Part shown: positions 1 through 64,000 of the stretch, in pieces
How the letters are laid out: each line of letters opens with the position of its first letter
Position numbering within the stretch: position 1 is the first letter of the stretch
Assembly (NCBI GenBank): GCA_052139695.1
Contig: JBKQWF010000170.1
Location: 8,602 to 72,601 of the forward strand
Reading direction: 5' to 3'
DNA from: Limisphaerales bacterium
GTDB taxonomy: Bacteria; Verrucomicrobiota; Verrucomicrobiia; Limisphaerales; Palsa-1400
Length of the DNA stretch: 64,000 bases
Made by a program: the position numbers and the translations under genes
Notes under the pieces: generated by a model
Database searches by the model: none
What the model saw: the letters and a program-made list of their open reading frames with translations, nothing else
Told to the model about the DNA's origin: nothing

Positions 1-2
1 CC

Positions 3-278
3 ATCAACGACGGCTACTACGATACTGGCCAGTACGCTCCCAATGTGGACTCCGCATGGGGCGACATGCCGGCCTCCTACCATAATGGAGCTTGCGGTTT
101 TTCCTTTGCGGACGCTCATTCGGAGATTCATAAGTGGCTGGTGAAGAGCACGGACTCTCCGGTTGTTCCCGGCGGCGGCAATTGGGCGATTCCAGCTGTT
201 GGGAATGACTACAGGGATCGTCATTGGATCTGTCTCCATTCTTGCCTCGGCAAAGGTCTCAACGGCTATAATAATTAA
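3..278 (+). CDS. 3' fragment of a prepilin-type (pseudopilin-like) protein with an H-X9-D(G/A) tail; 5' end lies outside the window
   Basis: Frame is open from nt 3 to the left edge. The tail SYHNGACGFSFADAHSEIHKW is paralogous to [20 protein letters not shown] at the C-terminus of the 5878..8211 ORF. Stop TAA at 276-278. Confidence 0.7.
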   Translation: MNDGYYDTGQYAPNVDSAWGDMPASYHNGACGFSFADAHSEIHKWLVKSTDSPVVPGGGNWAIPAVGNDYRDRHWICLHSCLGKGLNGYNN

Positions 279-342
279 GCCCAACCGCTATCGTCAGCGG
301 CGGATAATGATGCAAGCTTAGCCGCATCCACGCGGATGGATT

Positions 343-367
343 GGGGGTAGCGGGCGTCTCGCCGAAG
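343..367 (-). repeat. REP-like family 1 copy (CTTCGGCG-AGA-CGCCCGCTACCCCC on the minus strand)
   Basis: Intergenic. Hairpin GGCG/CGCC with an AGA loop. Shares the CTTCG lead and the C-rich tail with the other copies. Confidence 0.55.
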
Positions 368-417
368 GCTGCGGCACCTGCAATTGTCCACCAATACAGG
401 GGTGTTCAGACCAAAAT

Positions 418-465
418 CAGCCAGCGAGACGCTGGCTGAAAGCGACCGAGACGGTCGCGCTCCCC
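418..465 (+). repeat. REP-like family 1 double hairpin
   Basis: CAGCCAGCG-AGA-CGCTGGCTG (418-438), then GCGACCG-AGA-CGGTCGC (442-458), then GCTCCCC. Confidence 0.65.
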
Positions 466-494
466 GATGTCAACTGAATCAATCTCGGCTTTAA

Positions 495-821
495 ATGAAG
501 GACTTAAAATCCGTTGCCTCTTCCAATGCCTCTTTTTTAAAACCTGTGGAAGGGGGGCTTGCCTTGGCGGTGAAGGTCCAGCCGCGCGCTTCGGCCAACG
601 AAATCTGCGGCCCCCTGGGTGGTGAACTAAAAATCAAAGTGACCGCTCCGCCGGTGGATTCGGCGGCCAACGAGGCGCTGATTGAATTCCTCGCGGAGAA
701 ATTGGGCTGCGCGAAAGGCGCGGTCACCATTGTGCGTGGACACGCTTCGCGCCACAAAATGATCCGCTTAACCGGTTTGAAGGAAGCGGATGCGCGGCAG
801 CGATTGGGTTTTCTCTTTTAA
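495..821 (+). CDS. DUF167 (YggU-like) family protein
   Basis: 108 aa. LAVKVQPRASANEI...GELKIKVTAPPVDSAANEALIEFLAEKLG...VTIVRGHASRHK is the typical DUF167 core. Lies upstream of ftsK on the same strand. Confidence 0.85.
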   Translation: MKDLKSVASSNASFLKPVEGGLALAVKVQPRASANEICGPLGGELKIKVTAPPVDSAANEALIEFLAEKLGCAKGAVTIVRGHASRHKMIRLTGLKEADARQRLGFLF

Positions 822-851
822 CCGCGAAGGCGGCGCGGTAACTTACAACTT

Positions 852-3524
852 GTGGCTCGCAAAGACGCAAGGTCTTCTTCTTCGCATGGTTTGAACGATG
901 TCATTGGCATCGTGCTCGGGGCAGCCGCGCTCTTGCTCATGGTGGCCTTGCTCACTTATGACAAGGGTGATTCGGCCGTCAACATCGTTCCCATCAACAA
1001 CCCGCCGCACAACATGGGTGGCCCGCTGGGAGCGTGGGTGGCGGCGAAGCTCTTCTGGGTTTTCGGGATTGGCGCTTTCATGATCCCTGTCCTGCTGTTG
1101 ATCTTTGGCCTGGGTTATCTTTTCCAATTCCTGTCCTATCTGCAACGGCGCTGGCTCTGGGGCGCGGTCTTGCTCCTTTGCTGCATGGGCCTGGCCAGCA
1201 CGTTTGAAAAGGATTTCCGCCCGCTCGACCACCTGCGGCATTCCCTCAATACCTCCAATGTGGGCGGCATCATCGGCCAATTCCTCGATCAATACGTTCT
1301 CCATTACGTGGGCAAAGTCGGCGCGACCATTGTCCTCAGCGCGGCCTATCTTATCAGCCTTATCTACCTGACAAATTTTCAATTGGGCGAATGGTGCCGC
1401 CAGCTCTGGGCGGAGCGCGTTGACCAGGCCAAAGTGACCGCGAGCGAGAGCGAATTGGAACGGCGCGCCCGCGACTTGGAAAAGCAGGCCCGCAAATTGC
1501 AGGAACAAGTCGAGAAATCCAGCAAATCCGGGGGCACGAAGGTCCTCGAACCAGCCGCTTTGGGCGCCGATATGCGCCCGGTTCCGGAACCGACCGTCCG
1601 CGACCTGAGTGTCCCGCAAGGCAAGCCCGGTGATCGCCAAAGAAAACATCCGCCACCGTCCGAGGCGGCAAAAGAGGCCGCCGCGCATGAGGACGGCATG
1701 GTCATTCCTGCCAAAGAAGTCGCCGCTGCCACGACGGCTGATGTTTTGGGCCAGGCCCCGTCGGCCAAGACCGAGGCTGCGAACAATGCCGAGGAAACAA
1801 CGTCGCCGGAGAAACCGCCGTCGAGCGAACCCGAGGCCCACGAGCCATTGGCCGCGGCCGCTCCGCCCAAATCCAGACCGGCTCCACGCAAACCCAAACC
1901 GATTGCCGCCGCCGCGCCGCCGAAAATTGGCAATTACACCCTGCCGTCGTTGGATTTCTTGCAGCTTCCCGACATCACCGCCAAGCCGACGGAATCGAAA
2001 GAGGAATTGATGGCCAACGCGCGCCTGATCCAGCAGACGCTGGCGCAGTTTGACATTGAAGTTTCCCTCGGCGACATCACCAAGGGGCCGACTATCACCC
2101 GCTACGAATTGCATCCCGCGCCCGGGGTCAAGCTCGAGAAGATTGCCAACCTGAACAGCAACATCGCCGCCGCGCTCAAGGCCGAGCGCATCAATGTGCT
2201 GACGCCAGTTCCCGGCAAAAGTTCCGTCGGCATCGAGATACCAAATTTAGTCAAGACCAAAGTCATCATGCGGGACATTTTTGAGTCGGACGAATGGCGG
2301 CACACCAAGGCGCGCATCCCGCTGGCCCTGGGCAAGGACGTTTATGGCCAGGCGGTCGTGGCCGACCTCTCGGAAATGCCGCACCTCCTGATCGCGGGCA
2401 GCACCGGCTCGGGCAAATCCGTATGCATCAACGCGATCATCGCTTCCCTGCTTTACAAGTTTCCGCCCGATCAATTGCGCTTTGTCATGATCGATCCGAA
2501 GGTGGTGGAACTGCAACAATACAATACGCTGCCCCACCTGGTCGTGCCGGTGGTGACGGACCCCAAAAAGGTCATCCTGGCCTTGCGCTGGGTGGTCAAT
2601 GAAATGGAGAAGCGCTACCAGATTTTTGCCAGGGTGGGCGTGCGCAATATCCGCTCCTTTAACGAACGGCCCAAGAACAAGCCCCTTCCCGTTTCCGAAC
2701 CGGAATTGCCCCTCACCGTCCGCAAGGAAAAGGTGGAAGCGGTTTCGGACGGATTTGCCGTGGAATTGGACGAGGAGATCGTCGTGCCGCGCGATGAGGA
2801 AATCGTCATTCCGGATTACCTCAGTTATATCGTGGTGGTGATTGACGAATTGGCCGACTTGATGCTTGTCGCCCCGGCGGACGTGGAAATGGCCATCGCC
2901 CGCATCACGCAGATGGCGCGGGCCGCCGGGATTCATTGCATCGTGGCCACGCAACGGCCCAGCGTCGATGTCATCACCGGCGTGATCAAGGCCAACATCC
3001 CCGCGCGCATCGCCTTTCAGGTGGCGGCCAAGGTGGATTCCCGCACGATTCTTGACGCGATGGGCGCGGACAAACTGCTGGGCAAAGGAGACATGCTTTA
3101 TCTGCCCCCAGGTTCGGCGCAATTAAAACGCGTGCAAGGGGCGCTGATCACGGACGCCGAGCTGCAAAAGGTGGTGGACTTCATCGCGCGCCAAGGCAAA
3201 CCCAGTTACGAACTGGAAATCCACCAGCAATTGCAGAAGGTGGGCACGGGCATGGAGACGGAAAATGGGGCCAGCGGAGAGGACGAGGAACTCATCCAAC
3301 AGTGCATCGAAGTCATCCGCAGCGAGCAAAAGGCCAGCGTCTCTTTGATGCAGCGCCGCTTGCGCCTGGGTTATACCCGCGCCGCCCGCATTATGGACGA
3401 ACTCGAATTGCGCGGCATCGTCGGCCCCAGCAAAGGCGCCGAGCCGCGCGATATTCTGATTGACCTCGATGGCGGCGGCGCCGACGGCCGCCCGCCGGCT
3501 GACGACGCGGAACCGGCGCCGTAA
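852..3524 (+). CDS. ftsK: DNA translocase FtsK/SpoIIIE
   Basis: 890 aa with a GTG start. N-terminal TM helices, a long Pro/Ala/Lys-rich linker, Walker A GSTGSGKS (about nt 2398-2421), Walker B VVVIDELADLM, and a C-terminal gamma winged helix (SVSLMQRRLRLGYTRAARIMDELELRGIVGP). Confidence 0.95.
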   Translation: MARKDARSSSSHGLNDVIGIVLGAAALLLMVALLTYDKGDSAVNIVPINNPPHNMGGPLGAWVAAKLFWVFGIGAFMIPVLLLIFGLGYLFQFLSYLQRRWLWGAVLLLCCMGLASTFEKDFRPLDHLRHSLNTSNVGGIIGQFLDQYVLHYVGKVGATIVLSAAYLISLIYLTNFQLGEWCRQLWAERVDQAKVTASESELERRARDLEKQARKLQEQVEKSSKSGGTKVLEPAALGADMRPVPEPTVRDLSVPQGKPGDRQRKHPPPSEAAKEAAAHEDGMVIPAKEVAAATTADVLGQAPSAKTEAANNAEETTSPEKPPSSEPEAHEPLAAAAPPKSRPAPRKPKPIAAAAPPKIGNYTLPSLDFLQLPDITAKPTESKEELMANARLIQQTLAQFDIEVSLGDITKGPTITRYELHPAPGVKLEKIANLNSNIAAALKAERINVLTPVPGKSSVGIEIPNLVKTKVIMRDIFESDEWRHTKARIPLALGKDVYGQAVVADLSEMPHLLIAGSTGSGKSVCINAIIASLLYKFPPDQLRFVMIDPKVVELQQYNTLPHLVVPVVTDPKKVILALRWVVNEMEKRYQIFARVGVRNIRSFNERPKNKPLPVSEPELPLTVRKEKVEAVSDGFAVELDEEIVVPRDEEIVIPDYLSYIVVVIDELADLMLVAPADVEMAIARITQMARAAGIHCIVATQRPSVDVITGVIKANIPARIAFQVAAKVDSRTILDAMGADKLLGKGDMLYLPPGSAQLKRVQGALITDAELQKVVDFIARQGKPSYELEIHQQLQKVGTGMETENGASGEDEELIQQCIEVIRSEQKASVSLMQRRLRLGYTRAARIMDELELRGIVGPSKGAEPRDILIDLDGGGADGRPPADDAEPAP

Positions 3525-3585
3525 GCGCCAATCCCACGGCATTCTGAATTACACCACCAAGCCGTATCTATGCGGAATGGATTCT

Positions 3586-3611
3586 GAGCGCGGGCGTCCC
3601 GCCCGCCGAAG
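3586..3611 (-). repeat. REP-like family 1 copy
   Basis: Minus strand reads CTTCGGCGGGCG-GGA-CGCCCGCGCTC. Intergenic, after ftsK. Confidence 0.55.
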
Positions 3612-4016
3612 TCATCAGCGCCGCGAGAGTTTTCAAGTTTTCAGTAAGATGTGAGTGGGTTTGGCTCCTCCGTCGGCCGGCGGGACCCCCGGCTGGAATT
3701 TAGTGTGGCTCGGAGTCTTCATACCTTCAACATTTGGCGGGCTTGGGCCGAGGCGATCTGAATAGTCTCTCAATCACTAAACGTGGCCAATGCATTTGTT
3801 AAATGGATAAACTGGTTTTCATAAAGAAGTTCCAAAGTTAGGAACTGCCCCTTCTCCCTCACAATCCCTGCCGCCGCAAAGCTCTCATCGGCAAAATCTT
3901 AGGCACTATCTAAGCAGCATTCAGGCGCCTGCATGCACGCGAACGGAGGAAAAGCGCGGGAATTCCAGAAAAAAAGTGCGGAGCTTCACACGAAAGCGTA
4001 ATATGCTGCCAAACTG

Positions 4017-4532
4017 ATGCTCACGATCCCGCATTGCAAAGAGAGCCTTAGCCGCGCATACGTCACCGCCGTGGTCGGACGCTCGCGCAATAACCTACTG
4101 TGGGGACGCGAATACGATTATGGCGTGGACGGCTCCGTTCGGATTCTCAAACAGCGAGGAACTCGAATCCGTGAGATAGGGTTGGGCTTTGATTTTCAGA
4201 GCAAGACCACGACGGACTGGGAAATTGGCGGCGCCGAGGTTGTTTATGATCTCGAAGCAGATGCCTATAACGATTTGGTGGAACGCGCTGGGTCTGGCGC
4301 TTTTCCTTTTCTTTTGGTGTTGCTGTGTCTTCCAAAAGACGAGGCAGGTTGGCTCGATGTTTCGCTGGACCAACTGATCCTTCAGAAGTGTGCTTTTTGG
4401 TTGAAACTGAATGGGGCGCTGACAAATAACGCCGCGACGCGACGAATTCGTATTCCAGTGGCGAACGTATTCACTCCCGCTGCCGTCAGCGGAATCCTTC
4501 ACGACATCGAAACTGGAGTGATGCTACCATGA
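4017..4532 (+). CDS. DUF4365-like PD-(D/E)xK (restriction-endonuclease-fold) protein, gene A of a two-gene cassette
   Basis: 171 aa. The motif order E9 ... D34-YGVDG ... FQ61-S-K63 ... PFLLVLLCLP ... CAFWLKL matches my recollection of the DUF4365 pattern (E, DxGxD, QxK, hydrophobic strand, xYW). Overlaps the next ORF by 4 nt (ATGA). Lower G+C than the flanks. Confidence 0.6.
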   Translation: MLTIPHCKESLSRAYVTAVVGRSRNNLLWGREYDYGVDGSVRILKQRGTRIREIGLGFDFQSKTTTDWEIGGAEVVYDLEADAYNDLVERAGSGAFPFLLVLLCLPKDEAGWLDVSLDQLILQKCAFWLKLNGALTNNAATRRIRIPVANVFTPAAVSGILHDIETGVMLP

Positions 4533-5665
4533 GCTTCCTTCCAGCAACTGCCGCTGTGTTGACGAATCTACGGAAATACCTGCTCTCGCATGGTTGGGTT
4601 AAGGTTGTCCATCCAAACACACGAATTGAGCTTCTCCAAAGCAAAACGGATGGGTCAGGAGATTACGCTTCTCTTTCCATTCCGACATCGCCTGAACTGC
4701 GTGACGCTGCGAGCCTCATCAATGAGGCAGTTCGACTGGTGGCGGACTACGAGAGCATGCCGCTGCAGCAGATAGTTGATCGTGTGTTGCGTTGGGATCG
4801 GGACATCTTGCGGATGCGGTTTTTCAAAGTGGTAGGCAGTGAAGATTCGTTGCCACTCGAAATCGCTGCTGAATCGATCTCCAATCTAAAGGAGTTCATT
4901 GGCTATGCCGCCTACACCCATAGCAATCCGCAACCATTTTTTGATAAGGCTGGAGCGATAAGTGCTGAGTTCGCACAGCACTGTTTGTTTGGCCACACGT
5001 TTCAAGGCAGCTTCGGTTTAACCATCGAGTGCCCGCTCGCAGTTGTGCCTGAGCTTCCAATGGAAGGAAATGAACCTGTCGTCCCAATAGAGCGACAGGT
5101 ATTCGAGCGAGTCGCCAACGGTCTGGTAATCCTGCGGGAGTCCGTTGCGAAGGAATCCATTGACCCACTTCTTGCCGGCTATCTCACTGGCTTCAGCGCG
5201 AATATGTGCAGGAAGCTGGCAGAGATTTACCAGAAAGCGGATGGACGGCGAATCGAATATGATATTGCCTGGAGCCCGCAACTTCCTACTGCATGTGAGC
5301 CCGCTTGGAAACCTTTTGTATTTGAAGGTCGTGCTTATGATTTCGCGAGGATTGCTGCCGGCGAACTGGAAAAGGCTGAAAAATTTCCCGAATCGGTAAT
5401 TGAAGGTCGCATCGTCGTTCTAAAGTCGGAGATGCCTCCTGGTCTGGACGAACAAGCGGAATTCGAGCATATCATCACGATGTTCTGGGAGCGCGAAAAA
5501 GGTCAGCTCACCAAGATTCGAGTGCCGCTTACCCCAGCACAGTACATGCAGGCTTGCGATGCCCACAAGGAGGGCAAAGCAATCCGGATTTTTGGTGTTC
5601 CGGAAAAAGCTGGAAAGTTCTGGACGCTGACAAAGGTGCATGATTTCACGGTTTTGAATAAATAG
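4529..5665 (+). CDS. hypothetical protein, gene B of the two-gene cassette; no recognisable motif
   Basis: 378-aa ORF translationally coupled to gene A (ATGA overlap at 4529-4532). Globular-looking composition, no TM segment, no P-loop, no metal-binding or nuclease signature that I can see. Same lowered G+C as gene A. Confidence 0.6.
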   Translation: MSFLPATAAVLTNLRKYLLSHGWVKVVHPNTRIELLQSKTDGSGDYASLSIPTSPELRDAASLINEAVRLVADYESMPLQQIVDRVLRWDRDILRMRFFKVVGSEDSLPLEIAAESISNLKEFIGYAAYTHSNPQPFFDKAGAISAEFAQHCLFGHTFQGSFGLTIECPLAVVPELPMEGNEPVVPIERQVFERVANGLVILRESVAKESIDPLLAGYLTGFSANMCRKLAEIYQKADGRRIEYDIAWSPQLPTACEPAWKPFVFEGRAYDFARIAAGELEKAEKFPESVIEGRIVVLKSEMPPGLDEQAEFEHIITMFWEREKGQLTKIRVPLTPAQYMQACDAHKEGKAIRIFGVPEKAGKFWTLTKVHDFTVLNK

Positions 5666-5877
5666 GGTGATGGCACGAAGCGCAAACGCTGTCCGGCATA
5701 AACTGTGTTTGCCGCTACGAAACAAGCCGTCTCGATACGTTGTGTGCCAGCCCCGAAATCACCCGCTCGAATTCTCTGCAACGCATCGAAAGCCGCGACA
5801 AAACTCACGCCAAAACCACGCCAATAACGAGAAAGCTTCATAATCCGGCGCGCGATGATGCCTGACGGGCGCAGTTT

Positions 5878-8211
5878 TCACAGTGGAGGGGGCATTGTTC
5901 CGTTGGCGTTGGCGGAGGTGCGCGCGCGCATCCAGAGCCAGTCCTGCATATCCCGTTTATTGGCCACGGGCGCCTGCTTGATTTTCTTGGCCGGACTCAT
6001 CCAATGGTGGGATTCGGAATGGCCGTCGGCAAAGGCAAATCCGCAACCGCCGTTATGATAGATTCCCGGCGCATCGATCCAGACCGCTTCCTCCATGCCA
6101 AAGGCAAAGGCGGCGTCGTTCAGGCCTTTGGGGTCCTCGTCGAGCAGCACCCAGAGATTTGCCGGGCCCGGGGCGCGGATGGCGGAGGACTTGCCATAAG
6201 TGATCCATGGCGAATCGCGCAAGTGGTTGTCCTCATTGTTCAACCAGGGGCCGTTGACCGGCAGGGTTGGCGCGCCGCTGTGGGCGTGCGCGGCGTGGTT
6301 CCTTTCCGCCGCGTCGTATCCGGGGCAAATCGTCCCGACGGCCTGGCTCATCGAGAAGGTGCGGGCCGCCGGGACATAGGTTCCCAGCAACGCCGGGTCG
6401 GACCCTTGATAGAGGCCCTGCCGCATATCCGCGGGGCAGCGGAATAGTTTCACATTGCCGCCCACGTAGTGGATAAGGAGGCTGCGTTTCGGGTCGGCGA
6501 GCAAATCCGAATCAAACTCCGCCGGCTGGCCGATGCCGGCCTCGCCCGAACACCAGTTGTGACCCGGGATCGTGTTCCCGTCGTCGGGGTCGGGCGGGAA
6601 AAAGTCCGCGTTGTCAGCCGTATAACTGGTAAGAGCGATGATCATTTGACGGCCGTTGTTCAGGCAATACGTTCCCTCCGCCTGGCCCTTGCCGCGCGAC
6701 AAGGCGGGGAGCAGCAGGGACGCGAGAATGCTGATAATCGCAATCGACACCAGCAATTCAATCAGCGTAAAGCCGGCGGCGGCAGTTTGCTTCGCCGGCG
6801 CAACCGCGGGCGCTGGCGTCCGCACAAAACAGGCCCGCACAGCCGCGCTGATGATCCCTGCCAGCAACCCGACGAGCATCGCCGCCAATACCGCGGTCCC
6901 CCAAAGTACCGGGTAAACCCAGGGGTACATCGGCTTCACCTCCGGCCGCGCCGGAGCGATCACTTCGACCGAGGGGCGGCTTGTATCCCGTTGCGCCATC
7001 CAGATTGTGGCGACACTGTTGGCCAGGTCGGCCGCCCCGCGGCGGTCCATGTCGTACGCTCCAATCGTGATCATGGTTTGATTGGTCATCTCCGCCTGGA
7101 TCAGGCCTCGCATAAAACCCGCCATGCGCGTCCGCGGCACCGGCGGCCCGCCCAAAAGATAATGGCCCAGCCGCCGAGCGACTCCCGGATTCTGAAACGC
7201 CGCCTCACGCATGACATCCTCGGAATGGACAGAACTGACTTCTTCATGAATCACCTTCGGATCGTTCGACCCAAGTTGGAGCAAGGTCTGGCTGAAATAG
7301 ACATGCGGGACGAATATTTCGATGGCCACGGCTGCGGCAATGAACCCCGCCACGGATGCGCCCGCCCAGGCCCACCAAAGCGTCCGCCGCGGCGCTCGAT
7401 CCGACCGCAGCGCCAGCATCGCCCGGTCCGCCTTGCTCAACTCGATCGCCACCGATTTGGTATCGCGCCGCAGTTCCCGCACGAGCATCGCGCCGCACGG
7501 AACGAAAGCGAACCCGCAAACAACAAACAGAATTCGCACCGCCGGGTCGAAGTGCCCGAAATTCCACCCGGCGCCTTCGGCGGCGTTCTTGCAGTCAATG
7601 CCATGCAGTTGCAGCAGTTTCATGGTCTCGGCATCCGCCGCGGCCAGGAAGCGAATGCGCGGGCGGCCTGGGAGCATGATGCGCAGACGTTTCGACCCAT
7701 TGGGCTGTTGCAGGAGCTCGAATTTCGCGCCGGTGGTTTCATTGACAATGCGCGCCACCGTCGCCGGGGGGATGGACTGCTCGGTCCAGTAGGACTTGAA
7801 CGCCAGTTGGTAGAAGCTGGCGGCCAGGCATATCGCGGGCAGCGCCATCCCCAAAAGACACCATTCGGCGAGGCGCTTGCGCTGCGCGTCATCACTGGAC
7901 TCGGTATCCGCGTAACTGACGGGCAGACGCCGCCACCATTTGACCAGCCAGCCCAGCGGAAGGATGATGACGATCAGATAATCCAGGCAGGCCCATAGGC
8001 CCAACGCGTCTCGTGCGCCAGCAAATGGACCGGCCAAAGCAGCCGGGATCGCCGCGAAGAGACCAAAGCCAACTGTCAACCAAATCCAAAAGCGCGTGGC
8101 GCGGCGGCACTCGCGCGCCGACCAGCGGACGGAGCGCCCCATAATCCAACCGAAGACACCTCCCAGGATAGCAAGGAAACCGACCAGCCAAAGAATCACT
8201 TTCGGCGTCAT
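5878..8211 (-). CDS. fusion ORF: N-terminal polytopic membrane region + Wzz/GumC-like chain-length-determinant-type periplasmic module + complete prepilin-type signal and H-X9-DG domain
   Basis: 777-aa uninterrupted frame. Residues about 1-290 carry several TM helices. Residues about 290-470 form TM - [12 protein letters not shown]...[26 protein letters not shown]...[17 protein letters not shown] - TM, which is Wzz-like topology and motifs. Then AAAG|[24 protein letters not shown] (class III signal, nt 6751-6774) and the tail [14 protein letters not shown] (H-X9-DG, about nt 6003-6062). Possible internal starts at 6930 (MYPW) and 6879 (MLVGLL). Confidence 0.6.
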
Positions 8212-8236
8212 AGGCTCGCCGTCAGATACAGTGGCA

Positions 8237-9118
8237 TTAAGCTTTTTTGACCTTCCAGGCCATGTCGAGCATTTCCCGGTCGTAAGGTTCAGGAATCACT
8301 CCTTCGGCGGCGTAGAGATAGAGGGCGCAACGATAGACGTTGCCCGCCACACCGGAAATGTAAGTCATCACCAGCAGACCGAGCAGCCAGATCGCGGCCG
8401 CAATGGCAATGAGCCACACGCTTTTGAAAAGGTAAGCCAGAGCTCCCGCCAACAAAAACGGCGGCAGCGAGCACAGAAAAATCGCCAATTCGGCGGCAGA
8501 AAACCCGACGTATCCAACCAAACTTTCGCCCCAAGCTTTCTTCAACGTCATGGCGGATTGCTGGAGGATCTTTAAGGGATTGCGCATCGGTTGCTCCTGA
8601 ATGATCACGGGAATGGCAAAGACAGCCGCGATGCTCCAAGCCAGACCGATAAATCCGGTGAAGATTCGTGCCGCGAACGGCAGACGCGCCTCCAGACTGC
8701 GAATGAGCCATCCCACTAAACCGGCGAAAAGCGACCAGACAACAATCGAAGGCAATCGGCCGTAGGCCGAGGCCAGGCCGCGCCGGAAGGAAACGCCCTT
8801 GCCATTGAGGGCCGCGATGATTTCGCTGTAAAAGGCGACGTTGAAAAAGGTGGCCAGAAGCATGGAGAGAAGATAGACCAACGGCACACAAAGCGCATAC
8901 GCCGCTCCGACAGCGGGAGTGGGAGCGAGATATTTATTGAGCGCAAGCCAATGGTGAGCGGCAACGGCGGGAATCACCATCGCCGAGAGAAAGAAGAGCG
9001 CGATGAATACTGTCAAAAATGTGATTAAAATCGGAAACCACAGCAGCTTGCGGTATTTGAACGTGACGCTGATAGACGCCTTGAAAAGGCGCCAACTGTT
9101 CTCGAATTTTGCCATCAT
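8237..9118 (-). CDS. polytopic membrane protein (resembles the DUF6159 type; family assigned from memory)
   Basis: 293 aa with about 6-7 hydrophobic helices. N-terminus [27 protein letters not shown]. 4-nt ATGA overlap with the upstream GntR gene. Confidence 0.6.
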
Positions 9119-9516
9119 AAGGTTGAGGAGTTGATTTCTTTGATGAAACTTAACAATTCACGTTCAGTCAAGCCAACGCTGGCGGCGTCGGCCAACAGCC
9201 GCTGATAGAGGTTTTTGAACTGGGCTCTTTTCTCCCGGACGTTCGGAGTGAGATCGGCGGGCTGGGCCTGGATGAACGATCCCCGGCCGCGTTCATTGGC
9301 GATCATTCCCGTCAATTCCAATTCGCGATACGCCTTGGCCACGGTGTTTGGGTTGACGTTCAAACGCTCGCTTAAGGCGCGAATGGTGGGCAATTGGTCG
9401 CCTGGCTGGAAGGCGCCGGCCGCCACCGCCGCGCAGGCCTGATTGATAATCTGCCGATACACGGGAATGCCCGAATTATACTCGACTTGCCACTGATCCA
9501 ACACGGTCCCTGCCAT
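9115..9516 (-). CDS. GntR-family transcriptional regulator, short YtrA-like subfamily
   Basis: 133 aa. Winged-HTH IPVYRQIINQ...GDQLPTIRALSERLNVNPNTVAKAYRELELTGMIANERGRGSFI followed by a short C-terminal helical region. Confidence 0.85.
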   Translation of the reverse strand: MAGTVLDQWQVEYNSGIPVYRQIINQACAAVAAGAFQPGDQLPTIRALSERLNVNPNTVAKAYRELELTGMIANERGRGSFIQAQPADLTPNVREKRAQFKNLYQRLLADAASVGLTERELLSFIKEINSSTL

Positions 9517-9540
9517 AGAATCTGTGTCCTATTTAACTCT

Positions 9541-9560
9541 TATACTAGTAGAATAGTACA
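9541..9560. promoter_or_regulatory. candidate GntR operator: imperfect inverted repeat TATACTA-N6-TAGTACA
   Basis: Lies 25 nt upstream of the GntR start codon (9516), in the divergent region between the GntR and NHL genes. Arms match 6 of 7 positions. No experimental or comparative support. Confidence 0.25.
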
Positions 9561-9911
9561 ATACCGCCGGTTCGTCAAGGGGTTTTTTAACAAAAATGGC
9601 GAATCCATAAATCAAGGTCAGTGGGCACTCTTGAAAACCCCGAAACAACTCAGCCCCTCGGGCATTTTTTACGTTCCAAAAACGAATCTGCGATTGTATG
9701 TTTTTCCAAGGCTGGGGAATCGCGCTTTGCGGCCCGTGCCTGCTGGTCCAACTGGTTTTGGTGATGGATCAACGTCGTTTGAAGGCGCTGGAACACAATT
9801 TGCGTCAAGTATTGTGTTGCGCTCTCAAAAGTCGCTTTTATCTCGTAAAAACGAGCGAAATTTGCCTTTGCTTCAATGCGTTTTAATCGTGTTCAATGTG
9901 CAAACGGAATA

Positions 9912-12641
9912 ATGGCGGGCTTCCGTTCGTTCCTTCTATTGATGATCCTGCGGCTGGCCGCTCTTGGCCAAGCCAATGACGCAACGCCCTATACCATCTC
10001 AACTTTGGCCGGAGGGCAGGCCGGTTTTGCCAATGGCACGGGAAACGTCGCCCAGTTTTCTTCTCCTCAAGGCGTGGCGGTGGACAGAGCTTGCAACATC
10101 TATGTGGCGGACTCTGGAAACAAGGCGATCCGCCAAGTGACGCCAACTGGAGTGGTCACAAAACTGGTCAGGGGAGGAATGTTCGTTTCTCCTTACGGGC
10201 TGGCCGTGGACAGCGCGATGAACATCTATGTAGCCGATCATGGTGGTGGCGCGGTTCGCAAAGTAACGATGGTCGGAACAAACTGGGAAGTTTCAACGCT
10301 GGCTGGTGGGTTTAGCGCTCCTTACGGTGTGGCGGTGGACGCGGCCACCAACCTCTATGTGGCAGACCAAGGTGCCTCCCTTATCCGGAAAATGGCGCGG
10401 GTGGGAACCAACTGGGTGGTCACGACCATTGCCGGACCCGCAGGATTTAATGGTCCTTGCGGCGTGGCGGTGGACAGCGCGACCAATGTGTATGTGGCGG
10501 GAGGTCAAAACCAGACGATTCAGAGATTGACGCCAGTGGGAACAAGCTGGGTGGTGACAACTTTGGCCGGACTGGCGGGCAGCCCTGGCACCAATGACGG
10601 AACGGGGAGTAACGCACAGTTTGATCTTCCTACCGGAGTGACGTTGGACACGGCGACGAACCTTTACGTTGCAGACCAACAAAACTCCACCATCCGGAGA
10701 ATCGCGCCCGTTGGCACAAATTGGGTCGTAACGACTTTGGCCGGCATGCCGGGCAGCGTCGGCACCAATGACGGGACCGGATGCGCCGCGCGGTTTGCTT
10801 CGCCTGCCGCTGTGGCGATGGACGTGGCCGGGGATCTTTGTGTGACGGACGCGCAAAGCAACACAATCAGAAGGGGGTTCCCAGCCAACGGCCCTCCGGT
10901 TATTCTGACCAATGGGACCGGTTTGGCATTTAGCAACGGTTTGTTCGGCTTTTATATCACCGCAGCGGCGGGACGGCCTGTGGTGGTCGATGCCTCGACC
11001 AATTTGGTGACATGGCTCCCCATTTGGAACACTAACGTGGGCGCGGGTGTCCTGCCTTTCAGCGACCCGCAGAGCGAAGCCTATTCCAATCAGTTTTACC
11101 GCGCCCGTTTTCCGTACCCTCGCCGGCCCCTCGGCGTGTACGCCAAGGTTGATTTAACATCTGTTATCAAGCCGCGGACCAATGCGGACTGGAGTTCCTA
11201 TTTTGATTGTCTCTACTCGAATCTTCTGGCCAATCCGGCGATCTCGGGGCTGACGCTTCAGGTGCATTGGGATTTGGTCAACACGGCACCCGGCGTTTAC
11301 AATTGGTCGTATGTCACGAACGCATTCATCCAGACGTCGAACTGGAACGCGCAAAATCCAAACGCCCAGAAAAACATCCAGTTCATCATCACGCCCGGCT
11401 TCAATTCACCCCCGTGGTTATTAACCAATATCATATCTTCCGACGGATCTTGTGACGGGTTGTTTGCCAATCAGGGCGCTTCCAATAACTGCGGAACCGT
11501 GACCTTCATTGGTTACAACGAAAACGCGGACGGCAATGTGCTGCCGTTGCCGTGGAACCAGACTTACGTTTCTGCCTTCACCCAGTTCCTGTATGCGCTC
11601 AACAAGCAGTTTGGCGATAACCCGTTATTTGTCTCCATCTCGGTCGCTGGCCCCACTGGCGGCTCCGCGGAAATGATCTTGCCCAATGACGAAAACACGT
11701 GCCCATGCCATGCCGTAGTGCCCAACACCTGCGGCACCAAATGCCCTTCCGGCACAAACGCACAGTTGCAGCCCAATGACCTGACGCCGAGCCAAATGTG
11801 GAACCAACTGCTCACAAACCGATTCGGCGCCTCGTCCAAAAAATCTAATGATGAATTTGTCCAGGAGTGGGAAAACGCAATTAACCTCTACGACGGGATC
11901 TTTCATGGCGTGACGCTTGTTCTCACCCCTGGCGATGGCGAAGGCTTCCCCTTTGGATCGGCCAACGCGACCACAAACCCGCTCTGCCAGTACTCCATGG
12001 ACGAAAGTTGCACGGCGGTGGGAAGCATTCTTTCGTACTTCGAGAGCTTCCAAAGCGTCAATGGAAATGGAAAGGCCACCCAGATAAGCGGGTTGGCCGC
12101 CTCGAGCGACACATTGACCAACGGCGACGCGGGCATGGGCGGAGTGAAACTACTTTCGGCGCTATCGGAGACGGCGGCCCCATGGGATCAGATCATCGGA
12201 GGCGCCCAGTTCGATCATGGCTTCTCGGGGTGCCTGCCAAACAAATGCGCGCCGAACCCTGAGCAGGAGGAGTTTAATGTGCTGGCGAACTTTTTCAACG
12301 GCACGCAAGCCGTGTATGGCACGGCGACCTTCCCTGCTCTCTTCGAAGCCGTCACCAACGAGAGTCCGGTCAACTTCCCGCTGACGAACTCAGCGCCCCT
12401 AAATTATTTGCAGGTATTCTACGAGGACGTCCAATATGCTGGGAGCAACGGCTGCGTATGGATTGACCGCACAGGCGGAACCAATGGAGTCCAATCTCTT
12501 CACGTGTCGGCCCAGGATCTTCTCAACCAGGCGAGCGAACTGCTCTTCACCATCGGCCAGACGACCTATCCCCAGGGATCGATCCCGTCGTATCCGCCCG
12601 CCTGTGCGAACTCGCCTCCGCCCGCGTGCCAACCGCCCTGA
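9912..12641 (+). CDS. secreted NHL-repeat beta-propeller protein fused to a C-terminal putative (beta/alpha)8 glycoside-hydrolase-like domain
   Basis: Signal peptide MAGFRSFLLLMILRLAALGQA (the ORF track starts at 9876; 9912 is the likelier start). About 7 repeats of the type TLAG..G..G.G..AQF..P.GVAVD.A.N.YVAD.....IR...P.G. An internal FYR module at about 10921-11111. The distal approx 510 aa contains LQVHWDLVNTAPGVYNWSYV, which is reminiscent of GH TIM barrels. Confidence 0.7.
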   Translation: MAGFRSFLLLMILRLAALGQANDATPYTISTLAGGQAGFANGTGNVAQFSSPQGVAVDRACNIYVADSGNKAIRQVTPTGVVTKLVRGGMFVSPYGLAVDSAMNIYVADHGGGAVRKVTMVGTNWEVSTLAGGFSAPYGVAVDAATNLYVADQGASLIRKMARVGTNWVVTTIAGPAGFNGPCGVAVDSATNVYVAGGQNQTIQRLTPVGTSWVVTTLAGLAGSPGTNDGTGSNAQFDLPTGVTLDTATNLYVADQQNSTIRRIAPVGTNWVVTTLAGMPGSVGTNDGTGCAARFASPAAVAMDVAGDLCVTDAQSNTIRRGFPANGPPVILTNGTGLAFSNGLFGFYITAAAGRPVVVDASTNLVTWLPIWNTNVGAGVLPFSDPQSEAYSNQFYRARFPYPRRPLGVYAKVDLTSVIKPRTNADWSSYFDCLYSNLLANPAISGLTLQVHWDLVNTAPGVYNWSYVTNAFIQTSNWNAQNPNAQKNIQFIITPGFNSPPWLLTNIISSDGSCDGLFANQGASNNCGTVTFIGYNENADGNVLPLPWNQTYVSAFTQFLYALNKQFGDNPLFVSISVAGPTGGSAEMILPNDENTCPCHAVVPNTCGTKCPSGTNAQLQPNDLTPSQMWNQLLTNRFGASSKKSNDEFVQEWENAINLYDGIFHGVTLVLTPGDGEGFPFGSANATTNPLCQYSMDESCTAVGSILSYFESFQSVNGNGKATQISGLAASSDTLTNGDAGMGGVKLLSALSETAAPWDQIIGGAQFDHGFSGCLPNKCAPNPEQEEFNVLANFFNGTQAVYGTATFPALFEAVTNESPVNFPLTNSAPLNYLQVFYEDVQYAGSNGCVWIDRTGGTNGVQSLHVSAQDLLNQASELLFTIGQTTYPQGSIPSYPPACANSPPPACQPP

Positions 12642-13030
12642 GCTGCCTGATTGCGGTCAGCGGAGGCGCTTGCGCTCCGATGTCTGGAGTGGGGTTACGC
12701 TCTCAAGACGCAGGACTTTATGATCACGATTGGAAGCGACGAAGGCGGTGTGGCTGGCATGACCACGAAGAAGAACATTCGGCATTTTACACGGGCACCG
12801 GCCAATGCGATGTTGGGCCGTCATGCGATTCACTTTTTCAAACACGCCATCGCTCATCGACGGTTTGTATCACCTCAACACGACGCCGGCCATTCGGCGG
12901 TCTTTTGCCGTCTCATCCCGCCCTGTTCATGCTGCTCGCAATTCATCAAATTCGTTTGAATTGGGGCGATCCCGTTAGTGGAAATCGTGGCTGCGAGGAA
13001 CCGTTTCAAACCCGCGCCGCGATTTCATTC

Positions 13031-14899
13031 ATGCTCAATTCTTATCCGTTGTTAGTCCAGCGGCTGCGGATTTTAACGGTTCTCCTGTTTTTCCACGCTA
13101 CTGCGAGTAGTTATGCGCAACAACCGCGATTCGCGGACTTAATTCCTTCCAGCCAACTGATCGGCGGCAACATTGGATGGGTCAAGGTCAACATGCTGAA
13201 CGCCGATGGCGGCCTGGCGACCAATTCGTCGGCGCAAATCATTTTAAGCGTCACCGGTCCGGGAAGTTTTTCGCTCGCGCAGACCAACACCACCACCAAC
13301 GGCGCCATCGTTTTCAACCTTTCCTCAACGACATTGAACCAGCCGGGGCTTTACACTCTGGCGGCCACGAGCAGTGGCCGCGTGCCCGCCTTTGAAAACA
13401 TCGGCGTGGAGACAACGCTGATGCCGCCGCAAGGTACGATCCTCGCTGGCGTGCGGGTCAGCCCCTCCACCGGGCCGGCCAACATTGACGCCTTGGAAAT
13501 CGCGTGCGGCCGGGCGTTCCCTTTGAGCATGCACTATTACGACTGGGCCGATAGCGCATTTTCCACGCCACAGGCATTTACGCAAACGAAAGGCATTTCT
13601 GACGACACGGCTAGCAACCGCATTCCGGTCGTTTCCTGGAATGCGACGAATCTCACCGACATCCTTTCCGGCACCAATAATACTGTGATCACCAACGCTG
13701 CCCTGGCAATGGCCGCCTTTCAGGGACCGATTGTGCTGCGCTGGGCTTGGGAGATGAACCTGCTCGGCACGAACGGCAAGGCGTGGGCCTACCTCGGCTA
13801 TCCAACGAATGGCAACGATCCGTCGTCCAACCAAGTGGCGGCGGCGCAAAGCAATTTCGTAGCCGCCTGGCGGCAAATCCGAACAATTTTCGATGCGAGC
13901 GGAGCGGCCAACGTGATCTGGCTGTGGAATCCCGGCGCGGGCAACGATTCCGCGCCCGGCCAAACCGCCGGCGGCTACACGGACGGATTTTATTCCGGCG
14001 ACGCCTATGTAGATTGGATCGGCCTCGACGCCTACAACCGGCAGGACGACGCCTTTGCCGACACTTTCATCGATGACCCCAGTTATGGCTACACCAACAT
14101 GGCGGCGCACGCGAAGCCGCTGCTCATCGGCGAAACCGGCGCCTACTTCACCAACGAGGCGCATCAAATCACCTTCTTCGGAGCGGCGGCGGGTTCGTTG
14201 CAGACCAACTTTCCGCAGTTGCTGGGCTTCATGTATTTTGACGCGAACGGCACCGGTGATGACTGGAGCCTGACGACTGCCGGCGCGAGCAACGGGTTGA
14301 CCGAGTTCAGCAATTTGATGCACAGCACCTATCTCAACGCCATTGTTCCGCGCTTCTTAAACTACGCGCAATTTCATGCGTTCAGCGCGCGGGTCCATGT
14401 CGCGTCCGCGGCAAGGACATTTCAAGGCGGCGTCATCGGCATTGGCGCGTCAGTGGACAATCTTTATTCCAACCTGCCCACGGGAAGAATTGATTTTTAC
14501 AGCGACACCAATTATCTGGCCAGCGTCGCTCTCTCCGGGGGTTCGAATGGCTCTTGCCAAGTGCAATCCTTCGTCGCCGTCACGAACCCGGGCACGCACT
14601 GGCTGAGGGCGGTTTATTCCGGTGACGCTAATAACAACGCCGGCCAATCCTGGCCGGTGCAAGTCAACGTGCTCCCACCGCCGTTGACCTTCCGAAGCAT
14701 CCAGGCAACGAACGGGAGAGTGGAATTGACTTGGAACAGCATGACCAACCAATCGTATCAAGTCCAATTCAGCAGGAATTTGGCAAAGGGCATTTGGACA
14801 AATCTGGGCGCGGTCATCGTCGCCACCAACAGCACGGCATCAACCACCGATGTCTTCGGCGGCACGACGGGATTTTATCGAATCACGATTCCACCATGA
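13031..14899 (+). CDS. secreted GH26-like glycoside hydrolase (mannanase-type motifs) with Ig-like and FYR C-terminal modules
   Basis: Likely start MLNSYPLLVQRLRILTVLLFFHATASSYA (signal peptide). The track ORF begins at 12626, but that extension looks non-coding. Motifs LRWAWEMN, NVIWLWNP, YSGDAYVDWIGLDAYN and KPLLIGETG follow GH26 order. Tail VELTWNS...YQVQFS...FYRITIPP. Confidence 0.65.
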   Translation: MLNSYPLLVQRLRILTVLLFFHATASSYAQQPRFADLIPSSQLIGGNIGWVKVNMLNADGGLATNSSAQIILSVTGPGSFSLAQTNTTTNGAIVFNLSSTTLNQPGLYTLAATSSGRVPAFENIGVETTLMPPQGTILAGVRVSPSTGPANIDALEIACGRAFPLSMHYYDWADSAFSTPQAFTQTKGISDDTASNRIPVVSWNATNLTDILSGTNNTVITNAALAMAAFQGPIVLRWAWEMNLLGTNGKAWAYLGYPTNGNDPSSNQVAAAQSNFVAAWRQIRTIFDASGAANVIWLWNPGAGNDSAPGQTAGGYTDGFYSGDAYVDWIGLDAYNRQDDAFADTFIDDPSYGYTNMAAHAKPLLIGETGAYFTNEAHQITFFGAAAGSLQTNFPQLLGFMYFDANGTGDDWSLTTAGASNGLTEFSNLMHSTYLNAIVPRFLNYAQFHAFSARVHVASAARTFQGGVIGIGASVDNLYSNLPTGRIDFYSDTNYLASVALSGGSNGSCQVQSFVAVTNPGTHWLRAVYSGDANNNAGQSWPVQVNVLPPPLTFRSIQATNGRVELTWNSMTNQSYQVQFSRNLAKGIWTNLGAVIVATNSTASTTDVFGGTTGFYRITIPP

Positions 14900-17800
14900 A
14901 ATCCGGCTTTAACGCGGTACACCGAAAGATGTTTTTTTGGTGGACTTGTCTCGCTGGTGTCGTCATTGCATCGACCGCGCCGCGGGTTCGCGAGGCGCAT
15001 GGAGCATCCATGGGCATTTATCGAAATGTTCCACTTTCGGGAGCTGTGGCGGTTGTGGAAGCAATCTGGTGGTCCGGTCAGGGTCTGATTACAAACGATG
15101 TCCAGAGGTCGCAAATGATTTTTTCCAATGCGATCAGTAAAGGCCCATGGCAACCAGCGGGATATGCCGGACAACCTCTCTCGGGGGTGACGGTGGCCGG
15201 ACCGGCAGGAACGGTCCTGTCACTCCAGCCTCAAACACTCGGCCCCACCGGTGCGTTCGATGACCTGCGATTGCAGGAGCCGAATTCCATGCCCGGCCCT
15301 TACTCAATCACGGGGTTGGTCTTGTTTAACAAAACTTCCTTTGCGAATGTGCTTTCGACCGATCAAGTCGTCCTTTCGCCGACAAATATTTTTGCCGGAC
15401 TGTTTGCCGATGTCGCACCAGCCGCCGGGGATACGAGTGGAATACGGTGGGTGGTTGAGGACGGAACCAATTTTTTCATTTCGACAGCGTCCACCGGTTT
15501 GGCATCGGCAACGAATCCCAGCAGCATCAGCCAAAATCCCACCAGCCTTGCATGGTATGGTTATGACCCTTTGACGGACATCACTGCCATTGGAGCGATG
15601 GTGGCGCCGGGTTTCACCAACATCAACTATGTTGGATTTCGTCTTGAAGGGACTAGCGCAACGAACACCACCAGCACACTGGGCATCGCCGCCACGCAAC
15701 TGCGGTTTGATGTCACGGTGGCGGTTCCGGTGCCAGCCCGGCTGGTGCCGCTGCCACTGGATCAAACGCGCCTCACCGACGGCATGCTCGATGTCACAAA
15801 GTCTCCCTATTTTGCGGACAACAGTGGAGCCACGGATGCGCACCTGGCCATCCAAAATGCGATTAACGATGCCTACGCCGCGAACCTCATCGTCTTTTTT
15901 CCCCCGGGCACTTATCTTTGCACGGGCGGTTTGTCCTGCATTCAAACTCCCGGTCCTGCCTCGCCCGGCCAGCGCAAATTTGCCAACAAGTTGGTCGGTT
16001 CGACCCTGGGCCCGCGACCGGTGCTGAAACTTGCCGATGGCGCGGTCGTGACCAATATCATCGCTCCGGGCGGCGGGCCTTCGCCACCGGTTTACCCGGT
16101 CTTTGTCCAGTTTTCGTGGGTGGGCGACGAGGGCAATTCCGTGATCCAAGAAGACCCGGCATTGCAATACTGCTCCACGTTCCGGGGAATCGATATTGAC
16201 ATGGGAAACAACCCCAGGGTGTCGGCGATTCGGATGCTGGGAGCGCAGTATTGCGTGATCGAGGACGTGGATATTTATGGAACCAATTTCGGTTACGGCA
16301 TCGACGGTCTGCCCGGTTCGGGCGGGAGCGTTGCGAATTTGAACATTACCGGAGGCAAGATTGGAATTCGCCATAGCGAGTACCGGCCCTCGCCGCTCGT
16401 CACCGGTGTCAGGTTGACCAGGCAATCCAGCAACGCCATCAGCACCGCCGTTGTCCGCGGGCCGCTGGTGGTTGCCGGTTTCTGCATTACCGCTCCGACC
16501 AATCCCGCGCCCGGCTATGCGGCGGTTTTCTGCGACTCAACCAATATCGGCGGCAATGGCAGCAATCCGTCGGTGGGAAATCTGGTCATGGTGGACGGCA
16601 CCATCGAAGTGCCGGGAACGAACGGCATCGGCATTTACAATTACGCGCAGGATGTTTACCTGCAAAATGTTTTTGTAAAGGCGGCGACCAACATCATCAG
16701 TGACGCGGCATCCAATTCGTCGAACTTTGTCGTGGTTCCCACAAACTATTGGGCGGACGCGGCGTGGTATTCGTTTCGGGTCGGGCGCGACAATGGCCAA
16801 CTGGTCCTGAATGGCCTCGACTATGGCAGCCATACCGACGCCGTTGCCTCGGTTGTTTCGCTCGCCGCTTCGGCGCCGTCCAATTTAATTTCACAACACC
16901 TTTGGCGGACAAATTTTCCGTCCTGGGAAGATCAACCGTTGCTGCGGATTACTGATCCGGAATTCGGCGCCGTTCCCGATGATCCACAGGTTGACAATGC
17001 ACCGGCGATTCAAGCCGCGCTCACGGCCGCGACCACCACCGACAGTCCCTATTTTGGAGCAACGGTTTTCATTCCGCGCGGACAATTTTATGTTGGCGGC
17101 CCGATCTTCGTGCCGGCAGGGGCGAAGCTCATTGGCGCGGGAGAAACCATTTCCGTTTTGGAAGCCAGCGAAAACTGGCTTGTGTCCAACACCACTTCCG
17201 TCCTGACCACAGAAAACAATTCCACAAACGGAGTGACGCTCGCCTTCTTTGCTCTCGTCGGAAACGAGGCAACTCCGGCTTACAGCGGTTTCCCCGACAC
17301 GACCACACAACGCTGCCTGCGCCTGGCCACGGTGCAGTCCGCAAGTTCCATCTGGCGCGACTTGCAACTGGATCAGCGGACCGGCAGCGGAATCGCCCGG
17401 GAAGCCAGCGAGCCGTTTGCGGTCTTCAGCGGTGATGGCGGCGGCCAGGTTTATAATCTTTGCCTGGATTTTGGCAACACGCCGCTGGCGGCCAATCAAC
17501 CGGACCCGTCATTCCACCTGTTCAGCGTGCAGAACACCCCGATGCCGCTTGCTTTTTACGAACCTGATCCCGAACATCTCGACCAGGGAGCAGCCTCGGT
17601 TGCAGTTGACAACGCTGGATCGGTGGCGTTCTTCGCCTTCAAATACGAAGGGAGCCATCAAATGCTGTCAGCCACTAACGTGACGCATTTGCAGGCGTTA
17701 GGTGGGTCTGGTAACTACGGCCAAGCCACGAATTCGATCATCGCCATTGGTCAATGCGCCGATTTTCAAGTGGCCGAACTGTGTCGCGACCCGGGCACCA

Positions 17801-18105
17801 ATGAAGAGACTGGACTGTCTTGGTTCTCGGGATTGGGACCCACTCTGACCGACACACGGCCCATCACGCTGGTGAGCTACGGAGTCGCAGGTCCGCAACT
17901 TTCCATCGCCAGAACGGGAACCAACATGCTCTTGTCCTGGCCCGTGACGACGGTTCCTTTTCAACTGCAAACTAACGCGACTCTTAACGGCAGAACGACT
18001 TGGTCACCGGCAGGCCAAATTCCGACAGCAAATGGAAGCAGCAATTCTATCAGCGTGCCGGCATCGTCAGCCGCCGGCTTCTTCCGGCTGATCCAAAATC
18101 CATGA
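14896..18105 (+). CDS. secreted protein with two pectate-lyase-superfamily (right-handed beta-helix, GH55-like arrangement) domains and an FYR C-terminal module
   Basis: ATGA overlap with the previous stop (14896-14899). Signal peptide MKSGF...CLAGVVIAS. Two copies of the beta-helix N-cap motif: DVTKSPYFADNSGATDAHLAIQNAINDA...VFFPPGTYL and ITDPEFGAVPDDPQVDNAPAIQAAL...VFIPRGQFYV. Tail LLSWPV...FFRLIQNP. Confidence 0.7.
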   Translation: MKSGFNAVHRKMFFWWTCLAGVVIASTAPRVREAHGASMGIYRNVPLSGAVAVVEAIWWSGQGLITNDVQRSQMIFSNAISKGPWQPAGYAGQPLSGVTVAGPAGTVLSLQPQTLGPTGAFDDLRLQEPNSMPGPYSITGLVLFNKTSFANVLSTDQVVLSPTNIFAGLFADVAPAAGDTSGIRWVVEDGTNFFISTASTGLASATNPSSISQNPTSLAWYGYDPLTDITAIGAMVAPGFTNINYVGFRLEGTSATNTTSTLGIAATQLRFDVTVAVPVPARLVPLPLDQTRLTDGMLDVTKSPYFADNSGATDAHLAIQNAINDAYAANLIVFFPPGTYLCTGGLSCIQTPGPASPGQRKFANKLVGSTLGPRPVLKLADGAVVTNIIAPGGGPSPPVYPVFVQFSWVGDEGNSVIQEDPALQYCSTFRGIDIDMGNNPRVSAIRMLGAQYCVIEDVDIYGTNFGYGIDGLPGSGGSVANLNITGGKIGIRHSEYRPSPLVTGVRLTRQSSNAISTAVVRGPLVVAGFCITAPTNPAPGYAAVFCDSTNIGGNGSNPSVGNLVMVDGTIEVPGTNGIGIYNYAQDVYLQNVFVKAATNIISDAASNSSNFVVVPTNYWADAAWYSFRVGRDNGQLVLNGLDYGSHTDAVASVVSLAASAPSNLISQHLWRTNFPSWEDQPLLRITDPEFGAVPDDPQVDNAPAIQAALTAATTTDSPYFGATVFIPRGQFYVGGPIFVPAGAKLIGAGETISVLEASENWLVSNTTSVLTTENNSTNGVTLAFFALVGNEATPAYSGFPDTTTQRCLRLATVQSASSIWRDLQLDQRTGSGIAREASEPFAVFSGDGGGQVYNLCLDFGNTPLAANQPDPSFHLFSVQNTPMPLAFYEPDPEHLDQGAASVAVDNAGSVAFFAFKYEGSHQMLSATNVTHLQALGGSGNYGQATNSIIAIGQCADFQVAELCRDPGTNEETGLSWFSGLGPTLTDTRPITLVSYGVAGPQLSIARTGTNMLLSWPVTTVPFQLQTNATLNGRTTWSPAGQIPTANGSSNSISVPASSAAGFFRLIQNP

Positions 18106-18194
18106 AGTGCAATGTCGGAATTTTCGGAAATTCATAACCGACCAAATCGCCCGCGCACAGTTGCGTCATAAGTATGTTCTGTTAAAATATTTGT

Positions 18195-19664
18195 GTGCGT
18201 GGCTTGATTCCACTTCTCCGGTCGGCGCTCATAGGCGCAATGCTGCCGGCCAGTATTCCCGCTGTCGCGCAACCAGCCCCAATCCTAACTTGGATCACCA
18301 ATTCGTCGGTCAAGCTGGAACAGGTCATCGGTGACGTGGATTGGGCCGACGGCTCGAATGTCACCAGCCAGACGATCTCCCGGTTCAACATCGAAGGGAC
18401 GGACGTCAGCGCCACCTTTTTGAGTGGCACCAACCGGATTTATATTTTTGGCGACACGATCGGGAGCAACATTAATTATCAGGCTGCCGATCCAGTGGCC
18501 TGGAGCAGCACTGCCGACGGGGAAACGGGCCTGCTGCTCAATTTCTATACCAACCGCGACGGCTCAAACGTCTTTGTCGATCCGAAGGGCATCAGCATGG
18601 CTGGGGACGATACGCCCAATGCGGGCATCTGCATTTCCAATGTCAATTACCTCATTTGCAACACCGGCTCCAACACCAACGGGACCAATTCTGCCCAAAA
18701 GCACGCGGGCGATTATTCCGTGCTGGTCACGTTTAACCAAACCAACCTGACCTTTCAAACCAATCGCACGATTTCCGTCCTTACCAACGGCGGTCATTTT
18801 ATCATCAACTCACTCCACCTGTTTGGGACCAATGTCCTGATGTTTGGCGAGGGCGGGTATCGGGCCAGTGACATTTATCTAGCAACAACACCGGTCAGTT
18901 CCTATCTGAGCGGAAATGGAACCCTCTACTTCACTGGCCTGACAAATGGCCAGCCGAACTGGAGCAGCATTGAAACGAATGCCGTTCCGGTGGTGCAGGA
19001 CAATCCCACCAACGGCCCGCCATCGGTCGGTAACCTGTCGGTCATTTACTCGACCAGCCTCAACCTCTGGTTGATGGCCTACGACGGCGGCCGAAACACA
19101 GCCTCGCCCTCCAATACCACCGGCATTTATTTCTGTTCTGCCGCACAGCCGTGGGGTCCTTGGAGCACGCCGCAACTCATTTTTAACTCGACCCGCGATC
19201 GTGGCGCGGGCGTGTTTATCCATGACAATAGGTACAACCCGCCGGGCCTCATCGGTCCCACCATCAATCCTTCGAACCATAATCCCACGAACACGGAGGG
19301 CACGGTTTATTCCCCTGACCTGATTGAATCGTTCACCACAATCTCAAACAGCACGCTCGATATCTATTACTTGATGGCCACTTGGAACCCCTACACTATC
19401 GTGAAAATGCGTTCAGCCTTCACCATCAACCCGGTGATCGACCCCGCTTCGCTCGTAAAATCGAAAAAAAAGTTCAGCTTCGCTTGGACGGCTCCTACGA
19501 GCATCGTTTATCAGGTGGATTACTCAACCAATTTGCTGGCCGCCTGGAATACAATTACCAACCTTGTCACGTCCACTAATGGAATATTCAATTTTACCGA
19601 CAATGGCACCAATAGCGGCGGCTTCGGCAATACAAAGTTTTACCGGCTGCAAAGTTTGCCATGA
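18195..19664 (+). CDS. secreted protein, DUF4185-like beta-propeller (putative glycoside hydrolase) with an FYR C-terminal module
   Basis: GTG start and a signal peptide (LIGAMLPASIPAVAQ). The IYIFGDT motif and overall Ser/Thr/Asn-rich propeller-like sequence. Tail FSFAWTAPTSIVYQVDYSTNL...FYRLQSLP. Family call is from memory and weak. Confidence 0.5.
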   Translation: MRGLIPLLRSALIGAMLPASIPAVAQPAPILTWITNSSVKLEQVIGDVDWADGSNVTSQTISRFNIEGTDVSATFLSGTNRIYIFGDTIGSNINYQAADPVAWSSTADGETGLLLNFYTNRDGSNVFVDPKGISMAGDDTPNAGICISNVNYLICNTGSNTNGTNSAQKHAGDYSVLVTFNQTNLTFQTNRTISVLTNGGHFIINSLHLFGTNVLMFGEGGYRASDIYLATTPVSSYLSGNGTLYFTGLTNGQPNWSSIETNAVPVVQDNPTNGPPSVGNLSVIYSTSLNLWLMAYDGGRNTASPSNTTGIYFCSAAQPWGPWSTPQLIFNSTRDRGAGVFIHDNRYNPPGLIGPTINPSNHNPTNTEGTVYSPDLIESFTTISNSTLDIYYLMATWNPYTIVKMRSAFTINPVIDPASLVKSKKKFSFAWTAPTSIVYQVDYSTNLLAAWNTITNLVTSTNGIFNFTDNGTNSGGFGNTKFYRLQSLP

Positions 19665-21247
19665 CGAAACGAGCCATGCACTTTCGATACATTCACTGGG
19701 AAATCGAAGTTGTTTTTGCTGCGTGCGCGTTGTTGTTGCTCCTGGCCTCGAACGTGCAAACAGACGCGCAAGTGCCGGCGGAATTCACCAATCTCTACGC
19801 GGAGCTGCAATCCAACATCACTAATTTTGAAGCGACGCTGGACACCAATTGGAATGGATTGCAAACCGACTGCTCGATGGGGGCGGTGCTCATGCCGGCC
19901 ACCAGCGAGGGCCGAGGCTGGGGCACCTCGGGCGATGCTTCCAGAGACACCAATTTTCTGAATAACATCGTCGTTCCCTATCTGAATGGGTTGCAGGCGA
20001 TGGGCATCACAAGCGTCAAGTTTGCCATCCAGTTTCCAGTCCTTTACCAGCCTTACTACGACGCCACCAATGGAGCCAACAATCCGGCGGGTTACACCAA
20101 CACCTTCAACTTTTACACCAACCTCTGTGCTTTGCTGCGCCAGCGCGGGATCAAGATCATTATCCCGGTTGGAGACCTGGTGAGTCCCGACACCACGGTC
20201 GCCAATTATGAGGAGAATCTGACCTTTGCCCAATTTCTTGCCGGTCGCAGCGCAATCAACCAGACCGTCGCCAAATATCTGAAACCGGATTATCTGCTCC
20301 TCCAATCCGAGCCGAATACCGAAGCCGACAACCTGCCGCCCAGTTTAGGCAACCAGTTCACAAACGCGGCGGCGGACATGAACATGATCTCGAATTTTTT
20401 GAGCGACCTGCAGGCAACCGGGCTGCGGACAACCAACATGATTGTCGGCGCGGGCTGCGGCACCTGGCAGCAGGATTTCACCAACTTTCTGTCCGGTTTC
20501 ACCAATCTAGCCGGACTGGACTTGTTGAGCATCCATGTTTACCAAATTACTGTTCATAGCAACATCGGCCTCAACCACCTGCAGCGCGTCCTGCAAATGG
20601 CCGATGCCGCGCATGGCGCCAACACCCTTCACCCGCACGGCATGCGCGTGGGCATTAGTGAATGCTGGCTGAAGAAAGTGTCCCTGGCCGAAGAACAAAT
20701 GAACGCGGTCACAGGCAATACCATCAATGGCCGTAACGTTTATAGTTGCTTTGCCCCGCTGGACCGGGAATTTCATCTGAGCATGGTCAAGGCTGGATAC
20801 TACGAACGGATGGACTTTATTGAGCCCTATTGGACAGAATACTATTTCAGCTATTTGGACTACAATCAAATGCAACCCATTGTGCAATCCCTCGTCAGCT
20901 CAAACTGGACGGCGGATCAGATCGGCCTCTTCCTCCAAAATACCAACCAGTCGCTGGTTTTGCCCGTACTCGCGATGGGACAGCAAACGGCCGCCGCCCA
21001 AGGCTACTCTGAATATCTTCAACCCGGCCCGCCGACACTGTGGATCACGAACAACGTCGCTGGCTCCGTCAGCCTGGGTTGGTCGCCGGTGGCGTTGGAT
21101 TTCTTTTTGGAGCACAAATCTCATCTGCTTAGTTCCAGTTCCAATTGGACTTCCATCCCCATACTGCCCCGCACAGTGGGAAACGATTTTAACGCTTCCA
21201 TCATTACCACCAACGAACGAGAATTTTATCGCCTACATCTACCGTGA
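19661..21247 (+). CDS. secreted putative clan GH-A-like (beta/alpha)8 hydrolase with an FYR C-terminal module
   Basis: ATGA overlap with the previous gene. A hydrophobic signal/anchor (VVFAACALLLLLASNVQTDA). Candidate acid/base LLLQSEPNTE and nucleophile GISECW segments. Tail VSLGWSP...FYRLHLP. Confidence 0.5.
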   Translation: MTKRAMHFRYIHWEIEVVFAACALLLLLASNVQTDAQVPAEFTNLYAELQSNITNFEATLDTNWNGLQTDCSMGAVLMPATSEGRGWGTSGDASRDTNFLNNIVVPYLNGLQAMGITSVKFAIQFPVLYQPYYDATNGANNPAGYTNTFNFYTNLCALLRQRGIKIIIPVGDLVSPDTTVANYEENLTFAQFLAGRSAINQTVAKYLKPDYLLLQSEPNTEADNLPPSLGNQFTNAAADMNMISNFLSDLQATGLRTTNMIVGAGCGTWQQDFTNFLSGFTNLAGLDLLSIHVYQITVHSNIGLNHLQRVLQMADAAHGANTLHPHGMRVGISECWLKKVSLAEEQMNAVTGNTINGRNVYSCFAPLDREFHLSMVKAGYYERMDFIEPYWTEYYFSYLDYNQMQPIVQSLVSSNWTADQIGLFLQNTNQSLVLPVLAMGQQTAAAQGYSEYLQPGPPTLWITNNVAGSVSLGWSPVALDFFLEHKSHLLSSSSNWTSIPILPRTVGNDFNASIITTNEREFYRLHLP

Positions 21248-21271
21248 CTTCAGAAACGGTCGGCACCAACC

Positions 21272-21391
21272 ATAGACCCCGCTTCACTGGGCTACGATGC
21301 GGACCGGGGGTTCAAGTTTTCATGGAGCGCGCCGACGAATGAAATTTTTCAGGTGCAATACTCTCCGTGCTGCCGGCAAGGAACCGGGTGA
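21272..21391 (+). pseudogene. remnant of the first half of an FYR C-terminal module
   Basis: Translates to IDPASLGYDADRGFKFSWSAPTNEIFQVQYSP..., about 55% identical by eye to VIDPASLVKSKKKFSFAWTAPTSIVYQVDYST in the 18195 gene. It lies in the same frame as, and directly after, the TGA stop of the 19661..21247 gene, and ends at TGA 21389-21391. Confidence 0.6.
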
Positions 21392-21549
21392 CTTTCAGTC
21401 TAACCTCGGAAGGACAAGGTAGTTCCGTTCGGGATGGATCGGGTGTTAGAGAAGGTCAAGCTGACGCATTTGCTCCTCCGGGTTCTTAGTTTTACTGATG
21501 GCGCGTTAGTTGCTCTTAGCACATCTGATAAGCCGCTGGGTGCTATCAA

Positions 21550-22908
21550 ATGCAGGATACTCTTACAGGCGAGACGCGTCAGCCTCTCGAAGTGAACGCA
21601 GGTCTTGACGTGGCCACGCCCTGCGGCCCTCATCGGCACAGACCATCGCAATCCTGGTCCTCCCTGCTCCAGCAATTAGAACGCCAGGAAGGGCTGAGCG
21701 GCACGGTGTTGTGCTGGATATTTCTCTACGCCGCGGCGGTTGTCGCCACCCGGGAACCAGACCTGCTGACCAATCCACAGTTTTACGGCGAAGGGGGGGC
21801 GTGGTACGCGGAGGCCTACAACCTGGGCTGGGTGCATTCCTTGTTCCTGACCGCCGGAGGTTACTTTGCCATCTGCCCAAAGCTTATTGTTGGTTTGACT
21901 CTGTTAGTCCCCTTGTCCAGCGCACCGATATTAATGAACATCTGCGGGATTTTAATCCAGGCGATGCCGGTGCCCATCCTCCTTTCCTCCCGCAGCTCCA
22001 ACTGGGGAACCATCCCCATGCGCCTGCTCATGGCGGGAGCGTACGTGGCTCTGCCCAACGCCGGGGAAATACACGTGGTTCTCACCAACGCACAGTGGCA
22101 CTTGGCGCTGGTGGCAAGCTTGTTATTGCTGGCTAAACCCCCAGAGGGCTGGCAAGGGAAGGCGCTCGACGCCGGGGTTTTTCTCCTCTGCGGGCTGACA
22201 GGCCCGTTTTGCCTGGTCCTGCTGCCGGTCGCGGCCGTGGTTTGGTGGAGGGCCCGGAGCCAATGGAATGGCTTGGTCTGCGGCCTCTTTTTAGCTACCG
22301 CGACACTGGAAGGAATCTCGCTCTTGGGCGGAGGCTTGCACGAACGGGGGCAAGCTCCCTTGGGCGCCACGCCATTGTTGCTGGCAAAGATGGTAGCCGG
22401 ACAGGTCTATCTGGGGGCCTTGATCGGACAAAACGAGGTTTTATTACACGCCCACCTGCCGGCCATTCTTCTGCCTCTTTTAATCGGGACAGCCATCCTG
22501 GCGTGGGTCTCCCTCAAAGCCGAATGGGAGCTGCGCCTTTTTATTCTCTTTTGCGCCTTGCTCATGGCCGCTGAACTCAAGAGCCCGCTCTCCGACGGGC
22601 CCCAGCCGCGGTGGATTCCTTTGGCCAACAGCACAGGGGGCCGCTATTGGTTCTTTCCCATGCTGGCATTTTCCTGGGCGCTCATCAGGTGCGCGGCGAA
22701 GTGCGATCTGAAACCGTGCAGATTCCTGGCCATGGCCGGGGTGGCTGTCATGCTCTGGGGCGAAGGGCGTGAGTGGAAATACCCACCCTTTTACGATGCT
22801 AACTTTGGTTCCTATGTCCACAAGCTGGCTTTAGTCCCGACGGGGGCCGCGGTGAAGATTCCCATCAGCCCGCCGGGATGGACGATAGTTCTGAAAAAAA
22901 AGGATTAG
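21550..22908 (+). CDS. polytopic integral membrane protein of unknown family
   Basis: 452-aa ORF with about 10 or more hydrophobic helices (e.g. LTLLVPLSSAPILMNICGILIQAMPVPILL, FLLCGLTGPFCLVLLPVAAVVWW). True start uncertain. No catalytic motif recognised. Confidence 0.55.
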   Translation: MQDTLTGETRQPLEVNAGLDVATPCGPHRHRPSQSWSSLLQQLERQEGLSGTVLCWIFLYAAAVVATREPDLLTNPQFYGEGGAWYAEAYNLGWVHSLFLTAGGYFAICPKLIVGLTLLVPLSSAPILMNICGILIQAMPVPILLSSRSSNWGTIPMRLLMAGAYVALPNAGEIHVVLTNAQWHLALVASLLLLAKPPEGWQGKALDAGVFLLCGLTGPFCLVLLPVAAVVWWRARSQWNGLVCGLFLATATLEGISLLGGGLHERGQAPLGATPLLLAKMVAGQVYLGALIGQNEVLLHAHLPAILLPLLIGTAILAWVSLKAEWELRLFILFCALLMAAELKSPLSDGPQPRWIPLANSTGGRYWFFPMLAFSWALIRCAAKCDLKPCRFLAMAGVAVMLWGEGREWKYPPFYDANFGSYVHKLALVPTGAAVKIPISPPGWTIVLKKKD

Positions 22909-23348
22909 GCCTCCAGCGCGGCCACTTTGCGCAGCCGCCGCAGGTGTCGTTCTGCTTGACTAAACCGGGCGGCAAGAAACGTTTGGACCAGGTCCCAGGC
23001 CAGCTCCGGCCCTTCGATCCGGCCGCCCAAACAAATCACGTTGAGATTGTCGTCCTCGACCCCTTGCTTGGCGGAGAAATGATCTTCAATCAGACAGGCG
23101 CGCACGCCTCTGATTTTGTTCAAACAAACCGAGGCGCCCACGCCGCTGCCGCAAATCGCCACCCCACGTTCCACTTTCCCGGCGGCTACGGCCCGGCCCA
23201 GCGGAATCACGAAGTCGGGATAATCATCATCCGGTGTCAACTGGTGCGCGCCGAAATCGACTGTTTCGTGACCCGCTTGACGCAGGCGGGCGGCCAGTTT
23301 CTCCTTCAACTCAAAGCCGCCGTGGTCGGTGGCGATTCCAATGCGCAT
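22905..23348 (-). CDS. rpiB: ribose-5-phosphate isomerase B (RpiB/LacA/LacB family)
   Basis: 147 aa. MRIGIATDHGGFELK..., DDYPDF, GVAICGSGVGASVCLNKIRGVRA and NVICLGGR are canonical RpiB motifs. Confidence 0.9.
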   Translation of the reverse strand: MRIGIATDHGGFELKEKLAARLRQAGHETVDFGAHQLTPDDDYPDFVIPLGRAVAAGKVERGVAICGSGVGASVCLNKIRGVRACLIEDHFSAKQGVEDDNLNVICLGGRIEGPELAWDLVQTFLAARFSQAERHLRRLRKVAALEA

Positions 23349-23374
23349 AGTTCCTTTCTTTCAGTCTGAGGCGC

Positions 23375-24418
23375 TCATGACTCTTTCGCTCCTGATTTTT
23401 CGAGGTGCCCGCCAAAGCCAAAGCGCATGGCCGAAAGTAGTTTATCCTGGTAATCCGACTCGCCGCGCGAGGCGAACCGTTCGTACAACGCGGTCGTCAG
23501 CACCGGCACCGGCACCCCCTCATCAATCGCGGCTTTAATCGTCCAGCGGCCCTCGCCAGAATCCGAAACCCGGCCGGCGAACTTCAATAGCTTCGGGTCC
23601 GCCGCCAGCGCGGTGGCCGTCAGGTCCAACAACCACGAGGCGATGACACTGCCGCGCCGCCAGACTTCGGCCACGTCCGCCAGCTTGATGTCGTATTGAT
23701 AATGTCCCGGGTCGCGCAAAGGGGTCGTTTCGGCGTCGGCGGCGCTTTGCCCTTTGCCAATGTTGGCCGCATTCAAAACACCCAAACCCTCCGCGTACGC
23801 GGCCATGATGCCGTACTCAATGCCGTTGTGGACCATCTTGACGAAGTGACCGGCGCCATTCGGACCGCAATGCAGGTAGCCGTGTTCAGCGGTCCCGCCC
23901 ATTTTCTCCCGTCCCGGCGTGCGCGGAAGATCGCCAAGACCCGGGGCCAGCGTGGCGAAGATCGGGTCCAAGCGCTGCACCACTTCCGCTTCGCCGCCGA
24001 TCATCATGCAATAGCCACGTTCCAAACCCCAGACGCCGCCGCTGGTCCCCACATCGACATAATGAATTCCCTTCTCGGCCAATTCCTTGCCGCGCCGGAT
24101 GTCATCGACATAGTAGGAATTGCCGCCGTCAATCAGAATGTCGCCCGCCTCCAATTGGGGCGACAGCCCGGCGATGGTCTGGTCCACCACCGCGGCCGGA
24201 ACCATCAGCCAGATAGCGCGCGGCTTGTCGAGCTTCTGGACGAAATCGGCCAGGGAAGCGGCGCCGGCGGCCTTATCTTTGACCAGGGCACTCACCGCCT
24301 CCGGCGAACGGTCAAAGACCACGCATGGATGTCCGTCCTTGATCAGCCGGCGCACCATGTTGGCCCCCATCCGGCCCAGCCCGATCATCCCAAGTTGCAT
24401 CGTTCTCTTCTCTTTCAT
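23375..24418 (-). CDS. gnd: 6-phosphogluconate dehydrogenase (decarboxylating), short Gnd-like form
   Basis: [19 protein letters not shown] Rossmann N-terminus, [19 protein letters not shown]. The start is either 24418 (TAATG overlap with the pgi stop) or 24400 (MQLGMIG). Confidence 0.9.
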
Positions 24419-26058
24419 TAGGCTCCTTTCATTTTCCGGTAACGACCGATCAGGTTGTTTGTTGAACTATCGTGCTTGAGGCTGGGCTCTGCCTGGCCCT
24501 CCAACTCCGGAATGATGCGCTGGGCGAGGGCTTTGCCAAGTTCCACGCCCCACTGATCGAAGGAGTTGACGTTCCAGATGACGCCCTGGGTAAAAACGCT
24601 GTGCTCGTAAAGCGCGACCAACGAGCCGAGCACCGCGGGGGTGAGACGCTCCGCGAGAATGGTATTCGACGGGCGATTGCCCTCGAAAACGCGATGCGGC
24701 ACGAGCCGGGCCGGCGTCCCTTCGGCCTTCACTTCCGCCGCTGTTTTGCCAAAGGCCAGCGCTTCGGCCTGGGCAAAGACATTCGCCAGCAACATATCAT
24801 GGTGTCGTCCCAGGCGTGTCAGTGCCTGGCCGAACGCGATGAAATCGCACGGAATCAGCCGCGTGCCTTGATGAATCAACTGGTAGAAGGAGTGCTGGCC
24901 GTTGGTCCCCGGTTCGCCCCAATAGACCGGCCCGGTATCATACCTGACCTGCTTCCCTTGGAGCGTGACGTGCTTGCCATTGCTCTCCATGGTTAACTGC
25001 TGAAGGTAAGCGGGGAAGCGCTTCAGATATTGCTCGTAGGGCAGCACCGCCACGGTCTGCGCGTCGAAAAAGTTGGTGTACCACACGACCAGAAGCCCCA
25101 TCAGCACCGGCAGGTTTTTCTCAAAGGGCGCGGTGCGAAAATGCTCGTCCATCTGATGGAATCCATCAAGCATCGCGCGAAAGTTCTCCGGCCCGATGGC
25201 CAGCATGGTGGAAAGGCCAATGGCCGAATCCATCGAGTAACGCCCGCCCACCCAATCCCAAAACCCGAACATGTTCGCCGTGTCGATTCCAAACGCGGAG
25301 ACCTTTGCGGCATTGGTGGAGACCGCGACGAAATGTTTGGCGACCGCCGCCTTGTTGCCGCCCAGGCCCTTGAGCAGCCAATCGCGCGCGGTTTCGGCGT
25401 TGGTCATGGTTTCCAGGGTGGTGAAAGTCTTGGAGGAAACAACGAACAGCGTCTCCGCCGGGTCGAGTCCGTGGGCCGCCTCTACAAAATCCATGCCGTC
25501 CACATTTGACACGAAACGGAACGTCATGCCGCGGTCACTGAAATGCTTGAGCGCCTCGTAGGCCATCACGGGACCCAGATCGGAACCGCCGATGCCGATG
25601 TTGACGACGTTCCTGATGCGCTTGCCAGTGTGGCCCATCCATCCGCCGCTCCGGACTCGATTGCAGAAGTCCGTCATCTTGTCCAGCACGGCATGAACTT
25701 CCGGCACCACGTTTTTGCCGTCCACTGGAAAGGTGGCGTGCTTCGGCGCGCGCAACGCCACGTGCAGGACCGCACGGTTCTCCGTGGCATTGATTTTCTC
25801 ACCGGCAAACATGGCTTCCCGGCGTTCCGCTAAACTGGACTCCCTGGCGAGCTGAACCAGGAGCTGAAGCGTCTGCTCGGTGACGCGGTTTTTCGAATAG
25901 TCCAGGAACAGGCCCGCCGCTTCGGCTGTCAATCGCTCACCACGGTTCGGGTCCTGCGCGAACAGTTCGCGGAGATGCAGTTTCCCGGCTGTCTTGTAAT
26001 GGGCGGCGAGGTCCTTCCACGCCTTGCTCTGCGTCAGCGAGTTCACTTTTGCTATCAT
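24418..26058 (-). CDS. pgi: glucose-6-phosphate isomerase
   Basis: 546 aa. [11 protein letters not shown], the SKTFTTLET-type segment ([16 protein letters not shown]), [26 protein letters not shown]. Confidence 0.95.
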
Positions 26059-26080
26059 AATTGTTTTCTGCTCCTTTCCT

Positions 26081-26296
26081 TCATTGAGTTAACACTTTGA
26101 CTGGATGCCTGAAGGCGGCCTCAAAGTCAAAACCGACCCACCCTTTTCCCAGATTCCACGGTTCGGCAATGGGCCGGTTGCAGAGGACCGGCCCCGGGTA
26201 GCCGATGGAAATGACGTCATATTTCCGTTCATTGTCCTGGCCGGTAGCCATGACCTTGACGTGGGTTCCGCCAATATCAATAACCAGGATGTTCAT
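26081..26296 (-). pseudogene. remnant of a ROK-family/polyphosphate-type glucokinase
   Basis: 71 aa. MNILVIDIGGTHVKV (ATP-binding N-terminus) is joined to ISIGYPGPV...AEPWNLGKGWVGFDFEAAF..PVKVL and stops where the NDA motif is expected. Intact family members are about 250-320 aa. Confidence 0.65.
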
Positions 26297-26320
26297 AGTG
26301 TCCGGCGACCTCCTGCTTGC

Positions 26321-27001
26321 CTACTTGGTTGGTTTTAGGAATGGAGGGACGGTGGAAAACAAAGAGACGAGCCCCTCCAGCAGCGTCGGGTGCGTAAAAA
26401 TGGCCTCGCGCAAAACCGTATAGGGCAGCCCCCCCATCATCGCGACCTGCACCGCGCCCATAATCTCGCCGGCTCCGACCGCAAACGCCGTGAACCCAAG
26501 AATACGGTCGCTCTCCGCATCGACCAGGGCTTTCATGAAGCCGCGCGTCTCCGAAAGTGTGCGGGTGCGCAAGACTGCCAGCATGGGAATTTTTGCCAGC
26601 CGGTAAGGGATTCCGCGCGCTTTCGCTTCCGTTTCGCTCAAGCCGATCCGGGCAAACTCTGGATCAGTGAACATGCAGAAGGGAACCAGCCGGCCTGTTG
26701 CGACGTGGTTGCCGCCCGCGAGGTTATCGCGCACGATGCGGAAATCATCGAAAGAAATGTGCGTGAACATTGGACTGCCGGCGCAATCCCCAACCGCCCA
26801 GACTCCGGGAGCCGTTGTTTCCAGGCGCTCATTCACTTTTATGTAGCCGCGACCGGTGACTTCCACGCCCGCGGCTTCCAATCCCAGTCCCTCGGTATTC
26901 GGAGTGCGGCCCGTCGCGACCAAAAGGTGAGTGCCGTCCAAGACTCGCTCCGGGCCTTTTTGCGCGGCATAGTCTTCCAGTTGTGACGCAGGTATGCTCA
27001 T
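26321..27001 (-). pseudogene. C-terminal half of a class I pyridine nucleotide-disulfide oxidoreductase (lipoamide dehydrogenase/glutathione or mercuric reductase type)
   Basis: 226 aa. LLVATGRTPNT, TTAPGVWAVGDCAG and the dimerisation-domain segment FTDPEFARIGLSE...FTHPTLLEGL are present. The N-terminal FAD GxGxxG and redox CxxxxC parts are absent, and the next upstream gene ends 12 nt away. Confidence 0.65.
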
Positions 27002-27013
27002 AAAACCACGTTC

Positions 27014-27613
27014 TCATGGGTTCGCGGCGCGCCCAAAGTCCAGCATCGCGGAATTGAGAATCTGCGCCAGCGCCTGGTTCCAGCCATCGATGAGGGCTTC
27101 TGCCGTGCGCGCCTTCAGCGGAATGTCGCGCGTGTATTCCTGCTGCCATATCACTGCTCCTGGAACGCCCTTGGAGGCGTCAAAGAACACAAAGCGCATG
27201 TCAAGGATCGCGCCGGGTTGTCGCGCGGAACGGAAGTCGCCATAAAGCTGGCCGACATAAACCTCAACCAGCGTATCCGGTTTAAGGGCGCTGCCGGCTT
27301 CCACCACGCCGCGGAATCCCCCGGCTTCGCGCCACCAACCGCAAATGGGAGAGGGCAGTCCCTCTGCTGGGGAGACCATGAATTGGGCGTAGGGATCACG
27401 GTCGTAGGCGGACTCACCCGTGCGGCACACAAACTCACGGCCCTCGAAGGGCGGGGCAATTTGCAAACTTCGGAGGCCAAGCACGCGCCCTCCGGGAGCG
27501 CCCTTTGCCGCCGCGGGGGGTGGCGGAGCGAAAATGAAGGATTGCCTGTCCAGGTGCGGACGCGCCAGGCAGCCAGTCAATAAACAAACGGCGGCGATAA
27601 GAATAGCCCTCAT
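27014..27613 (-). CDS. ABC-transport auxiliary lipoprotein (PqiC/YmbA, DUF330-like)
   Basis: Lipobox LLTGC. 199 aa. It is the last gene of the MCE/ABC operon, which is the typical position for this family. Confidence 0.6.
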   Translation of the reverse strand: MRAILIAAVCLLTGCLARPHLDRQSFIFAPPPPAAAKGAPGGRVLGLRSLQIAPPFEGREFVCRTGESAYDRDPYAQFMVSPAEGLPSPICGWWREAGGFRGVVEAGSALKPDTLVEVYVGQLYGDFRSARQPGAILDMRFVFFDASKGVPGAVIWQQEYTRDIPLKARTAEALIDGWNQALAQILNSAMLDFGRAANP

Positions 27614-27636
27614 GGTGTGTGGCGGAAAATGGTTTT

Positions 27637-28629
27637 TTACTTGTGGATCGGCTGGACCTCCTTGAGCCGGGGCGGCGGCTGCCCGAAAATAAACCCCGAA
27701 GGATATTGTTTCAGTTCGTTGAGGACGTCGTTCATATTTTGAATAGCCTGGCGGGCCCTGGCGAGGGTTTGATTCAATCCATCGAAATCAATACTGGTGA
27801 CACCGGGCTCCAGTTTGCGGATCGTATCCTGCAATTGCCCCACAAGAGTGTCCGCCCGCCCCACGAGGGTGTCCGCGTCCCTGATGAGTTTATCCAACTG
27901 CAGTTTTTTAACGGTGCCATCGGTGTCAGCGAGGAACGTCTCCAGTTTGGCATTGCTGCGGCGCACTTCCACCAGGAGCGCGTTGGCGTTGCTGCTGAGG
28001 CTATCCAGGTCAACCCTCTCGACGTGATCCAGCACCCGGCCAGCCGATTTCAAATCCGTTTCTGCCATCTGATCGAGCGCGGCGACATTGACGCGTTCAA
28101 AACGATGAAGGGCCTTTTGCAATGAAGCCAGCAGGTCTCCGAACAAACCGGGCGCGGAAGGGATAAAAGAGTACCGAGGCGTCCACGAAAACTTCAACGG
28201 TGCGTTTTCATCCGGAGACAGGTACTCGAGCGAGATAATGCAGGTCCCAGTGACCCCTTGGGCTTTGAGACGGGCGCGCAAACCGCGATCAATCGCGGCC
28301 TGGAGTTGCTCGTGCCATCCGTTCCCAGGAGGTCCCGCGAACACGTCGTCTTTCATCTCGAAGACCACGACCACGCATCCCGGCTCTTTGTCCTGGTATT
28401 CGTTCCAGGAAAAACTAATATGCGTGACTTTGCCCACACGGACGCCGCGGAATTCGACCGCGGAGCCCACGGACAATCCGCTGACATCGCCGGGCACGTA
28501 GGTCTCAAACAGGGTCTTTTTTTCAAACGTGCTCCAAGTGCCAAACGCCAGCACTCCCGTCAGGAGCAGGCCAAGCCCCACCAAAGTAAAAAGCCCCAGT
28601 TTGAAATTGTTGGTTTTCGCGCTCATCAA
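27637..28629 (-). CDS. MCE/MlaD-family substrate-binding protein
   Basis: N-terminal anchor KLGLFTLVGLGLLLTGVLAF, MCE core GLSVGSAVEFRGVRVGKVTHISF, and a C-terminal helical region. Confidence 0.85.
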   Translation of the reverse strand: MMSAKTNNFKLGLFTLVGLGLLLTGVLAFGTWSTFEKKTLFETYVPGDVSGLSVGSAVEFRGVRVGKVTHISFSWNEYQDKEPGCVVVVFEMKDDVFAGPPGNGWHEQLQAAIDRGLRARLKAQGVTGTCIISLEYLSPDENAPLKFSWTPRYSFIPSAPGLFGDLLASLQKALHRFERVNVAALDQMAETDLKSAGRVLDHVERVDLDSLSSNANALLVEVRRSNAKLETFLADTDGTVKKLQLDKLIRDADTLVGRADTLVGQLQDTIRKLEPGVTSIDFDGLNQTLARARQAIQNMNDVLNELKQYPSGFIFGQPPPRLKEVQPIHK

Positions 28630-28631
28630 TT

Positions 28632-29414
28632 CTAGGTGGGTTGGACCGAATGGCTGGGGTCCGCTTCGCGATTGAAAAAGCGATGCACCCAGGGGTCGGT
28701 GGCGGTATCACGCAGCTCGGCCGGTTTGCCTCGGGCGATAATTCCCCTGGCCTGGCAGTCAACCATAATGACTCGGTCCGCCACGGCGTAGATGCTGGCC
28801 AGCTCGTGGGACACAATGACAAACGTTATGCCGACATGCCGCGCCAAGCCGGAGACCAGGAGATCAATCCCGGCGGAAGTGATCGGGTCCAATCCGGCCG
28901 ATGGTTCGTCCAGAAACAGAATGCCGGGGTCCAAGGCCATCGCCCGGGCAATGGCCGCGCGCTTCTGCATGCCTCCGCTCAATTCGGCGGGCATTTTGTT
29001 GGCGGCGTTGCCCAGGCCAACCAGTTTCAATTTGGCCAAGGCGACCAATTCCTTCAATGGCTCCGGCAAGGACGTAAACTCGTCGAGCGGCAGCCGCACG
29101 TTTTCGAGCACGGTCATTGAGCCAAAGAGAGCGCCGCTTTGGTACATGACCCCGAATTTGCGCAGAAGCCTTAATCTTTCCTCACCCTCCGCGGCCATCA
29201 GGTTGCTTCCCTCGATCCATACTTCGCCCGAGTGGGGGGCGTTCAGCCCGATCAGGGTTTTCATCAGGGTGCTCTTGCCGCAGCCCGATTCCCCAAGGAT
29301 GACAAACACTTCGCCCCGGCAGACTTGGAAACTGACCTTCTCCAGAATGACCCGGTCTCCGTAACCGATGCTCAGGTCCTTCACGGAAATGACAATGTCT
29401 TCCGGCGCATCCAT
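28632..29414 (-). CDS. ABC transporter ATP-binding protein (MlaF-like)
   Basis: Start MDAPEDIVISVKDLS at 29414 (TAATG overlap with the permease stop; the track ORF extends to 29549). Walker A GESGCGKST, signature LSGGMQKR, Walker B ILFLDEPSAGLD. Confidence 0.9.
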   Translation of the reverse strand: MDAPEDIVISVKDLSIGYGDRVILEKVSFQVCRGEVFVILGESGCGKSTLMKTLIGLNAPHSGEVWIEGSNLMAAEGEERLRLLRKFGVMYQSGALFGSMTVLENVRLPLDEFTSLPEPLKELVALAKLKLVGLGNAANKMPAELSGGMQKRAAIARAMALDPGILFLDEPSAGLDPITSAGIDLLVSGLARHVGITFVIVSHELASIYAVADRVIMVDCQARGIIARGKPAELRDTATDPWVHRFFNREADPSHSVQPT

Positions 29415-30628
29415 TATTTTAGAAAGTAAGAAATCGTTGAAAAACAGGCGTCCGCCATGATGATCAGCAGAAGGCTGGTGACGACGGCCCTGGTCGTGGA
29501 CAACCCCACGGCGCTCGGGCCCTGCTGCGTTTGCAGGCCGCGCCAACAACCCACGCCGGAAACGATGACTCCGAAGACCGCGCTTTTCCCGATTCCCACC
29601 GTGAGGTCATGCAAACGAACGCTCAGGCACATCTGATGGACGATGAGCATGAGAGAAAAATGCAGCCCCAGCATGACCAGGACGCCTCCCACGATGCCCA
29701 TCAGGATCGAGTAACAAGTGAGCAGCGGCGCCACCAGAACGCCGGCCACGATGCGCGGAATGACCAGAAACCGGACCGGATCAAGTCCCAGCGTCTCCAG
29801 CGCGTTCAATTCCTCATTGACTTTCATCGTGCCAATCTCCGCCGCAAAGGCCGAGGCGGAACGGCCCGCGAGCAGGATGGCGGTCATGAGCGGCCCCATT
29901 TCCCGAACCATGACGATGGTAATCGTATTCGCGACATAAATTTGCGCGCCAAATTCGGCCAGCCGTTGCGCCGACTCGAAGGCGATAATGAACCCGAGAA
30001 GCAAGCTGACGAGAGAGACGATGGGGACGGCGTTGGCGCCCGCCAGCTCGAAGACGTGGCGCACCTCCGGCCAGCGCATTCGCTTTCGATTCGCAATCGA
30101 AGCCGGCAGATGGACCGCGACGCCTCCTAAAAAATCCACCTGCTCTCGCAAATCTCCGATGATTTGCCGGGTGGCGTGCCCTGCTTCCTCGATCAGCGGG
30201 TGACTTTGTTTCTGAACCTGCGGATGGAACGCGCCGTAGTCACTGGCGGTGAAGCCTTCGAAGATGGTCTTAAATTCCGCCGCCAATCCCACGACCGAAA
30301 CCGTCGCTCCCGGCGTCATCCGCCCCATGTTCAAATATCGGAGCAGGGCAAAGCCGGCGCCGCCGCAGAAATCGACTCCGCTCACATCCACTTCGAGGGT
30401 CTTGATTCGGCCTGCGCGCAATTGGTCCTCCAGGCTTTTCCAGCAATCCGCCACCGTACGCGCGCTGAGGCGCCCCTTGAGTGCCACCCGCGTGACACCG
30501 TCCGCGCCGGTCGTTACGTCAGCTTCATATTCAGTCTGCGCGGCGGGTGGCATGGTTTCAATTTGCGGGGCGGTGAATGGGGAGCCGGACTTTGAAGCGG
30601 GTTTCGCCGGGCTTGGATTCAAATTCAA
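29414..30628 (-). CDS. MlaE-family ABC permease with an N-terminal STAS domain
   Basis: STAS-like segment VALKGRLSARTVADCW...LEVDVSGVDFCGGAGFALL followed by the MlaE core FGAQIYVANTITIVMVREMGPLMTAILLAGRSASAFAAEIGTMKVNEELNALETLGLDP. An alternative start at 30553 (MPPAAQ) would avoid overlap with the kinase gene. Confidence 0.85.
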   Translation of the reverse strand: MNLNPSPAKPASKSGSPFTAPQIETMPPAAQTEYEADVTTGADGVTRVALKGRLSARTVADCWKSLEDQLRAGRIKTLEVDVSGVDFCGGAGFALLRYLNMGRMTPGATVSVVGLAAEFKTIFEGFTASDYGAFHPQVQKQSHPLIEEAGHATRQIIGDLREQVDFLGGVAVHLPASIANRKRMRWPEVRHVFELAGANAVPIVSLVSLLLGFIIAFESAQRLAEFGAQIYVANTITIVMVREMGPLMTAILLAGRSASAFAAEIGTMKVNEELNALETLGLDPVRFLVIPRIVAGVLVAPLLTCYSILMGIVGGVLVMLGLHFSLMLIVHQMCLSVRLHDLTVGIGKSAVFGVIVSGVGCWRGLQTQQGPSAVGLSTTRAVVTSLLLIIMADACFSTISYFLK

Positions 30629-31952
30629 TTTCGCCGCCGTGCCGGTCGGCCACGATGCGGTTGCTGATAATCAATCCCAGGCCGGTGCCGGCGCCCACTG
30701 CTTTGGTCGTGAAAAACGGTTCGAACATGTGAGACTGGACTTCCGGCGGGATGCCGGAGCCGTTATCGACAATTTCCACGACCACTTGATCGTCTTCGCG
30801 ACACGTGCTGATACAGATTTTGCCCTGGCCCTGGACCGCGTCGATGGCGTTATCAATGAGGTTCGTCCAAACCTGGTTGAGCTCGCTGCCATAGGCCATG
30901 AGGCGCGGAATGGAGCGGTCAAAATCCCGCCGCAGGGTCACATTCTTCAATTTGTGACCGAGCATGAGCAGGGTGCTCTCGAGGCCTTCATGAATATCCA
31001 CTTCCTGCATGGGCGATTGGCCCATGTGAGAATAGGACTTCATCGCTTTGACCAATTCGGAGATGCGTCCGGTGCTTTGCTCAACCTCGTTTAGCAGCAA
31101 TTTCAAATTCAGGCGTGATTCCAGCCAACTGAATGCCCCCGCATGGCTTTCGGGCGGAAGTTTGCCCGCCAATTCCTCCAGCCAGGGAATGTCCAAGTCC
31201 GCGCTGACAAAAGTCGGAGCGGCTTCCCAGGACGCCGCCACACTCCGCGCCTGGAGCCAGGTCGCGATCTGATCGGCGCGATCACTGCGCTCCACGTGAT
31301 CGAGCGCCGGGGCGCACGCGAGTCTTTCGGTCGCTTCTTGAGCTGCCAACGCCAACTGGCGCCATTGGTCATGGGAAAGGATTTTAGAAAGCTGGCAAAG
31401 GAGGTTATACGCTTTGTCGGTGGTCTCCCGCAAATGCGCTGCCGCGCGGCGGGCGGCCGACGCCGGATTATTGAGTTCATGGGCCAAGCCGGCCGCCATC
31501 GTGCCGAGAGAGGCCAGCTTCTCCCGCTGCTGCGAATAGCCTTCCAAGTTGCGCATCTTGGTGGCGGCGAATCGAAAAATCTCGCGGGCCACCGCATGGC
31601 AGGTGCTCAACATCTTCCAGAAATCTTCCTGGCGGAGCCGGAACAATTTGGCTGCCTTTCCCACTCGCGCCGACGCCAGCCATGGGATGTCCAGCAGGAG
31701 TGTCACTTCACCTGTATATTTTCCCGGCTTGATCACCCCCATCAGGACAGTCTGACGATCATAAGTGCGACTGAGTCGAAGCTCCCCTTCGAGCACCACA
31801 TAGAAATAGGGGCTCCGTTCCCCTTCGGGAACCAGCACGGCGCCGGCGGGCAGTTCAACGACCTCGCCCGGTTCGATGCATCCCAATTGGTCATCGGTCA
31901 ACCCGCAGAACAAGGGAGCGGACCGCACTAACTGGAGGTCTGCCTGGTTCAT
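30558..31952 (-). CDS. cytoplasmic sensor histidine kinase with an N-terminal cyclic-nucleotide-binding (CAP-effector) domain
   Basis: Start MNQADLQLV at 31952, 2 nt after the upstream stop. cNMP-like fold LFCGL...GAVLVPEGERSPYFYVVLEGELRL...TGEVTLL. H-box LAHELNNPASAA. N/G boxes NLIDNAIDAV, DNGSGIP, GTGLGL. No TM segments. Confidence 0.85.
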   Translation of the reverse strand: MNQADLQLVRSAPLFCGLTDDQLGCIEPGEVVELPAGAVLVPEGERSPYFYVVLEGELRLSRTYDRQTVLMGVIKPGKYTGEVTLLLDIPWLASARVGKAAKLFRLRQEDFWKMLSTCHAVAREIFRFAATKMRNLEGYSQQREKLASLGTMAAGLAHELNNPASAARRAAAHLRETTDKAYNLLCQLSKILSHDQWRQLALAAQEATERLACAPALDHVERSDRADQIATWLQARSVAASWEAAPTFVSADLDIPWLEELAGKLPPESHAGAFSWLESRLNLKLLLNEVEQSTGRISELVKAMKSYSHMGQSPMQEVDIHEGLESTLLMLGHKLKNVTLRRDFDRSIPRLMAYGSELNQVWTNLIDNAIDAVQGQGKICISTCREDDQVVVEIVDNGSGIPPEVQSHMFEPFFTTKAVGAGTGLGLIISNRIVADRHGGEIEFESKPGETRFKVRLPIHRPAN

Positions 31953-31954
31953 GG

Positions 31955-33616
31955 CTACAAAAGACCCAGGTACTCGTGAACGAGTTTGACCGCCATGGCG
32001 CCTTCGCCAACTCCCGAGGTAACTCCCTTGGCCGACCGATGGCGAACATCCCCGGCCACGAAAATACCCGGGACGCTGGTTTCCAAATAGAAAGGGTCGC
32101 GGTCCGCCGTCCATCCCGGCGGACGCCGCCCCTCTCGCAGCAAATGCGGGCCGGCAATCAGGTAACCTTGCTCATCCCGTTCGAGGACCCCCGCGAGCCA
32201 CTCGGTGCGCGGAATCGCCCCCGCGTAAATTAACAACGCGCTGGCAGGCACGGTCTCCCGCGCGCACGTTTGACTGTCAAGCATGGTAATTCTTTCACAC
32301 CGGTCCACGCCTTCCACCGCCACGACCCTTGAGTTAAATCTCACCGCGATATTTTTCGTGGCGGCGATCTGGTTCTCCAGGTATCTGGACATGCTCTCGG
32401 ACAAGCAGGGGCCGCGCACCAGCATCGTGACCTGGCGGGCAAACTTGGAAAAATACATGGCGGCCTGGCCGGCGGAATTGGCCCCGCCGACAATGTAAAT
32501 ATCTCCGTCCCGGTAAGAGAACGCCTCCGACATCGGCGCATAATAATAGACTCCCGCGCCGTTCAATTTTTCCAACCCCGGCACGTCCAGATTCCTAAAA
32601 GCAATCCCCGTGGCAATCAACAGCGCCCGGCAGCCCACCTCCGCCCCATCTTCCAGGGTCAGCACCCGCGTGGGGCCTTGGACGCGGACGCTCTTGGCCT
32701 CTTGCGGCGCGAGAATCTCCACCCCAAAGCGCCGCGCCTGGGCAATGGCGCGCCGGGCCAGGTCCCCGCCGCTCAGCCCCACCGGGAAACCAAGATAATT
32801 CTCAATCCGCGAACTCCGCCCGGCTTGCCCGCCTGGGGCCTCTCGTTCGATCAGCAATGTCTGCAAGCCATCCGCCGCGCCATAAACGGCCGCCGCCAGT
32901 CCCGCTGGGCCGGCCCCCACGACCACCAGGTCGTAAAACGGAAATTCCGCTTTGGTTTTTAATCCCAGCTTCTGCGCGAGCTCGGCAATAACCGGGTTGC
33001 TGAGGAATGAACCGTCGGTCAGGACGACGATCGGCAAGGACGAAGCGCCGGCGCCCGTGGTCTGGAGAAGTTGTTTCGCCGTTTCATCCGTCTCGATGTT
33101 GAGCCACTGGTGGGGGACAAAATTGCGCCCGAGAAAGTCGCGAATCTCATTGGAACGCGGGGACCACCGGTTCCCGATGACGCGCACTCCTTCAAAAGCG
33201 GGATGATACGAAGCTTGCCAGTCATCGAGCAGATCATCCACCACGCCGTAAAGCCGTTCTTCCGGAGGGTCCCACGGTTTCATCAGGTAATGGTCGATAT
33301 GGACGCTGTTAATGGCTCGAATCGCCGCGTCGGTGTCCGCGTAAGCGGTCAGCAGGGCGCGTTTGGCCTCCGGGTAAAACTCCATGGCTTTCTCCAGGAA
33401 CTCCACCCCGGACATGCCCGGCATTCTCTGGTCCACAAGAAACAGCGCCACCGCTTCGTCGCGCAGTTTCAGTTGCTTTACTCCTTCCAGGGCGGACGCG
33501 CCTGAATCGGCTGAAAAAACTTTGTAGCGGTCGCCATACTGACGCCGCAGATCCCGTTCCACCGCCCGCAGAACGTCCGGGTCGTCATCAACTGTCCAAA
33601 TGACGGGTTTAGCCAT
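31955..33616 (-). CDS. response-regulator receiver fused to a glutaredoxin-like segment and a thioredoxin-reductase-like FAD/NAD(P) domain lacking CxxC
   Basis: REC: VDDDPD...LVDQRMPGMSG...LMKPW. Middle: RVIGNRWSPRS (no Cys pair). FAD site VVVGAGPAGLAAAVYG, NAD(P) site YIVGGANSAGQAA. The position of the TrxB CATC reads GVYYYAPMSEA. The protein has 4 isolated Cys and no CxxC. Confidence 0.85.
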   Translation of the reverse strand: MAKPVIWTVDDDPDVLRAVERDLRRQYGDRYKVFSADSGASALEGVKQLKLRDEAVALFLVDQRMPGMSGVEFLEKAMEFYPEAKRALLTAYADTDAAIRAINSVHIDHYLMKPWDPPEERLYGVVDDLLDDWQASYHPAFEGVRVIGNRWSPRSNEIRDFLGRNFVPHQWLNIETDETAKQLLQTTGAGASSLPIVVLTDGSFLSNPVIAELAQKLGLKTKAEFPFYDLVVVGAGPAGLAAAVYGAADGLQTLLIEREAPGGQAGRSSRIENYLGFPVGLSGGDLARRAIAQARRFGVEILAPQEAKSVRVQGPTRVLTLEDGAEVGCRALLIATGIAFRNLDVPGLEKLNGAGVYYYAPMSEAFSYRDGDIYIVGGANSAGQAAMYFSKFARQVTMLVRGPCLSESMSRYLENQIAATKNIAVRFNSRVVAVEGVDRCERITMLDSQTCARETVPASALLIYAGAIPRTEWLAGVLERDEQGYLIAGPHLLREGRRPPGWTADRDPFYLETSVPGIFVAGDVRHRSAKGVTSGVGEGAMAVKLVHEYLGLL

Positions 33617-33649
33617 GTTCTTTTTTGTTTGAACCGTTCAACCTCGGGA

Positions 33650-34600
33650 TTAAGTCACACGAACCGCTCGTGATTCTATCGGGTAATGGCGTTCTCGCCA
33701 AGCATCGATTCCTCCCAGCAAGGGGCGGACTCGTGAAAAACCTTTGCGCTGCAAGAGCAGCGCGACGCGCGCGGCGCTCACCTCGTTGGGGCAGGAACAG
33801 TAGAGAATGATGTCGCGATCATGAGGAATCTCCTGCAGATGGTTCTCCACCTCATCCATATTGAGGTGCAGAGCGCCGTGGATTAATGAGGGGTCCTCGT
33901 CCAGCGCCGCCTGCGACCGCAAATCGAGGATGATCAGGTTCTCGCCCGCCTCCAGCTTTTGGTGCAGCTCATCCACCGTAATGCGCGCCATGCGCAGTTC
34001 GCGCAACAGCCGGTGCCTCTGGAAATACTTGTAACCAATGTAAAGGGCGATCATCCCCCCAACCACCGCCAAGGCGCCCGTTCCCAAGCCGGCGAGGGCG
34101 GCGATGATCGCTTCCAATTGATGGCTAAACAAAACACCCACCAGCAGAAGACATCCCACATAGAGCAGCGAGCCGATGCCATCGAAGAAAAGAAAGCGAG
34201 CCAGGCTGAAACCGGAATTGCCCGCCAGCGGCGGCGCCAGGGTGCTCAATCCCGGAATGAACTTCGCCGCCACGACCCCTTCGATGCCGTAGCGGGCAAA
34301 GACATTCTGCGTTCGGCGGACGCAAGAGTCTGGCTCCAGCGAGATGCGGCACAGCAGCCCCAAAACACGATTGCCGTAATGGCGGCCGAGATAGAACCAA
34401 ATCACATCGGCCAAAAGAGAGCCAGCCAGGGACGATCCCACTGCCACCAGCCAATTCATCTTGCCCGTCCCAATCAAGGCGCCAGCGGCGAACAGCCAAG
34501 GCACCGCCGGCAACGGAATTCCGAGCTGTTCGATGAAGACCGTGGAAAATAAGACCGCGGCGCCGTGATGGATCAAGAATTCAACGGACTTATTCATCAT
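33650..34600 (-). CDS. DedA/VTT-family membrane protein fused to a C-terminal rhodanese-like domain
   Basis: Start MMNKSVEF at 34600 (the track ORF extends to 34915 through the upstream gene). DedA core FIEQLGIPLPAVPWL...YLGRHYG. Rhodanese-like ITVDELHQKL...IILDLRS...IILYCSCPNEVSAARVALLLQRKGF...LLGGIDAW. Confidence 0.8.
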   Translation of the reverse strand: MMNKSVEFLIHHGAAVLFSTVFIEQLGIPLPAVPWLFAAGALIGTGKMNWLVAVGSSLAGSLLADVIWFYLGRHYGNRVLGLLCRISLEPDSCVRRTQNVFARYGIEGVVAAKFIPGLSTLAPPLAGNSGFSLARFLFFDGIGSLLYVGCLLLVGVLFSHQLEAIIAALAGLGTGALAVVGGMIALYIGYKYFQRHRLLRELRMARITVDELHQKLEAGENLIILDLRSQAALDEDPSLIHGALHLNMDEVENHLQEIPHDRDIILYCSCPNEVSAARVALLLQRKGFSRVRPLLGGIDAWRERHYPIESRAVRVT

Positions 34601-34601
34601 A

Positions 34602-36080
34602 TTAATTCCTTGCGGCGATATCCTGCCCTGCTCCAGGGCGCATCGTCGAGGCCGAGCTGGCGGCGCCTTCGTTTTTCCAGCCGCCGCCCAGGGCCTTGTA
34701 GAGGGCGACGACGGCCAGCTCTTGATCTCGTTCGGTCCGGGCCAGATTAAGCTGTGCCGGAAAGAGCTGTTGTTGCGCTTCGAGGACTTCGTAATAGCTG
34801 GCTTTGCCCGCGAGGTAGCGCTCGGTGGAAACCCGCACGGCCCGCTCCAGCGCCCCCACTTCGCGGGCCTGCTCTTCGCGAATTTCGGCCAATCGCTCGC
34901 GCGAAACCAGGGCATCGGATACTTCGCGCAGGGAGGTCAGGACCGTTTGCTGGTAATGAAGCCGGGCTTCGTCGCGGGCCGCTTTGGCTTGCCGATATTG
35001 TCCCACCAATCGGCCGCCTTCGAAAAGCGGCCCCGTGCCTTCCGCGGCAAGACCCCAGGCATTGGCGCCCCCCAACGTAAACGCGGACAGCTCCGGGCTG
35101 ATTTTGCCAAGGAATGCTGTCAAACCTATCTTAGGAAAAAACTCCGCGGCCGCTTCGCCGATTTGCGCGTTGGCGGACCGGAGCAGTTGCTCCATTTCGC
35201 GCACGTCCGGGCGGCGTTCCAGCAAGGCGGAGGGCAAACCCGGCGGCACTTCCGGCGGCAAGGCGGCGGCGGGCCCTCCCTTTCGGCTGACCGGACCGGG
35301 GATGCGGCCCAACAAGACGGACAGCTCATTTTCCGTCAAGGTAATCTGTTCCAGGATGGAGGGCGTGGCCGAGGCGGCGTCGGCCAGGGCGGCGAGGGCG
35401 CGGGACGCTTCCAAGTCGGTGGCCGTGCCGCCTTCGAGACGTTGCGTGAAGATTTTCAAACTTTCGCCAAAAGAATTGGTGGTGCGTTGGACGATCTCCA
35501 ACTCCTGGTCCAGCTCGAGCAAGCGGAAGTAATCGGTGGCCACCGCGCTCAACAGGCTCAGGCGAACGGCGCGGCGCGCTTCTTGCGAGGCCAGAAACTG
35601 GGCGCGGGCCGATTCGTTGAGCCGGCGAATGCGGCCCCAGAGGTCCACTTCCCAAAAGGCGTTGAGGGTGGCCGTGGCGGAGCCGACCGAAGTCCCGTTG
35701 TTGGGGAAGGCCTCGCCAAACAGATCATTCCGTCCCTGGCTGACGGCCCCGTTGTAATTGACGCTGGGCACGAACTGGGACCTGGCCTGCATGGCGAAGG
35801 CCCGGGCCTGTTCGACGCGGCTCACCGCGACGCGCAGATCATAGTTATTGGTGAAAGCTTCCCGGACGAGCGCCTGCAACGCCGGGTCCTGATAGACTCC
35901 CCACCAATCCAGGTCGGCGAAGGAAGTGTTCGTCGCGGCGTTGTCGCCGCGAAAGGCGGCGGGAGAATCGACGGGCGGGCGCCGGTAATTGGGACCGACC
36001 GCGCAACCCGCGAGCCACGCCGCGCCCACAGAAATCAAAAGCAGGCAAACGCTTTTTCCGCGCTGGGCTGGAACGCTCAT
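34602..36080 (-). CDS. RND efflux outer-membrane factor lipoprotein (NodT family)
   Basis: Start MSVPAQRG at 36080 (ATGA overlap with the RND pump stop). Lipobox WLAGC followed by VGPNYRRP. Two OEP repeats. Confidence 0.9.
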   Translation of the reverse strand: MSVPAQRGKSVCLLLISVGAAWLAGCAVGPNYRRPPVDSPAAFRGDNAATNTSFADLDWWGVYQDPALQALVREAFTNNYDLRVAVSRVEQARAFAMQARSQFVPSVNYNGAVSQGRNDLFGEAFPNNGTSVGSATATLNAFWEVDLWGRIRRLNESARAQFLASQEARRAVRLSLLSAVATDYFRLLELDQELEIVQRTTNSFGESLKIFTQRLEGGTATDLEASRALAALADAASATPSILEQITLTENELSVLLGRIPGPVSRKGGPAAALPPEVPPGLPSALLERRPDVREMEQLLRSANAQIGEAAAEFFPKIGLTAFLGKISPELSAFTLGGANAWGLAAEGTGPLFEGGRLVGQYRQAKAARDEARLHYQQTVLTSLREVSDALVSRERLAEIREEQAREVGALERAVRVSTERYLAGKASYYEVLEAQQQLFPAQLNLARTERDQELAVVALYKALGGGWKNEGAASSASTMRPGAGQDIAARN

Positions 36081-39000
36081 GAACCGCTTTCTCCCAATGC
36101 GGAGCCCGCCAAACCCGGGGCGGCATTCGGCTCCGCGGCGCGGCGGCGGCGGGCAATGTTCTCGACCACGTAAAATGTCACCGGTATCAGGCAAACCGCG
36201 ACGCAGGTGGCGGCCAGCATCCCGCCGATGACCACCGTGCCGAGAATGCGCCGCGCAACCGCTCCCGCCCCGCTGGCGAACCACAAGGGCAGCGAGCCGA
36301 AAATAAAGGCGAACGAAGTCATCAAAATCGGCCGCAGGCGAAGACGGGCGCCCAGCAGGGTCGCCTCAAGGAGCGGCTTGCCTCTCTCGTATTCCAGCCG
36401 GGCGAATTCCACGATCAGGATGGCGTTCTTGGCCGCCAGCCCGATAAGCATCACCAATCCGATTTGGGCAAAAACATTATTGACCATTTGCCGTGATAAC
36501 AGGGCGGCAAAAGCGCCGAAGACGGCGATGGGCGTTCCCAGCAAAACACTGAAAGGCAGCGACCAGCTCTCATAGAGGGCCGCCAGGATCAAAAAGACAA
36601 AAAGGAAGGAAAGGGCAAAGATCGCCGCCGGCGAAACCCCCTGGGCCGCCTTCTGCTCCTGAAACGACATGCCAATGTAGTCGTAACCCATCTCCGGCGG
36701 CATGGTCTGGGCGAATACTTCCTCCAGGGCTTTGGTGGCCTGGGCGGAACTATATCCAGGCGCCGCCGTGCCGTTGAGCTGTGCCGAACGATACAGGTTG
36801 TAGCGCATCGTAAACTCGGGCCCGGAAATGTCCTTGGTTGAAGTCAGAGCGGACATGGGAATGGACTCGCCATTGTGGTTGCGCACGTAAAACAGGCCCA
36901 GGTTTTCGGCGCGCGTCCGATAATCACCCTCGGCCTCCACATAGACCTGCCACTGCCGCCCAAACCGGTTGAAATAGTTGACGAAATACCCGCCCATGAA
37001 AGTTTGCAGGGTTTTGTAAACCTCCGCCAGGTCCACGCCTTGCTTGAGGACCCGGTCACGGTCCACATTCACGTAAAGCTGGGGAACCGCTGGCAAAAAG
37101 GTGGTGTTGATGCTGGCGATCTCAGGACGCTTCCGCACCGCTTCCATATATTTGGCGACGTTGGCGGCGAGAAACGGAATGTCCTTTCCGGCCCGGTCTT
37201 CCAGCACCATGGTAAACCCGCCGGCCGTCCCGACGCCCGCGATGGCAGGCGGCGGAAACCCGAAGGCCATCGCCGCCGGCACCCGGGAAAGCTTGCGCGT
37301 CAGGTTCGCCTTGATCGCGGTATAACTTTCCTCCGGTTTGGTGCGCTGGTCCCAGTCCTTCAGGCTAACCCAAAGCGTCGCGCTGTAGGTGTTGCGCGTA
37401 AAACTCAGGAGACTGAACCCAGCCACCGTGGTGCAACTTTCAACTCCCGGCGTGGCCAGGACCAGGTCTTCGACTTGTTTGCACACCGCCACCGTGCGGT
37501 CCATGGAAGCGGCGAAGGGAAGTTGGATGGCCACGTAGAGGAAGCCCTGGTCCTCCTCCGGCAGGAAGCCGGCGGGAAGGGCTTTTCCAAACCAGGCGGC
37601 GGCGAGGGCCACGAGCCCCAGGAAAATCAGGCTGAAGCCGGATTTCCGAACCAAGGCCCGGCAAAGCCCGACGTAACCGTCCGTCAGGCGGCTGTAACCG
37701 AGATTGAACCACTTAAAAAACAAGGCCAGCGGGCCTTTCGTTTCCTGCTTGGGCCGCAGGAGCAGCGCGGCCAGGGCCGGACTGAGCGTCAGCGCGTTGA
37801 AGGCGGAAAGGAGCACGGAGATGGCAATGGTCACGGCAAATTGTTGATAGAGCCGGCCCGTGATGCCGGGAATGAACACGGTGGGCAGAAACACGGCCGA
37901 CAGGATCAGAGCGATCGCCACCACGGGACCCGACACCTCCTCCATCGCTTTCAAAGCGGCCGCTTTGGGCGACATCCCCTCCCCGATGTGGTGCTCCACC
38001 GCTTCGACAACCACAATGGCGTCATCCACCACCAAGCCGATGGCCAGGACCAGACCGAAGAGCGAGAGGGTGTTGATGGAAAAACCCAGCAACGGGAAAA
38101 CCGCGAAGGTGCCCACCAATGACACCGGCACCGCAAACAAAGGGATCAAAGCCGCCCGCCACCCTTGGAGGAAGATAAAGACCACCAGCATGACCAGCGC
38201 GAGCGCTTCCCAAAACGTCTTGCCGATTTCACGAATCCCCTCGATCACCGATTTCGTGGTGTCAATAGGAATGCTGTAGTCGATGTCGGACGGAAAACGG
38301 GTCTTCAATTCTTCCATGAGCTTTTTGACGCCTTTGGCCGCCTCGATGGCGTTGGAGTTGGGCAGTTGAAACAAGGCCAGAATGGCCGAGGGTTTGCCGC
38401 CGTAACGGCCCACAACATCAAAATCGGCGGCGCTCAGTTCGACGCGCGCCACGTCCCTTAAGCGCACCACCGCCCCATCGGGTGTGGCGCGAAGGACAAT
38501 GCTGCCAAACTCGTCCTCCGTCGTGAGGCGGCCCTGGGCCAGCACCGTGTAAGTGAATTCCTGACCGGGCGGGGTGGGCCGCCCCCCAATTTTGCCCGCC
38601 GGATTGACCGCATTCTGGCTGTTGACGGCGCTAATGATCTCCGGAACGGTGATGTTGAGTTTGGCCAGTTGATCGGGTTTGACCCAAATCCTCATGGCAT
38701 ACTGCCCGGCGCCAAAAATCGTCACGGAGGAAACGCCCGCCACCCGGCTCAACGGATCGCTCAAATTGATGTAGGCGTAGTTGGCCAAAAACTCGGCGCC
38801 GCGCGTGCCATTGGGCGAGCTGAGCGAGAGGATCATGAACGGGGCGGAGAGAGACTTTTGGACAGTTACTCCGTAATTCTGCACGTCGCGCGGCAACTGG
38901 GATTGCGCCTGGGCATAGCGTAACTGGGTCAAAACCTGGTCGATATTCGGGTCCGTCGCGAGATCAAAATTAACAAACAGCCGCATCAAACCGTTGTTCG

Positions 39001-39247
39001 CGTTGACCGAGTACATGTAGTTCATGTTGTCCACGCCGCTCATCTGTTGCTCGATGGGCGTGGCGACGGATTGTTCAATGGTCTGGGCGTCGGCGCCGAC
39101 GTAGTCCGCTTGAATGAAAATCTCCGGCGGCACCACCTTCGGGAATTGCGCGATGGGCAGCGACACCATCGTGACCAGCCCGATGAGAACCATGATGATC
39201 GAAATCACCATGGCGACGATCGGCCGGTTAATAAAGAACTTGGACAT
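36077..39247 (-). CDS. RND (HAE1, AcrB/MexB-type) efflux permease
   Basis: 1056 aa. MSKFFINRPIVAMVISI N-terminus, 12-TM/two-large-loop architecture, conserved VVDDAIVVVE segment. Confidence 0.95.
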   Translation of the reverse strand: MSKFFINRPIVAMVISIIMVLIGLVTMVSLPIAQFPKVVPPEIFIQADYVGADAQTIEQSVATPIEQQMSGVDNMNYMYSVNANNGLMRLFVNFDLATDPNIDQVLTQLRYAQAQSQLPRDVQNYGVTVQKSLSAPFMILSLSSPNGTRGAEFLANYAYINLSDPLSRVAGVSSVTIFGAGQYAMRIWVKPDQLAKLNITVPEIISAVNSQNAVNPAGKIGGRPTPPGQEFTYTVLAQGRLTTEDEFGSIVLRATPDGAVVRLRDVARVELSAADFDVVGRYGGKPSAILALFQLPNSNAIEAAKGVKKLMEELKTRFPSDIDYSIPIDTTKSVIEGIREIGKTFWEALALVMLVVFIFLQGWRAALIPLFAVPVSLVGTFAVFPLLGFSINTLSLFGLVLAIGLVVDDAIVVVEAVEHHIGEGMSPKAAALKAMEEVSGPVVAIALILSAVFLPTVFIPGITGRLYQQFAVTIAISVLLSAFNALTLSPALAALLLRPKQETKGPLALFFKWFNLGYSRLTDGYVGLCRALVRKSGFSLIFLGLVALAAAWFGKALPAGFLPEEDQGFLYVAIQLPFAASMDRTVAVCKQVEDLVLATPGVESCTTVAGFSLLSFTRNTYSATLWVSLKDWDQRTKPEESYTAIKANLTRKLSRVPAAMAFGFPPPAIAGVGTAGGFTMVLEDRAGKDIPFLAANVAKYMEAVRKRPEIASINTTFLPAVPQLYVNVDRDRVLKQGVDLAEVYKTLQTFMGGYFVNYFNRFGRQWQVYVEAEGDYRTRAENLGLFYVRNHNGESIPMSALTSTKDISGPEFTMRYNLYRSAQLNGTAAPGYSSAQATKALEEVFAQTMPPEMGYDYIGMSFQEQKAAQGVSPAAIFALSFLFVFLILAALYESWSLPFSVLLGTPIAVFGAFAALLSRQMVNNVFAQIGLVMLIGLAAKNAILIVEFARLEYERGKPLLEATLLGARLRLRPILMTSFAFIFGSLPLWFASGAGAVARRILGTVVIGGMLAATCVAVCLIPVTFYVVENIARRRRAAEPNAAPGLAGSALGESGS

Positions 39248-39250
39248 GGT

Positions 39251-40414
39251 CTAGTGGCTCCGCGGCCCGGCGGACGAGAGGACTGAGGCGGAAGCGAAAT
39301 TGGTCGGGCTGACGGTCAGCCCTTCCCGAATTCTCTGCAGGCCTTCGACGACGATGCGTTGCCCCGGTTGCAGGCCATGCTCGATGACCCAGAAGCTGCC
39401 GCTTCGCTCGCCCACGGTCACCGGTTGGATGTGAACTTTGTTTTCCGTGTCCACCAAGGCAACCTGGTAGGCCCCTTGCAACTCCGAAACAGCGCGTTGC
39501 GGCACCAGCAAAGCGCCCCGGTCGGTATCGAATTTTACCCGCACGCGCACGAACTGGCCGGGACGAAGCGCGCTCTCCGGGTTGGGAAAGATCGCTTCCA
39601 ATCGGAGCGCTCCGGTAGTGGGGCCAATCGCCCGGTCCGGCGCGTAAATCTGGCCGGCTTGGGGATAGACGGTGCCGTCGGCCAGGATCAATTGAATCTC
39701 CAAATGCTTGAGGCGTTCCGCGCGCTCATTTTCATTGGCAAACAGTTTGGCGAATCGGATGTAGGCTTGTTCGGTGACATTGTAATAGGCCTTGATCGGG
39801 TCAACGGTAGAGACGGTCGTCAACTCCCCTGTGCCAGGTCCAACCAAGTCGCCGATCTGCCCTTTCGCGATGCTGGCGATGCCGTCGATGGGCGACACGA
39901 TCCTGGTGAAACCAAGATTCAACTGGGCCTGTTCCACTTGGGCCTTGGCCGACAAAACCGCCGCCTTGGCTTCCAAATCTGCTTGCACGGCATCGTCGTA
40001 TTCCTCCTGGCTGATGGCCCTGTCTTTGACGAGTGGAGCATAGCGTTTGACGTCCAGTTCCGTCTTGCCGAGCCGGGCCTCGGCCTGCGCCAGTTGGCCT
40101 TTGGCCTGATCAAGCACGGCTTGGAAGGGACGCGGATCAATCTGAAACAGAAGGTCGCCCTTCTTGATGGCGTCGCCTTCGCGGTAATCTTGCGTCAGCA
40201 AATAGCCGGTGACTTGCGCCCGAATGGTGGCATTGACCAACCCGTCCAGCGTGCCAATCCACTCGTGATAAATCGGCACATCGGCCTGCGTGACGGCGGC
40301 CACCTCGGCGGACGGCGGCGGCGGCGCGGCGGGCGGCTTATGCTTGCAGCCGGCGAAGAAAAACACGGCGACCGCCAGCAGGATGTCTGTCTGACATTTT
40401 CTTGGTAGGTTCAT
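39251..40414 (-). CDS. RND efflux periplasmic adaptor (membrane fusion protein) lipoprotein
   Basis: Lipobox FFFAGC. Lipoyl/hairpin/beta-barrel order with GDLLFQIDPRPFQ, a coiled-coil AQ-rich hairpin, and IVSPIDGIA. Confidence 0.9.
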   Translation of the reverse strand: MNLPRKCQTDILLAVAVFFFAGCKHKPPAAPPPPSAEVAAVTQADVPIYHEWIGTLDGLVNATIRAQVTGYLLTQDYREGDAIKKGDLLFQIDPRPFQAVLDQAKGQLAQAEARLGKTELDVKRYAPLVKDRAISQEEYDDAVQADLEAKAAVLSAKAQVEQAQLNLGFTRIVSPIDGIASIAKGQIGDLVGPGTGELTTVSTVDPIKAYYNVTEQAYIRFAKLFANENERAERLKHLEIQLILADGTVYPQAGQIYAPDRAIGPTTGALRLEAIFPNPESALRPGQFVRVRVKFDTDRGALLVPQRAVSELQGAYQVALVDTENKVHIQPVTVGERSGSFWVIEHGLQPGQRIVVEGLQRIREGLTVSPTNFASASVLSSAGPRSH

Positions 40415-40490
40415 TGAAGTTACCTCGCGCTATTTGGCCGCCTGGGAATGGGCTCCTTTATGATTTGATGTCTGCATATTGTCATTCTGT

Positions 40491-40823
40491 TTAACGAAAT
40501 CCTCCCGCAACGTAGATCGACTCGCCGGTGATCCACCCGGAATCCGGCGAAGCGAGGAAGACGACGACCGGAGCGATGTCCTCCGGCTGGCCGATGCGCC
40601 CCAGAGGCGTGGCTTCAGCAAAAGCCTTGAATCGATCGACCAACCCCGCCGCGTGCGTGCCCTCCGTTTCAACTGGACCTGGATTGACCGAGTTAACGCG
40701 GATTTTTCGTTGGCCGAGTTCTTTCGCGAAGGTGCGAGTCAAGCCGTCCACCGCGGATTTGGGCTTGGAAGCGCCGGTGACGACGGCAACCTTGCCGCTA
40801 AGTTTGTTGGATCGATTGGACAT
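40491..40823 (-). pseudogene. short-chain dehydrogenase/reductase with a large in-frame internal deletion
   Basis: 110 aa. LSGKVAVVTGAS joins directly to K..SAVDGLTRTFAKELGQRKIRVNSVNPGPVETE...PLGRIGQPEDIAPVVVFLASPDSGWITGESIYVAGG. The roughly 140 residues carrying the rest of the Rossmann fold and the catalytic Ser/Tyr are absent. Confidence 0.65.
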
Positions 40824-41382
40824 TTTTGTCTCTTTCTTCCTGATGGTGACCCGACCGAAGAATCAGGCGAAAAGGCATCCGGGCCGTGGCTTTCAACTGC
40901 TTCCAAGAGCGCGAAAGTTCTTCGGACAATTCGGTATCGATCCGGTATTCGCAATCCAAACACAGTATCGCTGGCGTGGAAAACAACGGGCGTTCCGAAT
41001 CATTGGCAATAAACGTTGCTTCAAATTGTTCTTGAGCTTGCGCGCTGGCGGCATCCAGCAGGAACCGCAACCGCAGGCGGCCCTGGCGAACGCTGAGATA
41101 GAGGACGCTTGCCACCGTCTCCCTCTCTTCACCCGCGCGCACAATAAGCGCTGGCACTGGAGGCCCGGGATGAGGTTGCCTGGGTCCCGCCAGGGCGTGA
41201 CCGTAAGAGATTTGAATTTGCGACAGCCGCTCCACCAGCGGCTGGAAGCAGGCGGGCCAGATTTCCCACGAGGGTTGAGCCAATTCCAGCAGGAACGTTG
41301 CCCGCGGCGGCGGTGGCGCTTCCGCCTCGGCCCGCGCGAGACGCCAGCGCAAAAGTTGTTCAATGGTTAGTTTGGGTTTCAT
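40798..41382 (-). CDS. hypothetical protein co-transcribed with the ECF sigma factor (possible cognate regulator)
   Basis: 194-aa ORF overlapping the sigma-factor gene end by 23 nt. No TM segment. One CxxC (CLDCEY). No recognisable family. Confidence 0.45.
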   Translation of the reverse strand: MKPKLTIEQLLRWRLARAEAEAPPPPRATFLLELAQPSWEIWPACFQPLVERLSQIQISYGHALAGPRQPHPGPPVPALIVRAGEERETVASVLYLSVRQGRLRLRFLLDAASAQAQEQFEATFIANDSERPLFSTPAILCLDCEYRIDTELSEELSRSWKQLKATARMPFRLILRSGHHQEERDKNVQSIQQT

Positions 41383-42493
41383 TCTGTTCTTTTCGGTCGG
41401 CAGCGCAGGCCGGTTCTTGCAAATGCTGCTTCATTTCCCGCATGGCCGCGCGCACCCGGGCGCTGATGGTTTGCTCTGTGCGGTTGTAGCGCCGCCCGAT
41501 CTCGGCACAGGATTCCCCGGCAAGCAAACGCGACACGAGGATGTCGCGCATGAGTGGTGTCAAGCGGTTCAGTGCCTCATCAATATCAATTGCCAGGACC
41601 CTCTGTTGCTCTTCGTTTAGAACGCTCAAATCTGGCACCATGTCCGCCAACTTGGTTGTTTCTCCGTCCTCGTTCTCAAAGGTGGCGTCCAGCGACGCCA
41701 TTCGATGCTCCGCCAATGGTCCAGCCCGCCTCGCGGAACGATTTGAATCGCGCCAGATGTTTGTCGCGACAGTCGTCAGAAAGGCCGGAAAATTTCCTCC
41801 AGGCTTAAGGGTGGTGCGCGCTCGCAACACTCGGCGCCAGGCCTCTTGCGCGAGGTCGTTCGCTTTTTGATGGTTGAGCGCCAGCAACTGACACCGCGCA
41901 AAGAGGGGTTTCCAGTAGCGGTTGGCCAGCACGTCCAGGGCCGGCACGTCTGGCGGGTCGCGCCGGACCGCCGCAACCAGCCAGACATCCGGCCAGGCAT
42001 CCTTATTGCGGAGTTGGTCCCACTCAGGCAAGAGCGCGACCGACGGTTCGCGCGCGAGGGCTTCCCCAATCAGCCGGCGCGCCTCGGCCGTTTCACCACA
42101 CTCCAACCCCAGGACAACTGTCGCTCGAAGAGCCTCCAGCCGGACCGGATTTGATTCGCCCTCGGCCTCAGTCTTCAAGGCCTGCAATGCCAGTTCAAAC
42201 GCGTTACGGAAGCATCGTTCAGCCTGGGATTCGTCTCCCTCTCTGCGCGCCTGCGCGCCAGAATAGCCTAAACCAGCCGCATCCCGCATCAGGATGTCAA
42301 AGTCGTATGTTAGCATGTTCCCCCAGCAAAGTACGGAATCCGGCAGCACGCGCGGGCCCATCGGCAGGCGCGTCACAACGGTATCCAACATAAGGGCGAT
42401 GGGAGCCGATGCCGCCATATCAAAAGGAATTCGGACAACCCGCCCAATAAGACAACGATGCATCCACGTTACATCATTACGCTGATCGAGCAA
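41360..42493 (-). CDS. ECF-type sigma-70 factor with an approx 190-aa N-terminal helical extension
   Basis: Region 2: YWKPLFARCQLLALNHQKANDLAQEAWRRVL...FLTTVATNIWRD. Region 4: LTPLMRDILVSRLLAGESCAEIGRRYNRTEQTISARVRAAMREMKQHL. The preceding 190 aa is an Ala/Leu/Glu/Arg-rich, TPR-like helical sequence. A downstream non-ATG start cannot be excluded. Confidence 0.7.
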   Translation of the reverse strand: MLDQRNDVTWMHRCLIGRVVRIPFDMAASAPIALMLDTVVTRLPMGPRVLPDSVLCWGNMLTYDFDILMRDAAGLGYSGAQARREGDESQAERCFRNAFELALQALKTEAEGESNPVRLEALRATVVLGLECGETAEARRLIGEALAREPSVALLPEWDQLRNKDAWPDVWLVAAVRRDPPDVPALDVLANRYWKPLFARCQLLALNHQKANDLAQEAWRRVLRARTTLKPGGNFPAFLTTVATNIWRDSNRSARRAGPLAEHRMASLDATFENEDGETTKLADMVPDLSVLNEEQQRVLAIDIDEALNRLTPLMRDILVSRLLAGESCAEIGRRYNRTEQTISARVRAAMREMKQHLQEPACAADRKEQNETQTNH

Positions 42494-42577
42494 GAGATGA
42501 AAAGCAGTTCAACAGTTCAACCGGTCCCTCGTTCCCCAGGCCAAACCAAGGATAGCAGTGGGGATGTTGAAAACGGG

Positions 42578-43897
42578 CTAGAACTGTTTGAGGAGATGGT
42601 TCAGGTCATCTCCCGTAGCGGGCAGGCTCTGGAGGATGGACCCAAAATAAGGACGTGCCCAGGAAGGAAATGAGCGAGGCGGATGCCCTTGGTCTTCCGC
42701 TCCAAAGATGGAAGCGAAATGGCGTCGCGCCCAGGACGAAAAGGTGTGCGATCGTTCCGTGAGATCATCCAATCCCAGCAGTCGCTTCCATTCCTCGCCG
42801 TGGACGCGGTCGTAGATCTGGAGCGCCTCCATGCCGGCTTCGCGGCGCAAGATGGATTTGATCCTGTCGGCCAGGTCTGCTCCCTCAAGCAGACCGCGGT
42901 TCATGCTTTGCATGCCGGCGGGGCTGGTTTGATGGGCGGAATCGCCCGCCAGCCAGCAACGTCCCTGGCCAAATTTCGACGCCATTTGGCGCTCAAATTG
43001 AACGTACGCAATCCAGTTCATCTCACGGAAGCTCCTGGCTGGAAACCAAGGGGCTCGCTTCGCCAGGAAATCGCCTAGGTCATCCGTGCTGTCCAAGGCC
43101 CTGCGCTCCCGGATGCTGATGAGGGGCTCGCGGTCTTTTCGCGGGTATCTGGATTGCGCTCTGGGCGGAACGATTTGAAAACTCCAGCGACACTTGTTTT
43201 CGGCCACCGGCCAGAGGGCGCTGATCCCGGATTTGTTGAGAACCAATTTCATGACGTGGTCCACCGGTTCGACCGTTTCCAGTTCATAAACGGCGAAGAG
43301 TTGGGGCGCGCCCATCGGAACGGCGCGAATATCCATTTGCTGGCGAACTGCCGAATGATGGCCGTCAGCGCCGATCACGAAATCAGCCTCGAGGGTGATG
43401 CGTTCCCCGACGGCGTTGGCAAACATGGGGAGGCTGTAATCGCGTTCGAATAACTCCAGATTCTCGATCCAGGCCTCCAGGCCGTTGTCGCGCGGCTTGA
43501 TTTTGAGCAGCCGACGGTTCCACTCGATTTTGCAGCCGGCTTTGCGAAGCCGTTGTTCGAGCAAATTCTCCAGCATGGATTGGTCCAGGACCACGATGCA
43601 AGGGTAGCGGCCCGGAAGGCGGGAAAAGTCGAGCTCGGCGCGGCGTTCATGGCCTGCAAAGATGCTTGCCATTTTCACGCGGCGGCCCAGTTGCGTGACC
43701 TCGTCCGCCAGATCGACGCGTTCCAGAAGGTCGAGACTGGCCGAATGCAGGACGCAAGCGTAACTGTGGGCGGCGGTGCGCGATTCCTGGTCTATGATGC
43801 GGGTCGGCACGCCGTGCCGGGTCAATAGAAGCGCGGTCAACATGCCGACCGGGCCGGCCCCAACCACCAAGACTTCGGTTTTAGGGATGTTTGGCAT
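42578..43897 (-). CDS. FAD-dependent monooxygenase (UbiH/PheA-type, FAD_binding_3) with a C-terminal repeat-containing extension
   Basis: VLVVGAGPVGMLTALLLTRHGV dinucleotide fold, GADGHHSAVR, AGDSAHQTSPAGMQSMNRGLLE. Confidence 0.85.
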   Translation of the reverse strand: MPNIPKTEVLVVGAGPVGMLTALLLTRHGVPTRIIDQESRTAAHSYACVLHSASLDLLERVDLADEVTQLGRRVKMASIFAGHERRAELDFSRLPGRYPCIVVLDQSMLENLLEQRLRKAGCKIEWNRRLLKIKPRDNGLEAWIENLELFERDYSLPMFANAVGERITLEADFVIGADGHHSAVRQQMDIRAVPMGAPQLFAVYELETVEPVDHVMKLVLNKSGISALWPVAENKCRWSFQIVPPRAQSRYPRKDREPLISIRERRALDSTDDLGDFLAKRAPWFPARSFREMNWIAYVQFERQMASKFGQGRCWLAGDSAHQTSPAGMQSMNRGLLEGADLADRIKSILRREAGMEALQIYDRVHGEEWKRLLGLDDLTERSHTFSSWARRHFASIFGAEDQGHPPRSFPSWARPYFGSILQSLPATGDDLNHLLKQF

Positions 43898-44220
43898 ACA
43901 AGAGCAACACCTAAAGCCTGTTCAAAAACCTTCGGTAGGTTTCACATCTTGACGCATTCTTGTTTTCATGGGCGCGCATGGAAACAATGGAACGTTCTCC
44001 AAGACCGCGATGGTTCGCAACGGCAAAATTGCCCGCCTCCCGCTGGCCACCTGCGCCTCCAAAACGGCGAGATGGCCCTGGACCTCCTCTCCTGGCTCAA
44101 GCAGCTCCCGGAAATCCAGGCCAAGAAAAACAGGACCGCATCCGTCGAATGCTTGGCATCGGTGAGGAGTACGGCCCCGGCGCCGCCCCGGAAAGCCTGC
44201 TTCCACCGAAACCCGAACCC

Positions 44221-44250
44221 AATTGAACTAAATTGAACCAAATTGAGCCT
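44221..44250 (+). repeat. three tandem 10-bp repeats AATTGA(A/G)C(T/C)(A/T)
   Basis: aattgaacta / aattgaacca / aattgagcct, exactly one helical turn apart, 180 nt upstream of the 44430 start codon. Confidence 0.7.
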
Positions 44251-44429
44251 CCGCTACCCCCTGGGGGGGGCCGCCGCGCCCCGCCGCGATGCCCTTGCTC
44301 TCTCTTTTCCCAATTTTGTCCCGCGTCCCGCGCGGAAATCGCGCTTGACAAAGCGGGTCTCGCCTGACAGCCTCACCCCACATCCCGTAAAGTAATTGTC
44401 CATAGTCACACATAACCGTTGGCAACTTT

Positions 44430-46571
44430 ATGAAGAACTCATCGTTCCTGCTTGGTCAATCCACAAAACAAAGATCCTTGGCGCCGCAAGGTGGCCGACC
44501 GGCTAGGCTGACTCGTTTCAGCGTCCTCCTGGGACTGGCTCTGGCTTCCATGGCCGGTTTGCATGCCCAAACCGGGCCGTTCAGTCCGAGCGACTGGCCG
44601 GCCTCCATCGACACCAACTCGATCGTGGACTATTGCGTGCTCGACCCGAACGCAACTTTTAACGCCCCGCCCGGCTGGAACAACGTTTTGTCCCTGGCCG
44701 GCGGCGGCGACCAAACGTTCACTGGGATTACACTCGACGGCCTCTTTGGCGACCAAACGACCGCCACGTATCTCAACATAGCGGACCCCAATGATGCGAA
44801 CTTTGCCAATATTCCTGTCATTGATATTTTGCTGCAGGTGTACGGAAACGGGTTTCTCTACACGAGCTCTGGCAGTGGAGTGGGTGTCAGCTTTCTCGAG
44901 GGCCAAGTTGGGTATTTGACCGGCGCCAGCGCCGGGACCTTCCCGCCGGGCGAGGACAACAGCCAATGGAATTGGGTTTTGTTCGAGATCACCAACTCCA
45001 TCGACGCCGCCACTGGCTTTCGCTACGTCGGCGACACTTCGTATTCAGTAACGGCCGGCGGGCAGTTCGGCGGGGTCAATGGCGGGACGCTCCGCTGGCA
45101 GGGCGTCGGTCCCGGAGTAGCCATTCGCGCGGCCGCCTTCGGGCCGCAAGGGGCCTTCGGGACCACCAACCAGATCAACGTCTTTGCCTCTGGTTCGGTC
45201 TGCGCGCCGGAGCCGCCGGTCAATTTGACCTATGTTGATTTCAACCAGAAGATTACGAATTACCTCACAGTCGTCAATGACAGCAGCCTCGGTGAAACCT
45301 ATAGCCTGCAAAGCGGCGTGGGGCCTCCGGGCGACCTCCGCACCGCCATTCAGTCCACCAGCGGGCTGATGAATTTTGCCATTCTGAGCAATTATTTGGG
45401 GCTGCCTTGCAACACACCGCGCACCATGGAGGTGGGCATTGAGTTTTATGATGATCCGGCGCTGGCCGGGACAACTTTTGGCCCCTCCCAGTACGCCACT
45501 GACGCTCAGGGAGACCTGGCCGCTTTTAACGGCACTGTTTATACCATGACGGGAAGCGGGCTCTGGTTGAAAGTGGCTTTCTTCATCCCGAGCGTGGATC
45601 TGGAAGGGGTGGGCACGGCGCCACTGACCGGCGGCCCGACCCTGGCCATTAACGGGACCGCTCCCTATATGGACCGGGTGGAGATCGGGGTTGTTCGGGC
45701 GGGAACGAACGCCCTCGCCGGGCTGACGCCCGACCCGGACTATTATATGAACCCGCTGATCTGCGAAACCAATTACGGCTACTACGCCGAGTGGGACCCG
45801 CACGATGGCGTGACCAACAACCTGGATGTCGGCAGTTCCGGAGGCGACCAGAACATGGTGGTGCAGATGGCGGGCCCGAGCGACGACCAGCGTCTGGCGG
45901 AAGCTCCGGCGCCAGGCTCCGGCAATAACAACATCCAGTTTGCGCTGCAGAACAATGTCTTTGGCCCCAGCCTGCAGGATAATGCCCGTGTGTCTATGTT
46001 GCTGACCTATTACGATGATCCGGCCCTGGTTGGCGCCACGCTCGGTCCCAATGCCTACCAAACTTTCATCGGCACCGGGATTTCAAGCATCGTGGGCGCT
46101 CCCGCTCCGCCGTACAATGTGGTCGTCACCCTGGCGGGAACCGGCCAGTGGAAGGACGCCTACTTCGAGTTGCCCAACGTGAATTTCATGGGAGTCAACC
46201 AAGGGCCGCAGGCGGTGTGCCGCTTCGAAACGGGCCGTCCGCCGGGCACGAGCACGCCTGCCGTGATTTATGTCTCGCGGATTCGCTATGACGTCATCCG
46301 CCCGTGCGGCCCTTTCGAGGGCATTAACATGCTGCAATCGATGAGCATCACCAACACGAGCACAAACCTGAATGTCAATTGGTTCGGAACCGCCACGCTG
46401 CAATCGGCTCCGGCCCTGACCGGTCCTTTCAACAACGCCGTTTCCGTGACGAACACCTTGACCAACAGTTACGCGCCGACGGCGACCAATAATGCCCAAT
46501 TGTTCCGGCTGCTCTATCCCGCCTATCCTTCGTATCTGAGCTCAAATCCCATTTTCAGCACGACCCCATAA
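44430..46571 (+). CDS. secreted protein of unknown function with three internal beta-rich modules and an FYR-like C-terminal module
   Basis: Signal peptide (FSVLLGLALASMAGLHA). Repeated module hallmark (I/L)..Y(Y)DDPAL.G.T.GP..Y at about 45441-45480 and 46003-46050. Tail NLNVNWFGTATLQS...LFRLLYP. Confidence 0.7.
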   Translation: MKNSSFLLGQSTKQRSLAPQGGRPARLTRFSVLLGLALASMAGLHAQTGPFSPSDWPASIDTNSIVDYCVLDPNATFNAPPGWNNVLSLAGGGDQTFTGITLDGLFGDQTTATYLNIADPNDANFANIPVIDILLQVYGNGFLYTSSGSGVGVSFLEGQVGYLTGASAGTFPPGEDNSQWNWVLFEITNSIDAATGFRYVGDTSYSVTAGGQFGGVNGGTLRWQGVGPGVAIRAAAFGPQGAFGTTNQINVFASGSVCAPEPPVNLTYVDFNQKITNYLTVVNDSSLGETYSLQSGVGPPGDLRTAIQSTSGLMNFAILSNYLGLPCNTPRTMEVGIEFYDDPALAGTTFGPSQYATDAQGDLAAFNGTVYTMTGSGLWLKVAFFIPSVDLEGVGTAPLTGGPTLAINGTAPYMDRVEIGVVRAGTNALAGLTPDPDYYMNPLICETNYGYYAEWDPHDGVTNNLDVGSSGGDQNMVVQMAGPSDDQRLAEAPAPGSGNNNIQFALQNNVFGPSLQDNARVSMLLTYYDDPALVGATLGPNAYQTFIGTGISSIVGAPAPPYNVVVTLAGTGQWKDAYFELPNVNFMGVNQGPQAVCRFETGRPPGTSTPAVIYVSRIRYDVIRPCGPFEGINMLQSMSITNTSTNLNVNWFGTATLQSAPALTGPFNNAVSVTNTLTNSYAPTATNNAQLFRLLYPAYPSYLSSNPIFSTTP

Positions 46572-46586
46572 ATCTCATAAGGGTGC

Positions 46587-48539
46587 ATGAAAACGGTCTC
46601 ATGGATCTGGGGCGCCATTGCCAGTTCGGTGCTGGCGGCCCAGGGGCAAGTTCCACAGATCATCAGCTGTCAAGGCGCGATCAACGCGGCCGGGTCCAAT
46701 TTCAACGGCCTTGGCCAATTCAAGTTCGCTCTGGTCAACAGCAACGGGACGGCCACGTTTTGGAGCAACGATGGCTCCAGCGTTGCAGCCTCCGAACCAA
46801 ACCAGGCCGTAACGAACCCGGTCGATCAGGGCTTGTTCACCATTCTGCTGGGCGACAACACCATCAGCAACATGGCGCCCGTCCCTTGGAGCGTCTTTAC
46901 CAATTCCGATGTCCGGCTGCGAATCTGGTTTGGCGCGGGCGCGAACCAAGCCGTTTTATTGACTCCAGATCAGCGGCTGACCTCCGTCGGTTTCGCCATG
47001 ATGGCGGCGAATCTTCCCGCCGGGGCGGTGACCAGCGCCCAATTGGCCCCCAACGCTGTGACCGGCCAAAGTATTGCCAGTGGCGCCATTGGCAGCGCCC
47101 AATTGGCCGTCAATTCCGTAACCGCGCCAGCTATTCAGAACGGGGCGATCATTGCCGCGAAACTCGCTCCGCAAGCGGTCACGACGCTGGCGCTGGCCGA
47201 GGGGGCCGTGACGTCCGCGAATCTCGCTGCCCAAGCCGTGACCTCGCCAGCCCTGGCCCCGGGTGCGGTGAACGCCGCCAGTCTGGCAGCCAATGCTGTG
47301 ACCGCGCCTTCGATTGCCAAAGGAGCGGTCGGCCTGGCCCAGGTCAATTTCCAACTCGGCTATATCAACGCGCAAAACCCGCCTTACGGCGCCACGGGCA
47401 ACGGAACAAACGACGATACCGCCGCCATCCAGGCCGCGCTCAATGCCGCCGGGGCAAATGGAGGCGGAGTGGTCTTTCTGCCCCGGGGGAACTATCTGAT
47501 CAGCAGCCATCTTCTCGTGCCGGCGCAAACCAGCCTCGTCGGGATTTGGCGGGCGGTTACAGCCAATTCGCAGTATCTGGGGACGACCCTGCTCGCGGTG
47601 GAAGGCGCGGGCGCGAGCACCAATTCAGGCGTTCCTTTCATCACCCTTCAAGGCGACAACTCCACCTTGGAAGGCGTCACCATTTATTATCCAAACCAGG
47701 TGACAAACAACCCGCCCACTTCCTATCCCTGGACGATTCGCGGCGGAGGAGGAAACAACATTACGATCCAAAATGTTCTGCTGGTAAACCCCTACCTCGG
47801 AATCGATCTGGCCACTTATGGATGTCCGCGTCACTTTGTCCGCTGCGTCTATGGCCAGCCGTTGCTGGTCGGAATCGCGGTGGACCAGTGTTACGACATT
47901 GGCCGGATTATGGACATCCATTTCTGGCCCTTCTGGAGTCAGAACACCAACATTGAGGCCTTCCAATCCGCCCATGCGGTGACGTTCGATTTCATGCGGA
48001 CCGATTGGGAAGTGGTGCAGGACGTTTTTTCCTGGGGCTATTCCATCGGCGCTCGCTTTCGCGCCTCTGCCAGCGGTTCGATGAACGGGCAGATGAGCAA
48101 CGTCAATTTTGACAACGTCGATATCGGTTTGCAACTGAGCGACACGCAACCTTACGCGGTGCATATCTCCAACCTCAACATCGCCAACGCGGGCGGCGGC
48201 ACCAACCACATTGGCATCCAGGGCTTGCCGGGCGCGAGCGGCTTGAATGTCAATGGAGCCAGCTTCTGGGGTTCGCTTGATCAGCCGGTCACATGGAACA
48301 ACAGCGGGCTGCTCACTTTGTCAAATGCACGCTTTCTCTCGTGGGCATCCGCTTACCAGGCCATTAACATTGTCAGCGGCCGGGCCATCCTCCAGGGAAA
48401 CTATTTTACCGACAACGTTGGAGTAGCGATCCGGGTCGGTCCCCGCACGGACCGCGTCATGGTGTTGGGCAACATGCTGGCGGGCAATTCCGCCAGTTTG
48501 TCCGGGCCTAATACGACCAGCGCGAATAACCAGCCCTAA
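46587..48539 (+). CDS. secreted tail-fibre/tailspike-like protein: fibre-like N-domain, decapeptide repeat stalk, pectate-lyase-superfamily beta-helix
   Basis: Signal peptide MKTVSWIWGAIASSVLAAQG. N-domain ISCQGAINAAGSNFNG.GQFKFAL...LLTPDQRLTSVGFAMMA. 11 x 10-aa repeats. Beta-helix N-cap YGATGNGTNDDTAAIQAALNAAGANGGGVVFLPRGNYLI. Confidence 0.75.
   Translation: MKTVSWIWGAIASSVLAAQGQVPQIISCQGAINAAGSNFNGLGQFKFALVNSNGTATFWSNDGSSVAASEPNQAVTNPVDQGLFTILLGDNTISNMAPVPWSVFTNSDVRLRIWFGAGANQAVLLTPDQRLTSVGFAMMAANLPAGAVTSAQLAPNAVTGQSIASGAIGSAQLAVNSVTAPAIQNGAIIAAKLAPQAVTTLALAEGAVTSANLAAQAVTSPALAPGAVNAASLAANAVTAPSIAKGAVGLAQVNFQLGYINAQNPPYGATGNGTNDDTAAIQAALNAAGANGGGVVFLPRGNYLISSHLLVPAQTSLVGIWRAVTANSQYLGTTLLAVEGAGASTNSGVPFITLQGDNSTLEGVTIYYPNQVTNNPPTSYPWTIRGGGGNNITIQNVLLVNPYLGIDLATYGCPRHFVRCVYGQPLLVGIAVDQCYDIGRIMDIHFWPFWSQNTNIEAFQSAHAVTFDFMRTDWEVVQDVFSWGYSIGARFRASASGSMNGQMSNVNFDNVDIGLQLSDTQPYAVHISNLNIANAGGGTNHIGIQGLPGASGLNVNGASFWGSLDQPVTWNNSGLLTLSNARFLSWASAYQAINIVSGRAILQGNYFTDNVGVAIRVGPRTDRVMVLGNMLAGNSASLSGPNTTSANNQP
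47013..47342 (+). repeat. 11 tandem 30-nt (decapeptide) coding repeats, consensus (L/I)A.(N/G)AVT....
   Basis: LPAGAVTSAQ LAPNAVTGQS IASGAIGSAQ LAVNSVTAPA IQNGAIIAAK LAPQAVTTLA LAEGAVTSAN LAAQAVTSPA LAPGAVNAAS LAANAVTAPS IAKGAVGLAQ, read directly from the frame of the 46587 gene. Confidence 0.85.
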
Positions 48540-48576
48540 GAGCAAAGTCAGAAGCCGCGCGCCAATGGCCGCGGAT

Positions 48577-49785
48577 TCACTGGCTGGAAGCGAGCCTCTT
48601 GCCGGGGAAACCGGCAGCCGGCATAAACAGAGGGAGCAGGCCCGCCGCTCCAAAAGCGCCTCCGCACCAACACACCCCGCGCCAGCCGCCGTGCGCCCAA
48701 GCCCAGGAGCCCAGCGCGGAGCCACACGCCCCGCCGATAAAATAGACCACCATATAAACCGAGTTCACCCGGTTGCGCAAAGTCGCGTTCAAGCCGAAGA
48801 TGCGCGTTTGATTGGAGATGTGGCTGCCTTGAACTCCGGCATCCATTAACACAACGCCCACCGCCAGCGAGAACAGCGAATGCCCCGCCACTCCCATCAG
48901 AAGGAACGCCACCACGACCAACGCCAAAGCGGTGCCGTTGACCAGCCGGGCGTCATGCCGGTCGGCCAGCCGTCCTGCTATCGGGGCAGCCAATGCGCCC
49001 GCCACTCCAAATAGGCCAAACAATCCCGTCACGCTGCTGCCATAGTGGCCCGGCAGGCTGGCCAGATGGAAAACTAACGTCGTCCAAAAAACACTGAATG
49101 CGCCAAACCCGCAGGCGCCGATGACGGAATGTCGGCGCAATACCGGCTGGGTGCGTGCGACGTTCCAGAGAGAAGCCAGTAACTGGCCATAATGAGGCGC
49201 CAATTCGTTCTCGGGTCTTTGCGCCGGGAGACACCATCTCAGCACAATGCTCAAACCCAATGCCAACCCCGCGCTGGTCCAATACACCGTCCTCCAGCCG
49301 GCGGCGGCAGCGAGAAGACCGCTCAGGCTGCGGGACAGGAGAATGCCCACCAACAATCCGCTCATGACCGTTCCGACCACCCGTCCACGTCTTTCAATCC
49401 CGACCAGGCCGGCCGCATAGGGAACCACCAGTTGAGGGGCCACGCTGGCTGCGCCCAGCAAAAGGCTGGTCAGGAGCATCCAGTGGAATCCCGGCGAAAG
49501 CGCCACGGCCACCAGCAGCAAGGCCGAGCCGGCTGTTGTTATGACAATCAGTTTGCGCCGCTCGAAAATGTCTCCCAGCGGAACCACCAGCAGCAGACTC
49601 AACGCGTAGCCCAGTTGCGTGCAGGTGACGATCAGGCTGGCCGCGCTGGTGGAGACGCTGAATTGGCTGGCGATGGTGCCCAGAATCGGTTGCGAATAAT
49701 AGAGGTTTGCGACCGTTGCTCCAGCCGACATGGCCAATAAACCCACCAAAAACAGTCCGGGCGGACGGCTGGAGCGTTCTGACAT
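48577..49785 (-). CDS. MFS transporter
   Basis: Likely start MSERSSRPPG at 49785 (the track ORF starts at 49854 and would overlap the upstream gene). 12 predicted TM helices. The MFS loop motif is PLGDIFERRK. Confidence 0.85.
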   Translation of the reverse strand: MSERSSRPPGLFLVGLLAMSAGATVANLYYSQPILGTIASQFSVSTSAASLIVTCTQLGYALSLLLVVPLGDIFERRKLIVITTAGSALLLVAVALSPGFHWMLLTSLLLGAASVAPQLVVPYAAGLVGIERRGRVVGTVMSGLLVGILLSRSLSGLLAAAAGWRTVYWTSAGLALGLSIVLRWCLPAQRPENELAPHYGQLLASLWNVARTQPVLRRHSVIGACGFGAFSVFWTTLVFHLASLPGHYGSSVTGLFGLFGVAGALAAPIAGRLADRHDARLVNGTALALVVVAFLLMGVAGHSLFSLAVGVVLMDAGVQGSHISNQTRIFGLNATLRNRVNSVYMVVYFIGGACGSALGSWAWAHGGWRGVCWCGGAFGAAGLLPLFMPAAGFPGKRLASSQ

Positions 49786-49813
49786 CGGGTGCGGTGTTAA
49801 TCTCTCCTGCCAG

Positions 49814-50674
49814 TCAAGCGCTTGGTGACCTGGAAGAGTTGTCAAGCAATTCAATTCCGGGGTTCTGGAAACGGATGCGCCGCTCTTTGTAGAGCTTGCC
49901 CAGAGCTTGTTTGAACGCCTTCTTGCTCACGCCAAACTTTTGCCGAATCGCCTCGGGTGAGCTGTCATCATCGAAAGCCAGGCAGCCCCCATTGCCCTTG
50001 AGGGCTTGCACGATTTGATCCCGCAGCGGGGCCACTCGCTTGTAGCCGGATGCGTCGAGGCTCAGATCAATCTTCCCATTGGGGCGGACGGTCCGAACGA
50101 AGCCTTTCACCTTCTGGCCGGGGAGCAGTGGGGCGGCGAGGTTGTGGTGGTAGAGCAAACCACGGTGCGCATTTTCGACGATGGCGTTGTAACCCAGCGG
50201 GGTCCGTCCGAGGATGAGGAGATTGACCGGTTGTCCGTTGCGATAGGACGGGGTATCGCGGCTGAGATGACGATTCAGCCGCGTGCTGGCGACGATTCGA
50301 TTTGTCTTCTCATCCAGAAATACATAGACAATCGCCGAATCCCCCGCGCGCAGGGGAGATTCCTGTTCGCGGAAGGGCAACAACAAGTCCTTGGCCAGCC
50401 CCCAGTCGAGGAACGCCCCGATATTCCGATTCACGCTGATGACCTTCAAGTACGCAAACTCGCCCACCGTCGCCAGCGGGGTTTCGGTCGTGGCCACGAG
50501 ACGGTCCTCGGAATCGCGATAAACGAACACATCCAGTTTGTCCTTGGGTTTGAGGTCCGCGGGAATATAACGGCCGGGCAACAGAATCTCCCCCAACTCC
50601 CCGCCGTCCAGATACAGGCCGGGCGCGGCGGACCTTGCCACGGAGAGCGTATTGCGTTTGCCGATGATGGCCAT
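49814..50674 (-). CDS. CvfB/YitL-family S1-like RNA-binding protein
   Basis: 286 aa. GLYLDGGELGEILLP, repeated S1-like barrels (GEFAYLKVISVN.IGAFLDWGL.KDLL) and a C-terminal winged-helix-like region. Confidence 0.75.
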   Translation of the reverse strand: MAIIGKRNTLSVARSAAPGLYLDGGELGEILLPGRYIPADLKPKDKLDVFVYRDSEDRLVATTETPLATVGEFAYLKVISVNRNIGAFLDWGLAKDLLLPFREQESPLRAGDSAIVYVFLDEKTNRIVASTRLNRHLSRDTPSYRNGQPVNLLILGRTPLGYNAIVENAHRGLLYHHNLAAPLLPGQKVKGFVRTVRPNGKIDLSLDASGYKRVAPLRDQIVQALKGNGGCLAFDDDSSPEAIRQKFGVSKKAFKQALGKLYKERRIRFQNPGIELLDNSSRSPSA

Positions 50675-50686
50675 GCGCCGGTTCCT

Positions 50687-51007
50687 TCATAAGCCAAAGA
50701 GCCGGACCAGCGCATCATCGATGGCGTCCAGACTGTCCTTTGGCAAGGGGCCGAGCATTCTCTCGATCTTGGCGTTGTCCACTCCCACAAGACCAATGAG
50801 TTTGACCACGGACTCTTCCGCCAGCCATCGTGGCTTTGGTAAGGGCACTTCACATTCACCTCCACGGATTTCCGTGGTCAAAGGCGCCACCACCGACATG
50901 CTGCGCCGACTGTCAGCGTTGGGAACGGAGATGATGACGCAGGGACGCACCTTGGCGGCATAGCCCAAATCCACCAGGACCACGTCGCCGCGCTTAAAGC
51001 TGGTCAT
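50687..51007 (-). CDS. type II toxin, MazF/PemK family
   Basis: Start MTSFKRGDVVLVDL at 51007 (the track ORF is longer). KVRPCVIIS...VVAPLTTE... is the PemK-fold pattern. 14-nt overlap with the upstream antitoxin ORF. Confidence 0.8.
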   Translation of the reverse strand: MTSFKRGDVVLVDLGYAAKVRPCVIISVPNADSRRSMSVVAPLTTEIRGGECEVPLPKPRWLAEESVVKLIGLVGVDNAKIERMLGPLPKDSLDAIDDALVRLFGL

Positions 51008-51224
51008 AAAGGACGGTTGGAGCCGGCCCGAGCTTATCCCAAGTATCCGCCGCCGCCTCGGCGAAGTCGGACTCCCTTTGTGCCACTTCGCGAACCTGGG
51101 GCAGACCAAGTTTAATGGCTTGACGCATGGCATCCGCCATTGAGAGATGAGTATCCGCCGCCGTCCGCTTGACCTCTTCCATGAGTTCGTCAGGCAGTCC
51201 CAGTGGGTAAGTTGTCATACTCAT
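50994..51224 (-). CDS. ribbon-helix-helix (CopG-like) antitoxin
   Basis: 76 aa. LGLPDELMEEVKRTAADTHLSMADAMRQAIKLGL is an RHH beta-alpha-alpha pattern. Lies directly upstream of the toxin and overlaps it. Confidence 0.7.
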   Translation of the reverse strand: MSMTTYPLGLPDELMEEVKRTAADTHLSMADAMRQAIKLGLPQVREVAQRESDFAEAAADTWDKLGPAPTVLYDQL

Positions 51225-51356
51225 GAGAAAAGGATACCTGCCCGCGGCGGCATTTCAAGTCTGCTTCCAACGGCCGGCCATTATCCTCTTTACGCCGGAC
51301 GTTTTGACCGCATAGCTTCACGCCATCTGAAAAAGCATTTACAAGGAGATAGAACC

Positions 51357-53093
51357 ATGAAGAAACGAATTCTGTCGCTCGCACCAAGCGCCTTCTTTGT
51401 TTGCCTGTTGCTGACGGTGATGGGCGGCGGAGAAATCCTGGCCGAAGATTCGAGTGCGCCGCCACCGTTGGATGTTCCCAAAGGAACGATCAAGGAGTTT
51501 TCGTTCGCGGAGAGCACGATCTTTCCGGGAACCAGGCGCGGCGGGACCGTGTTCATCCCGGCACAATATAATGGCACGAAGCCCGCCTGCGTGTACGTTC
51601 GCCAGGACGGCTACAATCCGGCCGAGAAATCGATGCTGGAGAGACTCATCGCCGCCAAGGAAATGCCCGTGACCATCGGCGTTTTCATCCCGTCGGGCGA
51701 AGTCCCGGCCCCGATGGAAGGCACGCTCGGCCGCCGCAACCGCTGTTTTGAGTACGACGGTGTGGGCGACAATTATGTGCGCTTCCTGACCGAAGAGATG
51801 CTGCCGTTTGTCGCAAAAACATTCGATCTGTGTCTCTCCACCAACGGCAACGACCGCTGCATCGCCGGCGGGAGCAGCGGGGGTATTGCCGCGTTCAACG
51901 CCGCGTGGGAACGCCCGGATGCGTTCGCGCGCGTTTATGCGAACAGCGGCAGTTTCGTGGCATTCCGAGGCGGGCACGAATTTCCAACCCTCATTCGCAA
52001 ATTCGAAGCAAAGCCGATTCGGGCGTATCTGACCACCGGTACGCACGACATGGAGAACTGCGCGGGCGACTGGTATCTGTTGGACCAGGAGATGGACAAG
52101 GCGCTGAAATTCTCCGGCTACGACTACTTTTTCCGCGCGGTCGAGGGCCCGCACGTCGCCGGTTGGAACGAGTATTTCCCGGAAGCCATGCGCTTCATTT
52201 GGAAGGGCTGGCCGGAACCGGTGCGGGCGGGTCCCAGCGCTCCACGGGTGCGCGATATGATTACGCCTGAGGGAAATTGGGAATTGGCCGCGCAGGGTTT
52301 TCGAGACGCGCGCGGCCCAGCCTGCAACGCAAAAGGCGAAGTGTTCTTCGTGGATGTGCCGAACAACGTGATCCACCGCATCGGTCTCGACGGCAAAGTG
52401 GATATCTTCTTGACCGACGCGGGCCGGGCCAGTAGCCTTTCCATCGGCCCCAGCGGAGAACTTTATACGGCCTCGGAACGCACTGGAAAAATCATCTGCT
52501 ACAACGAGGGCAAGAGCAGCGTTTCCGCCGAGGGCCTTCCGGCTCGCTATGTTCTCGCCATGCCGGACGGCGGCCTTTACGTCACGACGGCTGGCAAGAA
52601 TCCTAACGAGGCCAGCGAGGTCTGGCGGGTCAAAGACGGGAAGAAGACCCGAGTCGATTCCGGGATAAAGTTCGCCACGGGACTGGCCTGCCGCCCTGAC
52701 CAATGGCTGCTCTCCGTCGCGGATGGGCGCTCCAAGTGGGTTTACAGTTATCAAGTCAATACGAATGGCACGCTGACGAACAAGGAACGTTTCTTCTGGC
52801 TGCATGTTCCGGACTGGGAAGACGACGCGGGCGCGGAGTCGGTTTGTTACGCGCGCGAGAACAAGATGCTGGTGGCCACCCGCTGGGGCGTGCAGGTCTG
52901 CGCGGACGACGGCCCGACGCAAGTCATCCTGCCGATGCCCGACCGCAGCCGCGTCATGGGCGTTTGTTTTGGCGGGCCTGACTTGAATACGCTATTCGCC
53001 TTTTGCGGCGACAAGGTTTGGAAACGCACTGTGAAGATTCACGGCATCGGCGCCTTTTCGCCCTGGACCAAGACAAGCGGCAACCCGCTTTGA
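51357..53093 (+). CDS. secreted esterase (enterochelin-esterase-like alpha/beta hydrolase) fused to an SMP-30/gluconolactonase-like beta-propeller
   Basis: AAGGAG 8 nt upstream of ATG 51357. Signal peptide MKKRILSLAPSAFFVCLLL. GxSxG in IAGGSSGGIAAFN. The distal half has propeller-like repeats (GEVFFVDVPNNVIHRIGLDGKV..., GGLYVTTAG...). Confidence 0.7.
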   Translation: MKKRILSLAPSAFFVCLLLTVMGGGEILAEDSSAPPPLDVPKGTIKEFSFAESTIFPGTRRGGTVFIPAQYNGTKPACVYVRQDGYNPAEKSMLERLIAAKEMPVTIGVFIPSGEVPAPMEGTLGRRNRCFEYDGVGDNYVRFLTEEMLPFVAKTFDLCLSTNGNDRCIAGGSSGGIAAFNAAWERPDAFARVYANSGSFVAFRGGHEFPTLIRKFEAKPIRAYLTTGTHDMENCAGDWYLLDQEMDKALKFSGYDYFFRAVEGPHVAGWNEYFPEAMRFIWKGWPEPVRAGPSAPRVRDMITPEGNWELAAQGFRDARGPACNAKGEVFFVDVPNNVIHRIGLDGKVDIFLTDAGRASSLSIGPSGELYTASERTGKIICYNEGKSSVSAEGLPARYVLAMPDGGLYVTTAGKNPNEASEVWRVKDGKKTRVDSGIKFATGLACRPDQWLLSVADGRSKWVYSYQVNTNGTLTNKERFFWLHVPDWEDDAGAESVCYARENKMLVATRWGVQVCADDGPTQVILPMPDRSRVMGVCFGGPDLNTLFAFCGDKVWKRTVKIHGIGAFSPWTKTSGNPL

Positions 53094-53110
53094 AAGGCCG
53101 TCTCTATTCA

Positions 53111-53133
53111 GGGACGCCTCGCCGAGGCGTCCC
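53111..53133 (+). terminator. perfect GC-rich palindrome GGGACGCCTCG-C-CGAGGCGTCCC downstream of the esterase gene (terminator-like or REP-like)
   Basis: 11-nt arms, 18 nt after the stop codon. A T6 run occurs only at 53148-53153, so this is not a canonical intrinsic terminator. Confidence 0.4.
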
Positions 53134-53346
53134 CTGGAGTTGGGCCCTTTTTTGACAGGTCCAGAGGCCAATCCCAGCGAAACCAGGACGATGGATCGCG
53201 GGGACGGAAAGGCTTACAGGAGCAAACAAAGATAACAGAGCGAAGCTCCTCTGTCGGCTGGTACGGTTCCTTCCAGAGTAACTTTCCGCCTGGAGCCAGT
53301 TGATCCAATTCAAACCAGTTGGCGTGAAACTGTCCTCCGCCCAACA

Positions 53347-54201
53347 TTATCTCTTCCGCCCCAGCCACAGCAAACTGTCAAGAACCAGCCGGCTCTGGGT
53401 TTCATTGGCGAAGGTAAAGGAAAGCTCTTGGTTGGTCTTGTGCTCATAATCGAGGTCATTGTGTCCCATGTTGAAGTAAATCATGCGGTAGCGCTTGTTG
53501 GTCCAGACGACGGGGTAATAGCCCTCATGCCAGATTTCGTGGGCTTTCGGCCCGGTGCCAAGGGGAAAACTTGCCGGGTCGATCGACAAGAGAATTTTGA
53601 TATTGGAATTGGTGCGGAGGTCATTGCTCCACTTGTACCATTCATTGGGCGCGGACCGAAAGGTCTCCGGCAACCCCCGTGTCGCGGGGTGGTCCCGGTC
53701 TTCCACACGCAGCACGGCGGAGGTTGGCCTCCAGGTATTGCCCACGTAGGAACCCGCTCCCAGAAACTCATTATGGTACCAATCCCAGTTCTGGGGAAAT
53801 TCCGAAGGGGTCAAAGCGAAGCCCGCGAAATGAAAGCCCATCCAAGCGCCGCCCGACTCCATGTACTTCCGGAACGCGGCGCGCTGATCGGCGCTGTCCG
53901 GACGGGTATCCAGAAACACGGCAACCTCGCACCGCGCGAGCACCCGGTCATTGAGTTCGCTCCAGTTGGTCGTTGATCTGTAAATAAAATGATTCGGCGC
54001 GGCCCTTTCGGCAAACCAGCGATTGGCCTCATGCACGAAGCTGATGTGTGCCTTGTCATTTTTGCCCGTATAAAAAGCGATCACTCTAAAAGACTCCGCG
54101 GAGCTTTGCGCCGGCAGGGTCAAAGCGCTCAGGCTGCTGGCAAAGGTGACCATGAAGAGCAGGAGTTTCCTTTTTAATTGTGTCCAGGCGCGCATCTTCA
54201 T
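53347..54201 (-). CDS. ThuA-like (class I glutamine-amidotransferase-fold) secreted protein, paralogue 2
   Basis: Start MKMRAWTQLK at 54201 (ATGA overlap with the upstream stop). FRVIAFYTG..., YMESGGAWMGFHFAGF, DRDHPATRGLPETF..PNEWYKW, YYPVVWTN...IYFNMGHND. Confidence 0.7.
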   Translation of the reverse strand: MKMRAWTQLKRKLLLFMVTFASSLSALTLPAQSSAESFRVIAFYTGKNDKAHISFVHEANRWFAERAAPNHFIYRSTTNWSELNDRVLARCEVAVFLDTRPDSADQRAAFRKYMESGGAWMGFHFAGFALTPSEFPQNWDWYHNEFLGAGSYVGNTWRPTSAVLRVEDRDHPATRGLPETFRSAPNEWYKWSNDLRTNSNIKILLSIDPASFPLGTGPKAHEIWHEGYYPVVWTNKRYRMIYFNMGHNDLDYEHKTNQELSFTFANETQSRLVLDSLLWLGRKR

Positions 54202-54998
54202 TTTGGTTTTGTTTCTGCCGCCCACAAAATCGCGTTGCGCAAAATTGTGGTGAAGGCTTCGTTCTCGAACAGCCAGGGCCCATGCCCCATGAAGATATAC
54301 ACGTTGCGCGCCGCCATCCGCTCGTTTGTCCAAATCACGGGATGATCTCCCATCCGCACCGCCGAAGTGTCCGAGTAGGTGGATTCGTCCACGCTGGCGA
54401 GGACACGGACATTGGCGCGCGGACTGCGGTCGTAGGTGTACCATTCCTCTTTGGAGATGGTGAAGGAGTCCGGCACGCCTTTCATGCAAGGGTGGTTTTT
54501 GTCTTCCACATGAACGGTTCCGGAGCTGAAATTCGGGATATAATTCTGAAACTTGATGCCGCCCATGAAATCCGAAAACCACGGCCACATCGGTTGGTTG
54601 TCAAACTTACCCAGAAGTGTCGCATGATGCAGGCCCACCCAGCCGCCGCGGCCCGCTTCGATGTAATCCTTGAAGGCTTCCATCGCCGCGGGCGGCCAGC
54701 CGTAAGGAACAAAATCAAGCTGCAGCACTAATGGATACTTGGCCAGAAACTCCTTCGTAATAACGGCTGTGTTGGTAACGTAGTCCACTTCAAACCCGTA
54801 TTCCTGCCCGCATTTTTTGAGCCAGGGTTTGGCCGCCGTGGTGAACGCGATGTGATGTCCGCCCGCTTCCGCCAAAGCGAGGATTTTGAACGGGGCCGTC
54901 GAGGCGGTTTTCGACGGGGCAAGCTGAGCCTGCGCCAAGCCCGCCGCCAGCGCTAGTATGAAAACCACAGCGCGGAACTTTTCATTCCTCATTGACAA
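54198..54998 (-). CDS. ThuA-like secreted protein, paralogue 1
   Basis: Signal peptide. FKILALAEAGGHH, YIEAGRGGWVGLHHATL, EDKNHPCMKGVPDSF..SKEEWYTY, DHPVIWTN...VYIFMGHG. Confidence 0.75.
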   Translation of the reverse strand: MSMRNEKFRAVVFILALAAGLAQAQLAPSKTASTAPFKILALAEAGGHHIAFTTAAKPWLKKCGQEYGFEVDYVTNTAVITKEFLAKYPLVLQLDFVPYGWPPAAMEAFKDYIEAGRGGWVGLHHATLLGKFDNQPMWPWFSDFMGGIKFQNYIPNFSSGTVHVEDKNHPCMKGVPDSFTISKEEWYTYDRSPRANVRVLASVDESTYSDTSAVRMGDHPVIWTNERMAARNVYIFMGHGPWLFENEAFTTILRNAILWAAETKPK

Positions 54999-55053
54999 AG
55001 AATATCGCCGGAACGGCGGCGTATGAAAAGAATAATTAATGAGGCCCCGAAAA

Positions 55054-55102
55054 CTTCGTCGGCGGGACGCCGGCGGATGCGGTCGAGACGACCGCGCTCC
55101 CC
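55054..55102 (+). repeat. REP-like family 1 double hairpin
   Basis: CTTCGTCGGCG-GGA-CGCCGGCGG, then GCGGTCG-AGA-CGACCGC (55079-55095), then GCTCCCC. Same architecture as 418-465. Confidence 0.65.
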
Positions 55103-55145
55103 GGGAAGTCGTTGAGGAGTGGAGTGGGGCGAGAGGGAGCCAGTA

Positions 55146-56102
55146 TCAAGGGTTGCCTCCCAGCAACCCTACGATGGCCTGCAGCGTCATCAGCGCGTTT
55201 CCTTCAAGGCGATTATTGACGTAGATGTAGGTTTTTCGGCGCGGCGCGGCACGCAGGCTCTCCGCAATCAACGAGGCGGCAGCCGCGCGCGCCTCCTCGT
55301 TCGTTTCATGGAGCATGTCGTAGGGCTGGAAAGCCTTGACGGCTTCCTCGTATTTCCGCCCGGGTTTGAGAAGAAAACGGGCGGCCACCAATTCCGGATT
55401 AGTCCGGCTCCTGGGCAACGCCATTTGTTCGTTTACCGGCGGCATGGCGTGCCAGGAGTTGAAGACGTGGGTGACGCCGTGGCGGGCGAGGCAGTCGAAA
55501 TACCCATCCCTCAGCCACAGGCTGTTTCGCATTTCAACGGCGTAAGGCCATCCTTTCGGCAGCTTCGCCAGAAACCCGTCGAGGTCGCGGACAAAGTCAG
55601 CCCCGTGTTGGTAATCACTGGGCCAAAAGCGCGAGAACTCGAAGATGAACACGCCGGCCTTTTCCCGCACTGCCTCGCAAGGCTTCAAAAAGGCGGTCGC
55701 GAATAAATCCGCATTAAGAAAGTCGGGATTCGTTTTCCCGGCCTTTGCGCCGAACCGGGGCAAATTTGCGAACTGTTTGATCGTCACGGCATCGGTCACC
55801 TTAAAGCCGAAGCGAAAGCCGTCCGGCACGGCGTCCGCCAGTTTCCGCAAATATTCGGGGCGCGGGAAATCGTAGTAGGCGGCATCCACACATACGGTGT
55901 TGAAGACGCCGGCGTATTCACTGAGGCAATCCCGCTCAAAACGGGTCTTGGCAACCTTGCCTCGGTACTGGTAACGCTCCGGGGTGTAAAGCTGGCCCAG
56001 CCAGCCGGGATATTTCCAGGAGGAGGTTCCAAGAAAAACTCCCTTGCCGGCAAGTTCCGCCACCCTTTCCTTCATCCATTCACGATCGAATGCCATCAAC
56101 AT
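55146..56102 (-). CDS. DUF72 family protein
   Basis: GTSSWKYPGWLGQLYTPE..., FNTVCVDAAYYDFP, and the later VEMRNSLW and HVFNSW segments fit DUF72. Confidence 0.8.
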   Translation of the reverse strand: MLMAFDREWMKERVAELAGKGVFLGTSSWKYPGWLGQLYTPERYQYRGKVAKTRFERDCLSEYAGVFNTVCVDAAYYDFPRPEYLRKLADAVPDGFRFGFKVTDAVTIKQFANLPRFGAKAGKTNPDFLNADLFATAFLKPCEAVREKAGVFIFEFSRFWPSDYQHGADFVRDLDGFLAKLPKGWPYAVEMRNSLWLRDGYFDCLARHGVTHVFNSWHAMPPVNEQMALPRSRTNPELVAARFLLKPGRKYEEAVKAFQPYDMLHETNEEARAAAASLIAESLRAAPRRKTYIYVNNRLEGNALMTLQAIVGLLGGNP

Positions 56103-56131
56103 AACGTCCGGCCTCTGCCACTTTCTCTTGC

Positions 56132-56158
56132 GGCGGGCAGCGGAGTGCCCGCCCTACC
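56132..56158 (+). repeat. REP-like family 2 hairpin GGCGGGCAGCGGAGTGCCCGCCCTACC
   Basis: 23 of 27 identical to the reverse complement of 56981-57007. Intergenic. Confidence 0.6.
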
Positions 56159-56233
56159 GAAGCGGCGGTAGGCGCGCACTCCATGCGCGCCATGCGCGCC
56201 AAGGGATTGCCTCGAAGCGTCGAGATTTCTTTG

Positions 56234-56974
56234 TCACAGCACCACCGCCAGAGCAAATCCGTCGTAACCTTTGCTGCCGACGGTTTGGAGAACAGTGGCG
56301 CAAACCCGGCTCTCCGCGGCGACCACGCTCAGGAAGCGGCGCATTCCTTGGACGGCGGGATCGTCGCTGGCCGCATCGGCCACCGCTCCTTTGCGCGCGA
56401 CGTTGTCCGCCACGATGAGAGTGCCGGGACGGGAAAGTTTGAGCGACCACTGGAAATATGGCGCGGTATTCGGTTTGTCGGCATCAATGAAAATCAGATC
56501 AAAAGGCCCGCCCTTTTCGGCGGCGAGCACAGGGAGCGTTTCCAAAGCAAGGCCGAGACGCAATTCCACCATCGAATCCAACCCGGCGCGGGCGAGATTG
56601 GCGCGGGCCACCTTGGCGTGAGCGGGGTCGGCTTCCAGGGTAATGAGACGCCCGTCGGTGGGCAAAGCGCGAGCCAGCCAAATAGTGCTATAAGCGCCGA
56701 GCGTCCCAATTTCGAGGACGCGCCGCGCGCCGAGGGCGCGAGCCAGGACGTGCAGGAATTTCCCCTGAGCGGATGAAACCTGAATGGGGGGCAACCCTGC
56801 CTCCTCGCTGGCGCGAAGGGCGTCGCGCAAAGCGTCATCCTCTGGAACAAGCAAATCCGTCACGTACTGATCCACCGCCGACCATTGTTCTTCACTCATC
56901 CGCAGATTTTGGGCCTGTTCGCGTTTCGTGCCAAGGGTTAAACTGGCGGGGGTGTGATTAGAACCGTCGGTCAA
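56234..56974 (-). CDS. class I SAM-dependent O-methyltransferase (caffeoyl-CoA OMT-like, family 3)
   Basis: GKFLHVLARALGARRVLEIGTLGAYSTIWLARAL...LITLEADP...FDLIFIDADKPN...LSRPGTLIVADNV. Confidence 0.85.
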   Translation of the reverse strand: MTDGSNHTPASLTLGTKREQAQNLRMSEEQWSAVDQYVTDLLVPEDDALRDALRASEEAGLPPIQVSSAQGKFLHVLARALGARRVLEIGTLGAYSTIWLARALPTDGRLITLEADPAHAKVARANLARAGLDSMVELRLGLALETLPVLAAEKGGPFDLIFIDADKPNTAPYFQWSLKLSRPGTLIVADNVARKGAVADAASDDPAVQGMRRFLSVVAAESRVCATVLQTVGSKGYDGFALAVVL

Positions 56975-56980
56975 TCCTAA

Positions 56981-57039
56981 GATAGGGCGGGCAGTTCCCT
57001 GCCCGCCGAGGCGTCGCGCACGGAGTGACGCGCCCTGCC
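56981..57039 (+). repeat. REP-like family 2 full copy
   Basis: GATAGGGCGGGCAGTTCCCTGCCCGCCGAGGCGTCGCGCACGGAGTGACGCGCCCTGCC. The last approx 51 nt align at about 80% identity with 62130-62180. Confidence 0.65.
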
Positions 57040-57241
57040 TGCGACTCGACGCTGGGGTGTTGACCCCATCGAAGCGCCAAGGAAACCGGCATAGCGTTCT
57101 GTTTTATTGCCTTGATCAGTCTAAAATGTTGAACGTCCAAGTTTTTATCCGAATTGGCGGCGAAAAGTGCCCCACGCCTGCCTTGAATCGAATGGTCACA
57201 GTCCATCGGATATCCACATGCCTTTTGCGCACGAGAAGTCC

Positions 57242-59245
57242 CTAACCAGCCGACGCTGCGATACCCAATGGCTGCCGTGCCCGGCTGCCGTCCCGACGAA
57301 CAAGGGGAAGCATGTTTCGGTAGGTCGCCAAGGCCAGCAACGGCCAGCTGTTCCGATACATGTCGTACTTCAAATAGAAGACCCCTGGAAATCCCGTCCC
57401 GGTCGCTTCTACCTCGCTCCAAGTGCCGTCGCTATTCTGGGTCCGAACAAGATATTCAACGCCGTCTTGCAAGCTGGGCCGGTGCGGATCATCGAACGCG
57501 CAAAGGGCCATCACCGCCCACGCTGTCTGCGAAGCCGTGCTCGGCCCTTGGCCTTTGAAAACCGGGTCGTCATAAGTGTTGCACAGTTCCCCCCAGCCCC
57601 CGTCCTCATGTTGCACGCTTTCCAACCAATCGCGCGCCTTGAGAATCCACGGTTCGGACATAGCCAGACCCAGGGCGCGGAGCGAGCGCAGGACCTGCCA
57701 GGTTCCGTAAATGTAATTGACTCCACAACGGCCATACCACGAGCCGTCGGCTTCCTGGCGGCGGCGGAGGAATTCCAGCGCTTTTTGCACCTGCGGGTCT
57801 TCCAGGTTGAAATTCTCATAGCCCAGCAGTTCCAGGATGCGGGCGGTGATGTCCGCGCACTCCGGGTCCAGCATCGCATTGTGATCAGCGAAGGGCACTT
57901 TTTCTAAAATGCTTTTGGTGCAGTCTTTGTCGAAGGAAGCCCAGCCGCCGTCTTTGCATTGGAAAGTCAGCATCCAGTTCAGGCCCCGCTCCAAAGAGGC
58001 GTCTCGGCGGCGCGGATTGGAGGTCGGGATTTTGCGCAGGGCCAGCAGGACCATGGCGGTGTCGTCCACGTCCGCGTTCCATTTGTTGTTGAATTCAAAG
58101 ACCCAGCCGCTCGGCTCAACTGGCGTTGGGTTTTTGTAATGCCAATCCCCGCGGAAACGAACCTCCCGCGAGATCAGCCATTCGCACGCTTGGACCAGGG
58201 CGGGATGATGGCTCGACAGTCCCGATTCGCGCAGCGCAATAGTGACAATGGCCGTATCCCACACCGGAGAAAAACATGGCTCAATGCGGATGTCGTGCTT
58301 GGTTTCGTGTGAGAGTTTATTCAGTTCCGTTTCGCAACGGCGGACCAGCGGATGATCAACCGGGTATCCGAGGGTTTTGAGCGCGATCAACGAGTTGAGC
58401 ATCGCGGGAAAAATGCAGGCCAGCCCATCGCTGCCTTCCAAGCGAGTCACCATCCATTCTTCCGCTTTTTTGAGGGCCCGTTTGCGGAAGGGATGGATGT
58501 GGTGTCTGGTTAAGTGCTCGGCCATTTTGTTGACGCGGTCCAGCCAGATGAAGAAATTACGCCAGGTGAAGCGTTGTGGGTCGCGGGGCAGCATGAGATC
58601 ACGCACATGAAAACCTTGGGGGTAAAGTTCATTCAGCGTGGCTCCGGCGCGTGGCAAACGCGTTGGCTTAAAATGGTTGATGATTGAAAGCGGCACGATC
58701 ATCGATCGGCTCCAGGAACTCATCTCGTTGAAATTGACGTAGAACCATTTTCCGATGAGCATTATTTCGCAAGGAATAGTGGGCACATATTTCCAGGGGA
58801 ACAGGCCGAGCACGGCGAGGTAGAGCTTGGAAAAGGTGTTGAGGCGTGGGATTCCCCCCAGGCTCAGGGCTGTTTGACGTGCGCTCAGCATGCGCGGGTT
58901 GGTCACTGGCACTCCGCACAATTTGAGCGCCAGATAAGCTTTGACGGTCGCATTGATTTCCGGCGGCCCGCCCGGGTAAATGCTCCAGCCACCGGTCGAT
59001 AATTGCAGTCCGAAAAGGTGATTGACCGCTTTTCGCTCCCAGTTTTCATCCACGGTCCCATCCCAATGATGGAAAGCGACCATGTCCGCCACCAGGGTGC
59101 AATCGACCATCAATTCGCCAACCCAATGGCCATCGAGCTTCTGTTGGCCCAGAAGGTAATTCTGCGACCGCGCAATGGCAGTTTCCAAATCCGGCGGAGT
59201 GGAGCGCTGCTCCGTAAGGGCTTGATCAAGCCTTTTGGTTTTCAT
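57242..59245 (-). CDS. shc: squalene-hopene cyclase
   Basis: 667 aa. DxDDTA motif (NADVDDTAMVLLAL) and multiple QW repeats (QKLDGHWVGE, FQCKDGGWAS, RQEADGSWYG, QHEDGGWGE, QNSDGTWS). Confidence 0.95.
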   Translation of the reverse strand: MKTKRLDQALTEQRSTPPDLETAIARSQNYLLGQQKLDGHWVGELMVDCTLVADMVAFHHWDGTVDENWERKAVNHLFGLQLSTGGWSIYPGGPPEINATVKAYLALKLCGVPVTNPRMLSARQTALSLGGIPRLNTFSKLYLAVLGLFPWKYVPTIPCEIMLIGKWFYVNFNEMSSWSRSMIVPLSIINHFKPTRLPRAGATLNELYPQGFHVRDLMLPRDPQRFTWRNFFIWLDRVNKMAEHLTRHHIHPFRKRALKKAEEWMVTRLEGSDGLACIFPAMLNSLIALKTLGYPVDHPLVRRCETELNKLSHETKHDIRIEPCFSPVWDTAIVTIALRESGLSSHHPALVQACEWLISREVRFRGDWHYKNPTPVEPSGWVFEFNNKWNADVDDTAMVLLALRKIPTSNPRRRDASLERGLNWMLTFQCKDGGWASFDKDCTKSILEKVPFADHNAMLDPECADITARILELLGYENFNLEDPQVQKALEFLRRRQEADGSWYGRCGVNYIYGTWQVLRSLRALGLAMSEPWILKARDWLESVQHEDGGWGELCNTYDDPVFKGQGPSTASQTAWAVMALCAFDDPHRPSLQDGVEYLVRTQNSDGTWSEVEATGTGFPGVFYLKYDMYRNSWPLLALATYRNMLPLVRRDGSRARQPLGIAASAG

Positions 59246-59262
59246 GCCTTTTTGACCCGTGC

Positions 59263-60017
59263 CTACGACAAAGAGATTTTTCGGGCTAAATGTGCGTTGG
59301 GATTCATTCTGATGCCGGCTGCCGCCGCAATGTCGAGCATCCAGCGTTTAGTTCCGTTCCGCGGTCTGACTTCCTGGACAGGGTATTTCGAACCACTGGT
59401 TGTTTGACTCAATATCTCAGTCACGACCGGAGCCTTTTCAAGGCCGCGAACGAAAAGGATAACCTCAGCCGCCGAGTTGAGGACTGGGAAAGTCATGGTA
59501 ATGCGGTCCTTATTTTGGTCTGTATTGAGGATCGCCAACCGGTTGGCCACCACCCAGCGAGCACTTTCGTGTAAGCCGGGACTGTTGGGAAACAGCGAAG
59601 CCGTATGACCGTCGCGCCCCATCCTGAGGAACGCTAAGTCAAAACGCGGAAAACCCTCATCCAGAAACCGTCGCGGCTCAAAAAAGTCTCTCAAGTCCGC
59701 TTCGTATTCCTCCGCAGATTGGGAGGCGCTGGCAAGCTCGCCCAGCACGCGATGGATGTGAAGCTGCTCGCTTCGCATGCTCAGATACATCGCCTCGCAG
59801 ACCATCCGAAAATTACTATTAGGATGATCGGGAGGAAGATGGCTTTCATCGCCGAAGAAGAAGTGAATGTTCGCCCATGGTATTTCTGAACGGATGGCTT
59901 TGTCTGTTGTCATCAAACGGTAAAGTGCCTTCAGCGTCGAACCGCCGGAAAGGACAACCGTGAAAACGCCATGGTCTTCGATTGCCTTTGTTGCCAGGAG
60001 CGCAAACCTCTTTGCCG
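59263..60017 (-). pseudogene. pgl: 6-phosphogluconolactonase, 5' end abutting or truncated by an IS element
   Basis: VFTVVLSGGSTLKALY, WANIHFFFGDE and FLRMGRDGHTASLFP are Pgl/DevB motifs. The frame is open up to a stop at 60064-60066 inside the IS. The only canonical start (TTG 59916) lies downstream of the SGGST motif. Confidence 0.7.
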
Positions 60018-62102
60018 TTAAGGGGGAAATAATTTGACGTTTTTGGAATGGGCTGCGGCTTACTTAAAGCGGAAATCAATTTTGAAATTGTAGAGCCAAG
60101 GAATGTGAGGATCGACGCCTTCACGCGCCAATTTTTCGGGCAGGTGCTCGTAGTGGTGACGCAGCAGTGCGGGGTTGGGCGGATTGTAAAGGGTGACAAC
60201 AATAGTTTGGTTTTCAACTCGAACGTCGCCTTCCAGGCCTTCCAAGAGATTGCGGGCAAAGTGGAGCGCGTCCCATTGCCGGCAGGGTTCGCCCAGGCGC
60301 TCTCGGAGTTGATGGAGGGCGGCTTGGGCCAGCAGGACCATGCTGAGGTGTCCGTAGCGGATGTTGAGATTGAGAGTTCCGGCGCGGTGCCAGCCCAGCG
60401 CCTGGTTAAATTTGAAGAATTCCTCGACGTGCCAGCGTTGGGGAAAGTCCTTGGTCAGCGCCGGGATCTCCGCGAGGCGGGCGGTGCTCAGGAAACCTTG
60501 ATAAGGGAGATCCTCCGACCGGCAGCCATTGCGTTGAACGTACTCATAATAGGTCGGCTTGGGCTGAAGGGAAAAGTGATAGGGCTGCACGCTCGTCGCG
60601 TAACCGGGCCAATGTTCGGTGAAGGCCGCGGCGGCGACTTTGCGCCAGCGGCGGACCGAGTTGGGCCAGGCCGGTTGGGCACAGAGCAAGTTGAACCATT
60701 GGTCCTCCCGCACTCGGGCGAAGAGTTCCTGGGCATAGTGTTCTTTATCGGCGAGGAGCAACGGTTTGTCTTTGGCGCCCGGGGCCGCACCCAGGATATG
60801 GGCCGCCATCCGCAGCAGTTCCGGGTGGCTTGGGTGACCGATTGAGCCGGCGATCTCAAGGTAAAGCACAAAGGCTGGCCGGTATGGCAGTCCAACAAGA
60901 AAAAGGTTTGCGCCATTTTGGCGGGTTTTTCTTCGGAGTGGAAACGGTGCCGCCGCATCTGCCGCTGGCTGTAGCTGAGGATGCGGTGGGGGTCCAAGGC
61001 CAGGAGCGAACCGACGAAGTGCTGGCTGGCGCGGCGCAATTTGCCCAGACCGATTTGGAGCTGCTGGGCCTGCTCCACGGTGTGAGCGGCCAGCAGGTCG
61101 TGAATGGCCAGGTCGGTCGGGACAAAAGGCAAACCGTTGGCCAGCTCAAAACCTTTTTGGGAGAGGGTGCGCCGCTGACGGTAGGAGCACAGGCACATGG
61201 CCGCTTCGTTGACCAAGTGCAAGGCCAGACGCGGTTCGAGGCGCTGGCCAGGCAGCCCAGTCCAAGAGCCCAGCAGGTCCCAGGTGCCCAAGCGCAGGTG
61301 CTCCGGCAACAACAACCAAATACCGATCTGATTGCCCGAGATTTTATCCGCCAACGTTTGGCGAATCTGCCGTTCCAGACTCTTGGGATCGGCGGGCAGC
61401 GAGCGTTGCTTTTTGCGGGTGCGCTGGGTGGGGACGAACTGGGGCGGGTTAGCGGGATTGAGTGCGTAGAGTTTTTTTTTGCAGGCCGAAATCGGCGATA
61501 ATTCGTTCGACGCTGCGCTGACTGATCCGGAGGTCCTGCTGGCGGATTTTTTGGGCGATGACCTCGGGGGAGGACTCTGGATCCAGGAAGCGGCAGCGGA
61601 TGACCAAGCGCACGACCTGATCGGTGCGGCGGTAGTCGCTCCTGGGGCCGGGGGTCTGCAGACGCAGGCCCTCGGCGCCTTCGTCATAGAAGTCAGCCAG
61701 AATTTGATAATAGCGCTGGCGGGTGAAGCCGTATTTATCAGCGGCCTGGGAAGGGCCCAGTTCTTCACATTCTCCCTCGATGAGCATGGCGAGGCGGCGG
61801 CAGACCTCATCGTCCTCCAGGACGGCGAGCGAGCCGCCGGGGCCCGTGAAACGGAGTTGATGTTTGGACAGAGAGATTTTCATGAGAGGGAGGATGGAGA
61901 AGAGGATCAGATATGTCAAATTAGATGTGGCGGTCAAGGTCGAGGGGGAGGGGTCAGCGAATCGATTCAAGCTAGCAAGAATCGGGCATGTGATTCGGAG
62001 AAGATCGGCCATTAACCGCCATATTTAATTTGACATACCCCCTTAAAAGCACACAGGGATGGAACTGCAATCCCCGGTAACGTCAAATTATTTCCCCCTT
62101 AA
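60018..62102 (-). mobile_element. IS element (approx 2.08 kb) with perfect 24-bp terminal inverted repeats and a DDE transposase; family unresolved
   Basis: TTAAGGGGGAAATAATTTGACGTT at 60018-60041 is the exact reverse complement of 62079-62102. The outer TTAA is palindromic, so the ends may instead be a 20-bp TIR plus a 4-bp TTAA duplication. A transposase-like coding sequence fills the interior. Confidence 0.85.
60060..61883 (-). pseudogene. DDE transposase split over three reading-frame segments
   Basis: Segment A 61883-61449 is the HTH N-terminus (GPSQAADKYGFTRQRYYQIL). Segment B runs in the +1 frame from about 61480 to about 60850 and carries D1 (FFLLDCHTG). Segment C 60869-60060 is back in frame A and carries D2 (LLLADKEHY) and E (RWHVEEFFKF). 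Confidence 0.75.
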
Positions 62103-62129
62103 AAATCTCTGCCCCGGGGGGGGCTACCT

Positions 62130-62180
62130 GGGAAGTGCCCTGCCCGCCGGGGCGGCGCGCTCCGAGAGACGCGCCCTGCC
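62130..62180 (+). repeat. REP-like family 2 copy
   Basis: GGGAAGTGCCCTGCCCGCCGGGGCGGCGCGCTCCGAGAGACGCGCCCTGCC, between the IS end and the S53 gene. Confidence 0.65.
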
Positions 62181-62235
62181 TTGTCCGGCGTTTTTAAACC
62201 GCCAATGCCTATTTGCGGCCGAAGCCGAATCTGTT

Positions 62236-64000
62236 ATGCTCCTTTCGCCAATGATTTCTCAACGCTTGGAGGTCGTTTCTGTTCTTCTGGTTTGGCTGGG
62301 CCTCGCCACAGCCGGCCTGTCCCAAAGCAACGTCCAGACATTTCACGGGCTAAGACCCGCGGTGACCGGCCGTTTAAAACCGCTCGCGCGCCTGGCGCCC
62401 GAGACCAATTTGACCTTGGAGGTGGGACTTCCATTGCGCAACACGACCCCGCTCACCCATCTGCTGCGTGATCTCTATGACCCGGCCAGTCCCCGGTTTC
62501 ACCAATACTTGACTCCTGCCCAGTTTGCGGAGCGGTTCGGGCCAAGCGAGGAGGATTACCAGGCCGTCATTCGTTTTGCGACCTCCCACGGCCTGCTCGT
62601 CACGGCCACGCAGGCCAACCGCACCCTGCTGCATGTCGCTGGCTCGGTGGCCAATATCGAGACAGCTTTCCATGTGCGGATGGAAGTCTATCAACACCCC
62701 CGCGAAGCCCGCAGGTTCTTCGCCCCGGCCACCGAGCCTTCTATTGATTTAGCGGTTCCCATTCTCGCCATTAATGGCCTGGATGATTTTTTACTGCCGC
62801 GACCGATGAATCTGAAGCGAGCCGTGGCGAGCACGAACAGGACGGCCTATTTGGGCGGGTCGGGCCCGCTCGGGAATTTCTTCGGCAATGATTTCCGCGC
62901 CGCTTATGCCCCAGGCGTCGCCCTTAACGGAGCTGGCCAATCGGTCGGATTGTTCGAGATGGACGGCTACTACGCCTCCGACATCGCCCAGTATGAAAGC
63001 CTGGCCAACTTGCCGAATGTGACTTTGACTAATGTCTTGCTGGACGGTTTCAGTGGCGCTCCGGGCGCTTATGACGCCGAAGTGACCTTGGACATTGACA
63101 TGGCGATATGCATGGCGCCGGGCCTGTCGAAAGTGATTGTCTATGAAGGGACGACGATTGACCACATTTTGAATCAGATGGCGTTGGATAATCTGGCCAG
63201 CCAACTGAGTTGTTCCTGGGCGTTTGACAAACAAACGGACCCAATACGGGAGCAGATTTATGAACAATTCGCCGCGCAGGGCCAGACGATGTTCCAGGCC
63301 GCTGGCGACTTGGGGGCCTATGCCGGACCAGTCGAACCACCCTCCGATGACCCTAACATCACGGTAGTAGGCGGCACGACGTTGCGAACGAGCGGCCCTG
63401 CGGGGTCGTGGTCTGCGGAGACGGCATGGTCTGCCAGCGGTGGAGGCGCCAGCACTACTTTTCCGCTCCCCGCCTGGCAGGAGGGTCTAAGCACATCGGC
63501 CAATCAAGGCTCCCTGAGTTTCCGCAACATTCCGGACGTGGCCGCCCACGCCGATCCGACCATTTGGATCGTCGCCTTCAATGGCGAGCAAGGTGCTACC
63601 GGCGGCACCAGCGCGTCGGCGCCGCTGTGGGCCGGCTTTGCCGCTTTGGCTAATCAGCAAGCTGCCGCGGCAGGCAAACCTCCTCTTGGTTTCCTCAACC
63701 CGGCCCTCTACGCTATCGGACGTAGCGCCGGCTATGCGGCCGCCTTCCACGACATCGCCGCCGGCAACAACACCAATAGCTCCAGCCCGGCAAATTTCTT
63801 TGCCGTTCCCGGCTATGATCTCTGCACCGGCTGGGGCACACCCGCCGGGAGCAATTTAATCAACGCTTTGGTTTCACCGCCCGACCCGCTCCAGGTCTTT
63901 CCCGCGGTGGACTTGACGGCGGGCGGCCCATTGGGAGGGCCGCTCAGCCCCGCGGCGCAGGACATGGCGTTGACAAATATAGGCCTGTCGCCCCTCAACT
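62236..64000 (+). CDS. sedolisin (peptidase S53, kumamolisin-like) with pro-domain; 3' end outside the window
   Basis: Not in the ORF track because no stop falls inside the window. ATG 62236, signal peptide VVSVLLVWLGLATAGLS, pro-kumamolisin-like LYDPASPRFHQYLTPAQFAERFGPS, catalytic E/D in AEVTLDIDMA, and Ser in GGTSASAPLWAG (AGC 63610-63612). I read the frame through to nt 64000 without a stop. Confidence 0.85.
   Translation, partial: MLLSPMISQRLEVVSVLLVWLGLATAGLSQSNVQTFHGLRPAVTGRLKPLARLAPETNLTLEVGLPLRNTTPLTHLLRDLYDPASPRFHQYLTPAQFAERFGPSEEDYQAVIRFATSHGLLVTATQANRTLLHVAGSVANIETAFHVRMEVYQHPREARRFFAPATEPSIDLAVPILAINGLDDFLLPRPMNLKRAVASTNRTAYLGGSGPLGNFFGNDFRAAYAPGVALNGAGQSVGLFEMDGYYASDIAQYESLANLPNVTLTNVLLDGFSGAPGAYDAEVTLDIDMAICMAPGLSKVIVYEGTTIDHILNQMALDNLASQLSCSWAFDKQTDPIREQIYEQFAAQGQTMFQAAGDLGAYAGPVEPPSDDPNITVVGGTTLRTSGPAGSWSAETAWSASGGGASTTFPLPAWQEGLSTSANQGSLSFRNIPDVAAHADPTIWIVAFNGEQGATGGTSASAPLWAGFAALANQQAAAAGKPPLGFLNPALYAIGRSAGYAAAFHDIAAGNNTNSSSPANFFAVPGYDLCTGWGTPAGSNLINALVSPPDPLQVFPAVDLTAGGPLGGPLSPAAQDMALTNIGLSPLN

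Follow-up and report, generated by a model that had tools for sequence, protein, structure and literature searches.

PDC-M02 is a defence candidate that was defined through "guilt-by-embedding" as the cassette FAM_01850>>FAM_00842, with 894 occurrences in RefSeq (Payne et al. 2024, bioRxiv 10.1101/2024.01.29.577857, Table S8), and it was found embedded in BREX, DISARM or type I restriction-modification (R-M) loci (Payne et al., 10.1101/2024.01.29.577857). Of eight other PDC/HEC candidates that were tested in E. coli, four gave protection. For PDC-M02 itself, no experimental or functional study was found in the searchable literature under the terms PDC-M02, DUF4365, DREN and guilt-by-embedding.

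The nuclease domain concerned, DUF4365 or DREN, is also the effector of SPARDA. In NbaSPARDA, the triad D41/Q60/K62 is required for nuclease activity and for defence. When isolated, the 20-kDa DREN domain is an inactive monomer that becomes active upon tetramerisation. Divona, a cassette of the Vibrio chromosomal integron with reported anti-phage activity, likewise carries a DUF4365 domain, but it combines a DUF4365/Mrr-like nuclease and a crr6 domain in one fusion protein and has no PDC-M02B partner gene.

An intact PDC-M02 copy downstream of ftsK

The window, i.e., the whole 64-kb stretch of DNA that was analysed, contains a two-gene islet of lowered G+C content at 3655-5877. The features annotated in and around it are the following:

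4017..4532, + strand: gene A (PDC-M02A), 171 aa, predicted free-standing DUF4365/DREN PD-(D/E)xK nuclease
4529..5665, + strand: gene B (PDC-M02B), 378 aa, member of a large family without a Pfam model
3525..4016: upstream non-coding region of 492 nt, from the ftsK stop at 3524 to the start of A
3673-3696: terminator-like hairpin after ftsK, with the inverted repeat 3591-3609/3673-3691
3999-4004: TAATAT hexamer, 12 nt before the ATG of A, possible -10 element
5666..5877: downstream non-coding region of 212 nt, up to the stop codon of a convergent 777-aa gene
3558..3574 (+ strand) and 5723-5739: left and right copies of an imperfect 17-nt direct repeat bracketing the cassette, 14/17 identical

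Both reading frames were found exactly where the original prediction had placed them, in the order A to B on the same strand and joined by an ATGA overlap of 4 nt, and the non-coding flanks that it had estimated at about 490 and 210 nt correspond to the 492 and 212 nt given above. Protein A matched the PADLOC model PDLC04290 (PDC-M02A) with an E-value of 1.7e-57 (residues 1-166 on profile positions 1-165 of 170), and 23 further M02A models also matched it. Protein B matched PDLC04333 (PDC-M02B) with an E-value of 9.3e-96 (residues 10-377 on profile positions 14-378 of 379; all models from PADLOC-DB v2). With a match to each of the two components and adjacent genes on one strand in the order A to B, the islet represents an intact PDC-M02 and is thus already catalogued. 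The original prediction had called the system undescribed and had named a match to a described system as grounds for giving that up; because both proteins match PDC-M02A and PDC-M02B over their full length, and the candidate has been published by Payne et al., this part of it was wrong.

The window copy shares HMM matches, gene order, strand and overlap with the rest of the family, but differs from it in being solitary, outside any defence system: its neighbours are ftsK and a prepilin-like gene, and no defence gene occurs within 10 kb. Gene content within +/-10 kb was read from the Pfam table of an identical contig (GCA_052325445.1, an uncultured verrucomicrobial-type MAG). No methyltransferase or integrase gene occurs within +/-10 kb in this table, and a scan of the whole 64 kb revealed no tRNA, as had been anticipated. 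The locus is therefore not recognisable as an R-M system, which would contain a cognate DNA methyltransferase, or as an integrative element or prophage, since integrase and tRNA are missing over these distances and the sole candidate repeat is the imperfect one with 14/17 identical positions. This repeat may be an insertion scar or may have arisen by chance; by a rough estimate, chance alone would yield about 0.1 such pair between the two intergenic regions.

A GGAGG-like Shine-Dalgarno sequence is absent before A, and the TAATAT hexamer lies 12 nt upstream of its start, both in line with the first description of the locus. This hexamer is possibly the -10 element of a near-leaderless A transcript; a consensus scan for sigma-70-like promoters returned no site. 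A GGAG occurs about 10 nt upstream of B's own ATG. No terminator-like site was predicted on the + strand within 5666..5877, and an Rfam search gave no match in either the islet or the whole window. In an 84% identical relative (L088), A follows ThiC after about 15-135 nt and the region corresponding to 3525..4016 is not kept, so that the system does not require it.

The islet has a G+C content of 52.1% compared to 58.45% for the whole window. No 2223-nt sliding window is lower, and just 0.16% of them are as low. In 400-nt windows, G+C ranges between 0.505 and 0.53 in the islet versus 0.60 to 0.655 in ftsK and the gene starting at 5878. GC3 amounts to 0.561 for A and 0.526 for B, whereas 43 long ORFs average 0.679 (sd 0.07). 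The compositional distinctness that had been claimed from spot counts is thus borne out by windowed G+C and by GC3, and supports a foreign origin of the cassette. The 47-50% G+C quoted at the time holds for local 60-nt values, while the regional dip is about 6 points, which is real but not extreme.

Fold and family of the two proteins

Protein A matched Pfam PF14280 (DUF4365) with an E-value of 4.4e-17 and 62.9 bits (cut-off 24.3) over profile positions 1-136 of 139. Its AF2 model reached a pLDDT of 92.8, and the best Foldseek matches of this model were SPARDA DREN-APAZ chains with E-values from 4.6e-8 to 1e-5 (9qcc_M: 4.6e-8, TMq 0.63), followed by Hjc resolvases (E ~3e-3, TMt 0.6-0.68). After DREN, the fold is closest to Hjc, I-Ssp6803I, MspJI and SwaI. 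Model and structural matches together place A in the restriction-endonuclease-like fold with Hjc-type topology, and Pfam, AF2 and Foldseek agree with the earlier assignment as a DUF4365 protein of the PD-(D/E)xK fold. The link to SPARDA came through structure comparison alone; searches of A against the PDB by sequence or profile gave nothing at E <= 10. NCBIfam held no match to A or B, and a PHROGs search returned weak matches to two families of unknown function.

The residues on which the assignment had originally been based (E9, D34-YGVDG, FQ61-S-K63, PFLLVLLCLP and CAFWLKL) all stand at the positions given for them. Across 46 A homologues, E9, D34, D38 and K63 do not vary, and at least 90% keep Q61. 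In the putative active site, helix 1 contributes E9, the beginning of beta-2 D38, and beta-3 Q61-x-K63; by motif order and strand position, this corresponds to the DREN triad plus a helix-1 glutamate. D34 had been taken for the catalytic aspartate; because of the comparison with the triad D41/Q60/K62 and the position of D38 at the start of beta-2, D38 is more likely.

Protein A thus resembles SPARDA in its DUF4365/DREN effector nuclease with a conserved D...QxK motif. The pair differs from SPARDA in having no Argonaute, A being a bare nuclease domain of 171 aa with no room for APAZ. With Hjc and I-Ssp6803I it has in common the PD-(D/E)xK topology and the order of the motifs (E in helix 1, D in beta-2, (E/Q)xK in beta-3), but its sequence identity to them is 7-13%, it has extra C-terminal strands and a helix, and it always comes with its obligate partner B as a mobile, defence-linked element.

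Protein B had been described as lacking a recognisable family, and this stands: Pfam and NCBIfam are empty for B, and Pfam on 50 members of the B family yielded no family beyond three single-member noise matches. Against the PDB, nothing was found by sequence or profile at E <= 10. The family comprises 4109 representatives of 50%-identity clusters, the best 150 of which are all about 370-410 aa long. The AF2 model of B (pLDDT 85.5, pTM 0.68) matched PDB entries only through C-terminal SSB-type OB folds over about 90-117 residues or columns, with Foldseek probabilities of 0.94-0.99 and E-values of 0.02-0.15; these matches include many SSB, PriB and RPA chains and are weak in E-value. Residues ~286-378 are accordingly predicted to form an OB fold, and the N-terminal and middle part (~1-285) matches no known structure. 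B is a probable new sensor fold. No similarity to MID, PIWI or APAZ was found in B by Pfam or among the Foldseek PDB matches listed, with SPARDA entries present in the library, and no short pAgo gene occurs within +/-10 kb of the pair.

Deeply conserved residues of B are D92, T157, S161, R189, R194, Y339, H346 and G356, which are not obviously nucleic-acid-binding. A Cys/His zinc site (C152, H156, C168, C343, H346) was considered and rejected because the cysteines are not conserved at a median identity of 28%.

Conservation and mobility of the pair

In 75 of 80 loci, drawn from about 10 phyla, A immediately precedes B on one strand, and in most cases the two genes overlap by 4 nt, so that the pairing as neighbours is conserved in other genomes. 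The distance matrices of A and B correlate with r = 0.87 (Mantel p = 0.001), which shows that the two have co-evolved. The distribution over these phyla is patchy, and close homologues are found in unrelated contexts, such as beside TIR-STING or within an integrase island. The pair also occurs on 15 plasmids, on four IMG/VR contigs and in phage LE1, where an MmeI-type R-M gene precedes it. The G+C content of the cassette is below that of its flanks in 19 of 21 loci. The pair behaves as a mobile unit.

In loci from four phyla, the pair lies embedded between a DUF1156/HmaB-like methylase and a protein whose match to DUF499 is weak and sub-threshold, and HEC-01, SoFic and a NACHT protein are nearby in these same Hma-like loci. 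Elsewhere it occurs near HerA+DUF4297, type IIG R-M, DrmMI, PifA and MADS genes, and its neighbours on Entomospira p28 are DUF262 genes, HicA and Abi. Other genomes thereby reproduce the embedding of PDC-M02 in Hma, BREX or R-M-like loci. A phage-defence or toxin/immunity module had been suspected from the window, and in other genomes the pair is indeed placed among defence genes and on mobile elements. A census of neighbours at about 30 loci, made without a background control, was heterogeneous and returned mostly ordinary genes; no neighbour family recurs as a third conserved gene beyond the lineage-specific Hma-like embedding.

The insertion point was compared with the 80 closest ftsK-bearing metagenome loci (82-96% amino acid identity). 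None of the 80 carries A or B downstream of ftsK within the <=7 kb available. Past the stop codon of ftsK, nucleotide homology is lost and each of these loci continues with different genes, so that no clean empty site could be recovered.

Possible modes of action

It is moderately likely that the islet is an intact, horizontally acquired PDC-M02 in which A acts as the effector and B as the sensor or regulator of an abortive-infection defence. The proposed mechanism is drawn by analogy from SPARDA because A shares its DREN-type nuclease, and the logic of an inactive nuclease switched on by a sensor is probably common to both. The effector would be A, a free-standing DREN-type nuclease with a complete predicted active site. 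The sensor or regulator would be B, whose unmatched fold ends in an SSB-like OB domain and which is translationally coupled to and co-inherited with A. At rest, A may be monomeric or held by B and inactive. Upon infection, the OB and middle domains of B would detect a phage-derived cue, with ssDNA, a replication intermediate or a phage protein as the most plausible candidates, and B would then free A or assemble it into an active oligomer. Active A would degrade DNA indiscriminately, by which the phage and probably also the host cell would be halted. Defence by the pair, the sensor role of B, the trigger and the oligomerisation-based activation are all proposed on these grounds, and an interaction between A and B as well as any oligomerisation are suggested by the SPARDA example. 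Guide-dependent sensing is not expected, since the pair contains no Argonaute, APAZ, MID or PIWI. A more specific version, by which PDC-M02 is an Argonaute-independent DREN switch whose novel-fold B senses ssDNA or a phage protein guide-free and scaffolds a tetramer of A, is tentative and rather doubtful.

A restriction-like function appears unlikely, although several observations fit it. B would recognise some property of foreign DNA, for instance a modified base, ssDNA or a particular structure, and A would cut this DNA directly, methylase-free and with no collateral damage or death, in a type IV-like or Hjc-like manner. The nucleases that come next to DREN in similarity to the fold of A (Hjc, I-Ssp6803I, MspJI and SwaI) are specific for structure or sequence, the predicted OB fold of B is a common nucleic-acid-recognition module, methylases and R-M genes often adjoin the embedded pair, and no cognate methylase would be needed in the window. 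Against this, the only characterised DUF4365 nucleases, those of SPARDA, act indiscriminately with collateral damage, and B has no recognisable domain for reading modified bases.

Distinctly improbable is a toxin-antitoxin-like addiction module that mainly stabilises its carrier mobile DNA, with A as the toxic nuclease and B as the protein antitoxin. A tight, overlapping and co-inherited gene pair on plasmids, a plasmid-prophage and islands would suit such a role, and at least one other multi-gene PDC (PDC-M05) is toxin-antitoxin-like in its architecture. However, B is large for an antitoxin (378 aa), lies downstream of A and has no HTH or typical antitoxin domain. The window context is chromosomal, and further recognisable mobile-element genes are absent nearby. 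In SPARDA, moreover, DREN is inactive in isolation, so that A need not be toxic alone.

A housekeeping role in repair or recombination, with A as an Hjc-like junction resolvase and B as its OB-fold ssDNA-binding partner, is highly improbable: A is structurally Hjc-like (E ~3e-3, TMt 0.6-0.68), the C-terminus of B resembles SSB and PriB and the pair adjoins ftsK in the window, but it is found in none of the 80 closest ftsK-bearing relatives (<=7 kb downstream available), is patchy across phyla, occurs on plasmids and phages, has atypical codon usage and is embedded in Hma and R-M clusters elsewhere.

With the window, a candidate that has already been catalogued gains a further example, from a verrucomicrobial-type MAG. 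PDC-M02 is among the most abundant multi-gene defence candidates without a published experiment and, despite about 4100 B clusters, without a solved structure. The link between A and the DREN nuclease of SPARDA offers a concrete mechanism for it, namely the sensor-driven oligomerisation of an inert nuclease. If PDC-M02 is indeed an Argonaute-independent DREN switch, the SPARDA effector would be a portable module serving at least two unrelated sensors.

A low-GC cassette belonging to PDC-M02

The two overlapping genes of the islet at 3655-5877, A and B, matched PDC-M02A and PDC-M02B of PADLOC-DB v2 over their full lengths (1.7e-57 and 9.3e-96, respectively). The cassette is therefore an instance of PDC-M02, a known phage-defence candidate, and the original prediction of an undescribed system does not hold. 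PDC candidates were identified among genes lying within BREX, DISARM, and type I R-M loci, and the corresponding Table S8 entry reads FAM_01850>>FAM_00842, 894 occurrences, "Assign as candidate PDC-M02", with rare three-gene cassette variants also given (bioRxiv 10.1101/2024.01.29.577857). No paper testing PDC-M02 experimentally was found in the literature searched. Validation is still pending for most PDCs according to a 2026 survey, and four of eight other PDC/HEC candidates protected E. coli in a cold-seep study, with PDC-M02 outside the tested set.

The features of the islet and its surroundings are as follows.

4017-4532, + strand: gene A, ORF of 171 aa
4529-5665, + strand: gene B, ORF of 378 aa
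3999-4004: TAATAT hexamer, 12 nt 5' of the ATG of A
3591-3609 and 3673-3691: 19-nt inverted repeat, 89% complementary, just 3' of the ftsK stop
3673-3696: terminator-like hairpin, just 3' of the ftsK stop
3558-3574 and 5723-5739: imperfect 17-nt direct repeat (CAAGCCGTATCTATGCG / CAAGCCGTCTCGATACG), 14/17 identical, flanking the cassette on both sides
18195-19664: DUF4185 protein, overlapping and co-directional with the ORF at 19661-21247
19661-21247: 528-aa protein without a Pfam match
47154-47308: 60-nt tandem repeat, 2.6 copies, 74% matches, within the ORF at 46587-48539

The layout was as first described: A and B overlap in ATGA, no further ORF occurs in the islet, 492 nt separate the ftsK stop (3524) from A, and B is followed by 212 nt up to the stop codon of a 777-aa gene in convergent orientation. 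The start of A lacks an upstream Shine-Dalgarno, GGAG occurs about 10 nt 5' of the B start, and a consensus scan found no sigma-70-like promoter. The compositional difference noted at the outset was also borne out, with 52.1% G+C in the islet versus 58.45% in the window. Among sliding windows of 2223 nt none has a lower G+C, and only 0.16% are equally low. The 43 long ORFs compared had a mean GC3 of 0.679 (sd 0.07), with A at 0.561 and B at 0.526.

The window copy is solitary, and, as noted originally, no tRNA was found in the 64 kb and no integrase or methyltransferase within +/-10 kb (identical public contig GCA_052325445.1). The inverted repeat and hairpin at 3591-3696 are probably the ftsK terminator, and the direct repeat may be an insertion scar or chance, the chance expectation being roughly 0.1. 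In the closest ftsK-bearing metagenome loci the cassette was absent downstream of ftsK in 80/80 cases (up to 7 kb available). Homology does not extend past the ftsK stop and the genes beyond differ, so these loci offer no clean empty site.

The 777-aa neighbour (5878-8211, - strand) carries a prepilin-type methylation motif (GFTLIELLV...) internally at residues 479-500, preceded by about 480 hydrophobic-rich residues. Such motifs are normally N-terminal, so the start may be mis-called, or the protein may be a fusion or unusual in its architecture. After the islet, the region of lowest G+C in the window is at about 18195-21247 (approximately 0.525-0.536).

Predicted folds of A and B

Protein A matched Pfam DUF4365 well over the gathering score (E 4.4e-17), and its AF2 model, with 46 homologues as input, was confident (pLDDT 92.8). 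The best PDB structural matches were DREN-APAZ chains of SPARDA filaments (9qcc, 9vx6, 9jt2; E 4.6e-8 to 1e-5, TMq ~0.6), DREN being the DUF4365 nuclease joined to APAZ in this short Argonaute system, followed by archaeal Hjc resolvases and I-Ssp6803I. E9, D34, D38, and K63 are invariant in the family and Q61 nearly so. The model places E9 in helix 1, D38 at the start of strand 2, and Q61 and K63 in strand 3, an arrangement shared with the DREN triad D41/Q60/K62, which is needed for SPARDA nuclease activity and defence (PMC12205087; bioRxiv 10.1101/2023.06.08.544223). As Pfam match, structural matches, and residue arrangement agree, the proposed PD-(D/E)xK fold is confirmed. The motif residues E9, Q61, and K63 named at the outset stand; the catalytic aspartate is probably D38 and not the highlighted D34, as mapped from motif order and strand position in the model.

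Protein B had been described as lacking a known motif, and Pfam, NCBIfam, and PDB sequence and profile searches returned no match; 50 family members likewise gave no consistent Pfam match. Its AF2 model was good (pLDDT 85.5, pTM 0.68). In Foldseek searches against the PDB, the last 95-115 residues consistently matched OB folds of the SSB, PriB, and RPA type (probability 0.94-0.99, with E of only 0.02-0.15), and the first ~285 residues had no match. Argonaute and APAZ chains were not among the Foldseek matches listed, though the library holds SPARDA entries. The family comprises 4109 representatives of 50%-identity clusters (E <= 1e-3), uniform in length at about 370-410 aa (top 150). At 28% median identity, D92, T157, S161, R189, R194, Y339, H346, and G356 are essentially invariant. 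A Cys/His metal site is unlikely, since the cysteines vary.

Conservation and genomic contexts of the pair

With one genome taken per species, a profile search yielded 80 loci in Verrucomicrobiota, Cyanobacteriota, Chlorobiaceae, Chloroflexota, Alphaproteobacteria, Acidobacteriota, Planctomycetota, Desulfobacterota, Paenibacillus, and Saccharimonadales. A DUF4365 ORF lay immediately 5' of B on the same strand in 75 of them, mostly with a 4-nt overlap, and the exceptions were mostly cases in which B was truncated or the sequence 5' of it was too short to contain A. The pairing is thus conserved, as the original proposal required. Pairwise distances within A correlated with those within B (r = 0.87, Mantel p = 0.001), and the two genes therefore travel and diverge together. 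Cassette G+C was below the flanks in 19/21 loci (mean -0.08).

The neighbourhoods of close B homologues were unrelated to each other. The pair with an 84%-identical B (locus L088) lies 3' of ThiC with a TIR-STING gene nearby. At 9137-10018 of this locus a third co-directional ORF, absent from the window, begins at the B stop and runs for at least 294 aa to the contig end without a Pfam match. With a 69%-identical B, the pair is part of an island that also encodes a tyrosine integrase, a DnaB-like protein, and a giant DEAD helicase. Fifteen plasmids carry the pair, among them Entomospira p28, where three DUF262 genes, HicA, and an Abi gene flank it, and it was present in four IMG/VR contigs. 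Two further contexts are listed below.

NC_048892.1 38735-43418 (L171): gp38 (176 aa) and gp37 (381 aa), hypothetical proteins of temperate Leptospira phage LE1
L016 5649-15861 (also L014, L015, L023): 940-aa protein, 319-aa unknown, A, B, and 1179-aa DUF1156/HmaB/PglX-like methylase, in this order

LE1 gp37 is homologous to B by tblastn (E 6e-19) and by Foldseek (E 1.4e-27 to the LE1 protein), and gp38, which agrees with A in position and size, is the putative A. The gene directly 5' of the two, gp39, encodes a type IIG restriction-modification enzyme of the MmeI family. The co-directional block is conserved in four phyla, the 940-aa protein giving a weak, sub-threshold DUF499 match, and it independently reproduces the "embedding" signal. 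At L016, the one block locus inspected beyond the block, a HEC-01 ATPase is found 3' of it, with SoFic and a NACHT-DUF4062-FGE-sulfatase protein on the 5' side. A descriptive neighbour census (~240 ORFs, 30 loci, without background control) was heterogeneous, with scattered matches to HerA+DUF4297, type IIG R-M, DrmMI, MADS, PifA, and DruM.

Proposed function of the pair

The initial interpretation of the pair as a defence module is reasonable. [quoted passage not shown] A is essentially this DREN domain on its own, and B is therefore proposed in place of APAZ and Argonaute. As sensor and scaffold, B would respond to a signal of infection, which may be ssDNA recognised by its putative OB domain, and would then release A or assemble it into an active oligomer. 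The data demonstrate family membership, the fold and motif of A, gene coupling, and mobility; defence itself, the role of B, the trigger, and activation through oligomerisation are inferences.

Direct restriction-like targeting by the pair is an unlikely alternative to such sensor-triggered activation, and an addiction module of the toxin-antitoxin type is less probable again. A housekeeping resolvase or SSB-like function is highly improbable given the patchy distribution, the mobility of the pair, and its atypical codon usage.

Newly added for PDC-M02 are a structural tie between M02A and the effector of SPARDA, a predicted C-terminal OB fold in M02B, whose remaining part matches no structure, the quantified conservation and co-evolution of A and B, and their presence on plasmids and in phage LE1, and the family overall is still a good experimental target.
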